Positions 1 to 64,000 are shown, numbered from the stretch's first letter. The stretch: 64,000 bases of DNA from Thermoanaerobaculia bacterium (GCA_963699245.1 OY969426.1:469118-533117), one strand, 5' to 3'. The notes: generated by a model not told the origin, from the sequence alone. Numbers and translations: made by a program.

Positions 1-1002
1 GTGCGGGGCAGCAGGCCCGTCTCGATCGCGATCGGGCGGATCTCGTCGTTGCGCCGGCCGTCGAAGCGATGGCCGTCGTCGAGGATCGTCTCGTAGAGGA
101 GCTCTTCCTCGAGCGCTTCGAAGATGTGCTTGACCTGGGCGCGCTTCTCGGACTCCTCTTCCGGGATGCCGGCGAGGTAGGCCTTCTGCACGTCCGAGAC
201 CGCCTTCTTGCGTTCGAACTTGCCGGGGGTGTTCAGGGCCGCCTTGAGCTGGCCGTGAACTTCGCCGCGCACCCAGGCGTGGAGAGTCGTCGGTGTAGGG
301 CTTCTTCGCCTCCCACGCCGGCTTCGACAGGCCCTTCTCGCGGAAGAGCTCGATCTGCGCCTGGATGACCTTCTGGAGCTCGGCGTGCGCCGCCCAGATG
401 CAGTCGAGCAGGGTCTGCTCCGACAGCTGGTTGGCTCCCGCCTCGACCATCACGACCGCGTCCTGCGTGCCGACGACGACGAGGTCGAGGTCGGCCACGT
501 CGCGCTGGCTGTTGGTCGGGTTGAAGACCATCTGCCCTTCGACGAGGCCGACGCGGACGGCGCCGATCGGGTTGTAGAAGGGGATCTCGGAGAGCACGAG
601 CGCCATCGAGGCGCCGTTGATCGCCAGGACGTCGGGGTCGTTCTCGCCGTCGGCCGACAGGACGAGAGCGATGACCTGCGTCTCGTTGGTGTAGCCGGCG
701 GGGAAGAGCGGCCGCAGCGGACGGTCGATCAGCCGAGAGGTGATCGTCTCCTTCTCGGTCGGACGCCCTTCGCGCTTGAAGAAGCCGCCGGGGATCCGGC
801 CGGCCGCGTAGGTGTACTCACGATAGTCGACGGTCAGCGGCAGGAAGTCGCGCGGGATCGCGCTGGTCTGCATGCAGGCGGTGGCGAGAACGACGGTGTC
901 GCCGAGGCGGACGACCGTGGAGCCGTTCGCCTGCTTGGCGAGATGGCCGGACTCGAAGCGCAGCTCGGCGCCGCCGACCTGGACGGTTTTGGAAACTTTC
1001 AT
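1..1002 (-). CDS. pnp: Polyribonucleotide nucleotidyltransferase (PNPase), 5' part; runs off the window edge; apparent indel frameshifts
   Basis: Reverse-strand translation from ATG 1002: MKVSKTVQVGGAELRFESGHLAKQANGSTVVRLGDTVVLATAC...DFLPLTVDYREY...GRIPGGFFKREGRPTEKETITSRLIDRPLRPLFP; lies downstream of rpsO. Confidence 0.95.
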   Translation of the reverse strand, partial: MKVSKTVQVGGAELRFESGHLAKQANGSTVVRLGDTVVLATACMQTSAIPRDFLPLTVDYREYTYAAGRIPGGFFKREGRPTEKETITSRLIDRPLRPLFPAGYTNETQVIALVLSADGENDPDVLAINGASMALVLSEIPFYNPIGAVRVGLVEGQMVFNPTNSQRDVADLDLVVVGTQDAVVMVEAGANQLSEQTLLDCIWAAHAELQKVIQAQIELFREKGLSKPAWEAKKPYTDDSPRLGARRSSRPAQGGPEHPRQVRTQEGGLGRAEGLPRRHPGRGVREARPGQAHLRSARGRAPLRDDPRRRPSLRRPAQRRDPPDRDRDGPAAPH

Positions 1003-1023
1003 TGGGGGAAATCCTCTGAGGTG

Positions 1024-1090
1024 GACGGCGGTCGTCCGGTCGAGCTGGCGCGAGCCGCGAAAGGCCGCGCCGCGCCGGCCGACTGCCGTC
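1024..1090 (-). promoter_or_regulatory. Long imperfect stem-loop in the rpsO-pnp intergenic region (candidate RNase III site or terminator)
   Basis: gacggcggtcg (1024-1034) is near-complementary to cgactgccgtc (1080-1090); inner ggcgcg/cgcgcc stem. Confidence 0.5.
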
Positions 1091-1098
1091 GATGGGAG

Positions 1099-1368
1099 TT
1101 ACTTGCGGAGACCGAGGCGCTCGATGAGCTGGCGGTAGCGATCGATGTCGCGCCGCTTCAGGTAATCGAGCAGGCGGCGGCGCTGGCCGACCATCTTGAG
1201 CAGGCCGCGTCGTCCGTGGTGGTCCTTGGTGTGGGTCTTGAAGTGCTCGGTGAGCTCGTTGATGCGCTGGGTCAGCAGCGCCACCTGCACGTCGGAGGAG
1301 CCTGTATCCGACTCGTGAAGGCGATAGTCGACGATCACCTTTTCCCTGGCTTCCTTGGTCTGCGGCAA
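1099..1368 (-). CDS. rpsO: 30S ribosomal protein S15
   Basis: 89 aa, [50 protein letters not shown]; TTG start after aaggag RBS. Confidence 0.98.
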
Positions 1369-1408
1369 GTCGTTCTCCTTCTCTGCGAAGTCTCTCTTCG
1401 CTCGCTCT

Positions 1409-2354
1409 TTATGAACCCTGGGACACTATCACAGGCGTCGCCGGCGGGAAGACGATGCGGGGCTGCACGACCGTGACGGCACCCGCGCCGATTCTCTCGG
1501 TCACCGAGCCGACCGCGATCATCGAGCCTCTGCGGTCGGCGAGCCGGACCCAGTCCCCGGGACCCGAGACGCCGCCCTGGACGAGAACGGTCTGGCCGTC
1601 GCGAAGGCGGCGCTCCTGGCCGGAGTCGACTTCGACGTCCGGGAAAGGGAGGGGGATGCGGTCGAGCGGCAACCAGGCGCCCGCCGAGGCTCTCGTCACG
1701 CTCGCGCCGGCGGGCGATCTCGTCGAGCGTCAACCCGTCCTCGATCCGGAAGGGACCGATCGCCGAGCGCCGCAGGCCCGACAGGTGCGCGCCGCAGCCG
1801 AGCGCCGCGCCCAGGTCGTGCGCCAGCGCGCGGGCATAGGTGCCGGAGGAGCAGGCGAGGCGGAAGGGGATCCGTCCGCCGGAGAGCGAACCGGTGCGGA
1901 CGAACTCGCCGACCGTGACTTCCTTGGTCACTTCCGGGACTTCCTCGCCTCGACGCGCCAGCTCGTAGAACTTCACGCCCTGGATCTTGCGCGCGCTGAA
2001 CGCGGGCAGCTGCTGCTCGAAGGTGCCGACGAAGCGCGGCATCGCGGCGTCGATCGCCTCCGCCGTGAGCGCCTCGATCGATCCCTCGGAGAGGACCTTG
2101 CCGGAGGAGTCGTAGGTGTCGGTGGCGATGCCGAACCGGATCTCCCCTTCGTAGACCTTCGGGGCGTGGATCAGGAAGCGGGTCAGGCGCGTCGCGTTCC
2201 CCATCGTCACCAGCAGGAGGCCGGTGGCGTCGGGATCGAGCGTGCCGCAATGGCCGACGCGCTTCTGCCGGAAGATGCGGCGCACGCCCTGAACGACGTC
2301 GTGCGAGGTGCAGGCCGGGGCCTTGTCGACCAGGAGGAGTCCGTCAGCGGCCAT
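1409..2354 (-). CDS. truB: tRNA pseudouridine(55) synthase TruB (one frameshift near 1680)
   Basis: GLLLVDK...[51 protein letters not shown]; C-terminal part continues in ORF 1409-1699. Confidence 0.93.
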
Positions 2355-3328
2355 GCGCCTCCTCGATCGCTCCCTTGAGGGCGGCGACGAACGTCGATTG
2401 CGCGGTGGCCAGCGGGCCGTCGAAGACACAGCCGGCGGCGTTGTGGTGCCCGCCGCCGCCGTGGGCGCGGGCGATCTTCTCGACGTCGACCGCTCCGCGG
2501 CTGCGCAGCGAGATCTTCCAGCGGTTATCGCCCAGCTCGCGGAAGAGGGCGACCGCGTCGACCCCGGCAATGGCGCGCGGCGTGTCGATCAGCCCTTCGG
2601 AATCGCCCGCACCGGCGCCGGCGCGGCGCGAACATCTCGAGCGTCAGGTGGACCGTCGCGATGCGGCCGTGATGCCGCTCGAGCGTCGCCAGCAGCTCGC
2701 CGAGCAGCCGCACCGCGGGCTCGGGCTGGCTCTCGTAGATCCAGAGCGAGACCCGCTCGACTTCGGCGCCGAGCTCGACCAGCCGGGCTGCGGCGTCGGA
2801 AAGCCTCGGGAGTCGCGTTGGCGAAGCGAAAGCCGCCGGTGTCGGTGACCAGCGCGAGAAGCAGGCAACTCGCGGCTTCGTGATCGAGACGGCCACCCAG
2901 CGCCAGCACGAGATCGGCCACCATCACGCCGACCGCAGGCGCCGCCGGATCGACCCAGTTTTCGACGCCGTAGCCGGTGTTGCCGAGGTGGTGGTCGATG
3001 TTGAGCAGCGGAAGCCGCGAGAAGGGCGCGGCGAGGCCCGTCCGCTCGAGACTCGGGCATTCGAGCGCAATTCCGAGGTCGAACGCCGCGGGAAAGCCGG
3101 GCGGGGGCGCCTCGCCGGACATGGATGCCGTCGGCCCCCGGCAGCTGCGCGATACACCGTTGGAGTCCGGTGCAGGTTCCAGATCGCGCACGCTCTTGCC
3201 CAGGGCGCGCAGGAGCACGCGCCAGGCCGAGCTCGGAGCCGATCGCGTCGCCGTCGGGATTGGCGTGGCTGGTGAGCAGCACGTTGTGGCGCGGCGGCCA
3301 GCCGGTCGCGCAGGGATTCAGGAACCAT
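2344..3328 (-). CDS. nrnA: DHH/DHHA1 family phosphoesterase (NrnA-like oligoribonuclease/PAP phosphatase), frameshifted
   Basis: Fragments SHANPDGDAIGS, NIDHHLGN, LVTDTGGFRFAN, GGGGHNAAG across frames; typical position between rbfA and truB. Confidence 0.85.
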
Positions 3329-3676
3329 GCGACCCCTCGCCCTTGAGATCGTCGAGCAGGTCGGCTGATCCGCTGGCTGTGCTCGGCGCCGCGGTCGAGG
3401 ACGAAGTTGAGCTCCGGCGTCGTGCGCAGGCTGAGGCGATGCGCCAGCTCCCGGCGCAGGAAGCCGCGGGCGTGCATCAGGGCGGCGATCGCACCGGTGC
3501 GCTGCTCCTCGCTGCCGAGCAGCCGAGATGTGGATCACCGCGTGGCCGAGATCGCGCGACAGGTCCACCCGCGTGACGGTGGCCAGGCCGACGCGGGGGT
3601 CGCGCACCTCGCGCTGGAGGAGAACGGCGAGCTCGGCGCGGACGAGGTCCGCGAGGCGGTCGAGTCGTTGGCTCAT
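3318..3676 (-). CDS. rbfA: Ribosome-binding factor A (frameshifted)
   Basis: MSQRLDRLADLVRAELAVLLQREVRDPRVGLATVTRVDLSRDL...ARGFLRRELAHRLSLRTTPELNFVLD. Confidence 0.93.
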
Positions 3677-3969
3677 GATTCGACCTTCCGATCCAGTCCG
3701 TTTCCCAGGCCGAGCACCAGAGCCTCGGGCTCCTGCTCGGCCATCTGCCCGACCTCGTCGAGGATCCTCTCGACCTCCGCGGGGCTGGCCGCGACCACTG
3801 CGACGCCGATCTCGGCGCGCTGGTGGAGGTCGTGATGAGCGGTTTCGGCCACCGAGACGCGATACCGGGCGTGCAGCCGGTCGATCAGGCCGCGCACGAC
3901 GCGCCGCTTGGACTTGAGGTCCCGCGCCTGCGGCAGGTGCAGCTCGAGCGCGCCGTAGCCGACGAACAT
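3673..3969 (-). CDS. DUF503 (YlxP-like) protein
   Basis: MFVGYGALELHLPQARDLKSKRRVVRGLIDRL..RYRVSVAET.HHDLHQRAEIGVA; conserved position between infB and rbfA. Confidence 0.88.
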   Translation of the reverse strand: MFVGYGALELHLPQARDLKSKRRVVRGLIDRLHARYRVSVAETAHHDLHQRAEIGVAVVAASPAEVERILDEVGQMAEQEPEALVLGLGNGLDRKVES

Positions 3970-4006
3970 CGGTGCCCCCTGCGTGCGGCTGCGTCCGGCG
4001 CCGGCC

Positions 4007-6927
4007 TCAGCTGAGGACGGCGGCGACCTCCTCCTTCGCGAACGCCTCGATGACGTCGCCGGGCTTGATGTCCTGGAAGCGCTCGAGGCCGATGCCGCAG
4101 TCGAAGCCGGCGCGGACCTCCGAGGCGTCGTCCTTGAAGCGCCTGAGCGAGGAGATCTTGCCTTCGTAGACGACCTGTCCGTCGCGCACCAGCCGCACGC
4201 GCCGCGGTGCGCGGGATCACGCCGTCGACGACGTGGCAGCCGGCGATGGTGCCGATCTTCGGGACCTTGAAGGTCTCGCGCACTTCCGCGCGGCCGCGCT
4301 GGACTTCCTTGAACGTCGGCTCGAGCAGGCCGGTCATCGCCTTCTTCAGCTCGTCGAGCAGCTCGTAGATGATGGTGTGGAGCCGGATCTCGACCTGCTC
4401 CTTCTCGGCGAGCTCGGCGGCGTTCTTCTCCGGGCGGATGTTGAAGCCGACGATGATCGCCTTCGAGGCGGCGGCGAGCAGGACGTCGTTGGTCGACACC
4501 GCGCCGACGGCGCTGTGCAGCACCTTGACGCGCACCTTCGTGGTCGACGCCTTCTCGATCGCCTCGCGCAGCACTTCGACCGAGCCCTGGACGTCGGCCT
4601 TGAGGACGATGCCGAGCTCCTTGACCTCGCCCTTCTGGATCTGGTTGAAGAGCTGCTCGAGCGAGAGCTGCGGCCGGCGGACGGGAGCAGGTCGCGCTTG
4701 CGCTGCTCCTGCTGGCGGAACTCGACGATCGATGCGCGCCTTCTGCTCGTCGTCGACCACCTGGAAGGTGTCGCCGGCCTCGGGCACGTCCTCGAAGCCG
4801 GTGACTTCGACGGCGGTGGCCGGGACCGACTCTGCTGAGCCCGCGTGCCGCGGTCGTCGCTCATCGCGCGCACGCGGCCCCAGGTGGCGCCGGAGACGAA
4901 GATGTCGCCGACCTTGAGCGTGCCGTTCTGGACGAGCACCGTCGCGACGACGCCGCGGCCGGTCTCCTTGCGCGCCTCGAGCACGACGCCCTGGGCCGGG
5001 CGGTCGGGATTCGCCTTGAGCTCGAGCAGGTCGGCGGTGAGCAGGACCATCTCGAGCAGCTCGTCGATGCCCTCGCCGCTTGCAGCGCCGAGACCGGCGC
5101 GACGACCGTCTGGCCGCCCCAGTCCTCGGGCAGCAGCCCCTTGTCGGCGAGCTGCTGCTTGACGCGTTCGGGGTTGGCGTTCGGCTTGTCGATCTTGTTG
5201 ATCGCCACGACGATCGGCACGTTGGCGGCGCGCGCGTGGTCGATCGCTTCCAGCGTCTGCGGCATCACGCCGTCGTCGGCCGCGACCACCAGGATCGACG
5301 ATGTCGGTGGCCCGGGCGCCGCGGGCGCGCATCAGGGTGAAGGCCTCGTGGCCGGGGGTGTCGAGGAAGACGATCTGCCGGTTCTTGACGTCGACGTGGT
5401 ACGCGCCGATGTGCTGCGTGATGCCGCCGAACTCGGCCTCGGTGATCTTGGACGCGCGGATCTTGTCGAGCAGCGAGGTCTTGCCGTGGTCGACGTGGCC
5501 CATGATGGTGACGACCGGGGCGCGCGGCACCAGGACGCCGCTGACGTCGGCCTGGTCCTTCTCGGACGCAGGTGGCTGGCCTGAACTTCTTCCTCGAATG
5601 TCATCACTTTCGGATTCGAGGCCGAGCTGCTTGGCGAGCTTGCATGCCGAGCTCGGGCTCGATGACGTGGTTGATGTTGGCGAGGATGCCGCGATCGAAC
5701 AGCAGCTTGATGAGGTCCTTGACGCTTGACGCCGAGCTTCTCGGCGAACTCGCGCACCGTCATGCCCTCGGAGATGACCACGGGGCCGTCGCCGAGGTGC
5801 GCGTCGAGTGCAGCGTCGTCCGTTCGTCGGCATGCTCTTCCTCGTCGGCGCCGGCGGCGTCGCCGGCCGGCCGAGCCGGTCGGGACGACCGCCGAGTCGA
5901 CGACGTCCTCGATCTCGAGGAGCGAACCGCGCAGCTGGCGCAGCGCGTTCTCGTCGGTCTGCGGCAGCAGGAGCGGTCTTGCGCCCCTTCTTCGCCTTGG
6001 ACTTGTCTCTGTCGGCGGAAGAGTCGGGCTTGCGCGGACCGCGGCCGACGCCGGGTCCCGGTGGCGGCGGAGGCGAACCAGGCCGGTAGCCACCGGGGCG
6101 ACCCGGCCCCGAGGGACGACCGACGCCAGGGCGTCCCGGAGGACCACCGGGACGGCCAGGAGGGCCTCCGGGGCGGCCGGGACCGCTCGGACGACCGGGA
6201 ACGCCACTTGGGCGATAGGCGCCGCCGGGACCCGAAGGCCGGCCAGGCGCGCCGCCGGGGCCACCCGGGCGAGGGCGACCGGTTGGCGCCGGAGGACGAT
6301 AGGGCTCGGTCGGACGATGGATCAGGATGGCGCCGCGACGCGGCGGGGCGGTTGCTGCGGCAGGCGCCGGCGCCACGCTGCCGGGTGCCGCAGCCGTCGG
6401 CGAGGCCGGAGAAGCCGTGGCGACGGGAGCGGCGGAGGCAGCTGTCGCCATCGGCGCCGGCGCAGCGGGAGCCGGCGGGGCCGCGACGACCGGGGAGGGC
6501 GGCCGCTCGACCTCGACGGACGGAACCGCTTCCGGCAATCCGGCGACCGGCGTCGCGGGCGCTCCGCCGATGGGGCGCTCGACCTGGCTGGCCGGAATCG
6601 TGAGGATCCGGGGCTCGACTTTCTGGATGATGGTCCGCGGGCGGGCCGGCTGAGCGGATTGGCCCCCGTGCGTCGCGGCCGAGGGCGTCGCGCTGGCGAC
6701 GGTCGGCGCCACGACCCGCTTGGCCACCGGGGCGGGCGCGCTGTCGTCCATGATGACTTCGCGCGGCGAGGTGAGCTTCTTGCCCTGGAGAATCGCCTGC
6801 AGGGCCTCGCTTCGATGCCCGCGTCGTCTCCTTCGACACGTACCCCGAGCGAGCGCAGCTTGAACACCAGATCCTGCTCGGGGATCTGCATCATTCGCGC
6901 GAGGTCTGTGACCCGGATCTTCGCCAT
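4007..6927 (-). CDS. infB: Translation initiation factor IF-2 (multiple frameshifts)
   Basis: [12 protein letters not shown]-terminus; [81 protein letters not shown]. Confidence 0.96.
6060..6300 (-). repeat. Low-complexity Gly/Pro/Arg (GRPGGP/RPSGPG) coding repeats in the IF-2 N-terminal linker
   Basis: Translation [53 protein letters not shown]. Confidence 0.7.
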
Positions 6928-6977
6928 TCTGGTGACGCTCTCCTCGACTCTCTTGCTTCTTCGTCGCGCTTCGGTCG

Positions 6978-8534
<1,557 letters not shown>

Positions 8535-8547
8535 ACCTTGCTGATCC

Positions 8548-9012
8548 CTACAATTCCGGTTCCAGACTGCGCCTGTTCGACGTCTGCCAGCCCGAGGACG
8601 AGACCCTGTCTCGCCTCGATCTCGGAGAGCTCGAACTCCCGGCTCTCCGGCGAAAAACGCATCAGCCTCCCGACGACGGTCGCGCGCCGGCCGGTCGCGG
8701 GATCCATGAACCGGACCCGGATCCGCTGGCCCACGAACCGCTCCCAATCGCGCGGCCCGTAGAGCAGCCGATCCAGCCCGGGCGAGCTCACTTCGAGCGT
8801 GTAGCGCCCGCGCCCGAAATCGGCGACGTCGAGGATCGGCGAGGTCTCTTTCGAGACCGATTCGCAATCCTCGAGGCGGACGCCCCCTTCCCGGTCGAGG
8901 AAGACCCGCATCGCCCCGCCCGGAACTCGGCATGAAGGAGCTCGCAGCCGTGCGATTCGGCGACGGCAGCCAACTCCGCCAGCAGTTCCGGTGTGAGGGC
9001 GGTGCTCGGCAT
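8548..9012 (-). CDS. rimP: Ribosome maturation factor RimP (frameshifted)
   Basis: [28 protein letters not shown]...[14 protein letters not shown]; first gene of the nusA operon. Confidence 0.92.
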
Positions 9013-9038
9013 CTCCCGCGATAATCCTGCCGACAACG

Positions 9039-9066
9039 AAAAAGGTGGGCTGAACGGCCCACCTTT
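9039..9066 (-). terminator. rimP leader hairpin with U-tract (attenuator-like)
   Basis: Minus strand AAAGGTGGGC-cgttca-GCCCACCTTTTT about 26 nt upstream of the rimP start. Confidence 0.7.
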
Positions 9067-9242
9067 GTTCGACCGTCAGGCAGACTGACGGCGTAAGTAT
9101 CTTCCAGGGGGGGTGAAAAGCAAGGGACGGGGGGGAGTTGCGCCGGTCCTCCCGAGGGCCGGGTCGCACGGCACGAGGATTGCTCGTGCCAGACTCGGCG
9201 TCACCGATGCGTCTCGGTGCCGCGAAAGGAGATTCCGATCCG

Positions 9243-10784
9243 ATGAGTTCCGGTTTTCGTCGTCAAGTGGTCAACACCTCGATGCTGCTCGGCGCAGTGG
9301 TGTTCGGCATGGTTCTCGCCGGCGCGCTCGACCTCGGGCCGCATCTGCAGGCCGCTCCGGCGGCGCCGGCTCCGGCCGCGGCGGGAGCTGCCGGTCCGAT
9401 CGCCGCCGGCACCTCGTATCTCCCGTCCTTCGCCGATCTGGCCGAGCGAGTTCTCCCGGCGGTGGTCTCGATCGACGCCCAGACGATCGAGAAGGAGCAA
9501 CCCGCCGCCGCCGGCGGGGCCAGGACTCGCCGTTCGATTTCTTCTTCGGCCAGCAGCAGCGGCCGGACGGCGACGTCGCCGCGCGAGTTCCGGTCGAACT
9601 CCGGCGGCAGCGGCTTCGTCGTCTCGGCTGACGGCTACGTCGTGACCAACAACCACGTCATCGAGGGCGCCACCAAGATCCGCGTCCGCCTCGAGCGACC
9701 GCTACTACGACGCCGAGGTCAAGGGCGCCGATCCGGCCACCGACCTCGCGCTGCTCAAGATCGACGCCGGCCGCTCGCTGCACGTACCTGGCGCTCGGCG
9801 ACAGCGACGCCTGCGCGTCGGCGACTACGTGATGGCGATCGGCAACCCGCTGCTGCTCGACCACACGGTCACGGTCGGCGTGGTCTCGCGCCAAGGGGCG
9901 GGCCATCGGCCTGTCGCGCGACACCTCGTTCGAGAACTTCATCCAGACCGACGCCGCGATCAACCGCGGCAACTCGGGCGGCCCGCTGGTCAACCTGCGC
10001 GGCGAGGTGGTCGGCATCGCCACGGCGATGAACTGGGGCGCCGAGAACATCGGCTTCGCCGTGCCGGTCAACACGCTCAAGAGCGTGCTGCCGCAGCTGC
10101 GCGACAAGGGCAAGGTCTCGCGCGGCTACCTCGGCATCAACATCCAGAACATGGACTGCGACCGGGCGCAGGCCTTCGGCCTCGAGGAGGCCGGTCGGCG
10201 CTCTGGTCACGACGGTCGTGCCGAGGATCGCCGGCCGACTCGGCCGGCGTCAAGCACGGCGACATCGTGGTCACGGTCGACGGCCGGACGATCAAGGAGA
10301 CGCGGGACCTCATCGACTACGTCTCGGCCCTCGGGCCGGGCAAGGTGGTCGAGATCGAGCTCCTGCGCGACGGCAAGCGCGCCTCGAGAAGGAGGTCAAG
10401 CTCGCGGAGCGCACCGGGCCCGAGGAGGAGACGGCGCAGGGCGGCGACGAGAAGTCCCGCGGCATCGACTGGCTCGGCCTCGACTACCAGGACCTGACCG
10501 CCGACGCTGCGGCAGAACCTGGGCATCCCGGCGCGGGTCGAGGGGGTCGGTGCCCGCGACGTCGCGGCCTCCAGCCCGCTGGTCGACGAGGGAGTCGCGT
10601 CCCGGCGACGTGATCACCGAGGTCAACGGCAAGGCGGTCGGCAGCGGCGAAGAGCTGGAGAAGGAGGTCGCCAAGGCGCCTTCCGGGTTCCTACCTCCGC
10701 CTCTACGTCCGCCGCTTCGATCCCCACCGCGGCGGCGAGGACAACGACGGCGTCGGCTTCTTCGCCATCGTTCGCGTGCCCTGA
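9243..10784 (+). CDS. HtrA/DegP-family periplasmic serine protease with PDZ domains (frameshifted)
   Basis: Signal-like N-terminus; [53 protein letters not shown], two PDZ-like repeats. Confidence 0.92.
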
Positions 10785-10873
10785 AGCGGGATTCAGCCTG
10801 CCGAATCCGGCGGGCCGGTGCCGCGAGGCGCCGGCCCCCTTTCGATTCGGGGGCGGTTGCTAGACTTCGCGCC

Positions 10874-12259
<1,386 letters not shown>

Positions 12260-12263
<4 letters not shown>

Positions 12264-12852
12264 CGAAGAATCCTGACTGGCAGGGCGAGCTCGAGGCCTG
12301 CGGCGCCCTGAAGCCGTGGGCATTTCCTGCTCTCCTCCGGCCTGCACTCGCCGGCCTACGTGCAGTGCGCCCTGCTGCTCGCCGATCCGCGTCGCGCCCG
12401 CCGGGCCGGGGAGGCGGTCGCCGAAGAGCTGCGGCGAAAGGGCATCGAAGCCGACTCGGTCCTCTCGCCGGCGCTCGGCGGCGTGATCATCGGCCACGAG
12501 GTCGCCTCGGCGCTCGGCGTGCCGTTCCGCTTCGTCGAACGCGAGGGAGCCGGACTGGCGCTCCGCCGCGGCTTCGCGATCGAGTCCGGCGAGCGGGTGG
12601 TGGTGGTGGAGGACGTGGTGACGACCGGCAAGTCGACCCTGGAGACGGCGGCGATCGCCGAGGCGGCGGGAGCCACCGTGACCGCGATCGGATCGATCAT
12701 CGACCGCTCGCGGAGGCCGTCACGGCTTCCGTGTGCCGTTTGCCGCGCTGCTGTCGCTCGATCTGCCGACCTGGAAGCCGGAGGACTGTCCGCTCTGCGC
12801 CGAAGGGTCGACCGCGGTCAAGCCGGGCAGCCGGCCGCAGCCGAAGTCCTGA
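12260..12852 (+). CDS. pyrE: Orotate phosphoribosyltransferase (frameshifted)
   Basis: [32 protein letters not shown] motif [14 protein letters not shown]-terminal CPLC..G..AVKPGSR. Confidence 0.88.
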
Positions 12853-12877
12853 CCGGGAGCGCGCGGCGTGTCGCCGC

Positions 12878-13153
12878 TCAGCCCGAGATGACCGACTTGC
12901 GGCCTAGGCCCTTGCGCTGGATCGTGTCGATGCTCGCCTTGAGCGCGGCCATGCGGTCTGCGGCGGCGGCGCCGCTCACCGCGATCGTCCAGACGTTGTC
13001 GGCGCCGTCGTAGACCGGCAGCTACCAGATCCCGTCGGCGGCGCTCCACCGGCCCCGCTCTCCCGGCACGATGCCCCAGCCGGAGGGGAGACAGGAGCGC
13101 ACTTCGATGTCGGTGTAGGAGAGCGGAGCGGACTTGGCGGACATGATGCCCAT
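12878..13153 (-). CDS. Small hypothetical protein (about 91 aa) interrupted by an in-frame TAG at 13022-13024
   Basis: [29 protein letters not shown]...ADGIW-(TAG)[17 protein letters not shown]...RKSVISG-TGA; GC3-rich codons on both sides of the TAG; fills the gap between pyrE and the acyl-CoA dehydrogenase. Confidence 0.6.
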
Positions 13154-13267
13154 TCTCTCCCGGCGCGGCTCCCAAGCCAAGCGGCGGTTCCCCGCGCGCG
13201 ACGCCGCTGGTACCATTCGACGCGCAGCGCGCCGCCGTCCGGCGGCGCCTTCCCTCCGAGGCGAGGC

Positions 13268-14414
13268 ATGCAGATCGAATTGACCGAAGAGCAGCAGCTC
13301 CTGCGCGACACGGTGCGGCGATTCGCCGCCGAGGTCGTCGCGCCCCGCGCCAAGCAGATCGACGCCTCGGGCGAGTTCCCGCTCGACTTCTTCCGCCAGG
13401 CGGGCGAGCTCGGCCTCGCCGGCGTCGCGGTGCCGGAGGAGTACGGCGGCGCCGGGATGGACGCGGTCGTCCTACTGCGTCGCGATCGAGGAGATCTCGC
13501 GCGTCTGCGCCTCGAGCGGCGTCATCCTCTCGGTCAACAACTCGCTGGTCTGCGATCCGCTGCTGAAGTACGGCAACGAGGAGCAGAAGCGCGACTTCCT
13601 GGCGCCGCTCGCGGCGGGCAGGAAGCTCGGCTGCTTCGCGCTCACCGAGCCCGAAGCAGGTAGCGATGCGGCCGCCATCCGGACCACCGCCCGGCGGGAC
13701 GGCGACGACTACGTGCTCGACGGCGACAAGGTCTTCATCACCAACGGCACCCACGCCGACCTGGCGCTCGTCTTCGCCTCGACCGATCCGGCGAAGAAGC
13801 ACCGCGGCATCTCCTGCTTCGTCGTCCCCTGCGACGCGCCCGGCTTCCGCCGCGGCCACCACGAGTACAAGCTCGGCGTGCAGGCCTCGGGCACGACGCA
13901 GCTCTTCTTCCAGGGTGTCCGCGTACCGGCGAGCCACCGGCTGGGCGAAGAGGGCGAGGGCTTCAAGATCGCCATGTCGACGCTCGACGGCGGCCGCGTC
14001 GGCATCGCGGCGCAGGCGGTCGGGATCGCCCAGGGCGCCTTCGAGGCGGCGCTCGCCTACGCCAAGGACCGCCAGCAGTTCGGCCGGCCGATCGCCGACT
14101 TCCAGGCCATCCAGTTCTATCTCGCCGACATGGCGATGGAGATCGATGCGGCCCGCCTGCTCGTCTTCAAGGCCGCGTGGGCCAAGACAGCCCAGAAGCG
14201 CTACAGCCTCGAGGCGGCGCAGGCCAAGCTCTTCGCCTCCGAGATGGCGCAGCGGGTCACCAACAAGGCGCTGCAGATCCACGGCGGCAACGGCTACACG
14301 CGCGAGTACGACGTCGAACGCTTCTTCCGCGACGCGCGCATCACCGAGATCTACGAGGGAACCAGCGAGATCCAGAAGATCGTCATCGCCGACTGGATCC
14401 TCAAAGAAGCCTGA
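13268..14414 (+). CDS. Acyl-CoA dehydrogenase, short-chain/butyryl-CoA type (frameshift near 13470)
   Basis: [81 protein letters not shown]. Confidence 0.93.
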
Positions 14415-14424
14415 CGCGGGCGCG

Positions 14425-15571
14425 ATGACGATCGATTTTTCGCTGTCCGAAGACCAGGAGCTGCTGCGCGCCGAGATCCGGCGCTTTGCCGAGGAGCGGA
14501 TCCGCCCCGGCCTGCGCGACCGCGATCTCGCCCACGAGTACCCTTTCGCGCTCGTCGGCGAGATGGGGGAGCTCGGCCTGCTCGGCATGCTCGTCCCCGA
14601 GGCTTACGGTGGCGGCGGACAGGATCCCCTCACCTACGTCCTCGCGGTCGAAGAGATCTCGCGCGTCTGCCCCTCGCTCGGTGTGACCATGAGCGTCACC
14701 AATTCGGTCTGCTGCTGGCCGATCGCGCACTTCGCGAGCGACGCGCTGAAGCGGCGGGTCCTGCCCGAGCTGGCGAGCGGCGGCGCGATCGGCGGCTTCT
14801 GCCTGACCGAGCCCGGCTCCGGCAGCGACGCGGGGGCGATGCGGACGCGGGCGAAGCGCGACGGCGACTACTGGGTGCTCGACGGCGAGAAGGCCTGGAT
14901 CACCAACGCCGGTCCCGGCAGGTTCTTCGTGACCCTGGCGGTCACCGATCCCGCAGCCGGCAAGCGCGGCATCTCGGCCTTCGTGGTTCCCGCCGATGCC
15001 CCCGGCTTCCGGGTCGGCGCGGCGGAAGAGAAGCTCGGCTTGCGCGCCTCGCGCACCGCGGCCGTGCATTTCGAGGGGTGTCGCATTCCGGCCGGCAACC
15101 TGATCGGCGAGGCGGGGCAGGGTTTCAAGCTCGCCCTGGCGACCCTCGACCACTCCCGGCTCGGGATCGCCGCCCAGTCGGTGGGCATCCACCAGCGCGC
15201 CCTCGAGCTCGCCACGAGCTACGCGCGAGAGCGGGTCCAGTTCGGCGTGCCGATCGCCGAGCACCAGGCGATCCGGTTCAAGCTGGCGACGATGGCGACC
15301 GAGCTCGCGGCGGCGCGCGCGCTGACATGGCACGCCGCCTCGCGCAGAGCACGAGCGCGACGCGGGCCGATACGCCGCCGAGGCCAAGGCCTACGCGTCC
15401 GAGGCCGCCAACCGCGCCTGCTGGGAGTCGCTGCAGATCCACGGCGGCAACGGCTTCTCGGACGAATACGAGATCTCGCGCCTCTATCGCGACGTACGGG
15501 TGACCACGATCTACGAGGGCACCAGCGAGATGCAGCGCCTGGTCATCGCCCGGCAGCTCTTCGCCCCGTGA
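14425..15571 (+). CDS. Acyl-CoA dehydrogenase, second paralog (frameshift near 15350)
   Basis: [72 protein letters not shown]. Confidence 0.92.
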
Positions 15572-16497
15572 GCGCCCTCGCGCCGGCCGCGCCGGTGCCG
15601 CGCGTGCTCGGCATCGTGCTCAACTTCAACGGGCGCGACATCACCTTGCAGACGGTTTCCAGCCTGCTCGCCGGCGACTATCCGGGGCTCGACGTCCTCG
15701 TGGTCGACAACGGCTCGACCGACGGTTCCGACGCGGAAGTCGCGGCGCGCTTCCCTTCGGTGCGCCGGCTGCGCACCGCGGAGAACCTCGGCATCTCGGG
15801 AGGCCTCAATCTCGGCTTCCGGCTCGGTCTCGCCGAGGGGTACGACTACCTCGTGGCGATGAACAACGACCTCGAGGTGGCGCCCGACCTGATGAGCGAG
15901 CTGGTGCGGCTCGCCGAGGCGCAGCCGCGCGCGGGCGTGGTCGGGCCGAAGTGCTACTACTTCTACGGCGACCGCCGGCGGATCTGGTCGGCGGGGGGAA
16001 ACCTCCGCTTTCGCGAAGCGGTCACCCGCGAGCGCGGCATGGGCCGGATCGACCGCGGGCAGTTCGATCGTGACGAGCGGGTCGGCTACGTCAACGGGGC
16101 GCTGATGCTGATCCGCCGCCAGGCGATGCTCGATGCCGGGCTCTGGGATCCGGTCTACCACGTCTCGGTCGAAGACGCGGATTTCTGCGCCCGCGTCGCG
16201 CGCGCCGGCTGGGAGTGCTGGTACGCCCACCGCGCGCGGCTCTGGCACATGGTCTCGCCGACGACCGGCGGCTACGTCGCCGGGCGGACTTTCCGCACCG
16301 GCCGCTCGACCGCGATCTTCGTCCGCAAATACGCCAGCCTGGGAGGATGGGCGAGCTGGCTCTTCTGGGTCGCCGTCGCCCTTCCGGCAGCGTTGCTGCG
16401 CGAGGCGCCGCGAGGCAACGCCGGCGCGGTCTGGGCGAAGTACAAAGGTTTCCGGGCCGGGCTTCGCCAGCCCCTCGAGCCGCCGCCCGCCGCCTGA
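15568..16497 (+). CDS. Glycosyltransferase family 2
   Basis: [41 protein letters not shown]. Confidence 0.9.
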
Positions 16498-16550
16498 CCC
16501 CACCCCTGCGGGCGAGGCACCCGCACGCTGCGGCTCTCTATTCTCTGGCG

Positions 16551-17194
16551 ATGCCCGAGGCCCCCGATTTCCCGGCGATGGCCGACGCGGTCGTCGCCGG
16601 CGACGCCGATCTCGCGCGGACTCTCGCGCGCGCCCACGTCGAGGCCGGCGGCGACCTGCTGCTCGCCATCGAGCAGGGCTTCTCGGCCGGCATTCGCCGG
16701 GTCGGCGAGCTCTGGGAGGCCGGCGACTATTTCCTCCCCGAGCTCGTGCAGGGGGCCGAGGCGATGAAAGCGGCGATGGGTGAGATTCTGCCGGCGCTCG
16801 CCCGGGCCCGCGGCGGCTTCGAGCCGCGCGGGCGCGTCGTGCTCGGCTCGGTGCGCGGCGACCTGCACGACATCGGCAAGAGCCTCGTCGGCGTCCTTCT
16901 CGCCGCGCACGGCTTCGAAGTGCACGACCTCGGGGTCGACGTCCCGATCGACGCTTTCGTCACCAAGGCGCGCGAGGTCCGCGCCGACATCGTCGGCGCC
17001 TCGGCGCTGCTGACGACGACCATGGTCGCCCAGCGCGACCTCGTCGCGGCGGTGAACGCCGCCGGTCTTCCCCGCCCTCCACGCGTGATGGTGGGGGGGC
17101 GCCGACGTCCCCCCGCTGGGCGAGCGAGATCGGCGCCGCTCACGCCGAGAACGCGATGCGCGCGGTCACGCTGGCGGAGTCGCTCCTCCGATGA
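16551..17194 (+). CDS. Corrinoid (B12)-binding methyl-carrier protein, MttC/MtbC or MetH cap+B12 domain type (frameshift at G-run near 17095)
   Basis: Cap domain VGELWEAGDYFLPELVQGAEAMKAAM; DxHxxG motif GSVRGDLHDIGKSLV; DLGVDVP, GASALLTTT, VMVGG. Confidence 0.92.
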
Positions 17195-18075
17195 CCGGCT
17201 TTCGCGAGCGCTTGGCTGCGGGCCCCTGCCTCCTCTTCGACGGCGGGATGGGTACGCTGCTGATGGCGCGCGGCCTCGCCGCGGGGGAGACGCCCGAGCG
17301 CTGGAATCTCGACCGCCCGCGGGAGGTCACCGCGATCCATCGCCTCTATGTCGAGGCTGGCAGCGAGGTCGTCCAGACCAACACTTTCGGCGCCCATCCG
17401 TTGCGTCTCGCGCGGGCAGGTCTCGGAGGTCGCTGCGCCGAGATCTGCGCGGCCGCCGTCGCCGCCGCCCGTGCCGCCGGTCCTTCCTGGGTGGTAGGCG
17501 ATCTCGGGCCGACCGGCGACTACCTGCCGCCGGTCGGCAGCGGCGATCCGGCCGCCATCCGGTGCGGCTATGCCGCTCAGGCGCGGGCGCTCGCCGAAGC
17601 AGGCGTCGACGCGCTCCACATCGAGACCCAGAGCGACCTGCGCGAGGCGCTCCTGGCGCTCGAAGCGGCGAAGAGCGCGGCGCCGGAGCTCCCGGTCCTC
17701 GTGTCGCTGACTTTCGAACGCAAGCCGCGCGGCTACTTCACGGTCATGGGCGACCGACTGGTTCCCGCGCTCGGCGCGCTCGCCGCCGCCGGCGCCGAAG
17801 CAGTGGGCGCCAACTGTTCGATCGCCAGCGCCGAGATGGCGATGCTGGCGCAGGAGGCGCTGGCGACCGTCGCCGCGCGGCTCGTCTTCCAGCCCAACGC
17901 GGGCCACCCGGAGCGGGACGCGGACGGGCGGCTCGCCTACGCGCAGGCGCCGGAGACGTTCGCCGCCGATCTCGCTCCGCTCGTCGGACAGGGCGCTGCC
18001 GCGCTCGGCGGTTGCTGCGGCACGGATCCCCGCTTCATCGCCGCCCTGGCCGCAGCGATCGAGGCTGGGCGGTGA
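17191..18075 (+). CDS. Homocysteine S-methyltransferase (stand-alone MetH Hcy-binding domain)
   Basis: LLFDGGMGT, IHRLYVEAGSEVVQTNTFGA, GANCS, PNAG, Zn-binding GGCCGT. Confidence 0.93.
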   Translation: MTGFRERLAAGPCLLFDGGMGTLLMARGLAAGETPERWNLDRPREVTAIHRLYVEAGSEVVQTNTFGAHPLRLARAGLGGRCAEICAAAVAAARAAGPSWVVGDLGPTGDYLPPVGSGDPAAIRCGYAAQARALAEAGVDALHIETQSDLREALLALEAAKSAAPELPVLVSLTFERKPRGYFTVMGDRLVPALGALAAAGAEAVGANCSIASAEMAMLAQEALATVAARLVFQPNAGHPERDADGRLAYAQAPETFAADLAPLVGQGAAALGGCCGTDPRFIAALAAAIEAGR

Positions 18076-18753
18076 GCCGAGTGCATGCCTTCGAGGTCGC
18101 GCTCCGGCGCGAGGACGTCCTGCACTTCCTCGGCTATCCGGACGGACGCGAGCCGGCGCCGGCGCTCGCCCGGCTGCTCGACCGGGCGATCACCGAGGCC
18201 CGCCGCCTGGCGAGGCCACGCGCCGCCTGGCGGCGGCTGCCGATCGGGGAGGCGCCGGCGGTCGAGCTCGATCCGCTGGCCGCCGCCGGCCTGGTCGTCG
18301 GCCTGGTCACCGCCGGAAGGCAGATCGAGGAGCTCGCCGCCGAGCGGCTGGCGGCCGGCGACGCCACTTCGGCGCTCCTGCTCGATGCGGCGGGAAGCGC
18401 CGCGGTGGAGGAGGCCGCCGACCGCGCCGGCGCCGCGATCGTCGCCGAGCTCGACGGTGGCGATCCCCTCGCCGCGCTGTTCGCCGGCGACCGCGCCAGC
18501 GGCGGCCACGTCTCCTGCCGCATCAGCCCGGGCTACGGGAGGTGGGCGCTCTCGGCGCAGCGCGCCGCTCTTCGCCCGGCTGCCGCACCGGGCGCTCGGC
18601 GTCGAGCTCGGCGAGTCGCTGCTGATGTCCCCCCGCAAGTCGGTCTCCTTCGCGATGTGGATCGGCGCCGACGCGCGGCCGGTGGCGGGCCTTTCGGGCT
18701 GCGCGCGCTGCGACCTCGAGAGCTGCCGCTATCGGCGGGAAGCGCGGGCGTGA
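18072..18753 (+). CDS. Stand-alone B12-dependent methionine synthase reactivation (SAM-binding) domain protein (frameshift near 18565)
   Basis: ALLLDAAGSAAVEEAAD, RISPGYG, LGVELGESLLMSPRKSVS, C-terminal CARCDLESCRYR. Confidence 0.85.
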
Positions 18754-20211
18754 GGCCTCGCTTCGAGCTCCTCGGCGGCGAGGAGGTCGTCCGCATCGTC
18801 GACGACGCGCTCGTCGTCCTCGCCACCATCGGCGTCGTGGTCGAGAACGCCGACGCCGCGGAGCTGCTCCGCGCGGCGAGAGCGGAGGAGCGTGGCGGGC
18901 GCTTCTTCCTCGACGAAGCGGCCGTCCGCGGCGCGATCGCCGTGGCCCCCCGCCGTTTCGCACTCTTCGACCGCGGTGGCGCGCCCGCGCTGCTCTACGG
19001 AGAAGGCACCACGCACTTCGCGCCCGGATCGGCCGCCATCTACCGCCTCGACGCCGCGAGCGGCGAGCGGCGCCCGGCGACGACGGACGACCTCGTCCTG
19101 CTGGCGCGCCTGACGGATGGCCTCCACGGCTTCGCGGCGCAGTCGACGGCGCTGGTGCCGGATGACGTGCCGGAGGCGATCGCCGATCGCTGGCGGCTCT
19201 ACGTCGCGCTGCGCGAAGGGCGAAAGCCGGTGGTGACCGGCACCTTCCGGAAGGACGGATTCGCGCCGATGCGCGCCCTCCTGGCCGCCGTGCGCGGCGG
19301 CGAGCGCGAGCTCGCCGAGCGGCCGCTCGCGGTCTTCGACTGCTGCCCGACGTCCCCCTTGCGCTGGAGCGACTTGACCGCGCAGGCGCTCGTCGACGGC
19401 GCTCGCGCGGGTGTTCCCGTGCAGACCGTGCCGGTGCCGATGACCGGCGCGACCGCTCCGGTGACCTTGCGCGATGCCATCGCGCAGCAGATCGCCGAGG
19501 GGCTCTCCGGCCTGGTGATCGCGCAGCTCGCGCAGCCCGGCGCGGCGGTCGTCCTCGGTGGCGCCCCGTCGGCCTTCGACATGCGGCAGGGCGCTGCCGC
19601 GATGGGTGCGATCGAGAGCGCGCTCCTCAATGCCGCGCACGCCCAGGTGGCGCACCATCTCGGGTCTGCCGGCGCACGGCTATCTGGCCCTGTCCGACGC
19701 CAAGGGCGCCGACTACCAGGCCGGAATGGAGAGCGCCTCGGGTGCCCTGCTCGGCGCGCTCGCCGGCATCGACCTCGTCTCGGGACCGGGGCTGCTCGAT
19801 TTCCTGCTGACCCAGTCGTTCGAGAAACTGCTGCTCGACCATGAGGCCTGCCTGGCGGCGCTTCGCGTCGCGGCCGGTTTCCACGCCGACGAGCGGGAAG
19901 GAGTCGCCCTGATCGGCGAGTTGGCACGCTCCGGACAGCTCCTCGGCCACCCTCACACCCGCCGACATTTCCGGCGGGAGATCGGGGTCGGCTCGCGCCT
20001 GATCGACCGGACGAGCTGGGGCGATTGGAGCGCGGCCGGAGGCCGCGACGCCGCGGCGCGGGCGCGCGAGGAGGTCGCTCTCCGGCTGGCGGCGAGCCCG
20101 CCCGAACGGCTACCCCCCGAAACCGAGCGCGAGCTCGACGCGATCCTCGCCGTCGAGGCCCGGAAGGCCGGCCTGGAGCGCCTCCCCGGCGTCCCGGCTG
20201 CACTCCCCTAA
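18750..20211 (+). CDS. Trimethylamine methyltransferase (MttB) superfamily protein, non-pyrrolysine type (frameshift near 19660)
   Basis: LVVLATIGVVVENADA, CPTSPLRWS, PMTGATAPVTL, FDMRQG, LPAHGYLALSDAK..DYQAGMES, GPGLL, SFEKLLLDHE. Confidence 0.9.
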
Positions 20212-20277
20212 GTCGGCTTTTCCTCTATACTTCGCCGCCATCGCGCCCGTCTCCGGGCGCGCCTCCGGAGGCCCGAC

Positions 20278-22023
<1,746 letters not shown>

Positions 22024-22030
22024 GTCCACC

Positions 22031-22528
22031 GTGATCGCACTCCTTTCGTCGCTGCGCAACCTGCTCGCCTACACGATGTGGGCGGACCGGCAGTTTCTCG
22101 AGGCGCTCGCCGAGGTCCCGGCCGAGGACCTGACGCGCGACACCGGCACGAGCTTCGGATCGATCCTCGGCACCATGGCCCACATTCTCGGCGCCGAGCA
22201 GGTCTGGCTGGCGCGCTTCGTCGGTGCTCCCCTCGACCGGCTGCCGGGCGGAGAGGACTGGCCCGACCTCCCCGCGCTGGCTGCAGGGTTCACCGACCTC
22301 TGGCCGCAGCTCGAGGTTTTCCTGGCCTCGCTCACCGAGGCGCAGATTGGCTCGACCCTCGCGTGGGTCAACTATCGCGGCGAGAACCACCAGGCGCCCT
22401 TCCAGCAAGCCGTGATCCACTTCGCGAACCACTCGACCTACCACCGCGGGCAGGTGGCGTCGCAGATGCGGCAACTCGGACACCGGCCGCCGGCGACCGA
22501 CCTCGTCTACTGGCGCGGCGGTTTCTGA
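22031..22528 (+). CDS. DinB/DUF664 family protein
   Basis: YTMWADRQ, FGSILGTMAHILGAEQVWLAR, HFANHSTYHRGQV...TDL. Confidence 0.88.
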   Translation: MIALLSSLRNLLAYTMWADRQFLEALAEVPAEDLTRDTGTSFGSILGTMAHILGAEQVWLARFVGAPLDRLPGGEDWPDLPALAAGFTDLWPQLEVFLASLTEAQIGSTLAWVNYRGENHQAPFQQAVIHFANHSTYHRGQVASQMRQLGHRPPATDLVYWRGGF

Positions 22529-22576
22529 GCGCCGCGCCCTTCGGCCGCTCCGGCCCTCTCTGCTAGCATCGCGATC

Positions 22577-22978
22577 ATGAGTTCGCGCATCCGTCGCATC
22601 CTGGTCGCCAAGCCCGGCCTCGACGGGCACGATCGCGGCGCCAAGGTGGTGGCGCGGGCGCTGCGCGACGCGGGGTTCGAGGTGATCTATACCGGACTCC
22701 GCCAGACGCCGGAGCAGATCGCGGCCGCCGCGGTGCAGGAGGACGTCGATGCGGTCGGTCTCTCGATCCTCTCCGGCGCCCACAACCGCCTGCTGCCCGA
22801 AGTCTCGCGGCTGCTGCGCGAACAGGGCGGCGAGGACATCCTGGTCTTCGCGGGCGGCATCATTCCGGAGCGCGACATCGCGCCGCTCAAGGCCGCCGGG
22901 GTGGACGAGATCTTCCTTCCCGGCACTTCGACCGCGACCATCATCGACTATCTCAATCGCCGCCTGACCGCGGCCTGA
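22577..22978 (+). CDS. Acyl-CoA mutase small cobalamin-binding subunit (IcmB/MutB-type)
   Basis: [56 protein letters not shown]. Confidence 0.93.
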
Positions 22979-22995
22979 ATCTCGACGGAGGGGGG

Positions 22996-23844
22996 ATGGC
23001 GCGCACGATCCTGCTGGCCGACGACAGTGTGACGATCCAGAAGGTCGTCGAGCTGACGTTCCTCGACGAAGACATCCGAGTCGTCTCGTTCGGCAACGGC
23101 GCCGACGCCATCGGTCGCCTGGCCGAGATTCGCCCCGACGCGGTTCTCGCCGACGTCCACATGCCCGGCGCCGACGGCTACGAAGTGTCGAGCGCCGTCC
23201 AGCGTCTGCTGCCCGGCGTGCCGACCCTGCTGCTGGTGGGAACCTTCGAGGTCTTCGACGCTCAGCGGGCCGCCGAGTCCGGCGCCAGCGGCCACCTGAA
23301 GAAGCCCTTCGACTCGCAGGAGCTGCTTCGCCGCGTCAAGGAGCTGCTGGCGAGCGGCGCTGTCGTCGCGCCGGCGCCGGCCTGGAGCGCTCCTGCCGAG
23401 GCCGCGCCGTCCGCCGCCGAGCCGGTCCCGCCGGAGATCGCGCCAGTTCCCTCCTTCGAGATCCCGGCCGAGCCGGCGCCAGCCTCGGTGCTCGAGGCGC
23501 CGTCATGGTCGTACGAGCCGGTCGCCAGCGAAGCGGCCAGCGTGGCGCCCGACACCTGGGGCGGCGTCGACGCGAGCTCCTTCGAGCCGATCGACGAGCA
23601 GCCCGAGGCCCCGGCGATCGAGATGTCACCGGGCACGGTCGAGCCGGCCGCGGCGCCGGCATCCGTCACGGCGGTGGCCGGGGGCTTCTCGCTCTCGGAC
23701 GACGACGTCGAGCGCATCGCGCGCCGGGTGGTCGAGCTGATCGGCGAGAAGATCGTCCGCGACGTCGCCTGGGACGTCGTGCCCGATCTCGCGGAGGTCC
23801 TGCTCAAGGCCCGCATCCGCGAGCTCGAAGCCTCGGTAGAGTAG
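22996..23844 (+). CDS. RomR-like response regulator (receiver, Pro/Ala/Glu linker, conserved C-terminal helix)
   Basis: ILLADDSVTIQKVVELTF, VLADVHMPG, LLVGTFEVFD, KPFDSQEL; C-terminus IVRDVAWDVVPDLAEVLLKARIRELE. Confidence 0.82.
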   Translation: MARTILLADDSVTIQKVVELTFLDEDIRVVSFGNGADAIGRLAEIRPDAVLADVHMPGADGYEVSSAVQRLLPGVPTLLLVGTFEVFDAQRAAESGASGHLKKPFDSQELLRRVKELLASGAVVAPAPAWSAPAEAAPSAAEPVPPEIAPVPSFEIPAEPAPASVLEAPSWSYEPVASEAASVAPDTWGGVDASSFEPIDEQPEAPAIEMSPGTVEPAAAPASVTAVAGGFSLSDDDVERIARRVVELIGEKIVRDVAWDVVPDLAEVLLKARIRELEASVE

Positions 23845-23909
23845 ACCGCGCGCGCTCCGCCTCCCGGTTCGCGGGGGCCGCGAGCCGGGCATTTCCCATG
23901 GAGTAACGG

Positions 23910-26570
<2,661 letters not shown>

Positions 26571-26571
26571 A

Positions 26572-27351
26572 GTGACGACCGCGCCGACGCCTCGCGAAGT
26601 CGCGGCGGCGTGGCCCGTCGAGCGCCTCGACCTCGCGCTGGTCGTGGTCGACGTCGTCGATTCGACCCAGCGCCTGGCGCGTTCGCTGCTCGATCGACTG
26701 CGCGCCGACGACGAGACCCCGCCGCCGACGCTCTTCGTGGCCCTCGCGCAGAGCGCCGGGCGAGGGCGGCGCGGCCGCGAGTGGGCGAGCGCGCCGGGGC
26801 TCGGGCTCTGGGCGACGCTGCTCTTCGCCACCGAGCCGGAAGCGCTCCCCAGCCTGCCGGCGCGTGCCGCGCTCGCGCTGGCGCAGGCTCTCGGCGAGGT
26901 TCTCCCGGCGGTGCGGATCAAGTGGCCGAACGACTTCGTGGTCGGCCGGCTCAAGCTCGGCGGGCTCCTGGTCGACGCGGTACAGCGACCGGGCGAGCCA
27001 GCCTGGGCGCTGCTCGGATTCGGCCTCGACCTGGCGCACCGGCGCGAGGAGCTGCCGGGGGATTTCGCGACCTCGCTGGGGCTCGAACGACCGGGAGAGA
27101 CTCCCGACCTCGCCGACTGGACGGCGCGCTGCGCCTCGGCGCTCTGGCCGCGCGTCACGACGGTGGAGGAGGGGTGGCTCGCGCGCTACGCCGCGCTCTC
27201 GGCGCACAGTGCGGGCGACGCCCTGGCCTGCGACCTCGAAGCGGAGCGGATCGAGGGGCGGTTCGCCGGTTTCGCGGCGAACGGCGGCCTGCTGCTCGAT
27301 ACGGCGGGCGGCCGGCGTAACATCTCGGCGGGGGAGGTCTTCGCGTGGTGA
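26572..27351 (+). CDS. birA: Biotin--[acetyl-CoA-carboxylase] ligase (no HTH domain)
   Basis: VDSTQ, QSAGRGRRGREW, IKWPND, KLGGLL, C-terminal GGLLL...ISAGEV. Confidence 0.88.
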   Translation: MTTAPTPREVAAAWPVERLDLALVVVDVVDSTQRLARSLLDRLRADDETPPPTLFVALAQSAGRGRRGREWASAPGLGLWATLLFATEPEALPSLPARAALALAQALGEVLPAVRIKWPNDFVVGRLKLGGLLVDAVQRPGEPAWALLGFGLDLAHRREELPGDFATSLGLERPGETPDLADWTARCASALWPRVTTVEEGWLARYAALSAHSAGDALACDLEAERIEGRFAGFAANGGLLLDTAGGRRNISAGEVFAW

Positions 27352-28154
27352 ACCGGAGCAGCGAGAAGAAAGAACGCGGCGACCTGCTGCTGGTGGTCGA
27401 CGCCGGCAACACCAATACGGTCTTCGGCGTCTGGCGGGGGGCGGACCTCGTCGAGAGCTTCCGCCTGTCGACCGACACCGACCGGACGAGCGACGAGTAC
27501 GGCGCGCTCCTGACGACGCTTTTCGCCCGCCGCGGCCTCGACCCGGCCCGGGTCTCGGGCATGGCGATCTCCTCGGTGGTACCGCCGCTGCATTCGACGC
27601 TGGTCCGGCTGGCGCAGGACTATTTCGGCCTCAAACCCCTCTTCGTCGAGCCCGGCATCCGCAGCGGCATGCCGATCCGCTATGACAACCCGTCGGAGGT
27701 CGGTGCCGATCGCATCGTGAACGCCCTGGCGGCGCGCGAGATGTTCGGCTCGCCCGTCGTGGTGGTCGACTTCGGGACCGCCACGACCTTCGACATCGTG
27801 AACAAGAACGGCGAGTACATCGGCGGCATCATCTCTCCTGGCATCCTGATCTCCGCCGAAGCGCTCTTCGAGCATGCCTCGCGCCTCTACCGCGTCGACG
27901 TCCGCCCACCCGAGAAGTTGATCGGTCGCAACACGGTCTCGGCCATGCAGGCCGGCATCTACTACGGCTACGTCGGGCTCGTCGACGGCATCCTCGAGCG
28001 GCTCAAGGGCGAGATCGCAGGGCTCGAGACGATCGTGGCGACCGGGGGGCAGGCCGAGCTGATCGCGGCCGGTTCCAAGCACATCGGGCGCGTCGAGCCC
28101 CTGCTGACGCTGGTCGGGCTGCGGCGCATCCATGAGCTCAACCGAGGCGGATGA
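27345..28154 (+). CDS. coaX: Type III pantothenate kinase
   Basis: LLVVDAGNTNTVFG, ISSVVP, EVGADRIVN, VVVDFGTATTFD, GGIISPG, VATGG. Confidence 0.95.
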   Translation: MVNRSSEKKERGDLLLVVDAGNTNTVFGVWRGADLVESFRLSTDTDRTSDEYGALLTTLFARRGLDPARVSGMAISSVVPPLHSTLVRLAQDYFGLKPLFVEPGIRSGMPIRYDNPSEVGADRIVNALAAREMFGSPVVVVDFGTATTFDIVNKNGEYIGGIISPGILISAEALFEHASRLYRVDVRPPEKLIGRNTVSAMQAGIYYGYVGLVDGILERLKGEIAGLETIVATGGQAELIAAGSKHIGRVEPLLTLVGLRRIHELNRGG

Positions 28155-28809
28155 CCTCGGCAGCGCCGAGGACCAGGCCTACTTCCGCGCTCTCGAGCAG
28201 GCCTTTCTCGAGCTGCGCGGCCGCGCGACCCTGTTGTCGCCCGAGGACTGGCAGGTCGCCGCGGGCTGGCGGCGGGCCGGCGTGCCGATCGACCTCGTGG
28301 TCAGCGTGATGTCGAACCTTTTCGCCCGGCTGCGCGAGCGCAAGTCGAAGCGCGGCATCTCGAGCCTGCGCTACTTCCGTGCCGCGGTCGATGCGGCCTG
28401 GGACGAGCGGCTGGCGCTCGAGGCGGGGGGCTTCCGGGCGCCGCCGCCGCCGGTACCGCTCGAAGCGAGGCTGCAGCGCCTGGCCGCGGTCCTTCCGGAC
28501 AGCGTCCCGGGAGTCGCAGCCTTGCGCGCTTCGATTCTGGAAGCCAGGGGAGACGTCGGCGAGATCGAGAGCCGGCTCGCGGCGCTCGACCTCGAGATCC
28601 TGGCCTCCCTCGCGGCCAACCTCGCGCACGGCGACCGCGTGAAGATCGACGAGCGAGTGAGGCGCGCCCTGGCGCAAGTGCCGCCGCCACAGCGCGAGAG
28701 CGCCGGCGACGAGCTTCGGCAGCGGCTCGAGAGGCAGGCGCTGCGCGCGCTCTTCGGCCTGCCGGTGCTCTCGCTGTTCGCGCCGGAGACCGAAACTCCC
28801 GCAAGCTGA
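28132..28809 (+). CDS. Hypothetical protein with a possible DnaD-like N-terminal domain
   Basis: 225-aa ORF overlapping the coaX stop, strong GC3 bias; F..LRGR..LLSPEDW....W...GVP...V...SLRY....V...W pattern. Confidence 0.7.
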   Translation: MSSTEADDLGSAEDQAYFRALEQAFLELRGRATLLSPEDWQVAAGWRRAGVPIDLVVSVMSNLFARLRERKSKRGISSLRYFRAAVDAAWDERLALEAGGFRAPPPPVPLEARLQRLAAVLPDSVPGVAALRASILEARGDVGEIESRLAALDLEILASLAANLAHGDRVKIDERVRRALAQVPPPQRESAGDELRQRLERQALRALFGLPVLSLFAPETETPAS

Positions 28810-28836
28810 TCGCGCCGGGTTTCGTCCAGCAGGGGA

Positions 28837-31095
28837 GTGCGCTCTCCTCCCGCTCCCGCGGCGCTCCCGGTTCTCGCCTTCCTGGTCGCCATCGGCGTCG
28901 GACATTCCGGCCTGGCGACGACGCCCGCTCTCGCCGTCGCGCTGCTCGCCGCGGCAGTGGCGCTCGGCGGTCGTTGCGGCCATCTCGTCGCCGCGATGGC
29001 GGTCGGCTTCTCCCTGGCACCCGGCGCAGCGCTTCCCGACCTGCCGGAAGAGCCGGGAAGGGTGACGGTCGGAGCGGGAGAGATCTGCGGCGACTGGAGC
29101 TCGGGAGCGTTTCCGGGTGTTGCGTCGGCGCCCTTCTGCCCGCTCTGGCTTCGCCAGGGCCAGCGGCTCGCGACGAGTCCGGCGAGCGGCCGGCTGGAGC
29201 TCGCCGTTTCGCTCCCGCTGCCGCCGCCGGGCAGCGTCGTCGAGGTCGCGGGGGCGCTGTCGCGCTTTCCCGGCTTCGCCAACGAGATTCCGGTCGCGCC
29301 CGGCCGCTGGCGCCTGCGCGTCAAGGCGGCGGCGCATCTGCGCGTCCTGGCCTCCGCGCCGCCATGGGCACGCTGGCGAGCCGCCTGGCGCGCGTCTCTC
29401 GATCGGGCTATCTCGCGCGCCGCGCCGCCTCGCAGCCCGGGCCTGGCTCTGGCCCGCGGCCTCGTCCTCGGCGACGTTTCGGCGATGGATCCCGACATCG
29501 TGCGCGCGTTGCGCCGCACCGGGCTCGCCCATCTCATGGCCGTTTCCGGCTTCAACGTGGCGGTCCTGCTGTCGGTGGCCGGAGCGCTCGCCGGCCGGCG
29601 CCGGAGGCACCTGCGGGCGGCGCTGCTCGTGGCCACGATCGGCGGCTATCTCGCGATCGTCGGCGGCGCTCCGTCCATCGAGCGCGCCTCGATCATGGCG
29701 CTCGCCGGCGTCGCGGTGTTCGTCCTGCGCCGGCCGGGTTCGGCGCTGCAGGCGCTCGCACTCGCCGCCGGCGCGCTGGTCGCCGCGCATCCCGGAGCGA
29801 TCGCCGACACCGGATTCCAGCTCTCCTTCGGCGCCACCGCCGCTCTCGTCCTCGTCGCCTCGCGATGGGCGGAGACGCTGCGTCCCCTGCCGAGGCCGCT
29901 CGCGGCGGCGATCGCGACCTCGGTCGCCGCGCAGGCCGGCACGCTTCCGGCGAGCGTCGGCGCCTTCGGCGGATTGGCGCCGCTCGCGCCCCTGCTGAAT
30001 CTCGTCGCCGTGCCCTGGTCGGCGCTTTGGATGCTGGTCGCCCTCTTGTGGACCCTTCTCGCCCTTCTCGCGCCTTCCGCGGCTCGCTTCCTCGTGCCAC
30101 TTCTCGACCTGGGTGCGCTTCCGTTCGGAGCGCTCGAGAGGCTGCCCCCCTCGCCCTGGATCGCCGCCTGGGTCTCCGGTGGCTGGTTCGGCGGCGCGGC
30201 GCTGGCGCTCGCCGCCGCGCTCTTCTTCGAGTGTCGGCAGCCGCGACTCCGCCGGCTCTGGCTCCTCGCTCCTCTGGTCATCGCCGGCCAGCGGGCGCCG
30301 GAGCGCGACGGAGCGATGGTTCTCCTCGCCGATGTCGGACAGGGGGATGCCGCGCTGGTGCTCGGCCGCCGAACCAGCGTTCTCATCGACGGCGGCGGAC
30401 TGCTCGGGCGGGATCTCGCCGCACAGGTGCTCTGGCCGCTGGTGACCTCGCGCGCCGACGCGCATCTCGACCTCGTGGTGCTGAGCCACGCCGACAGCGA
30501 TCACTGCGGCGGCCTGGCGGCGCTCGCGGCCTATGTTCGCTTCGACGAGCTCTGGTTGCCGCCGCTCGCCGGGCCGTCGGCGTGCGTCGACGCGCTGGTC
30601 GCGCGAGTGCGAGCGCCCATCCGGCGGCCGCGAGCGGGGGAGCGCTTCGCGCGCGGCGACCTCACCATCGAGATCCTGCACCCTGGTGCGGGCGAGCGTC
30701 CGGCCGACGACAACGCCGCCTCGCTCGTCCTCCGCCTGGAGGCCGACGGCAGAAGCGTGCTTTTCACCGGCGACATCGGCGGCGAAGCCGAGAGTCGGCT
30801 CGCCCGGCGAGCCGGTGGGCACTTGCGCAGCGACCTGCTCAAGGTTCCGCACCATGGCTCGGCCACCTCGAGCAGCGCCGAGCTGCTGGCGGCGGTCCGC
30901 CCGCGCTGGGCCGCCGTCTCGGCCGGCGCGCGCAACCCCTTCGGTCATCCTTCGCCGGCTGTGCTCGAGCGGCTGGCGAACGCCGGCGCGCGGATCGCGC
31001 GCAGCGACCTGCAGGGCGAGCTCGCCTTCGCGTGGCGTCGGGGTGAACCGCTTCGCATCCTGCTGCCCGCGCAGCCGCGCGCCGCGCCGCCCTGA
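28837..31095 (+). CDS. comEC: DNA uptake competence protein ComEC/Rec2
   Basis: GLAHLMAVSGFNV, GFQLSF, DVGQGDA, metallo-beta-lactamase SHADSDHCGG, FTGDI, LKVPHHGS, NPFGHP. Confidence 0.93.
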   Translation: MRSPPAPAALPVLAFLVAIGVGHSGLATTPALAVALLAAAVALGGRCGHLVAAMAVGFSLAPGAALPDLPEEPGRVTVGAGEICGDWSSGAFPGVASAPFCPLWLRQGQRLATSPASGRLELAVSLPLPPPGSVVEVAGALSRFPGFANEIPVAPGRWRLRVKAAAHLRVLASAPPWARWRAAWRASLDRAISRAAPPRSPGLALARGLVLGDVSAMDPDIVRALRRTGLAHLMAVSGFNVAVLLSVAGALAGRRRRHLRAALLVATIGGYLAIVGGAPSIERASIMALAGVAVFVLRRPGSALQALALAAGALVAAHPGAIADTGFQLSFGATAALVLVASRWAETLRPLPRPLAAAIATSVAAQAGTLPASVGAFGGLAPLAPLLNLVAVPWSALWMLVALLWTLLALLAPSAARFLVPLLDLGALPFGALERLPPSPWIAAWVSGGWFGGAALALAAALFFECRQPRLRRLWLLAPLVIAGQRAPERDGAMVLLADVGQGDAALVLGRRTSVLIDGGGLLGRDLAAQVLWPLVTSRADAHLDLVVLSHADSDHCGGLAALAAYVRFDELWLPPLAGPSACVDALVARVRAPIRRPRAGERFARGDLTIEILHPGAGERPADDNAASLVLRLEADGRSVLFTGDIGGEAESRLARRAGGHLRSDLLKVPHHGSATSSSAELLAAVRPRWAAVSAGARNPFGHPSPAVLERLANAGARIARSDLQGELAFAWRRGEPLRILLPAQPRAAPP

Positions 31096-31111
31096 AGCTA
31101 GACTGCGGGCA

Positions 31112-32027
31112 ATGCCCGCCGTCGTCGCGTTGCTCGGCCCCACCGCCAGCGGCAAGAGCGCCGTCGCGCTCGCCGCGGCGGAGGCGGTCGACGCGGAAAT
31201 CGTCAGCGCCGACGCCCTGCAGGTCTATCGCGGCCTCGACGTCGGTACCGCGAAGCCGACGCTCGAGGAACGCCGCCGTGTCCCGCACCACCTGATCGAC
31301 ATCCTCGATCCCGGCGAGCTCTTCTCGGCGGGAGAGTTCGCGCGCCGCGCGCGCGAAGCCCTGGCCGGCATCGCGGCCCGCGGCCGGCCCGCCATCGTGG
31401 TCGGCGGCAGCGGCCTCTACCTGCGCGCGCTGCTCGCGGGCCTCTCCGAGATTCCGCCGACGTCCGATGTCCGTTCGCGAATCGCTCGCGCGCCGACTGC
31501 GCGAGGATGGCCTCGCCAGTCTGCGCCGCGAGCTCGTGCTCGCCGATCCCCCGACCGCGCGCCGCCTCGAGCCCGGCGACTCGCAACGCACGTTGCGCGC
31601 TCTCGCCGTGCTCGAGTCGACCGGCCGCCCGCTCAGCGCCTGGCTCGCGATGTCGAAGACGGGCGGAGGAGGCCTTCGCGCGGCCAGGATCGGATTGACG
31701 CTTCCGCGAGCGGTTCTGTACGATCGCATCGAGGCGCGCATAGTCGACATGATCGATCGTGGCTGGATCGAGGAAGTTCGCCGGCTTCTCGACACTGGAG
31801 TGTCGAGAGAAGCACCGGCTCTGCAGGCCATCGGCTATCGCGACTGGATCCGTCACCTCGACGGCGAGCTCTCGCGTGAAGAGACCGTCGTCCGGATCGT
31901 GCAGGCCACGCGACGCTTCGCCAAGCGCCAGGAGACCTGGTTCCGGCGCGAGGAGCAAGTCGAGTGGTGCGACGCGCGGCGACCCGATCGCGCCGTCGAG
32001 GTCATCCGCGAGCGGCTCGCGGGCTGA
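31112..32027 (+). CDS. miaA: tRNA dimethylallyltransferase (one frameshift near 31465)
   Basis: LLGPTASGKS, IVSADALQVYRGLDVGTAKP, PHHLID, VGGSGLY, QAIGY, TRRFAKRQETWF. Confidence 0.95.
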
Positions 32028-32040
32028 GCCGGGGAGAGGC

Positions 32041-32256
32041 ATGAACAGCAAGCCCACGATCAACATTCAGGACGGATTTCTCTTTCAGAGCCTCAAGGAC
32101 GGCAAGGCGGTCGCCGTCGAGCTCACCACGGGCAAGCGGCTCGAAGGGCGTATCCGGCGCTTCGATCGCTTCGCCGTGGTGGTCGAAGTCGCCGCCCGCG
32201 AGGTGCTGGTCTACAAGCACGCGATCGCGACCATCGCCGCCGCCGGCGAGCCCTGA
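32041..32256 (+). CDS. hfq: RNA chaperone Hfq (divergent)
   Basis: NIQDGFL...G.RLEGRIRRFDRF...LVYKHAIATI directly after miaA; ggagag RBS. Confidence 0.9.
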   Translation: MNSKPTINIQDGFLFQSLKDGKAVAVELTTGKRLEGRIRRFDRFAVVVEVAAREVLVYKHAIATIAAAGEP

Positions 32257-32266
32257 CCGGGATCGC

Positions 32267-33583
32267 ATGGCGGGACGATCACGCGCGAGCCGGCCGGCGC
32301 TCCTCGGATCGCTCCTCTTCGCCCTCGTCTCCTGCACCACGGCCCCGGCGTCGAAGCCCGCCCGCGGCGTCGCCGCCGAGCTCCTTCCCTTCCTGACCGA
32401 TCCGACGCCCTTCGGCCTCGGCAGCGCCAGCCCGGAGGCCCTCGACCTTTACCGCCGGCTGCTCGGCGGCGAGGATCCGGTCGCGCTCTCGGCCCGCGCG
32501 CGCGAGATCGCCGCGCGTCCCGGCGCCGCGCCGGGCGCTCGCGTGCTGCTCGCCGAGGCGGAGCTGGTCGCCGGGCGAAGCGGCGAGGCCCGCGACGCCA
32601 TCGCCGCGCTGCCGCTGGCGGTTCGCGAAGCGACGCCCGTTCGACTCCTCGAGGCCCGCGCGGCCGAGGGCGCCGGCGACTGGATCGGAGCCGCCGAGGG
32701 TTACCGGGGAGCAGCGGGAGAGAGCGCGACGGCCCGCTCCCGGCTCGCTGCCGTCGACGGGCGCGCCACCGCGGCGCTCCGCGAGCGGATCGAGTCCGCG
32801 ATCGCCGAACGGCGCTTCGACGAGGCCCTCGTCGACGCAGATCGGCTCGCCCTCTGGCATCCGGGCAGCGAAGCGGCGCTGGAGGCGACGTGGCGCGCCG
32901 CTCGTGGCGCCGGCAACGTCACGCGCGAGCTCAGCGCGGTGCGCGCGCTCGCCGCCGCGCATCCCGATCGCGTCGACCTGACCCGACGGCGCGGTGTTCT
33001 CGAGGTGGAGGCGGGAGATGCGGCGCTCGGCGTCGGCCTCTTGCAGGGCCTGGCGGATCGCGCTCCCGGCGACGCCGGAATCGCGGCCGAACTCCAGCGT
33101 GCCAAGTTCCTCTTCCGGCTCTCCAACGCACCGGAAGAGGTTCGCCATGCCGCTCGATCCCCGCAGCTCACCCGCGCCGAGTTCGCCCGCCTGCTCTACT
33201 GGCTGGTGCCCGAGGTGCGAACGGCGCGCGGCGGTGTCGCCCGCATAGCCACCGACATCCTCGACGATCCGGCGCGCGACGAGATCGTGCGGGTCGCCAA
33301 CCTCGGCCTGCTCGAGGTCGACGAGACGCTCCATCTCTTCGAGCCCGGGCGCGCGCTGCGCCGGACCGAAGCGTTCCGTGCCCTGGGGCGAATCGCCGGG
33401 GAGCGCCCGGCCGGCTCCTGCGCGAGCGCCGCGCGGCAGGCCGAGCTGTCGCCCTGCGCCCTGGCGGTAGAGTGCGGCTGGATCCCGGAGCCGGCGGCGT
33501 GCCTCCCGCTCGGCCCGGTGACCGGCGCCGAGGCCACCGAGTGGATCCGGGAGGCCGCGGAACCGGCGGAGGTGAAGTCGTGA
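32267..33583 (+). CDS. Putative lipoprotein with TPR-like helical repeats and C-terminal SLH-like motifs
   Basis: Lipobox-like LFALVSC; Ala-rich helical repeats; LTRAEFARLL...ATDILDDPARDEIVRVANLGLL...FEPGRALRRTEA. Confidence 0.7.
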   Translation: MAGRSRASRPALLGSLLFALVSCTTAPASKPARGVAAELLPFLTDPTPFGLGSASPEALDLYRRLLGGEDPVALSARAREIAARPGAAPGARVLLAEAELVAGRSGEARDAIAALPLAVREATPVRLLEARAAEGAGDWIGAAEGYRGAAGESATARSRLAAVDGRATAALRERIESAIAERRFDEALVDADRLALWHPGSEAALEATWRAARGAGNVTRELSAVRALAAAHPDRVDLTRRRGVLEVEAGDAALGVGLLQGLADRAPGDAGIAAELQRAKFLFRLSNAPEEVRHAARSPQLTRAEFARLLYWLVPEVRTARGGVARIATDILDDPARDEIVRVANLGLLEVDETLHLFEPGRALRRTEAFRALGRIAGERPAGSCASAARQAELSPCALAVECGWIPEPAACLPLGPVTGAEATEWIREAAEPAEVKS

Positions 33584-34125
33584 CGGTGCCCAACCTGCTC
33601 TCGGTCCTGCGCATGGCGCTGGTGCCGCTCTTCGTCGTCGCGATCCTCGGCGGCCGCCCGGATCGGGCGCTCTGGATCTTCGCCATCGCCGGCATCACCG
33701 ACGCGCTCGACGGTTTCATCGCCCGGGTCTGGAAGCAGCAGTCGGCGCTCGGCGCCTATCTCGACCCCGCCGCCGACAAGCTGCTGCTCGTGGCCTCCTA
33801 CGTCCTGCTGGCGATTCCGAACCTGCAGAAGGGGATCACGATCCCGGCCTGGGTGAGCGCCCTGGTGATCACCCGCGACGTCGTCATCGTGATCGTCGCG
33901 CTGCTGCTCTACCTCGCCGCGGACGTCAAGCGATTCCCGCCCAGCTCGATCAGCCGCGTCAACACCGTCGTGCAGGTCGCCACCGTCATTCTCGTCCTGC
34001 TCTCCGGCGTGATGCCGGCGAGCCGTCTGCCGGCGACCGTGGCGGTCTACCTGGTCGCCGCGACCACCCTCGCCTCCGGCGTGCATTACATCCACCTGGC
34101 GAACCGCATGGCGGAGAAGAAGTGA
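33580..34125 (+). CDS. CDP-alcohol phosphatidyltransferase family protein (PgsA-like)
   Basis: VPNLLSVLR, AGITDALDGFIAR..QQSALGAYLDPAADKLL. Confidence 0.92.
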   Translation: MTVPNLLSVLRMALVPLFVVAILGGRPDRALWIFAIAGITDALDGFIARVWKQQSALGAYLDPAADKLLLVASYVLLAIPNLQKGITIPAWVSALVITRDVVIVIVALLLYLAADVKRFPPSSISRVNTVVQVATVILVLLSGVMPASRLPATVAVYLVAATTLASGVHYIHLANRMAEKK

Positions 34126-34169
34126 GGCTCCCGCCGCTCCGGTAGGATGGGGACGACGGGGGATTCGGC

Positions 34170-37100
34170 TTGTCGTTCGTACACCTGCACCTGCACAGCC
34201 AGTACAGCCTGCTCGACGGCGCCAACCGCCTCGACGACGTGCTCGCCGCCGCCAAGGCGGCCGGGATGCCGGCGCTGGCGCTGACCGATCACGGCAACCT
34301 CTTCGGCGCCATCGAGTTCCACGACCGGGCGCGCAAAGCCGGAATCCGCCCGGTGCTCGGCATCGAGGCCTACGTCGCGCAGGGCAGCCACACCGACCGC
34401 GATCCCCAGCGCAAGTCGAGCAATCACCTGGTGCTGCTGGCGCGCAACGCCACCGGCTGGCAGAACCTGATCCGGCTGACCAGCCGCTCCTACCTCGACG
34501 GCTTCTACTACAAGCCGCGCATCGATCACGAGCTCCTCCGCCAGCACTCCGAGGGACTGATCGGTCTCTCGGCCTGCCTCAAGGGAGAGATCAACGAGAA
34601 GATCGTCGGCCGGCGCGAGAGCGAGGCGGAGGAGACCGCCCGCACCTACCGCGAGATCCTCGGCGAGGGAAACTTCTACCTCGAGCTGCAGGACCATGGC
34701 ATTCCCGACCAGCGCGCCGCCAACGAGGTCCTGCGCCGCATGTCGCGCAAGCTCGAGATTCCGCTCGTCGCCACCAACGACTGTCACTACCTGCGCAAAG
34801 ACGACGCCGCGGCCCACGACGTACTGCTCTGCATCGGCACGCAGGCGTTGATGGACGACCCCGACCGCCTCCGCTACGCCTCCGATGAGTTCTACCTGAA
34901 GACCGCCGAGGAGATGCACGCTTTGTTCCCCGACGACGCGCGCGCCGTCGAGGCGACCCTCGAGATCGCCGAGCGATGCGACGTCGAGATCCCGGAGGGA
35001 AAGTTCCACCTGCCGGAGTTCCCGGTGCCGGAGGGGGAGACACTCGGCTCGTACTTCGAACGGATCGCCTGGGACGGCCTCGACCGGCGCCTCGCCGAGC
35101 TGCGCCGCCGCGCGCCGCACGTCTTCGATCGCCACTCCGAGGACGTCTACCGCGAGCGCCAGCGCTACGAGATCGGCGTCATCCGGCGCATGGGCTTCGA
35201 GGGCTACTTCCTGATCGTCTGGGACTTCATCCGCCATGCGCGCGAGAGCGGCATTCCGGTCGGGCCGGGGCGCGGCTCGGCGGCCGGCTCGCTGGTCTCC
35301 TACGCGTTGCGCATCACCGACATCGACCCGCTCCAGTACGACCTGCTCTTCGAGCGCTTCCTGAATCCCGAACGGGTCACCATGCCCGACATCGACACCG
35401 ACATCTGCCAGCGCCGGCGGGGCGAGGTGCTGCAGTACGTCAGCGAGAAGTACGGGCGCGATCGTGTCTCCCAGATCATCACTTTCGGAACTCTGGCCGC
35501 GAAGGGCGTGCTGCGCGACGTCGGCCGCGTCATGGGACTGCCCTACGCCTCGGTCGATCGCGTCGCCAAACTGCTGCCCGAGGCGGAGAAGTCGCTCGGC
35601 GAGGCGGCGAAGTCGGTCGACAGCCTGCAGGCCGAGATGCAGCGCGATCCGCAGGTGCGGCGCGCCGTCGAGATCGGCAGCCGGCTCGAGGGACTGACCC
35701 GCCATGCCTCCGTGCACGCAGCCGGCGTCGTCATCACCCCCGGCCGCACCGACGACATCGTGCCGCTCTACAAGACGGCCAAGGACGAAATCACCACCCA
35801 GTGGGACATGAAGGGGGTCGAGCGGCTCGGGCTGCTCAAGATGGACTTCCTCGGCCTCAAGACGGTGACGGTGGTCGACGACACCCTGCGCATGCTCCGG
35901 CACCTCGGCGTCGAGCTCGACCTCGACAGCGTGCCGCTCGACGACCCGGAGACCTTCCGCATCTTCGCCGAGGGCCGCACGGCTGGCATCTTCCAGTTCG
36001 AATCGAGCGGCATGCGCGACATGCTGCGCCGCGCCCAGCCGACTCGCTTCGAGGAGCTGTCGGCCTTCAACGCGCTCTATCGCCCCGGCGCCCTCTCGGT
36101 CGGCATGGTCGACGAGTACATCGCCCGCAAGCTCGGCCGCAAGAAGGTGGTCTACATCCTGCCGGAGACAGAGCCGATCCTTTCCGAGACCTACGGCGTC
36201 GTCGCCTACCAGGAGCAGGTCATGCAGCTCGCCGTGGCGATCGCCGGCTTCTCGATGGCCGAAGCCGACGTGCTGCGCAAGGCGATGGGCAAGAAGAACG
36301 CCGAGGCGATGGCGAAGCAGAAGGAGAAGTTCCTCTCCGGCGCCGCCGGCCGCGGCTTCGCTCGCAAGAAGGCCGAAGAGCTCTGGAACTTCATCGAGCC
36401 CTTCGCCGGCTACGGCTTCAACAAGAGCCACTCGGTCGCCTACGCGATGCTCGCCTACAAGACGGCGTACCTGAAGGCGCACTATCCGGCGGCCTTCATG
36501 GCGGCGATGCTGAGCTCGGAGATCTCTTCGACCGACGACCTGGTCAAGTACGTCGCCGAGTGCCGCGACATGAAGATCCCGGTCCTGCCGCCGGACGTCA
36601 ACGTCAGCGAGTGGGCCTTCGCCGTCGAAGGCGAGGCGATCCGCTTCGGCCTCGGCGGCGTCAAGGGGCTCGGCGAGGGCGCCGCCGAGGCCATTCTCGC
36701 GGCGCGGCGACGGGCCGGCCGCTTCGCGGGTCTCGCCCACCTCGTGCTGGAGGTCGACTCCAAGGCCATCAACCTCAAGGTGCTCGAGTCGCTCGTCAAG
36801 TCGGGCTCGTGCGACGGCCTCGGCCCGACGCGTGCGGCGCTGGCCGAGTCGATCGGCCGTACTGTCGACTGGGCGCAGCGGCGCCGGCGCGCCGCCGAGG
36901 CGGGGCAGGGGAGTCTCTTTGCCGGCTCCTCGGCGACCGAGAGCGCGCCCGCCGACGACCGCTCCATTCCCGAGTGGCCGGCCGCCGATCGCCTGCGCTT
37001 CGAGAAGGAAGCGCTCGGCTTCTTTCTCAGCGGCCACCCGCTCGCGGCCTTCGAGGACGCCCTGGCGCGCCTCGCCAGCCACGACACGCAGGTCCTGCGC

Positions 37101-37625
37101 GACGGCTACACCGGCGACGCGACGGTCGGCGGGATCGTCACCCGCGTCAAACGCATGAAGATCAAGTCCGGGCCGAATGCCGGCAAGGTGATGGCCCGCT
37201 TCGTTCTCGAGGATCTGCGCGGCGGCGTCAACGTGGCGGTTTTCGCCGACGCCCTCAAGCGCTTCGACGCCCAGCTCGTCGAAGATGCCGCCGTGGTGGT
37301 CGGCGGTACGGTGCGCGAGCGCGGCGGCGAGGTCGAGCTGACGCTGGAGCGCCTCACGCCGCTCGACAAGGCCTCGACGCGCCTCATCAGCGAGTTGCGA
37401 ATCGTGCTTCCGGAGCAGACCAGCAAGGGTGCCCTTCTGCGGCTGCGCGACCTGCTGGCCGAGCACCCCGGCGACGCCGCCATCGTCTTCACGATGGCGA
37501 CCGAGCGCGGCGCGCCGATCGAGATCGTCCCGTCGCGACGCTTCCGCGTCGACTTCTCTCCCGAGCTCGAGGAGCAGATCGAGCGCATCGTCGGCGCCGG
37601 CTCCGTCGCGCGCGTCGGTCTCTGA
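34170..37625 (+). CDS. dnaE: DNA polymerase III subunit alpha
   Basis: FVHLHLHSQYSLLDG PHP domain, GPGRGSAAGSLV, LFERFLNPERVTMPDIDTD, HAAGVVI, GLLKMDFLGL, YGFNKSHS. Confidence 0.98.
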   Translation: MSFVHLHLHSQYSLLDGANRLDDVLAAAKAAGMPALALTDHGNLFGAIEFHDRARKAGIRPVLGIEAYVAQGSHTDRDPQRKSSNHLVLLARNATGWQNLIRLTSRSYLDGFYYKPRIDHELLRQHSEGLIGLSACLKGEINEKIVGRRESEAEETARTYREILGEGNFYLELQDHGIPDQRAANEVLRRMSRKLEIPLVATNDCHYLRKDDAAAHDVLLCIGTQALMDDPDRLRYASDEFYLKTAEEMHALFPDDARAVEATLEIAERCDVEIPEGKFHLPEFPVPEGETLGSYFERIAWDGLDRRLAELRRRAPHVFDRHSEDVYRERQRYEIGVIRRMGFEGYFLIVWDFIRHARESGIPVGPGRGSAAGSLVSYALRITDIDPLQYDLLFERFLNPERVTMPDIDTDICQRRRGEVLQYVSEKYGRDRVSQIITFGTLAAKGVLRDVGRVMGLPYASVDRVAKLLPEAEKSLGEAAKSVDSLQAEMQRDPQVRRAVEIGSRLEGLTRHASVHAAGVVITPGRTDDIVPLYKTAKDEITTQWDMKGVERLGLLKMDFLGLKTVTVVDDTLRMLRHLGVELDLDSVPLDDPETFRIFAEGRTAGIFQFESSGMRDMLRRAQPTRFEELSAFNALYRPGALSVGMVDEYIARKLGRKKVVYILPETEPILSETYGVVAYQEQVMQLAVAIAGFSMAEADVLRKAMGKKNAEAMAKQKEKFLSGAAGRGFARKKAEELWNFIEPFAGYGFNKSHSVAYAMLAYKTAYLKAHYPAAFMAAMLSSEISSTDDLVKYVAECRDMKIPVLPPDVNVSEWAFAVEGEAIRFGLGGVKGLGEGAAEAILAARRRAGRFAGLAHLVLEVDSKAINLKVLESLVKSGSCDGLGPTRAALAESIGRTVDWAQRRRRAAEAGQGSLFAGSSATESAPADDRSIPEWPAADRLRFEKEALGFFLSGHPLAAFEDALARLASHDTQVLRDGYTGDATVGGIVTRVKRMKIKSGPNAGKVMARFVLEDLRGGVNVAVFADALKRFDAQLVEDAAVVVGGTVRERGGEVELTLERLTPLDKASTRLISELRIVLPEQTSKGALLRLRDLLAEHPGDAAIVFTMATERGAPIEIVPSRRFRVDFSPELEEQIERIVGAGSVARVGL

Positions 37626-37635
37626 AGAGACTCCC

Positions 37636-38277
37636 GTGGCGAGCGTCGCAGCGCCCCTCGTCTTCGCCCTCCTTCTGCAGGCGGCGCCGCCGGTCGACCC
37701 CCGCAGCGTCGAGGTGATCCGCGAGCGTTGCTCGGGGGGGCTCGCGACACGAGATGTCACCCTGTTCCTCAACGGCACGATCCGCCTGCGCGAAGGGCCA
37801 CCCGGCCAGGAGAAGCTCCTCCTCCGCGAGCTCGGTCCGTCCGACGTCGACCGTCTGATCGCCGACCTCGCCGCCATCGACTTCGACGAAACCGAATCGA
37901 ACCAGGACGCTCCGCAAGGAGCGTGGACGGAGCTTTGCCGGCTCGACCTGACTCTCCCCGGGCGACCGCCGGTCCAACTCGGGTACGGCCGTCTGGACAC
38001 CGGCACGCTGGCCCTCGACCGCGTGCGTCGCATCGTCGAAACGCTGGCCGGCGAAGCCCGGCTCGGTCCCGGCGGCAGCGGCTTTCCCGCCGGCTATCAG
38101 CCGGCGATCGGCGACGTGGTCGAGCGCGACGACGGGCTGGTCTTCGCGATCGTCGGCTTCACCTCGGACGAGAAGGGCGTCGAGCTCTCCGGCACCGAGT
38201 TCCCGCTCACGCTCTACGTGGCGCGTGACGACGTCGGGAGGACTTTCCGGCGCCTGGTGCGTCGCGCCGCACCGTGA
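37636..38277 (+). CDS. Hypothetical exported protein
   Basis: GTG 37636 in frame with ORF 37429-38277; hydrophobic N-terminus VAAPLVFALLLQA; stop overlaps the rsmD start. Confidence 0.65.
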   Translation: MASVAAPLVFALLLQAAPPVDPRSVEVIRERCSGGLATRDVTLFLNGTIRLREGPPGQEKLLLRELGPSDVDRLIADLAAIDFDETESNQDAPQGAWTELCRLDLTLPGRPPVQLGYGRLDTGTLALDRVRRIVETLAGEARLGPGGSGFPAGYQPAIGDVVERDDGLVFAIVGFTSDEKGVELSGTEFPLTLYVARDDVGRTFRRLVRRAAP

Positions 38278-38834
38278 AGAGCGCCCTGCGAATCCTCGGC
38301 GGCGCGCTGCGCGGCCGCTCGCTCGAAGTCGCGGCGGGGGTGCGGCCGAGCGGCGCTCGCCTCCGCGAGGCGCTCTTCTCGATCTGGATGCCCCGGATCG
38401 CCGGGGCGCGTATCCTCGATCTCTACGCGGGCAGCGGGGCGGTAGGCCTCGAGGCGCTCAGCCGGGGCGCAGCGAGCGCGCTCTTCGTCGAGCCCGAGCG
38501 CGGCGTCCGCGCGGCGCTCGAACGCAACCTGCGCCTGGCAGCCGCCGGTACCGCGCGCATCCTGCCGCGGCGCGACCGCGACGCGCTCGACCTCCTGGTG
38601 CGCGAAGGAGCCCGCTTCGAGCTCCTCTTCGTCGATCCCCCCTACGCCGATCCGGTCGGCGCGGACCTCTTCGAGGTCCTGGCGCAGGTCGCGGCGCCTG
38701 GTGCGAGTCTGGTGGTCGAGCACCGCCGCGGCCAGAAGCCGGAGCCGCCGGGAAACGGCTGGAGGGTCGAAGGGGAGCGCCTCTACGGCGACAGCGCGCT
38801 GCGTTTCTACGAGGCTGCTGGAGCCCCCGGCTGA
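38274..38834 (+). CDS. rsmD: 16S rRNA (guanine(966)-N2)-methyltransferase
   Basis: LRILGGALRGR, VRPS..RLREALF, LDLYAGSGAVGLEALSRGA, FVDPPY. Confidence 0.93.
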   Translation: MKSALRILGGALRGRSLEVAAGVRPSGARLREALFSIWMPRIAGARILDLYAGSGAVGLEALSRGAASALFVEPERGVRAALERNLRLAAAGTARILPRRDRDALDLLVREGARFELLFVDPPYADPVGADLFEVLAQVAAPGASLVVEHRRGQKPEPPGNGWRVEGERLYGDSALRFYEAAGAPG

Positions 38835-38838
38835 TCGA

Positions 38839-39477
38839 TCAGTCAGCCAGGTCGAGGAAAAAGGAGAGCTCCTCGAGCGGGATCCTGAGATCGACGTTCT
38901 TCAGCCGGCAGCCCGCGACCGGCACCAGCGAGGCCGGCGCGAAGTTCAGTACCGCGCGGATGCCGGCCCCCGACAACGCGAGGTAGGCGTCGGCGGCGGC
39001 CCCGGCCGGGACGGCGAGGATCCCCAGCGTCGCCTCTGTTCTCCTCACGACCGCCGCCAGCCGGGCCGGATCGTGCACTTGCACCGTGCCGATGCGGCGG
39101 CCGACCTTCGACGGATCGAGGTCGAAGCCGGCCACGACGCGAAAGCTCCCCGAGTTGAACGCGGGAAAGCGCGCCAGCGCCGTCCCGAGGCTTCCCATGC
39201 CGAAGATGACGATCCGGTGCTGGCGATCGAGGCCGAGCAGGTGGGCGAGCTTCGCGGCGAGCGCGCCGACGTCGTAGCCGACGCCGCGGACGCCGAACTC
39301 GCCGAAGAGGGCGAGGTCCTTCCGGATCAGCGACGCGGAGAGGTTGAACTCGCTCGCCAGCTGAGCCGAGGAGACCCGCCGCACGCCGCGGGCCTCGAGC
39401 GCTCGCAGAGAGCGCAGGTAGACGGAGAGCCGGTTGACGGTGAGCGGAGAGACCTGGCGCGCTTCGCTGCGCGGCAC
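38839..39477 (-). CDS. rex: Redox-sensing transcriptional repressor Rex (start may be GTG 39477 or 39564)
   Basis: TVNRLSVYLR, VSSAQLA, IRKDLALFGEFGVRGVGYDV, GMGSLG, AVLNFAP. Confidence 0.94.
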   Translation of the reverse strand: MPRSEARQVSPLTVNRLSVYLRSLRALEARGVRRVSSAQLASEFNLSASLIRKDLALFGEFGVRGVGYDVGALAAKLAHLLGLDRQHRIVIFGMGSLGTALARFPAFNSGSFRVVAGFDLDPSKVGRRIGTVQVHDPARLAAVVRRTEATLGILAVPAGAAADAYLALSGAGIRAVLNFAPASLVPVAGCRLKNVDLRIPLEELSFFLDLAD

Positions 39478-39586
39478 GCTCGCCGTCCGTCCGGCCGCGC
39501 GCGCGCCGCCACCGTTCCTGGCGGTGCGGGAGGAAGCTCCGTTCTGGGAGCGCTGGGACGCCACGCGCGACTGCGGAATGGCCCGC

Positions 39587-41032
39587 TCAGCGCGGCAGGA
39601 GCGCGCCGGCGGCCCAGGTCAGGAAGCCGGATGGCGCCAGCCCGAGCAACAGGCTCGCGCCGGCGGCGATCACGGCGGCGACCGTGCCTGCTGCATCGGG
39701 CCGCACGCCTTCGGGCGCTGCGATCTCCGGCTTCATGTAGAGGAGATAGACGACCCGCAGATAGTAGGCCACGCCGATCAGGCTGGCGGTGATGCCGACC
39801 AGACCGAGGCCCAGCCGGTCGTGCTCGATGGCATGGAGGAAGACGAAGTACTTGCCGAGAAAGCCCGCCGTCGGGGGGATGCCGGCGAGCGACACCATGC
39901 AGATCGAGAGGCAGCCGGCCAGCACCGGGAAGCGATAGCCCCAGCCGGCGAGGTTGGCGATCGAGTGCTGCTCGCCCGCGCGACTGTAGAGCAGCGTCGC
40001 GACCGTGAAGGCGCCGGCGTTCATCAGCACATAGGCGACGAGGTAGATGAAGATCGGCCGCCAGGAGTCCAGCCCCGGGGCCGCGAGCGGAATCATCAGG
40101 TATCCCATGTGGGCAACGCCCGAGTAGGCCAGCATCCGCTTCAGGTCGCGCTGCACGAGGGCGAAAAGATTGCCGACCAGCATCGAGGCGATCGCGAAGA
40201 GCGCCGCCAGGTTCGCCCAGCGGGGCCCGAGCGGGCCCTCGACCGCGGTGGCGATCAGCCGCACCATGACGACCGCGCTGCCGATCTTCGGCGCCACCGA
40301 GAGGAAGGCGACGAACGGAGTCGGCGCGCCCTGGTAGACGTCGGGAGTCCAGGCATGGAAGGGAACCAGGCCGAGCTTGAATGCGAAGCCCGTGAGGAGG
40401 AGCAGGAAGCCGATCACCACCAGCCCGGCCGAGCCCTGGTTCGAGGCCAGCGCCGCGCCGATGGCGTCGAGCCGGGTCGAGCCGGTCTCGCCATAGACGA
40501 GACCGATACCGAGCAGCACGAACGAGCTGACGAAGGCGCCCATCAGGAAGTACTTGATCGCGGCCTCGGCGGAACCGGCGGCGCGGCGGTTGAAGCCGGC
40601 CAGGCCGTAGAGACCGATCGACAGCAGCTCGAGGGCGAGGAAGATGGTCAGCAACTCGGAGGCGCGAACCATCAGGAGCAGCCCGCAGGCGCACCAGAGG
40701 ATCATCGCCGGATACTCGCCGGCCAGCAGCCGCTCGCGCTTCAGGTAGCCGTTCGAGGCCAGCAGCGATAGCAAAGTGGCCAGCAGGATGGCCTGCGAGA
40801 AGGCTCCGGTGAGCGGCGTCGATTCGACCAGCCCGTGCATGGCCACGCCCTGGCCGAGGCCGGAAACCAGCCAGCCGGCGCCGACCGCCGTGGCGGCCCC
40901 CAGGAAGCAGAAGAGGGCGCGCAGCCTCGGCGCGAAGGCCTCGAGCAGCAGCAGCACGGTCCCGCCGGCGGCGAGCAGCAGCTCCGGCGCCAGGGCGGCG
41001 AGATCGGCGGAGAGGGGCGGCGTCGACATCAT
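39587..41032 (-). CDS. nuoN: NADH-quinone oxidoreductase subunit N
   Basis: LELLSIGLY, EAAIKYFLMG, FKLGLVPFHAWTPDVYQGAP, KRMLAYS, SLAGIPPTAGF.GK. Confidence 0.96.
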   Translation of the reverse strand: MMSTPPLSADLAALAPELLLAAGGTVLLLLEAFAPRLRALFCFLGAATAVGAGWLVSGLGQGVAMHGLVESTPLTGAFSQAILLATLLSLLASNGYLKRERLLAGEYPAMILWCACGLLLMVRASELLTIFLALELLSIGLYGLAGFNRRAAGSAEAAIKYFLMGAFVSSFVLLGIGLVYGETGSTRLDAIGAALASNQGSAGLVVIGFLLLLTGFAFKLGLVPFHAWTPDVYQGAPTPFVAFLSVAPKIGSAVVMVRLIATAVEGPLGPRWANLAALFAIASMLVGNLFALVQRDLKRMLAYSGVAHMGYLMIPLAAPGLDSWRPIFIYLVAYVLMNAGAFTVATLLYSRAGEQHSIANLAGWGYRFPVLAGCLSICMVSLAGIPPTAGFLGKYFVFLHAIEHDRLGLGLVGITASLIGVAYYLRVVYLLYMKPEIAAPEGVRPDAAGTVAAVIAAGASLLLGLAPSGFLTWAAGALLPR

Positions 41033-42645
41033 GGCTTGGGCTCCGCGCTCTCCAGGCGGGCCACGAAGGCGCGCGCCGACGATGGGCCTGTCGGCAGCAG
41101 CATCGCGCGCGGGGGCGGCGCCTCGGCGAGCCGGGCCTTGTAGGCCGTGAGCACTCCCTCGAGCGCCGGCCGGCTCGGCTCGAGGAATGCGCGCGGCGCG
41201 ACGCCGATCCAGAGCATCAGGATGCAGAGCGGCAGCAGGGAAGCGACTTCGCGGATGTCGAGGTCCTTCAGCTTGCGGTTCTCTTCCCTGGTGATCGGCC
41301 CCCAGAGGGTCTCCTGCAACATGCGGAGCAGGTAGACGGCGGCGAGGATGACCCCGAAGGCGCCGAGCGCGGCGGCCAGACGATGCCCGCTCGTCCAGGT
41401 GCCGAGCAGGATCAGGAACTCACCGACGAAGCCGTTGAGGGCGGGGAGTCCGACCGAAGCGAGGGTCGAGAAGACGAGAAAAATGGCGAACCAGGGCATG
41501 ACCTTGGCGAGCCCGCCGAACTCGTCGAATTTCTTGGTGTGGCGGCGGTCGTAGAGCATGCCGACGAGGAGGAAGAGCGCACCGGTCGACAGGCCGTGGT
41601 TGACCATCTGCAGCAGCGCGCCCTGCCAGGCGACGATGTCGCAGGCGAGGATTCCGAGCATGACGAAGCCGAGGTGGGCGATCGAGGAGTAGGCGACCAG
41701 CTTCTTCATGTCCGGCTGCACCCAGGCGACCAGCGCACCGTAGAGGATGCCGACCACCGCGAGCCCGATCAGCCAGGGGCCGAGCTGGTGCGACGCATGC
41801 GGGAAGAAGGGGAGCGCGAAGCGGAGGAAGCCGTAGGTGCCGAGCTTGAGCAGGATGCCGGCCAGGATCACGGAGCCGCCGGTCGGCGCCTCGACGTGGG
41901 CGTCCGGCAACCAGGTGTGGACCGGGAACATCGGCACCTTGATCGCGAAGGCGAGGGCGAAGGCCGCGAACAGCCAGAGCTGCTCACCGATCGGAAACTC
42001 GATCCGCAGCAGGTCCTCGTAGCGGAAGCTCCAGACGCCGGCCAGTCGCGCGTGCGCCCAGCCCATCCAGAGGATGGCGAGCAGCATCAGGAGGCTGCCG
42101 GCCATCGTGAACAGGAAGAACTTGACCGCCGCGTAGACCCGCCGCTCGCCCCCCCAGACGCCGATCACGAAGTACATCGGGATCAGCATCACTTCCCAGA
42201 AGACGTAGAAGACGAAGAGATCGAGGGCCACCAGCGCGCCGAGGATGCCGGTCGTCAGCACCAGGAGCGAGCCCGCGAAACCGGACCAGTGCTTGTCGAC
42301 GCCCTTGAAGGAACCGAGCAGCACGATCGGCAGCAGCAGGCCGGTGAGCGCGACGAGTGGCAGCGAGATGCCGTCGAGCCCCACTTCGTAGACGATCGAG
42401 AAGCCGGGCAGCGCGATCCACGTCGTCACCGGGTCGCGCACCAGCATCCCGGCGGCGTCCCAGTGGTTCCACAGGAAGAGCGCGATCAGGCCGAGCTCGA
42501 TCAGCGACGCGACGAGCGCATACGCCTTGACGGTGCCGGCCGAGGCGCGGCGGAAGAAGAGCAGCGGCAGCGCGGCGATGGTCGGAAAGAAGACGAGTCG
42601 CGTGATCGAATCGCCGGCGAGCAGTCCGAGGAATCCGGAACCCAT
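41029..42645 (-). CDS. nuoM: NADH-quinone oxidoreductase subunit M
   Basis: DGISLPL, FYVFWEVMLIPMY, AIKVPMFPVHTWLPDAHVEAPT, KKLVAYSS, QMVNHG, GFVGEF. Confidence 0.96.
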   Translation of the reverse strand: MGSGFLGLLAGDSITRLVFFPTIAALPLLFFRRASAGTVKAYALVASLIELGLIALFLWNHWDAAGMLVRDPVTTWIALPGFSIVYEVGLDGISLPLVALTGLLLPIVLLGSFKGVDKHWSGFAGSLLVLTTGILGALVALDLFVFYVFWEVMLIPMYFVIGVWGGERRVYAAVKFFLFTMAGSLLMLLAILWMGWAHARLAGVWSFRYEDLLRIEFPIGEQLWLFAAFALAFAIKVPMFPVHTWLPDAHVEAPTGGSVILAGILLKLGTYGFLRFALPFFPHASHQLGPWLIGLAVVGILYGALVAWVQPDMKKLVAYSSIAHLGFVMLGILACDIVAWQGALLQMVNHGLSTGALFLLVGMLYDRRHTKKFDEFGGLAKVMPWFAIFLVFSTLASVGLPALNGFVGEFLILLGTWTSGHRLAAALGAFGVILAAVYLLRMLQETLWGPITREENRKLKDLDIREVASLLPLCILMLWIGVAPRAFLEPSRPALEGVLTAYKARLAEAPPPRAMLLPTGPSSARAFVARLESAEPKP

Positions 42646-44616
42646 CACATCACCATCCACCAGAAGATCAGCAGGACCCCGGCGAAGAAGTACATCGCGT
42701 AGTTCCGGACGTTGCCGGTAGTGGTGAAGCGGCCGATGTCGCCGACGATCTCGGTCAGGAAGGCCACCACGCTCAGGCCACCGTCGATGATCAGCTCGTC
42801 GACCACTTTCCAGCAGATCCGGGCCAGGCGCTTGATCGGCCGCACGATCATCGCGTCGTAGAGCTCGTCGACGCGGTACTTGTCGGCGAGCAGTTTCTGG
42901 AGCTTCGGCGCTCTCGCCGCGAACGCCTCGTCGGCCGCGAGGCCGCGCCCGCGTCCCCACAGGCGGGCCGCGAGCCAGATGCCGAAGAGCGCTGCAGCGA
43001 TCGATGCGCCGATCAGAAGGGCCTCGAGGGCATGCGAGCTTTCGTGCCCGGCCATCGCGTGTCCCGGAATCTCCGCGATCACCGGTCGCAGCAGGCCGCC
43101 GAGCCAGTCGTGGTCGTGGCTGCCGAAGAGCTCCCACATGCCGCCCGGGATGCCGATCCAGCCGGCGCACACTGCGCCGACGGCGAGGACCCAGAGCGGC
43201 ACGGTCATCACCGCCGGCGACTCGTGCAGGTGGTGCTCCTGCTCGTGGGTGCCGCGGAAGGCGCCGTGGAAGGTCATGTGGACCAGGCGGAACATGTAGC
43301 AGGCCGTGAGCGCCGCGGTGAGCAGACCGACCGCCCAGAGCAGCTTCGCCGCCGGCACGTGCGCCATGAAGGTCGCGCCGAGGATCTCGTCCTTGCTGAA
43401 GAAGCCGGCGAGGCCGGGCACGCCGGCGATCGCCAGCGTCGAGATCAGGAAGGTGCGGTAGGTCGAGGGCATGTGCTTCGCCAGGCCGCCCATCTTCCGC
43501 ATGTCCTGCTCGCCGCCCATGGCATGGATTACCGAACCGGAGCCGAGGAAGAGGCAGGCCTTGAAGAATGCGTGCGTGCCGAGATGGAAAATCGCCGCCT
43601 TGTAGGCGCCGATCCCCGCGGCCAGGAACATGTAGCCGAGCTGCGAGACGGTCGAGTAGGCGAGGACCTTCTTGATGTCGTTCTGCGCGATGCCGATCGT
43701 CGCCGCGAAGATCGCCGTCGCGGCGCCGACGATGGCCACCACTGCCGAGATCTCCGGCGCCAGCTGATAGATCGCATTGGTGCGCACCACCATGTAGACG
43801 CCGGCGGTGACCATCGTGGCGGCGTGGATGAGGGCCGAAACCGGAGTCGGGCCGGCCATGGCGTCGGGCAGCCAGACGAAGAGGGGAATCTGGGCGCTCT
43901 TGCCGGTAGCGCCGACGAAGAGGAAGAGAGCGATGAACCCGGCGGCTGTCAGGCCGAGCGCGAACGGCCGATGGGCAACCGAAGGGTCGGCGAGAATGCG
44001 CTCGTTCAACTGGCCGAAGTGCAGCGTCCCCCAGGTCGACCAGATCGCGAACAGGCCGAGCAGGAACCCGAAGTCGCCGATCCGGTTGACGATGAACGCC
44101 TTCTTGCCGGCGAACGGCGGGAAGGTCTCCTCGAAGTAATAGCCGATCAGGAGATACGAGCAGAGACCGACACCTTCCCAGCCGACGAAGAGAATCAGGT
44201 AGTTGTTGCCGAGCACCAGCAGCAGCATGGCGCCCATGAAGAGATTCAGGTACGAGAAGTACCGGCGGTATCCCTCCTCGTGCCCCATGTAGCCGACCGA
44301 GTAGACGTGGATCCAGAAGCCCACGAAGGTGACGACGAAGAGCATCACCGCCGAGAGCGGATCCACGCGAAAGCCGACGTCCAGCGCGACGGCGCCGGTC
44401 GTCCAGGCGTAGAGGACCTTCTCGAAGGCAGCGGGGCGCACCGAGCCCAGGTACTGGGCGAGCGCTGCCAGGGCGACCAGCAGCGAGAGGCCGGGGAATC
44501 CGACGACCGACCGCCGTCACCAGGCTCTTCTGGCGATTCTTGAGCAGCAGGCCGTTCACCGCCGCGCCGGCGAAGGGGAGGGCAGGGACGAGCCAGATCA
44601 GGTCGAGCGCGTTCAT
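42645..44616 (-). CDS. nuoL: NADH-quinone oxidoreductase subunit L (frameshift near 44440-44510)
   Basis: DPLSAVM, IHVYSVGYM, GWEGVGLCSYLLIG, NRIGDFGF, GKSAQIPL.VWLPDAMAGPTPVSALIHAATMV. Confidence 0.96.
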
Positions 44617-44620
44617 GCCG

Positions 44621-44926
44621 TCACCAGCGCAGGAGGTTGATGCGATTGAGGTCGATCGTCTTGCGCGAGCGGAAGATGGCGATGAAGATCGCCAGGCCGA
44701 CGGCGGCCTCCGCCGCCGCCACCGCGAGCGCGAAGAAGACCACCATCTGGCCGATGCGATCGCCGAGCAGGCGCGAATACGCCACCAGCGCCAGGTTCGC
44801 GGCGTTCAGCATCAGCTCGATCGAGAGGAAGATCGCGATGCCGCTGCGCCGGGTCAGCGCGCCGAAGACGCCGATCGCGAAGAGCGCCGCGGCGAGCAGC
44901 AGATACCAGGAAACCGGGACGATCAT
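44621..44926 (-). CDS. nuoK: NADH-quinone oxidoreductase subunit K
   Basis: LFAIGVFG, SIELMLNAANL, VAAAEAAVGLA. Confidence 0.95.
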   Translation of the reverse strand: MIVPVSWYLLLAAALFAIGVFGALTRRSGIAIFLSIELMLNAANLALVAYSRLLGDRIGQMVVFFALAVAAAEAAVGLAIFIAIFRSRKTIDLNRINLLRW

Positions 44927-45444
44927 CGCGTCTCCTCCGGCTCCTCGTCGTCGGCGCGGCGCGCCACCCAGCTCGCCGCCACCACCGCCACCAGCAGCAG
45001 CAGGCCGATGATCTCGAACGGCAGGAGGTAGGTGGAGAAGAGGAGCTCGGCGAGTCCGCGCGTCGCGACGAATTCCTCCGTCAGCTGCGGCGCGGCGCTG
45101 GCGCCGTGCGCCTCCCAAAGAAGGCGCGCCAGCGCGCCGAAGAAGATCAGGGCGCCGAGCCCGGCGAACCAGGTCTGGGTCGGTACGCGCCCCGGCAGCG
45201 GCCGCTCGCGGCCAACGTTGAGCAGCATGATGACGAAGAGGAAGAGCACCAGAATCGCGCCGGTGTAGAGCAGGATCTGCAGCACCGCCAGGAAGGGCGA
45301 GCCGAGCAGGACGTAGAGCACTGCGGTCGCGAGCAGGGTCAGGACGAGGCTCATTGTCGAGTAGACCGGATTGCGGTGGGCGACCACCACGATCGCCGAG
45401 ACGAGCGCCAGGACGGCGAAGAGACCGAAGATCGCCACCTCCAT
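44923..45444 (-). CDS. nuoJ: NADH-quinone oxidoreductase subunit J
   Basis: RNPVYS, QILLYTGAILVLFLFVIMLL, YLLPFE. Confidence 0.94.
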   Translation of the reverse strand: MEVAIFGLFAVLALVSAIVVVAHRNPVYSTMSLVLTLLATAVLYVLLGSPFLAVLQILLYTGAILVLFLFVIMLLNVGRERPLPGRVPTQTWFAGLGALIFFGALARLLWEAHGASAAPQLTEEFVATRGLAELLFSTYLLPFEIIGLLLLVAVVAASWVARRADDEEPEETR

Positions 45445-46469
45445 CAGAGCACTCCTCCGACGGTCATCGCGGCGGTGACGACGAACTGGAGCAGCGCCAG
45501 AGGCAGCAGCACTTTCCATCCCAGCCGCATCAGCTGGTCGTAGCGGAAGCGCGGGAAAGTCCAGCGCACCCAGATGAAGAGGAAGAGCATCAGCCCGACC
45601 TTGAGCATGATCACTCCGAAGCCGAGCAGCGCCTGAACCAGGCCCGAGAAACCCGAAAAGTCCACGAACGGCAGCGACCAGCCGCCGAAATAGAGCGTCA
45701 TGCCGAGGGCCGAGAGGGTGGTCATCGACATGTATTCGCCCATGAAGAACATGGCGAACCGCATCGAGCCGTACTCGGTGTGGTAGCCGGCGACGAGCTC
45801 CGATTCCGCTTCGGGGAGGTCGAACGGCAGCCGGTTGGTCTCGGCGAAGGAGGCGATCAGGAAAACGAGGAACCCGAGCGGCTGCGTCACCACTTGCCAG
45901 AGGTGCGCGCGCTGGTAGTCGACCACGTCGCCGAGGTTCATCGAGCTTGCCGGCAGCAGAGCGCAGACGACCGCGGTGGTCAGGGCGAGCTCGTAGCTGA
46001 TCATCTGCGCCGAGGCGCGAATCGAGCCCATCAACGACCACTTGTTGTTCGAGCTCCAGCCGGCGAGCACCAGCGAGTAGACGCCGAGGCTGGCGAGCGC
46101 GAGGAAGAGGAGGATGCCGACGTCCGAATCGACCACGACGAGCTTGGTGCGGTGACCGGCGATGACGACCTCCGGCCCGAAAGGCAGCACGAGGAAGGTG
46201 GTCAGCGCCGGCACCAGCGCGAGCGCCGGGGCGAGGAGGAAGAGCGGCTTGTCGGCGCCGCTCGGCGTGACGTCCTCCTTGAAGATGAACTTGACGGCGT
46301 CGGCGATGCCCTGGAGCAGGCCGAGGGGGCCAACTCGGTTCGGTCCCAGCCGGTCCTGCATGAAGGCGGGCGCTCGGCGCTCGAGCCAGAGCATCACCGG
46401 AGCGACCTGGAGCAGGGCGACGACCCAGAGGCCGGTCTTCGCCAGCATGGCGACAGTTTCGGCGCTCAA
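45444..46469 (-). CDS. nuoH: NADH-quinone oxidoreductase subunit H
   Basis: ERR..AFMQDRLGPNRVGPLGLLQ, RASAQMISYE, AETNRLPFDLPEAESELVAGYHTEY, PRFRYDQLM. Confidence 0.96.
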   Translation of the reverse strand: MSAETVAMLAKTGLWVVALLQVAPVMLWLERRAPAFMQDRLGPNRVGPLGLLQGIADAVKFIFKEDVTPSGADKPLFLLAPALALVPALTTFLVLPFGPEVVIAGHRTKLVVVDSDVGILLFLALASLGVYSLVLAGWSSNNKWSLMGSIRASAQMISYELALTTAVVCALLPASSMNLGDVVDYQRAHLWQVVTQPLGFLVFLIASFAETNRLPFDLPEAESELVAGYHTEYGSMRFAMFFMGEYMSMTTLSALGMTLYFGGWSLPFVDFSGFSGLVQALLGFGVIMLKVGLMLFLFIWVRWTFPRFRYDQLMRLGWKVLLPLALLQFVVTAAMTVGGVL

Positions 46470-48088
46470 GCGGCTCCCTCCGCGCCCTTCGGGGATCCGA
46501 GCACGACCCCCTCGGCGGGCACGTCGGCCCAGCGCAGGCCCTCGAAGGCGGTGAGCTCTTCGGCGAGCAGGTCGAACGCCGTGGCGGCCGTCACCGACGC
46601 CCACTTCGGATCGAAGCGCGCCAGCAGCTCGGCCAGGACCTCGATCGCCGGCCGGCTCTGCGACGGCGCCGGGAAGGCGCGATCGAAGCGCTGCAGACGA
46701 TTCTGGACGTTGACGAAGGTGCCCTCGCGCTCGGCGTGGGTGGCGGTCGGCAGGACGACGTCGGCGACCCGGGCGAGCGGCGTGTCTGCCCAGCCGAGGA
46801 CGACCAGGAAGCGCGCCTTGCGCAGCCGCTCGACGACCCTGGGATCGCGCGCCGCCTTGCCGAAATCGCTGTCGGCGACGACCAGCATCGAGCACTGCTC
46901 CGCGGCGCTCTCGAGCAGCAGCGACTGCGCGTCGATGCCTCCCGCGCCCGGCACCAGGCCGGCGAGCTCGGCGCCGCGACGGTTCGGCGCCGCGTCGTGG
47001 CCGGTGACGCCGCCGGCGGGATTCGGAATGAACCGGCTCGGCCCGCTGTCGACCCAGACGGAGCGGTGCGGCGAGTCGACGAGCTCGGCCAGGCGCGCGA
47101 CCAGGAAGGCCTCCTCGGTCGAGAGGAATCCCGAGCCGAGGAAGGCGACCGCGCCGTCGGCCCGCTTGCTGCGCAGGGCCTGGAAGACCGCGTCGATCGC
47201 TTCGCGCCAGCCCGCCGGCTCGGTCTCGCCGCCACGGCGCAGGAGCGGGCTGAGCAGCCGGGTGTCTTCGCGGTAGCGCTCGTGGCTGGCGCGGCCGAAA
47301 TCGCACATCCAGTAGTCGTTGACCGCGACGTTGGAGCGCGGCTTGTAGCGCCGGATCTCGCCACGCCGGTGCTCGAGCGTGACGTTGCACCCGGCGTCGC
47401 AGCCGGTGCAGATCGAGGGGCGCTTGTCGAGGTTCCAGACCCGATCGGTGAAGCGGAAGCGAGTCGAGGTGAGCGCGCCGACCGGGCAGATGTCGACGAC
47501 GCAGGTCGACAGAGGGTTGTCGAGCTGCAGCCCCTCGACGGTGCCGATCTCGGCGTGCGATCCGCGGTTGAAGAATCCGATCTCGCCCGTCTTCGACACT
47601 TCCTGGGTGAAGCGCACGCACCGGGTGCACTGGATGCACCGGTTCATGTTGAGCATCACCGTCGGGCCGAGCGGGATGCGCTCCTTCTCGGGATAGGTGC
47701 GCTTCTCCTCGAAGCGGAAACGGGAGTAGGCCTGGCCGTGCTTGAAGGAGTAGTCCTGCAGGCCGCACTCTCCCGCCTGATCGCAGATCGGGCAGTCGAG
47801 GGGGTGGTTGATGAGCAGGAACTCCATCACCGCGCGCTGCGCCTCGGCGGCCGGCGCCGAGTTGGTGCGCACGACCATGCCGTCGCGGGTCACCGGCGTC
47901 GAGCAGGCCGCCTGGAGCTTCGGCATGCCCTGCACCTCGACCATGCACATGCGGCACTGGCCGACGACCGAGAGGCGCGGGTGGTAGCAGTAATGGGGAA
48001 TCTGAACGCCGACCTTGAGCGCGGCCTCGACCAGGTTGGTTCCGGCCGGGACCTCGACGGTACGGTCGTCGATGGTGACGGTAGGCAT
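46466..48088 (-). CDS. nuoG: NADH-quinone oxidoreductase subunit G (short, about 540 aa)
   Basis: IPHYCYHP, GQCRMC, NHPLDCPICDQAGEC.LQ, RCIQCTRCVRF, DICPVGAL, CTGCDAGC. Confidence 0.94.
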   Translation of the reverse strand: MPTVTIDDRTVEVPAGTNLVEAALKVGVQIPHYCYHPRLSVVGQCRMCMVEVQGMPKLQAACSTPVTRDGMVVRTNSAPAAEAQRAVMEFLLINHPLDCPICDQAGECGLQDYSFKHGQAYSRFRFEEKRTYPEKERIPLGPTVMLNMNRCIQCTRCVRFTQEVSKTGEIGFFNRGSHAEIGTVEGLQLDNPLSTCVVDICPVGALTSTRFRFTDRVWNLDKRPSICTGCDAGCNVTLEHRRGEIRRYKPRSNVAVNDYWMCDFGRASHERYREDTRLLSPLLRRGGETEPAGWREAIDAVFQALRSKRADGAVAFLGSGFLSTEEAFLVARLAELVDSPHRSVWVDSGPSRFIPNPAGGVTGHDAAPNRRGAELAGLVPGAGGIDAQSLLLESAAEQCSMLVVADSDFGKAARDPRVVERLRKARFLVVLGWADTPLARVADVVLPTATHAEREGTFVNVQNRLQRFDRAFPAPSQSRPAIEVLAELLARFDPKWASVTAATAFDLLAEELTAFEGLRWADVPAEGVVLGSPKGAEGAA

Positions 48089-49386
48089 CAGGCGGCTGCT
48101 CCGAGGTCGAAGTAGGGAGAGCGCGGCAGCGGATAACGGCCGTTGCGGATGTTGTCGCGGATCTCGTCGCCGAACTTCGCGAGCATCGACTTCACCGGCC
48201 CTTGCGACGCGTCGCCGAGGGCGCAGAGCGAGATGCCTCCGACGTTCGGCACCACGCTCGCCAGCAGGTCGAGATCGGCTTCGCTGCCGTGCCCCGATTC
48301 GATGCGCTCCAGGAGGATGCGCATCCAGTTGGTGCCCTCGCGGCAGGGCGTGCACTGCCCGCACGACTCGTGGGCGAAGAACTCCGCGAGGCGCAGCGTC
48401 GAGCGCACGATGTCGGTCGTCTCGTCCATCACGATGACCGCCGCCGAGCCGAGCATCGAGCCCGCCTTGGCGAGGGTGTCGAAGTCGAGCCGGAAGTCGA
48501 TCTCTGCCGGCGTCAGCATGGCGGCCGACGCTCCACCGGGAATCCAGGCCTTGAGCTGGCGCCCCTTGTACATGCCGCCGCAGGAATCCAGCAGCTCGCG
48601 GAAGGGGATGCCGATCGGATGCTCGTAGGTGCCGGGACGCTCGACGTGGCCGGAGATCGCGTAGAGCTTCGGACCGGTGTTGCGCTCGTCGGTGCCGATC
48701 GCCTTGAACCAGTCGGCGCCGCGCACCAGGATGTGCGTCGCGCAGCACAGCGTCTCGACGTTGTTGATCACGGTCGGGCAGCCGAAGGCGCCGACGACGG
48801 CGGGGAAGGGGGGCTTGACGCGCGGCTGACCGCGCTTGCCTTCGAGCGACTCGAGCAGGCCCGTCTCCTCGCCGCAGATGTAGGCCCCGGCGCCGCGATG
48901 AACGTGGATATCGTGGCGGAAACCGCTGCCGAGGACGCTCGAGCCGAGCACGCCATTGTCGTAGGCGTCGCGGATCGCCTCCTCGAGCACCCGCGCGGCG
49001 TGGGTGTACTCGCCACGGATGTAGATGTAGGTCGTGTTGGCGCCGACCGCCCAGCCTGCGATGACGCATCCCTCGAGGAGCTGGTGGGGGTCGTGCTCCA
49101 TCAGGAGACGGTCCTTGAAGGTGCCCGGCTCCGACTCGTCGGCGTTGCAGACGATGTACTTGGGCTTGTCGATGTTGCGCGGCACGAAGCTCCACTTGGC
49201 GCCGCAGGGGAAGCCGGCGCCGCCGCGTCCGCGCAGCCCCGATTTCTTGACCTCTTCGACCACCTCTTCGGGCTGCATGGCGAGGGCGCGACGCAGCCCT
49301 TCGTAGCCGCCGCTCTCGCGATAGCCCCGCACCGTGCGCGCCTCGGCGCGCCCGACGTTCCGCGTCAGTACCCTTTCGAAGGCCAT
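48088..49386 (-). CDS. nuoF: NADH-quinone oxidoreductase subunit F
   Basis: SGLRGRGGAGFP, NADESEPGTFKDR, GAGAYICGEET, ESCGQCTPCREG, CALGD. Confidence 0.97.
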   Translation of the reverse strand: MAFERVLTRNVGRAEARTVRGYRESGGYEGLRRALAMQPEEVVEEVKKSGLRGRGGAGFPCGAKWSFVPRNIDKPKYIVCNADESEPGTFKDRLLMEHDPHQLLEGCVIAGWAVGANTTYIYIRGEYTHAARVLEEAIRDAYDNGVLGSSVLGSGFRHDIHVHRGAGAYICGEETGLLESLEGKRGQPRVKPPFPAVVGAFGCPTVINNVETLCCATHILVRGADWFKAIGTDERNTGPKLYAISGHVERPGTYEHPIGIPFRELLDSCGGMYKGRQLKAWIPGGASAAMLTPAEIDFRLDFDTLAKAGSMLGSAAVIVMDETTDIVRSTLRLAEFFAHESCGQCTPCREGTNWMRILLERIESGHGSEADLDLLASVVPNVGGISLCALGDASQGPVKSMLAKFGDEIRDNIRNGRYPLPRSPYFDLGAAA

Positions 49387-49877
49387 CAGTCGAGGTCCGC
49401 GAGGATCTTGCGCAGGCGCGCGGGGTTCAGGTTCTCTTGATAGTCGTCGTCGATCATCGCCATCGGAGCGGTGTCGCAGGAGCCCAGGCACTCGAATTTC
49501 ACCCAGCTGCAGCGGCCGTCCGGCGTTACCACGCCGGGCCCGACGGCGAGCTCCTTGCGCAGCACGTCGGCCAGCTCGTCGGCGCCGCGCAGCTGACAGG
49601 AGAGGTTGGTGCAGAGACGGATGCGATGTCGACCGACCGGCTTGTCGTGGAACATGTCGTAGAAGGAGACCACGCCCGCCACCTTGGAGACCGGCAACTC
49701 GAGCAGCTCGGCGACCGCGGCCTGGACGGCCGCGGAGAGCCAGCCGCCGTTGGCGGCCTGGGCGAGATGGAGAGCGGGGAGAAGGAGCGCCTCCTGGGTG
49801 GGGTAGCGGGGCCGCAACGCGTCGATGGCGCGGACGACCTCGTCCGGGAGCCGCGTCGCCTGCGGAGAGGAGCTCAC
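49386..49877 (-). CDS. nuoE: NADH-quinone oxidoreductase subunit E
   Basis: LLPALHLAQ, VVSFYDMF, CTNLSCQLRG, ECLGSCDTAP. Confidence 0.94.
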   Translation of the reverse strand: MSSSPQATRLPDEVVRAIDALRPRYPTQEALLLPALHLAQAANGGWLSAAVQAAVAELLELPVSKVAGVVSFYDMFHDKPVGRHRIRLCTNLSCQLRGADELADVLRKELAVGPGVVTPDGRCSWVKFECLGSCDTAPMAMIDDDYQENLNPARLRKILADLD

Positions 49878-50266
49878 CGGAGCTGGCCCTCCGCGCGACG
49901 CTGCACCCGCGTCGCCACCTCGAGTCCGCCCTTCTTCCAGACGTAGGCGTACCCGGCGACGATCAGGCCGAGGAAAATCTGCACCGCCCAGAAAACCTGC
50001 CACCCGGACTGGCGGATGACCGTCGCCCAGGGGTAGAGGAAGGCGGCTTCGACGTCGAAGACGACGAAATCGATGGCGATCAGGAAGAAAGCGACCGAAA
50101 GCCGCTTCCGCGAGCGGTCCAGCAGGGGCATGCCGGACTCGTAGGTCGAGAGCTTGATCCGCCCCCCGGTACGCAAGCCGGCAGCCCATGAGAGGAGGAG
50201 CAGAATGCCTCCCAGCGCCAGCGCGATTCCGAGCGAGAGCAGGACCGGAAAGTAGGTCCGTGGCAC
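49874..50266 (-). CDS. nuoA: NADH-quinone oxidoreductase subunit A
   Basis: KLSTYESG, FVVFDVEAAFLYPW, YVWKKGGL. Confidence 0.94.
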   Translation of the reverse strand: MPRTYFPVLLSLGIALALGGILLLLSWAAGLRTGGRIKLSTYESGMPLLDRSRKRLSVAFFLIAIDFVVFDVEAAFLYPWATVIRQSGWQVFWAVQIFLGLIVAGYAYVWKKGGLEVATRVQRRAEGQLR

Positions 50267-50284
50267 TCGTGAAGACTGTCACAA
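50267..50284 (-). promoter_or_regulatory. Rex operator immediately upstream of nuoA
   Basis: TCGTGAAGACTGTCACAA (minus strand TTGTGACAGTCTTCACGA) matches TTGTGAA-N4-TTCACAA at 12 of 14 positions; rex ends the same operon. Confidence 0.8.
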
Positions 50285-50343
50285 GGCTCGCGAGCATGAC
50301 AAGAGGGAGCAGGCTCCGCGGGCCCGTGCTATAAGGCTTCGCC

Positions 50344-51033
50344 GTGCCACGTGCCGACATCGTCGCCGTCATTCCGGCCTTCCAGGCGGCTCCCACCGTC
50401 GGCCAGGTGGTGACCGGATTGCGGAAGCATCTCGAGCGCGTGATCGTGATCGACGACGGCAGCTCCGACGGGACCGGCGAGACCGCGCGCGCGGCGGGGG
50501 CGACGGTCGAGCGGCTCGGGCGCAACAGCGGCAAAGGGGCGGCGCTGCGGCGGGGAATCGAGCTCGCGCTCGCCCTCGACCCCGACGCGCTGGCTCTCGT
50601 CGATGCCGACGGCCAGCACGATCCCGCCGACCTGCCGGCCTTCCTAGAGCGTTGGGACGAGAGCCGCCCCGATCTCCTCATCGGCGCGCGGCTCGCCGAC
50701 GTCGAGGCGATCCCGCCGGCCCGCTACTGGACCAACTACATCGGCTCCCGAATTCTTTCGTGGATGACCGGGCTGGAGCTCGAGGACTCGCAGAGCGGCT
50801 ATCGGCTGCTGTCGGCCGCGCTGGCTCGCCGTCTCGAGCTGAGCTCGGACGACTACGCCGTCGAGTCCGAGATGCTGATCAAGACGGCCAGGCTGCGCGC
50901 GCGCGTCGATCATGTGCGCGTCGCCACCATCTATAATGGCGCCGGCAGCCACTTCCGCCCCCTCTTCGATACCTTCCGTATCTCCTGTGCGTCGATCTAC
51001 TTCAAAGTCTTCGACGATGACGGGCTCACCTGA
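50344..51033 (+). CDS. Glycosyltransferase family 2 (DPM-synthase-like)
   Basis: VIPAFQ, IDDGSSDGT, NSGKGAAL, DADGQHDP, DSQSGYR. Confidence 0.92.
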   Translation: MPRADIVAVIPAFQAAPTVGQVVTGLRKHLERVIVIDDGSSDGTGETARAAGATVERLGRNSGKGAALRRGIELALALDPDALALVDADGQHDPADLPAFLERWDESRPDLLIGARLADVEAIPPARYWTNYIGSRILSWMTGLELEDSQSGYRLLSAALARRLELSSDDYAVESEMLIKTARLRARVDHVRVATIYNGAGSHFRPLFDTFRISCASIYFKVFDDDGLT

Positions 51034-51955
51034 CCGCGAGACGCTCGGCGGCGGAGCCGCGGGCGCGCTGCTGTCGGTCGACGTCGAGGAGTGGTACCAC
51101 AACTGCTGGGTGCCGGAGTACGTCGACCCCACCCGCCGCCCCGCGCTCACGGAAGAGCTCGACCGCTTGCTGCCCGCCCTCCTCGATCTCCTGGCCCGGA
51201 TCGGGGCTCGCGCGACTTTCTTCGTCCTCGGCGAGCTCGCCGAGCGTTGCACGCCCGCCCTGCGCGCCGCCCACGCCGCGGGGCACGAAGTCGCCTGCCA
51301 TGGCGACCTCCACCTGCGCGCCAACGATCGGTCCCCGGACGCGTTCCGCGCCGACATCCTGCGCGGCAAGGCGCGCCTCGAGCAGGCGATCGGCGAGCGG
51401 GTGGCCGGCTTCCGGGCCCCGGAGTGGTCCCTGCGCGACACGGCGAACCCGCGCCTCCGCCAAGTGGCCGAGGCCGGCTTCGTCTATGACAGCTCGCTCT
51501 CGCCCGCGCCGGGAGCCGGCGATCGCACCAATCCGCGTCAGGTCACCCGCTTGAGGTGGCGCGACGGACTCGAGCTGGTCGAGGTGCCGCCGCTGACCTG
51601 GGCCGGAGAGTGGCGGATTCCCGCCGCGGGCTGGAGCGCCCGCGTCCTGCCCCCTGCTTTCCTGGCGGCCGAAGCGGCACGGGCCGAGCGCGCCGGGCGA
51701 TGCCCCCTCTTCGTGGTCCATCCCTGGGAGCTGGTGGAGCGAGGCTGCCCGGGGGGCTTCACCGGCCTCGCCCGCTTCTTCCACGACGCGGGCCGCAAGG
51801 GCTATCGCGAGCGCTTCGAGCAGCTCCTGCGGCGCGTCCCCTGCCGGCTGACTCTTTCCGAGGCGGTGGCGGGAGCGCGCAGCGCCGCGGGCGCCGGCGT
51901 CGCGACCCGCGCCGACCTCGACGAGACCTGGGCGGCGCCCTCCGAGGTGGTATGA
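51017..51955 (+). CDS. Polysaccharide deacetylase family protein (DUF3473-type)
   Basis: [42 protein letters not shown]. Confidence 0.9.
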
Positions 51956-52680
51956 GCGAGCCGCGCATCGCGCTCGTCACCGGCGCCAGCGGAGGCATCG
52001 GCGCGGCGACGGTTCGTGCTCTGGCGCGACGGGGCGAGCGGGTCGCCTTTACGTATCTCCGGCACCGCGATGCGGCCGAGGCGCTGGCCGCCGAGGTCGG
52101 CGCCCGTGCCTATCCGGTCGACCTGCGCGACCGCGCCGCGACCGCCGCTCTGCTCGAGCAGATCGGCCGCGACCTCGGTACGGTCGAGATCCTGGTGCTC
52201 AACGCGGGGACGACCCGCGACGCTCTCCTTCCGTTCCTCTCGGAGGCAGACTGGGAAGAGATCCTCGACGTCAATCTGAGCTCGGCCTTCCGGCTGACCC
52301 GCGCTCTCGTGCGCGGCATGTACGCCCGCCGGTGGGGGAGGATCGTCGCCGTAGCGAGCGCCAGCGGACTGGTCGGTCAGGTCGGCCAGACGCATTATTC
52401 CGCCGCCAAGGGAGGGCTCGTCGCGTTCTGCCGCGCTCTCGCCCGCGAAGCCGCCGGCTTCGGCGTGACGGTGAACGCCGTCGCCCCCGGTTTCGTCGCT
52501 ACCGAGCTGCTCGAGAAGCTGCCGCCGGCGAAACTCGCCGCCTATCTCGAGGGTGTCCCCGTCGGCCGCGTCGGGCGCCCCGAGGAGGTGGCGGCGGTGA
52601 TCGCCTTTCTCGCCTCGGAGGAATCGTCCTACGTCACCGGCCAGACGGTCGCGGTCGACGGCGGTCTCGTGATGCGGTGA
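51952..52680 (+). CDS. fabG: 3-oxoacyl-ACP reductase (FabG-like SDR)
   Basis: [50 protein letters not shown]. Confidence 0.85.
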
Positions 52681-52712
52681 GCCGCGGGCCGCGTGTTACG
52701 ATTTCAGCCCGC

Positions 52713-53003
52713 ATGACGCAAGAGATCCACGACGCCCTTCGCCTCCGGCTCAAGCAGATCCTGGTTTCCCGGCTCAAGCTCGAGCGCACCGCCGAGTCGA
52801 TCGGCGACGCGGAGCCGCTTTTCGGTCCGGAAGGCCTCGGGCTCGATTCGATCGACGCCCTCGAGCTGGTGCTCGGGGTCGAGCAGGAGCTCGGCGTTCA
52901 GATCGGCAACGAAGAGGTCGCCACCGAGGCGCTGGCTTCGATCGAGCGGCTCGCCGACTTCCTGCAGGAGAAGTACCCCGAGCTCGTCGCGACGGTGAGC
53001 TGA
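52713..53003 (+). CDS. Acyl carrier protein
   Basis: PLFGPEGLGLDSIDALEL phosphopantetheine attachment motif. Confidence 0.9.
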   Translation: MTQEIHDALRLRLKQILVSRLKLERTAESIGDAEPLFGPEGLGLDSIDALELVLGVEQELGVQIGNEEVATEALASIERLADFLQEKYPELVATVS

Positions 53004-53377
53004 CGCTCCCGCACCGTTTTCCCTTCCGCCTGATCGATCGCGCCGACGGCCGGCGAGCGCTGCTCGCCTGGACGGCGGGCGCTTTCTGGGCGCGCGGCGC
53101 GGCGGCGCCCGGACTGGCCCTGCTGGTCGAAGCCGTCGCGCAGGGAGCGGCCCTGCTTCTCGCCGGCGACGGGCCGCAAGCCCGCGGCCGGCTCCATCTC
53201 GCCGCGATCGAGGACGCTTCGCTCGCCGACGAGCCCGCGCCCGGCGATCGGATCGTGATCGAGGTCCGCCTGCTCGCCCGTCTCGGCGGCGTGGTGCGAG
53301 TGCGCGGCGAGCTCCGCAGGGGCGAGGAGCCCTGCGGGGGAGTCACGCTGACTCTGTCCAGCGGGGGGAACGGCTGA
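53000..53377 (+). CDS. Hotdog-fold FabZ/ApeP-like dehydratase homolog; not in the ORF track; probable CTG start
   Basis: LPHRFPFRLIDR...LLVEAVAQGAA...LAAIED...PGDRIVIEV; TGA at 53375-53377; CTGA overlap with the ACP stop. Confidence 0.75.
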   Translation: MTLPHRFPFRLIDRADGRRALLAWTAGAFWARGAAAPGLALLVEAVAQGAALLLAGDGPQARGRLHLAAIEDASLADEPAPGDRIVIEVRLLARLGGVVRVRGELRRGEEPCGGVTLTLSSGGNG

Positions 53378-53386
53378 GGGAGGGGT

Positions 53387-53473
53387 TGGTGCGAAAGGGG
53401 GGACTCGAACCCCCACGGCCTTGCGACCACAAGCTCCTGAGGCTTGCGCGTCTACCAATTCCGCCACTTTCGC
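53387..53473 (-). tRNA. tRNA-Leu (anticodon CAG)
   Basis: GCGAAAGTGGCGGAATTGGTAGACGCGCAAGCCT-CAG-GAGCTTGTGGTCGCAAGGCCGTGGGGGTTCGAGTCCCCCCTTTCGCACCA; long variable arm; encoded CCA. Confidence 0.97.
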
Positions 53474-53483
53474 GGCCGGGCGC

Positions 53484-53515
53484 ATCCTACTACGGCCGGA
53501 CGCGCATCGTGTCAA
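53484..53515 (-). promoter_or_regulatory. Sigma70-type promoter for tRNA-Leu
   Basis: Minus strand TTGACA-N17-TAGTAGGAT just upstream of the tRNA 5' end. Confidence 0.55.
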
Positions 53516-53558
53516 ACGAATTCGCTTCTCTCTGCTACATTGGCGCCGGAACGAACGC

Positions 53559-54890
53559 ATGAACCGTCCAACTCCGACCGTGGCCGTCGTCGGTCGCCCC
53601 AACGTCGGCAAGTCGACGCTGTTCAACCGCCTGGTGCGGGAGCGGCGCGCGATCGTGCACGACCAGCCCGGGGTGACGCGCGATCGGCTCGTGGCTCTCG
53701 CCGACCTCGAACCCGGCCGTCCCGTGCAGTGGGTCGACACCGGCGGCCTGGTTCCCGGCGACGATGCCTCCGGCATCAACGCGCAGGTGCTGCTGGCGGT
53801 CGAGGCGTGCGACCTCGTTCTCTTCGTCGTCGACGGTACCGAGGGGTTGACGGCGGCGGACGAGCGGGTGCTCGACCAGATTCGCCCGCTCCGCCGGCCC
53901 ATCGTCCTCGTGGTCAACAAGGCCGACGTTCGTCTGGCGCGCGAGGGAGCGGGCGAATTCTGGGGTCTCGGCCTCGGCGAGCCGGCGCTCGTCTCCGCCG
54001 AGCACGGCGCCGGCATCGGCGACCTGGTCGATCGGATCGCCAAGGAGCTGCCGTTGCCCGAGGGCCAGGCGGAGCCGGCCGGCGAAGCGATCGCGGTCGC
54101 GGTGGTGGGACGCCCGAACGTCGGCAAGAGCTCGCTCGTCAACCGCATTCTCGGCGAGAGCCGATTGCTGGTGTCGCCCGTTCCCGGCACGACGCGCGAC
54201 CCGATCGATGTCCTTCTCGAGCGCCCTGAAGGGCGCTTTCTCTTCGTCGACACGGCGGGCATCCGGCGGCGCGCCAAGGTCTCGGGCGCGCCGGAAGAGC
54301 TCGCGGTGCTGCTGGCGCGGCGCCAGATCGAGCGCGCCGAGGTCGCGGTGCTGGTCATCGAGGCTCCGGCCGGCGTCACCAGCGGCGACCTCGCCATCGC
54401 GGGAGCGATCTGGGAGGCCGGGCGCGCCGCGGTCGTCGTCGTTAACAAGTGGGATCTGCTCGACGAGGCCGGGCGGGAGAAGCTCGACCGCAGCTGGCCG
54501 CGACTCGCCGAGCTGCTCGGCGATCCGCCGCGGGTCAATGTCTCCGCCACCACCGGGCGCGGCCTCGAAGGGATCTTCGAGCGCCTGCTCGTCGCGCGCC
54601 AGGCCTTCCGGCTCGAGGTGACCACCGGCGAGCTCAATCGACTCTTCGAGCAATGGATCCAGGGCCATCGCCCGCCAGCGTTCGACCACCGCCCCTGGAA
54701 GCTGATGTACGCCACCCAGGTCGGAACGGGCCCGCCGACCTTCATGCTCTTCGCCAACCGGGAGCTGCCGCTCTCCCACCCCTACCGGCGCTATCTCGAG
54801 AACCGCTTCCGGGAGCACTTCGAAGTCGGTGGCGTGCCGGTTCGCCTCGTCATCCGCCGCCGCTCGACTCGCGAGAAGCGGACGGCTTAG
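53559..54890 (+). CDS. der: Ribosome biogenesis GTPase Der (EngA)
   Basis: Two G domains: GRPNVGKSTLFNRL/PGVTRD/DTGG/NKAD and GRPNVGKSSL/GTTRD/DTAG/NKWD; KH-like C-terminus. Confidence 0.96.
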   Translation: MNRPTPTVAVVGRPNVGKSTLFNRLVRERRAIVHDQPGVTRDRLVALADLEPGRPVQWVDTGGLVPGDDASGINAQVLLAVEACDLVLFVVDGTEGLTAADERVLDQIRPLRRPIVLVVNKADVRLAREGAGEFWGLGLGEPALVSAEHGAGIGDLVDRIAKELPLPEGQAEPAGEAIAVAVVGRPNVGKSSLVNRILGESRLLVSPVPGTTRDPIDVLLERPEGRFLFVDTAGIRRRAKVSGAPEELAVLLARRQIERAEVAVLVIEAPAGVTSGDLAIAGAIWEAGRAAVVVVNKWDLLDEAGREKLDRSWPRLAELLGDPPRVNVSATTGRGLEGIFERLLVARQAFRLEVTTGELNRLFEQWIQGHRPPAFDHRPWKLMYATQVGTGPPTFMLFANRELPLSHPYRRYLENRFREHFEVGGVPVRLVIRRRSTREKRTA

Positions 54891-54901
54891 GATCGGCGCC
54901 C

Positions 54902-55330
54902 GTGAGCAAGAAGAGTTACCGCCTCGGCGATGTCTGCAAGCTGCTCGACCTGCAGCCCTACGTCCTTCGCTATTGGGCGACCGAATTCCCCCTGCTGCGC
55001 GGAGAGGAGGGCGCCGGCGCCAATCGGGCCTACTCGGAGAGCGAGCTCGCGCTGCTGCGGCGGATCAAGGGGCTGCTCTACGAGGAGGGCTACACCATCG
55101 CAGGCGCCAAGAAGAAGCTCGAGCAGGAGCCTCCCGGCCACGAGCTCGACGGCGCCGTCGCGCCGCTCTTCGCCCCGGATGCGGCCGAAGAGCACGTGGA
55201 GAACGTCGAGCGCAGCGTCGAGAAACTTGACACTCCGAACGACGAGCAGATAGAAACCTTGCGCCGCGGAGTGCAGGCGGCGCTCAAGGAGGCGCGAGCG
55301 ATCCTCGCGCGGCTTCAGCCCAGAAATTAG
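54902..55330 (+). CDS. MerR-family HTH transcriptional regulator
   Basis: YRLGDVCKLLDLQPYVLRYW.TEFP, IKGLLYEEGYTIAGAKK; followed by tRNA-Pro(GGG). Confidence 0.88.
   Translation: MSKKSYRLGDVCKLLDLQPYVLRYWATEFPLLRGEEGAGANRAYSESELALLRRIKGLLYEEGYTIAGAKKKLEQEPPGHELDGAVAPLFAPDAAEEHVENVERSVEKLDTPNDEQIETLRRGVQAALKEARAILARLQPRN
55227..55256 (+). promoter_or_regulatory. Candidate promoter for tRNA-Pro inside the MerR gene
   Basis: TTGACA-N18-TAGAAA in a locally AT-richer patch. Confidence 0.4.
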
Positions 55331-55340
55331 TCTGTCCGGT

Positions 55341-55417
55341 CGGGACGTGGCGCAGCCTGGTAGCGTACCTGAATGGGGTTCAGGGGGTCCCGGGTTCAAA
55401 TCCCGGCGTCCCGACCA
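55341..55417 (+). tRNA. tRNA-Pro (anticodon GGG)
   Basis: CGGGACGTGGCGCAGCCTGGTAGCGTACCTGAAT-GGG-GTTCAGGGGGTCCCGGGTTCAAATCCCGGCGTCCCGACCA. Confidence 0.97.
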
Positions 55418-55488
55418 TCTTCTTTCCCTCGCTTGCTGAGAACGACTCCGGAGCGGCGCTCGCCGCTTCGCGAGAGCATCGGAGAGCG

Positions 55489-56217
55489 ATGAACGCCACC
55501 CACGCCGACGCCCGCGCCCCTCGCCCCCTGGCCGTGATCAGCGGTGGCGGTTCCGGCATCGGCCGGGCGGCGGCGCTCGCCCTCGCGGCGCGTGGCTATC
55601 GGCTGGCGCTGGTCGGGCGGAAGCGGGAGACGCTCGCCGCAGTTCTCGACCAATGCGGTTCGGAGGGGCAGGTGCTCGTGGCCGACGTCCGGGACGCCGG
55701 CCGCATCTCCGAAGTCGCCGTCGAGATCGCCGATCGGCTCGGAACGCCCGCGGTCGTCGTCGCTGCGGCCGGCATCGCGCCGGTCGCGCGCTTCGAAGAG
55801 CTCTCGGCCGACGAATTCCGCGCCACCATCGAGACCAACCTGCTCGGCAGCGCGAGTCTCTTCCGCGCCTTCCTCCCCGCGATGACGCGCGCCGGCGCCG
55901 GCACCCTGGTCGCCATTCTCTCGGTCGCGGCGCGCCGCGTTTTTCCTGGCTGGTCGGCCTACGCGGCGAGCAAGTGGGGATTGCTCGGACTGGTCGAGAC
56001 GCTGCGCGAGGAGCTCGCGAGCACCGGCGTGCGCGTCCTGGCTCTGACTCCCGGCGCCACCGAGACACCGCTCTGGAACCACGTGGCGGGGGAGTGGGAT
56101 CGCACGAAGATGATTCCGGCGGAAGAGGTGGCACGGGCGCTGGTCTGGGCGCTCGACTCGGGAGCGCGGGTGCAGGTCGAGGAGATCCGGCTGCAGCCTC
56201 CGGGAGGCAACCTCTGA
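55489..56217 (+). CDS. Short-chain dehydrogenase/reductase
   Basis: VISGGGSGIG, TNLLG, YAASKWG catalytic YxxxK, PGATETPLW. Confidence 0.9.
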   Translation: MNATHADARAPRPLAVISGGGSGIGRAAALALAARGYRLALVGRKRETLAAVLDQCGSEGQVLVADVRDAGRISEVAVEIADRLGTPAVVVAAAGIAPVARFEELSADEFRATIETNLLGSASLFRAFLPAMTRAGAGTLVAILSVAARRVFPGWSAYAASKWGLLGLVETLREELASTGVRVLALTPGATETPLWNHVAGEWDRTKMIPAEEVARALVWALDSGARVQVEEIRLQPPGGNL

Positions 56218-56219
56218 CG

Positions 56220-56938
56220 ATGACGACCCGGCGCCTCTGGCCGCTGCTGGCGCTGACTCCCGTCACGCTGCTGACGCTCGCGATTCCGGGCGCCGGAAAG
56301 TGGCTCCTGCCCTTCGTCGCCCCGCTGCCGCTTTGGCCGCTCTTCTCGCGCTCGGTGCGCGCCGGCGACTTTCGCAACGCGCTCGGCGGCGGACTCGCCT
56401 GGTTCGTGCTGCTGAGCGGCTCCGTGATCGCGCTGACCGAGCTCGCGCCGGCCGCCGCCGCGGCGACGATCCTGCGCGGCGAGCCCTACCGATCGAGATG
56501 TTCGGCTGGATCACGACCGGCATCGCTCCGGAGAACGATCCGCGACAGTTCCTTCCGATTCATTTCGGCCATCTGCTGCTCTTCGCGCTGCTCAGCCTGA
56601 TCTCGGGCGGCTATCTCGGCCTGGTGCTCGGCGCCGGGCTGACCGGCTACATGAGCTACTTCGTCGGCTCCTTCGCGCGCGAGGCCGGTGCGCCTTTCGC
56701 CGGCGCGATCGTCGCCTGGGTCCCCTGGTCGGTCGTTCGCGTCGTCGCCTTCGTGGCGCTCGGCAGCGTCCTGGCGCGCCCGGCGCTGGCCGGCTGGCGC
56801 AACGCTCTCGGCAGCCGGGAGCGGCGCTGGATCCTCGCCGCGCTCGGCGGCATCGCGATCGACATCCTGACCAAGGCGTCACTGGCGCCGAGCTACGGCC
56901 TCTTCCTGCGTGGCTGGTTGGAGGCCGCAGCGCGTTGA
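56220..56938 (+). CDS. Hypothetical integral membrane protein (frameshift near 56490)
   Basis: Two consecutive hydrophobic reading segments (LWPLLALTPVTLL...; MFGWITTG...VPWSVVRVVAFVALG) ending at TGA 56938. Confidence 0.7.
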
Positions 56939-57010
56939 GTCGCGCGACGCTCGTTTGATACTCTTTTTCGCCGGCACCCAGACCGTACGTCCCGCCGGAA
57001 GTCCTAGTCC

Positions 57011-57488
57011 GTGAGTCGACTGAGACCCTACTCCTCGCTCGCTTTCAGGCGCCGGCCTGCGTGTCGGCGTCGTCGCTGCGCGCTTCAACGGCGAAATCGT
57101 CGAGCGGCTGCTCGCCGGAGCGCTCGAAGCGCTCGACACGGCGGGGGTCGGCGAGGAGGCGCGCGCCATCGTGCGGGTTCCCGGCGCCTGGGAGATCCCG
57201 CAGGCGCTCGAGGCGATGGCCCGGCAGGGAAGGTTGGACGCGCTGGTGGCGCTGGGAGCGGTGGTGCGGGGCGAGACACCGCACTTCGACCTCGTGGCGG
57301 GGGAGTGCAGCCGCGGCGCTTCCGAGGTCGCTCTCCGGCACGGCGTCCCGGTCACTTTCGGCGTGCTGACCTGCGACACCTTCGAGCAGGCGATGGCGCG
57401 CGCCGGCGGCGAAGCGGGGAACAAGGGAGCGGAAGCGGCCGCGGCCGCGATCGAGCTGGCGAGGGAACTGGCGCGCATTCGCGCCTGA
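57011..57488 (+). CDS. ribH: 6,7-dimethyl-8-ribityllumazine synthase (frameshift in the 5' part)
   Basis: ARFNGEIVERLL.GA, VPGAWEIP, LGAVVRGETPHFD, PVTFGVLT, QAMARAG...NKG.EAA. Confidence 0.93.
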
Positions 57489-57543
57489 TGTGTCGGCGGT
57501 CCGCGGCGGATCTCGCCGACGGGGCGGTGGAAGCGGAGGATCT

Positions 57544-58054
57544 TTGAAGAAGACTCAGCGGGCGCCCGGCAAGCGGCGAATGGCGCGCGAGATGGCGATC
57601 CAGATGCTCTTCCAGATCGACCTCGGCGGCTCCACGCCCGCTTCGGCCTTCGACGCCTTCGATCTCGCCGACTACCTGCGCGGCGACGAGGGGGACGAGG
57701 ATGCCCCGCTTCGCCGGCCGGTAGTCGGGGAGCGCCTCGAGGAGGCGCGTCGCGCCCTCGAGCAGGCCCGTGAGCTGGTCGAAGGGACGGTGGCGAGCGC
57801 CGGCGAGATCGACGCGCTGCTGACCTCGCAGGCCGAGAACTGGCGCCTCGAACGCATGCCGGCGGTCGACCGCAACATCCTGCGCCTCGCCGATCTACGA
57901 AATGCTGCATACGCCCGACGTGCCCAAGCTCGTCGTCCTCGACGAGGCGGTCGAGCTCGCCAAGAACTTCGGCTCCGAGAACTCCAGCCGCTTCGTCAAC
58001 GGCTTGCTCGACGGCCTGATGCGGAGTCACGACCTGCCGGGGAGGGTGCGATGA
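57544..58054 (+). CDS. nusB: Transcription antitermination factor NusB (frameshift near 57892)
   Basis: [45 protein letters not shown]...SRFVNGLLD; follows ribH. Confidence 0.93.
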
Positions 58055-59056
58055 AGGCCGCGACGGCGATCCTCGTCGCTGCCTTGGCCGGCGCCTCCGG
58101 CGCCGGCGCGAGCGGCATGATCGTCGCTGGGCGAGGCGTGGCGCGGATCTTGCCGCCAGCCGGCGCCGTGATCGAGACCTACAGCAACGCCGGCTACGAG
58201 CTCGGCTTCGTCGACGGCGCTGTCGAGGTCAAGGTCGACAACGGACCGATCGGAAGCAGCGCTCCGCTGCGGCTGCCGGAAGCGGGCGCGAACGACGCGG
58301 TGGCGCAACTCGGCCGCCGGCTCGCCGCCGGCGCGCCGACGCTCGTCGAGGGCGCCGGGCGCGTTCTCTCCTGGGTCGCGGGTCACATCCGCTACGAGCT
58401 CGATCGCGGCCAGTCCCAGGAGCCGGCGGTCGGTGCTCGAGCGGCGTTCCGCTTTCTGCACCGGCACCGCGCGTCTGACGGTGGCGCTCCTCGCCGCAGC
58501 TGGCATCGAGGCGCGTGAGGTCCCCGGCTACATCCTCGAAGACCAGCCGGGCGGGCCGAAGGCGGGCTTCCATCGCTGGGTCGAGATCCACCTGCCGGAC
58601 CGCGGCTGGGTCTTCGCCGACCCGCTCGCGTCGCACTTCTTCGTGCCGCCGACCTATCTCCGGCTCGCCGCGGAGCATGTCGAGGACGCGCCCGGCCGCG
58701 GCCTGCTGATCGCGCGGAGCGGCGGGCTCGAACAGGTCGACCTCGCGCCGCAGGCGCCCGACGGCATCGCGGTGCGCGCCAACGACGGCGCACCGATCGG
58801 CCGCGACGCTGGTCGTACGGGTCGACACGGCGGCCCCGGGCGGCGAGGCGGTTCTCGAAGGCCAGGGAGTGCGCCGCGTGGTGGCGCTCGCCGGGGGAAG
58901 CGCACGCTTCCTCGGCCTGGAGACCGGGCACTACGAGCTGAAGGTGAGCTCGGCGGGACGGCTGGCGGCATGGAAGGCGGTCGTCTTCCGCGCGCCGGTG
59001 CTGGCCGAGCTGGTGATACCGGGCGGCCTGGCGGCGGCCCGGAGCGGGAGTTCGCG

Positions 59057-59060
<4 letters not shown>
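58051..59060 (+). CDS. Exported transglutaminase-like domain protein (frameshifted)
   Basis: Signal peptide [13 protein letters not shown]; [44 protein letters not shown] (Cys-His-Asp triad). Confidence 0.8.
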
Positions 59061-63249
<4,189 letters not shown>

Positions 63250-63266
63250 CGTCCGGAGATCCCGCT

Positions 63267-63842
63267 TCAGTTGCCGGAGCGGCTGGTGATCAGGAAGTGC
63301 GCTCGGCGATTTCGCGCCCAGCACCCTTCACTACCGTCGGTGCACTGCGGGCGCTCTTCTCCGTAGCTGATCGTGCCGAGCTTGGCCGCCGCGACGCCGA
63401 GCGAAACGATGTAGTCCTTGGCGGCGGCGGCGCGACGCTCGCCGAGAGCGAGGTTGTACTCGTTGGTGCCGCGCTCGTCGCAGTGCCCCTCGATCCGCAG
63501 CTCGAACTCGGGGTGGGCGCGCAGCCAGTCGGCGTTCTTCGCCAGGCGGGCGCGGGCGTCCTCCGTGAGGTCGGCCTTGTCGAAGTCGAAGTAGACGTCG
63601 CCGAGGAGACCGTTGCGCATGACGAAATCGTTCACCGCGGCGATGTCACCCGAGAGCGGGTCGGGCGTCCTGTCGACCGCGGCGCCCTGGGTGCGCGGCG
63701 AAACCTCGGTTGCCGGCTGCTGCTGCGGAACGACCGGCTTGACCTCCGGAGGAGGCGCCTGCGGCTTCTTCTTCGCGCAGGCCGGAGCGAGAAGTGCGAG
63801 AGCGAGGGTCGCGAGCCAGAGCGTCGACCGGGTGCGATTCAT
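63267..63842 (-). CDS. pal: Peptidoglycan-associated lipoprotein Pal
   Basis: LAPAC lipobox, VYFDFDK, IEGHCDERGTNEYNLALGERRA, ISYGEERP, NRRA. Confidence 0.96.
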   Translation of the reverse strand: MNRTRSTLWLATLALALLAPACAKKKPQAPPPEVKPVVPQQQPATEVSPRTQGAAVDRTPDPLSGDIAAVNDFVMRNGLLGDVYFDFDKADLTEDARARLAKNADWLRAHPEFELRIEGHCDERGTNEYNLALGERRAAAAKDYIVSLGVAAAKLGTISYGEERPQCTDGSEGCWARNRRAHFLITSRSGN

Positions 63843-63940
63843 GACGGTCTCCTTCGTGCTGTCCGGAGTCGATCCCGAGTGATCGATTCAGGGCTGCAAG
63901 CTAGCAGAGAGAATTCGCGGTGGCAACGGTCCGGGCCCCG

Positions 63941-64000
63941 TCACCGCAGGTATCCGGACCAGTCCGGTGCCCAGTTGCTGCCTTCGAAAGTGAGCTGCTC
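63941..64000 (-). CDS. tolB: Probable 3' end of TolB (beta-propeller repeat); partial
   Basis: EQLTFEGSNWAPDWSGYLR-stop, a PD40-like motif, directly upstream of pal. Confidence 0.65.
   Translation of the reverse strand, partial: EQLTFEGSNWAPDWSGYLR

Follow-up and report, generated by a model that had tools for sequence, protein, structure and literature searches.

A conserved four-gene cassette proposed as an accessory folate-independent, cobalamin-dependent methionine synthase operon in a Thermoanaerobaculia bacterium

Four overlapping genes, forming a 3.7-kb cassette at positions 16551 to 20211 (+ strand) of the window (the whole 64-kb stretch of DNA analyzed here), probably constitute an accessory, folate-independent, B12-dependent methionine synthase operon carrying its own S-adenosylmethionine (SAM)-type reactivator. 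The domain identities, the fold of the gene 3 product, the conservation and coupling of the genes, and the absence of a pterin module were established in this study. The cluster and the hypothesis are not new, since the same reading was independently published by Williams et al. 2022 (Environ Microbiol, PMC9324843), who described the cluster in Electryoneota and "diverse bacteria," and the window represents a further instance of that published prediction. The four genes are as follows.

16551..17194, + strand: gene 1, corrinoid (cobalamin-binding) protein with cap and Rossmann B12 domain (Pfam)
17191..18075, + strand: gene 2, homocysteine S-methyltransferase domain protein, 294 aa (Pfam S-methyl_trans)
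18072..18753, + strand: gene 3, homolog of a stand-alone MetH activation (AdoMet-binding) domain, TM0269 type (profile and fold)
18750..20211, + strand: gene 4, nonpyrrolysine member of the MttB superfamily, ~487 aa (Pfam MTTB)

Organization, conservation, and genomic context

The cassette begins with an ATG at 16551 and ends with a TAA at 20209-20211. The first-pass annotation had proposed that its genes are coupled by ATGA/GTGA overlaps, and each was located at its junction, namely, ATGA at 17191-17194 (gene 1/gene 2), GTGA at 18072-18075 (gene 2/gene 3), and GTGA at 18750-18753 (gene 3/gene 4). The motifs on which that annotation relied (DLHDIG, GANC/GGCCG, and RISPGYG...PRKSVS) were all found in the sequence, and genes 1, 2, and 4 matched the Pfam families B12-binding, S-methyl_trans, and MTTB, respectively. 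Five of the seven relatives' loci contained the genes in the order 1-2-3-4 with intact frames, while a sixth contained all four in another order. Across contigs representing one genome per species, the same order was observed in 36 of 41 loci, whose labels included Thermoanaerobaculia/Acidobacteriota, Gemmatimonadota, Myxococcota/Deltaproteobacteria, and KSB1, with 4-base overlaps at 30 of 38, 23 of 40, and 25 of 39 junctions (start codons were assigned by a heuristic). Thus, the gene set recurs in related genomes, a check that the proposed reading withstood, and the relatives' labels (Acidobacteriota/Thermoanaerobaculia) agree with the earlier view of the source as a probable acidobacterium. 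Moreover, tblastn over the 64-kb window, the loci of the seven relatives, and the 41 loci (to 6 kb from the cassette) returned no relative of a pterin-binding domain. Synteny, overlaps, and tblastn therefore bear out a conserved, translationally coupled four-gene module without a pterin-binding gene.

Genes flanking the cassette varied, and every cluster of flanking open reading frames (ORFs) was limited to at most 7 of the 41 loci. Those annotated included two-component/HD-GYP regulators, acyl-CoA dehydrogenases, an amino-acid permease (4 loci), and a SAM methyltransferase (3 loci), among others. Clustering of the flanking ORFs over the 41 loci, which had been prefiltered by raised GC3 at the possible cost of genuine genes in lower-GC genomes, yielded nothing informative on the methyl donor. 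As to riboswitches or other regulatory RNAs, an Rfam scan of the whole window at gathering thresholds returned two tRNAs only, and no match came from the 12 of the 41 loci that were scanned.

Elsewhere in the genome, canonical metF-metH is present (MetH at C1:1760397-1763818), while MetE was not found in the genome. Among 41 relatives, 30 contained metH at the curated cutoff, including 5 cassette carriers. A further check, for a pterin-binding partner encoded away from the cassette, also failed to refute the proposed reading: the Pterin_bind matches in the genome were confined to FolP and the canonical MetH, and the same two proteins, with no stand-alone one, accounted for all matches in the five carrier genomes (90 to 99% complete). 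The RamA-type domain RACo_C_ter had no match in the genome and was found in one of the five carrier relatives. Thus, of the self-contained folate-independent route claimed earlier, the lack of a pterin gene stands, whereas the route could be an accessory one only, with a complete metF-metH alongside.

Corrinoid, homocysteine, and activation proteins

Gene 1 contains both domains expected of a corrinoid protein, B12-binding_2 (4.4e-18) and B12-binding (4.9e-19), with the DxHxxG motif present as GDLHDIGK in the Rossmann B12 domain; DxHxxG and SALLTTTM were conserved across 37 orthologs. Its best NCBIfam match was corrinoid_MtgC (5.5e-46, 156.8 bits, below the cutoff of 310), and it scored below the cutoffs of both specific models, MtgC and pyl_corrinoid. 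Judged by NCBIfam, gene 1 is closer to the MtgC/MttC-type corrinoid proteins than to the B12 domain of MetH, so the cassette is more than a MetH whose modules have come apart. Gene 2 belongs to PF02574 (S-methyl_trans; 1.5e-56, 192.8 bits, profile positions 1-282 of 283), while its NCBIfam matches, i.e., PRK08645 (4.1e-66), the BHMT-type PRK07534 (2.4e-46), and metH (3.2e-34), were all below their cutoffs. The GANC and GGCCG motifs of gene 2, conserved in 40 orthologs, supply the Cys triad that binds zinc in MetH and BHMT and form a predicted zinc site.

Gene 3 carries RISPGYG...PRKSVSFAMW followed by a C-terminal CxxCx4C. Its frame pieces (see below for the frame switches) had no Pfam or NCBIfam match at an E value of 0.01, and the scores against the Pfam MetH activation model (PF02965) were 17 bits for an intact ortholog and 13.5 bits for the window piece, both below the cutoff of 25, so its identity comes from profile and fold methods only. 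A profile of 33 gene 3 homologs matched TM0269 (PDB 1J6R) with an E value of 2.1e-9, and R-I-S-P-G-Y was invariant or nearly so in these 33 sequences, meaning that the RxxxGY AdoMet motif is present. An AlphaFold model of the gene 3 ortholog from relative G015 (pLDDT 81.6, with low confidence in the C-terminal 30 residues) retrieved MetH activation domains at all of ranks 1 to 19 in Foldseek, the match to 1J6R having an E value of 1.4e-8 and a TM score of 0.69 by target. In the ESM Atlas, gene 3 scored 0.96 to "AdoMet activation domain" clusters. Gene 3 is thus, by modeled fold and by motif, of the TM0269-type activation-domain fold and is predicted to bind AdoMet. Together with the lack of RACo_C_ter in the genome, this fold upholds the earlier suggestion of a MetH/TM0269-type reactivator in place of RamA.

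TM0269 of Thermotoga maritima (TM0268/TM0269), which gene 3 matches best in both sequence and fold, is likewise a stand-alone activation-domain protein of ~215 to 235 residues. It serves the folate-dependent short MetH of T. maritima, for whose reactivation it was reported to be required (Huang et al. 2007, as cited in PMC7857596), whereas gene 3 sits in a cassette without a folate module. The aligned TM0269 chain stops soon after FxxW and appears to be without the CxxCx4C conserved in the gene 3 family, where the motif occurred in 125 of 138 full-length representatives. The closest gene 3 subfamily has a fourth invariant Cys N-terminal to the RxSPGYG motif.

Structure prediction weakly suggests a gene 1/gene 3 complex, with a score of 0.54 (best control, 0.26), in a range (scores of ≤0.60) that was occupied by 7 of the 80 solved complexes and by both mismatched pairs that passed the mark. 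This mark was passed by 58 of the 80 solved complexes and 2 of the 110 mismatched pairs. Across runs, at least 78% of contacts agreed, with partner pLDDT of at least 75; the pass may reflect mere likeness, because solved MetH Cob-Act structures exist.

The MttB homolog, its methyl donor, and the proposed route

Gene 4 is the sole MTTB gene of the genome. It matched PF06253 in two pieces (3.7e-49, 167.5 bits, profile 29-330; 6.2e-22, 77.7 bits, profile 338-493), and its intact ortholog in G015 scored 261.4 bits over positions 30-494 of 500 (cutoff, 25), which places it in the MttB superfamily. As noted earlier, a Leu codon (CTG, 19690-19692) directly precedes SDAK, and the pyrrolysine (X) of 7XCL aligns to this Leu. 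With CTG instead of UAG, and 296 bits against a cutoff of 525 for TIGR02369, gene 4 falls outside the pyrrolysine-containing MttB. An FDCCP motif was also observed in gene 4.

The first-pass annotation assumed a methylated or quaternary amine as the donor, a class that the cassette sequences do not establish. In 34 cassette MttB sequences, the four betaine-contacting residues of glycine betaine methyltransferase MtgB, i.e., Y97, R312, H348, and F356, are replaced by Ser (invariant), His (≥90%), Ser (invariant), and Leu, respectively, the positions being taken from HMMER alignments to 9YCE (chain numbers are those of Picking et al. 2026 minus 2). According to Picking et al. 2026, the MtgB substitutions Y97A, F356L, and R312L raised the Km several hundredfold or abolished activity, and R312, lost in the cassette MttB, is retained in MtcB, MtpB, MthB, and MtyB. 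Because all four residues are replaced, gene 4 lies outside the MtgB family proper, and it probably uses a donor other than glycine betaine.

A broader version of this idea is that the cassette encodes a corrinoid-dependent betaine-homocysteine methyltransferase using glycine betaine or else carnitine, proline betaine, gamma-butyrobetaine, or phosphocholine. We consider this unlikely, although it has more in its favor than the other alternatives. Quaternary amines are the substrates of all characterized nonpyrrolysine MttB members (Picking et al. 2026; Mausz et al. 2025, PMC12478193), and the best PDB match of the G015 gene 4 ortholog was MtgB (188 bits). In the MtgB/MtgC/MtgA glycine betaine:tetrahydrofolate methyltransferase system of Desulfitobacterium hafniense (PDB 2QNE, 9YCE), MtgB is also a nonpyrrolysine enzyme with Leu at the pyrrolysine position, it methylates its cognate corrinoid protein (the role proposed for gene 4), and gene 1 most resembles the MtgC type; in addition, the permease mentioned above lies close by in 4 of the 41 loci. 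However, the methyl acceptor in D. hafniense is the pterin-binding MtgA and the activator is RamA, while the betaine residues are not conserved in the cassette. Moreover, the profile of the cassette MttB clade ranked pyrrolysine MttB of M. barkeri (7XCL, 283 bits) over D. hafniense MtgB (9YCE, 266 bits), and Williams et al. 2022 (PMC9324843) placed the clade apart from both, these affinities being defined by profile scores to three PDB families plus that published statement.

For the accessory methionine synthase that we favor, the chemical steps, direction of transfer, donor, and physiological role that we infer are as follows. The gene 4 protein would demethylate a small methylated compound and pass the methyl group to Co(I) of the gene 1 protein, from whose methyl-Co(III) form the zinc-type gene 2 protein would move it to homocysteine, giving methionine and Co(I). 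When the cofactor is oxidized to Co(II), gene 3 would re-methylate it reductively with SAM, standing in for a RamA-type ATP-dependent activator. With a normal metF-metH in the same cell, the cassette would save methyl-folate whenever the other donor is at hand; the same metF-metH counts against this reading, in that it makes the route unneeded by the genome. More tentatively, gene 4 may use a donor beyond the known range of the superfamily, which comprises trimethylamine (via pyrrolysine) and quaternary amines with a carboxylate or phosphate group, and the CxxCx4C of gene 3 may form a metal or iron-sulfur site feeding electrons for reactivation.

The cassette can be compared with several described systems. 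Canonical MetH (TIGR02082) has homocysteine, cobalamin, and AdoMet-reactivation modules with the DxHxxG, zinc-cysteine, and RxxxGY motifs in common with the cassette, which differs in consisting of four separate genes and proteins, with an MttB-type TIM barrel replacing the pterin (methyl-folate) module. The core-MetE families MesA-D also synthesize methionine independently of folate, with the methyl group thought to come from corrinoid proteins, but they have an unrelated MetE-type fold rather than PF02574 and neither an MttB partner nor an activation domain (Price et al. 2021, PMC7857596). The cluster of Williams et al. 2022 is described as having the same four adjacent components, a nonpyrrolysine MttB, no folate module, and a full-length MetH elsewhere in the same genomes, all of which apply to the cassette; that purely genomic work likewise proposed corrinoid-dependent methionine synthesis with the donor unspecified. 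The lineage here is Acidobacteriota, Thermoanaerobaculia-like, rather than Electryoneota, and may already be among the carriers in that paper.

A closer relationship to the system of Ruegeria pomeroyi (MtgBCDE) and Phaeobacter inhibens (split MetH) is conceivable, in which one corrinoid protein would be common to a donor-to-tetrahydrofolate demethylase and a split MetH, and methyl groups would travel by way of methyl-folate, with the pterin protein encoded elsewhere. As presented by Mausz et al. 2025 (PNAS, PMC12478193), that system combines an MttB-family methyltransferase with stand-alone corrinoid and homocysteine-binding proteins around one cobalamin carrier, as in the cassette; in R. pomeroyi, MtgC takes part in demethylating glycine betaine as well as in making methionine, MtgD being essential for both, and the BHMT-type model matched by gene 2 is the counterpart of MtgE. 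Nevertheless, the same source describes a need for the pterin-binding MtgD, reactivation by RamA plus DUF1638, scattered genes, and replacement of MetH, whereas the cassette has a MetH-type activator, tightly overlapping genes, and an accompanying MetH. No stand-alone Pterin_bind gene was found in the genome, in the five carriers, or within 6 kb in the 41 loci, and RACo_C_ter had 0 matches in the genome, making this relationship quite improbable.

Reverse, biosynthetic transfer, in which SAM (via gene 3) or a methylated sulfur compound (via gene 2) would load the corrinoid and the MttB homolog would methylate an acceptor, is the least plausible chemistry: it gains from PF02574 also including enzymes with S-methylmethionine or SAM as donors and from a gene 4 donor site unlike that of all characterized members, but methylation of Co(I) from methionine is energetically unfavorable, to our knowledge the known PF02574-plus-corrinoid systems all run toward methionine, and the gene neighborhoods give no pointer to a methylated product.

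If the favored chemistry is true, many uncultured soil and sediment bacteria would make methionine via B12 from a methylated compound without spending methyl-folate, which would further connect the turnover of methylated compounds with the demand for cobalamin and the synthesis of sulfur amino acids and would widen the substrate range of the MttB superfamily. A donor outside the known range, if confirmed, would represent a new substrate class together with a truly folate-independent B12 methionine synthase. Our literature search found no biochemical or genetic test of the four-gene cassette, which, being small, self-contained, and intact in relatives, is directly testable.

Frameshifts and assembly quality

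Genes 1, 3, and 4 each switch reading frame once in the assembly, gene 2 being the sole intact ORF; these three single-base frameshifts had been overlooked in the first-pass annotation. The gene 1 break lies at about 17093 in a run of seven Gs (17091-17097), where one base is missing relative to the orthologs, and the C-terminal 33 residues are encoded in another frame, which ends with the TGA at 17192-17194. The breaks in gene 3 (18555-18567) and gene 4 (around 19663-19665) each contain one extra base.

Real frameshifts would make the cassette a decaying pseudo-operon, a reading that draws on three of the four genes being out of frame, on the cassette being dispensable because metF-metH is present, and on its patchy occurrence among relatives (matches in 10 of 41 genomes, the source genome counted). 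Such decay is, however, very improbable. A frame-break detector counted 1478 frame switches without a stop, evenly distributed along the genome (~0.39/kb), compared with 3 in the 3.7-kb cassette, while the same detector found 0 in 59 kb of four relatives that are 90 to 99% complete and 0.44/kb in a 65%-complete relative. The single-contig genome itself scores 66% complete, and its canonical metH is likewise broken into several frames. Furthermore, the orthologs of the frameshifted genes are all intact, codon-level conservation runs across each break, one break falls in a homopolymer, and in one related metagenome contig exactly one base is absent at 18565 (a weak hint from a single contig at a depth of 2.8). 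The three cassette frameshifts thus look like assembly noise.

Among the sequencing runs matching the window, the best DNA run contained 0.21 of the sampled words; the matching contigs and reads were fragments of related organisms, and none of the listed runs was recorded as RNA. Metatranscriptome-labeled reads gave partial coverage of the conserved B12-motif stretch only. The frequent single-base indels in the assembly make ORF-based annotation of this genome misleading, and a spurious ORF of 1209 aa crosses the cassette region.

Gene content and reading frames of the cassette

Long spurious ORFs are abundant around the cassette because the G+C content there is 70-75%, and an open frame of 1209 aa spans nearly the whole cassette region. 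By reading all three forward frames, we recognised four real genes on the plus strand.

Genes of the cassette (window coordinates, with values of the Pfam matches)
16551 (ATG start), + strand: gene 1, corrinoid protein; B12-binding_2 4.4e-18, B12-binding 4.9e-19; motif GDLHDIGK
17191-18075, + strand: gene 2, homocysteine S-methyltransferase domain, 294 aa; S-methyl_trans 1.5e-56
18072 (GTG) to 18753, + strand: gene 3, protein bearing RISPGYG...PRKSVSFAMW
18750 (GTG) to 20211 (TAA), + strand: gene 4, MttB-superfamily protein; MTTB 3.7e-49 and 6.2e-22

Gene 2 aligned with positions 1-282 of the 283 in the S-methyl_trans profile and carried the motifs GANC and GGCCG, while the two MTTB-matching pieces of gene 4 jointly spanned profile positions 29-493 of 500. 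The genes are joined by ATGA at 17191-17194, GTGA at 18072-18075 and GTGA at 18750-18753, and a Leu codon (CTG, 19690-19692) lies immediately 5' of SDAK in gene 4. The first-pass annotation, which had described overlapping genes of corrinoid, homocysteine-binding and MttB identity and this leucine, was right in each detail of its observation, since the domains, motifs, junctions and CTG codon were all found. Absent from it was that genes 1, 3 and 4 each switch frame once in the assembly.

Frame breaks in the cassette, relative to orthologues
~17093, within a G7 homopolymer (17091-17097): gene 1, one base missing
18555-18567: gene 3, one base extra
19663-19665: gene 4, one base extra

Taken at face value, these breaks would make the cassette a genuine pseudo-operon with real frameshifts in this organism, a reading that we consider very improbable. 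A detector combining a codon-position composition model, built from the genome's long ORFs, with a seven-state Viterbi path was run over the entire 3.82-Mb contig and returned 1478 same-strand frame switches without a nearby stop codon versus 1342 ordinary gene junctions; these candidate single-base frameshifts were spread evenly along the genome at ~0.39 per kb. The window holds 34 of them (at positions such as 283, 1671, 2626 and 62865), including the cassette's three, with 13 on the minus strand in the first 8.5 kb. As controls, four relatives of 90-99% rated completeness had 0 switches in 59 kb by the same procedure, and one rated 65% complete had 0.44 per kb; the genome studied, a single contig, is rated only 66% complete, and its canonical metH is likewise broken into several frames. 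Moreover, in each of the five relatives whose cassette is colinear, the two halves of genes 1, 3 and 4 share one frame. A public-metagenome contig from a related organism has exactly one base fewer at 18565, which is a hint only because it is a single contig with a depth of 2.8. Given the genome-wide switches, the clean controls and the orthologue frames, the organism itself most probably carries intact versions of the three genes, and ORF-based reading of any gene in this assembly calls for frame-aware checks. Another case of indel noise is found in two tandem acyl-CoA dehydrogenase genes (13476-15345, + strand), the second of which loses frame near 15346. Outside the window, 199 A are followed directly by 80 T (G000:C1:3389166-3389444, on the contig of the genome studied), with AT-rich sequence on either side although the genome's G+C content is 71%; this junction has the appearance of an artefact of the assembly or the reads.

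The proposal that the gene set includes no pterin-binding gene was borne out. With the genome's own MetH pterin domain as the query, tblastn (E ≤ 0.01) found no match in the window, in seven relatives' loci, or in the 41 loci of a wider scan (described below) with their 6-kb flanks. Pterin_bind occurred at two places in the genome, namely, dihydropteroate synthase and canonical MetH; MTTB occurred in the cassette only, S-methyl_trans in the cassette and MetH, Met_synt_B12 in MetH, and MTHFR in one match adjoining metH. Neither Meth_synt_2 (MetE) nor RACo_C_ter (RamA) was matched in the genome, blank results that are weaker than they look because its completeness is rated at 66%. In carrier relatives (90-99% complete), exactly two Pterin_bind places, FolP-like and MetH, were found in five of five, and a RamA-type match in one of five. 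The metH model matched 40 of the 41 genomes and reached its curated cutoff in 30, including five cassette carriers; thus, the cassette adds to the folate-dependent route rather than replacing it.

Recurrence and genomic neighborhood

Recurrence of the gene set in related genomes, which the first-pass annotation had set as a test, was evident at two scales. Among 41 genomes (its own and 40 relatives), the N-terminal piece of gene 4 had matches (E ≤ 1e-3) in 10, of which 8 were strong and came from other members of its own family or order, and one, in relative G013, was marginal (1.9e-4). The four genes were colinear in five of seven relatives' loci; of the others, relative G016 had all four in the order g4-g3-g1-g2, and relative G028 showed only gene 4, beside a contig end. 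When each species was represented by a single genome and scanned with two peptide patterns conserved in gene 3, at least 41 loci were retrieved, the count being a lower bound since only those two patterns were used. Their labels were mostly Thermoanaerobaculia/Acidobacteriota, together with Gemmatimonadota, Myxococcota/Polyangiaceae/"Deltaproteobacteria", KSB1, some "Enterobacterales"-labelled MAGs and unclassified bacteria. According to tblastn with the proteins of relative G015, all four genes occurred in the same order and on the same strand in 36 of the 41 loci. The remainder comprised two cassettes cut by contig ends (L027 and L036), two KSB1 loci with no gene 1 beside genes 2-4 at E ≤ 1e-5 (L039 and L063), and one locus (L059, 6612-10727, − strand) in which gene 4 is missing and a 1372-aa MopE-repeat/beta-helix gene on the opposite strand stands in its place. 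Four-base overlaps were counted at 30 of 38 g1/g2, 23 of 40 g2/g3 and 25 of 39 g3/g4 junctions, with start codons chosen heuristically and one locus containing a read-through artefact.

Conservation of flanking genes was not found across the loci, so the four genes behave as a self-contained module. In the window, they are preceded by two acyl-CoA dehydrogenases and a GT2 glycosyltransferase and followed by a split methylmalonyl-CoA mutase, DinB, a response regulator and ValRS.

Methylmalonyl-CoA mutase genes (window coordinates, with values of the Pfam matches)
20437-22020, + strand: large subunit, 6.8e-221
22568-22969, + strand: small B12-binding subunit, 2.9e-27

A DinB-family gene lies between the subunits of the mutase, another cobalamin enzyme, which follows the cassette immediately. 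Upstream acyl-CoA dehydrogenase pairs were also seen in a few related loci (L032 and L035). The window's only Rfam matches were tRNA genes at 53390-53473 (− strand) and 55341-55414 (+ strand).

Gene 3 and its relation to methionine synthase activation domains

Gene 3 fell below the Pfam and NCBIfam thresholds; for Pfam, the window piece scored 13.5 bits and the G015 orthologue (P0001, 234 aa) 17 bits versus a cutoff of 25. A word-indexed search gave 375 homologues at E ≤ 1e-3 among 8000 candidates scored, those named being "hypothetical protein" of Thermoanaerobaculia or Acidobacteria MAGs. A profile of 33 sequences, aligned out of 120 matches listed, matched, at E 2.1e-9, Thermotoga maritima TM0269, whose structure (PDB 1J6R) was deposited as a methionine synthase activation domain; the match to the activation domain of human MetH reached only E 0.18. 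The AlphaFold2 model built on this alignment (mean pLDDT 81.6, pTM 0.81) retrieved 1J6R first in a Foldseek search of the PDB (E 1.4e-8, TM 0.69 by target); ranks 1 to 19, all at E ≤ 1e-3, were exclusively MetH activation domains, including those of T. thermophilus, human and E. coli, and no other entry scored better than E 0.5. In the ESM Atlas, gene 3 scored 0.96 to clusters named "AdoMet activation domain." The agreement of profile, predicted-fold and ESM Atlas matches identifies gene 3 as a stand-alone activation-domain protein of the TM0269 type. Huang et al. are said to have found in 2007 that TM0269 is needed to reactivate the T. maritima enzyme. The family is large, as an exhaustive profile search returned 5830 clusters (50% identity) at E ≤ 1e-3, 2471 at ≤ 1e-10 and 107 at ≤ 1e-30.

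Four cysteines are invariant in the 33 aligned proteins, one directly before RxSPGYG and three in a C-terminal CxxCx4C. The latter was present in 125 of 138 representatives of ≥195 aa (drawn from the best 150), and the upstream Cys, invariant in the closest subfamily, in only 17 of the 98 in which an RxSPG[YF]G motif could be recognised. TM0269 appears to be without CxxCx4C, since its chain stops ~8 residues past the aligned FxxW. The motif, modelled with low confidence (pLDDT 48-64), may form a metal or iron-sulfur site aiding reductive activation; no earlier description of it was found in the literature searched.

The predicted complex of genes 1 and 3 scored 0.54 versus 0.26 for the best control, and the runs shared ≥78% of contacts with a partner pLDDT of ≥75. 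Among 80 solved complexes, 58 reached this mark, as did 2 of 110 mismatched pairs, and the passes at 0.60 or under comprise only 7 of the 80 solved complexes and both mismatches. The model thus hints at a gene 1/gene 3 complex, for which likeness alone may account because solved MetH Cob-Act structures exist.

Proposed cycle, published counterparts and methyl donor

Gene 1 resembled corrinoid proteins of the MtgC/MttC type more closely than it did the B12 domain of MetH (corrinoid_MtgC, 157-185 bits; metH, 113-134 bits), and gene 2 was closest to YitJ-type and "BHMT" (MtgE-like) models. On these similarities, the cassette is a combination of methylotrophy-type and MetH-type parts, not as a MetH fallen apart. 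We infer all chemical steps of its cycle: the donor methyl would pass through gene 4 to Co(I) of the gene-1 protein, methyl-Co(III) would be demethylated by homocysteine through the zinc-type gene-2 protein to give methionine, and the gene-3 protein, using AdoMet together with an electron donor, would rescue occasional Co(II).

The one paper on the very same cluster that full-text searches retrieved is Williams et al. (2022; PMC9324843). It describes the cluster from "diverse bacteria (Table S4)" and Ca. Electryoneota, with an MtgB/MttB homologue free of pyrrolysine, a homocysteine S-methyltransferase, a corrinoid protein and an activation protein as its components and a typical MetH elsewhere in the genomes. 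Those authors hypothesised a novel corrinoid-dependent methionine synthesis with an unknown donor, and the cassette here is another instance of that hypothesis already in print. In Ruegeria, the genetics of Mausz et al. (2025; PMC12478193) place MtgB (MttB-type), MtgC (corrinoid), MtgD (pterin-binding) and MtgE (homocysteine-binding) around one corrinoid; that system requires MtgD and RamA/DUF1638, whereas the cassette is without them. Full-text literature searches found no experimental work on the cassette.

The single G015 gene-4 protein matched Desulfitobacterium hafniense MtgB best (188 bits, versus 156 for Methanosarcina barkeri MttB). A profile of 34 cassette MttB proteins (34 of 35 complete ORFs, after exclusion of a single short ORF and of four truncated at contig ends) turned this order round, with MttB at 283 bits, MtgB at 266 and 4YYC at 198. 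Since MttB outscores MtgB, this ranking is consistent with the placement of the clade by Williams et al. as separate from both and nearer MttB. The pyrrolysine of MttB aligns with Leu in the cassette clade, as it does in MtgB. Residues holding glycine betaine in MtgB were identified by mutagenesis and a ligand-bound structure (Picking et al. 2026); Y97 and F356 bind the quaternary amine and R312 and H348 the carboxylate, R312 being kept also in MtcB, MtpB, MthB and MtyB. Their counterparts were located by aligning to 9YCE with HMMER; residue numbers in that chain are lower by 2 than those in the paper.

Counterparts of the MtgB donor-site residues in the cassette clade
Y97 (binds quaternary amine): invariant Ser, in DPGSAA
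R312 (binds carboxylate): His in at least 90%
H348 (binds carboxylate): invariant Ser, in VSGxG
F356 (binds quaternary amine): Leu

With these residues replaced, glycine betaine is an unlikely donor, and a quaternary-amine donor class is unproven for the cassette. The earlier interpretation, a folate-independent split methionine synthase fed by methylated amines, is partly supported: its architecture is borne out, as are its independence of any folate module and its SAM-type reactivator, and its donor class is unsupported. The cassette poses an attractive, directly testable question, and offers two concrete leads in a donor site that is not conserved and an activation protein whose Cys motif is. 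The alignment of cassette MttB proteins also contains a conserved, clade-specific FDCCP with two adjacent cysteines (~19340-19360), where MttB has LLCP and MtgB has LINS.
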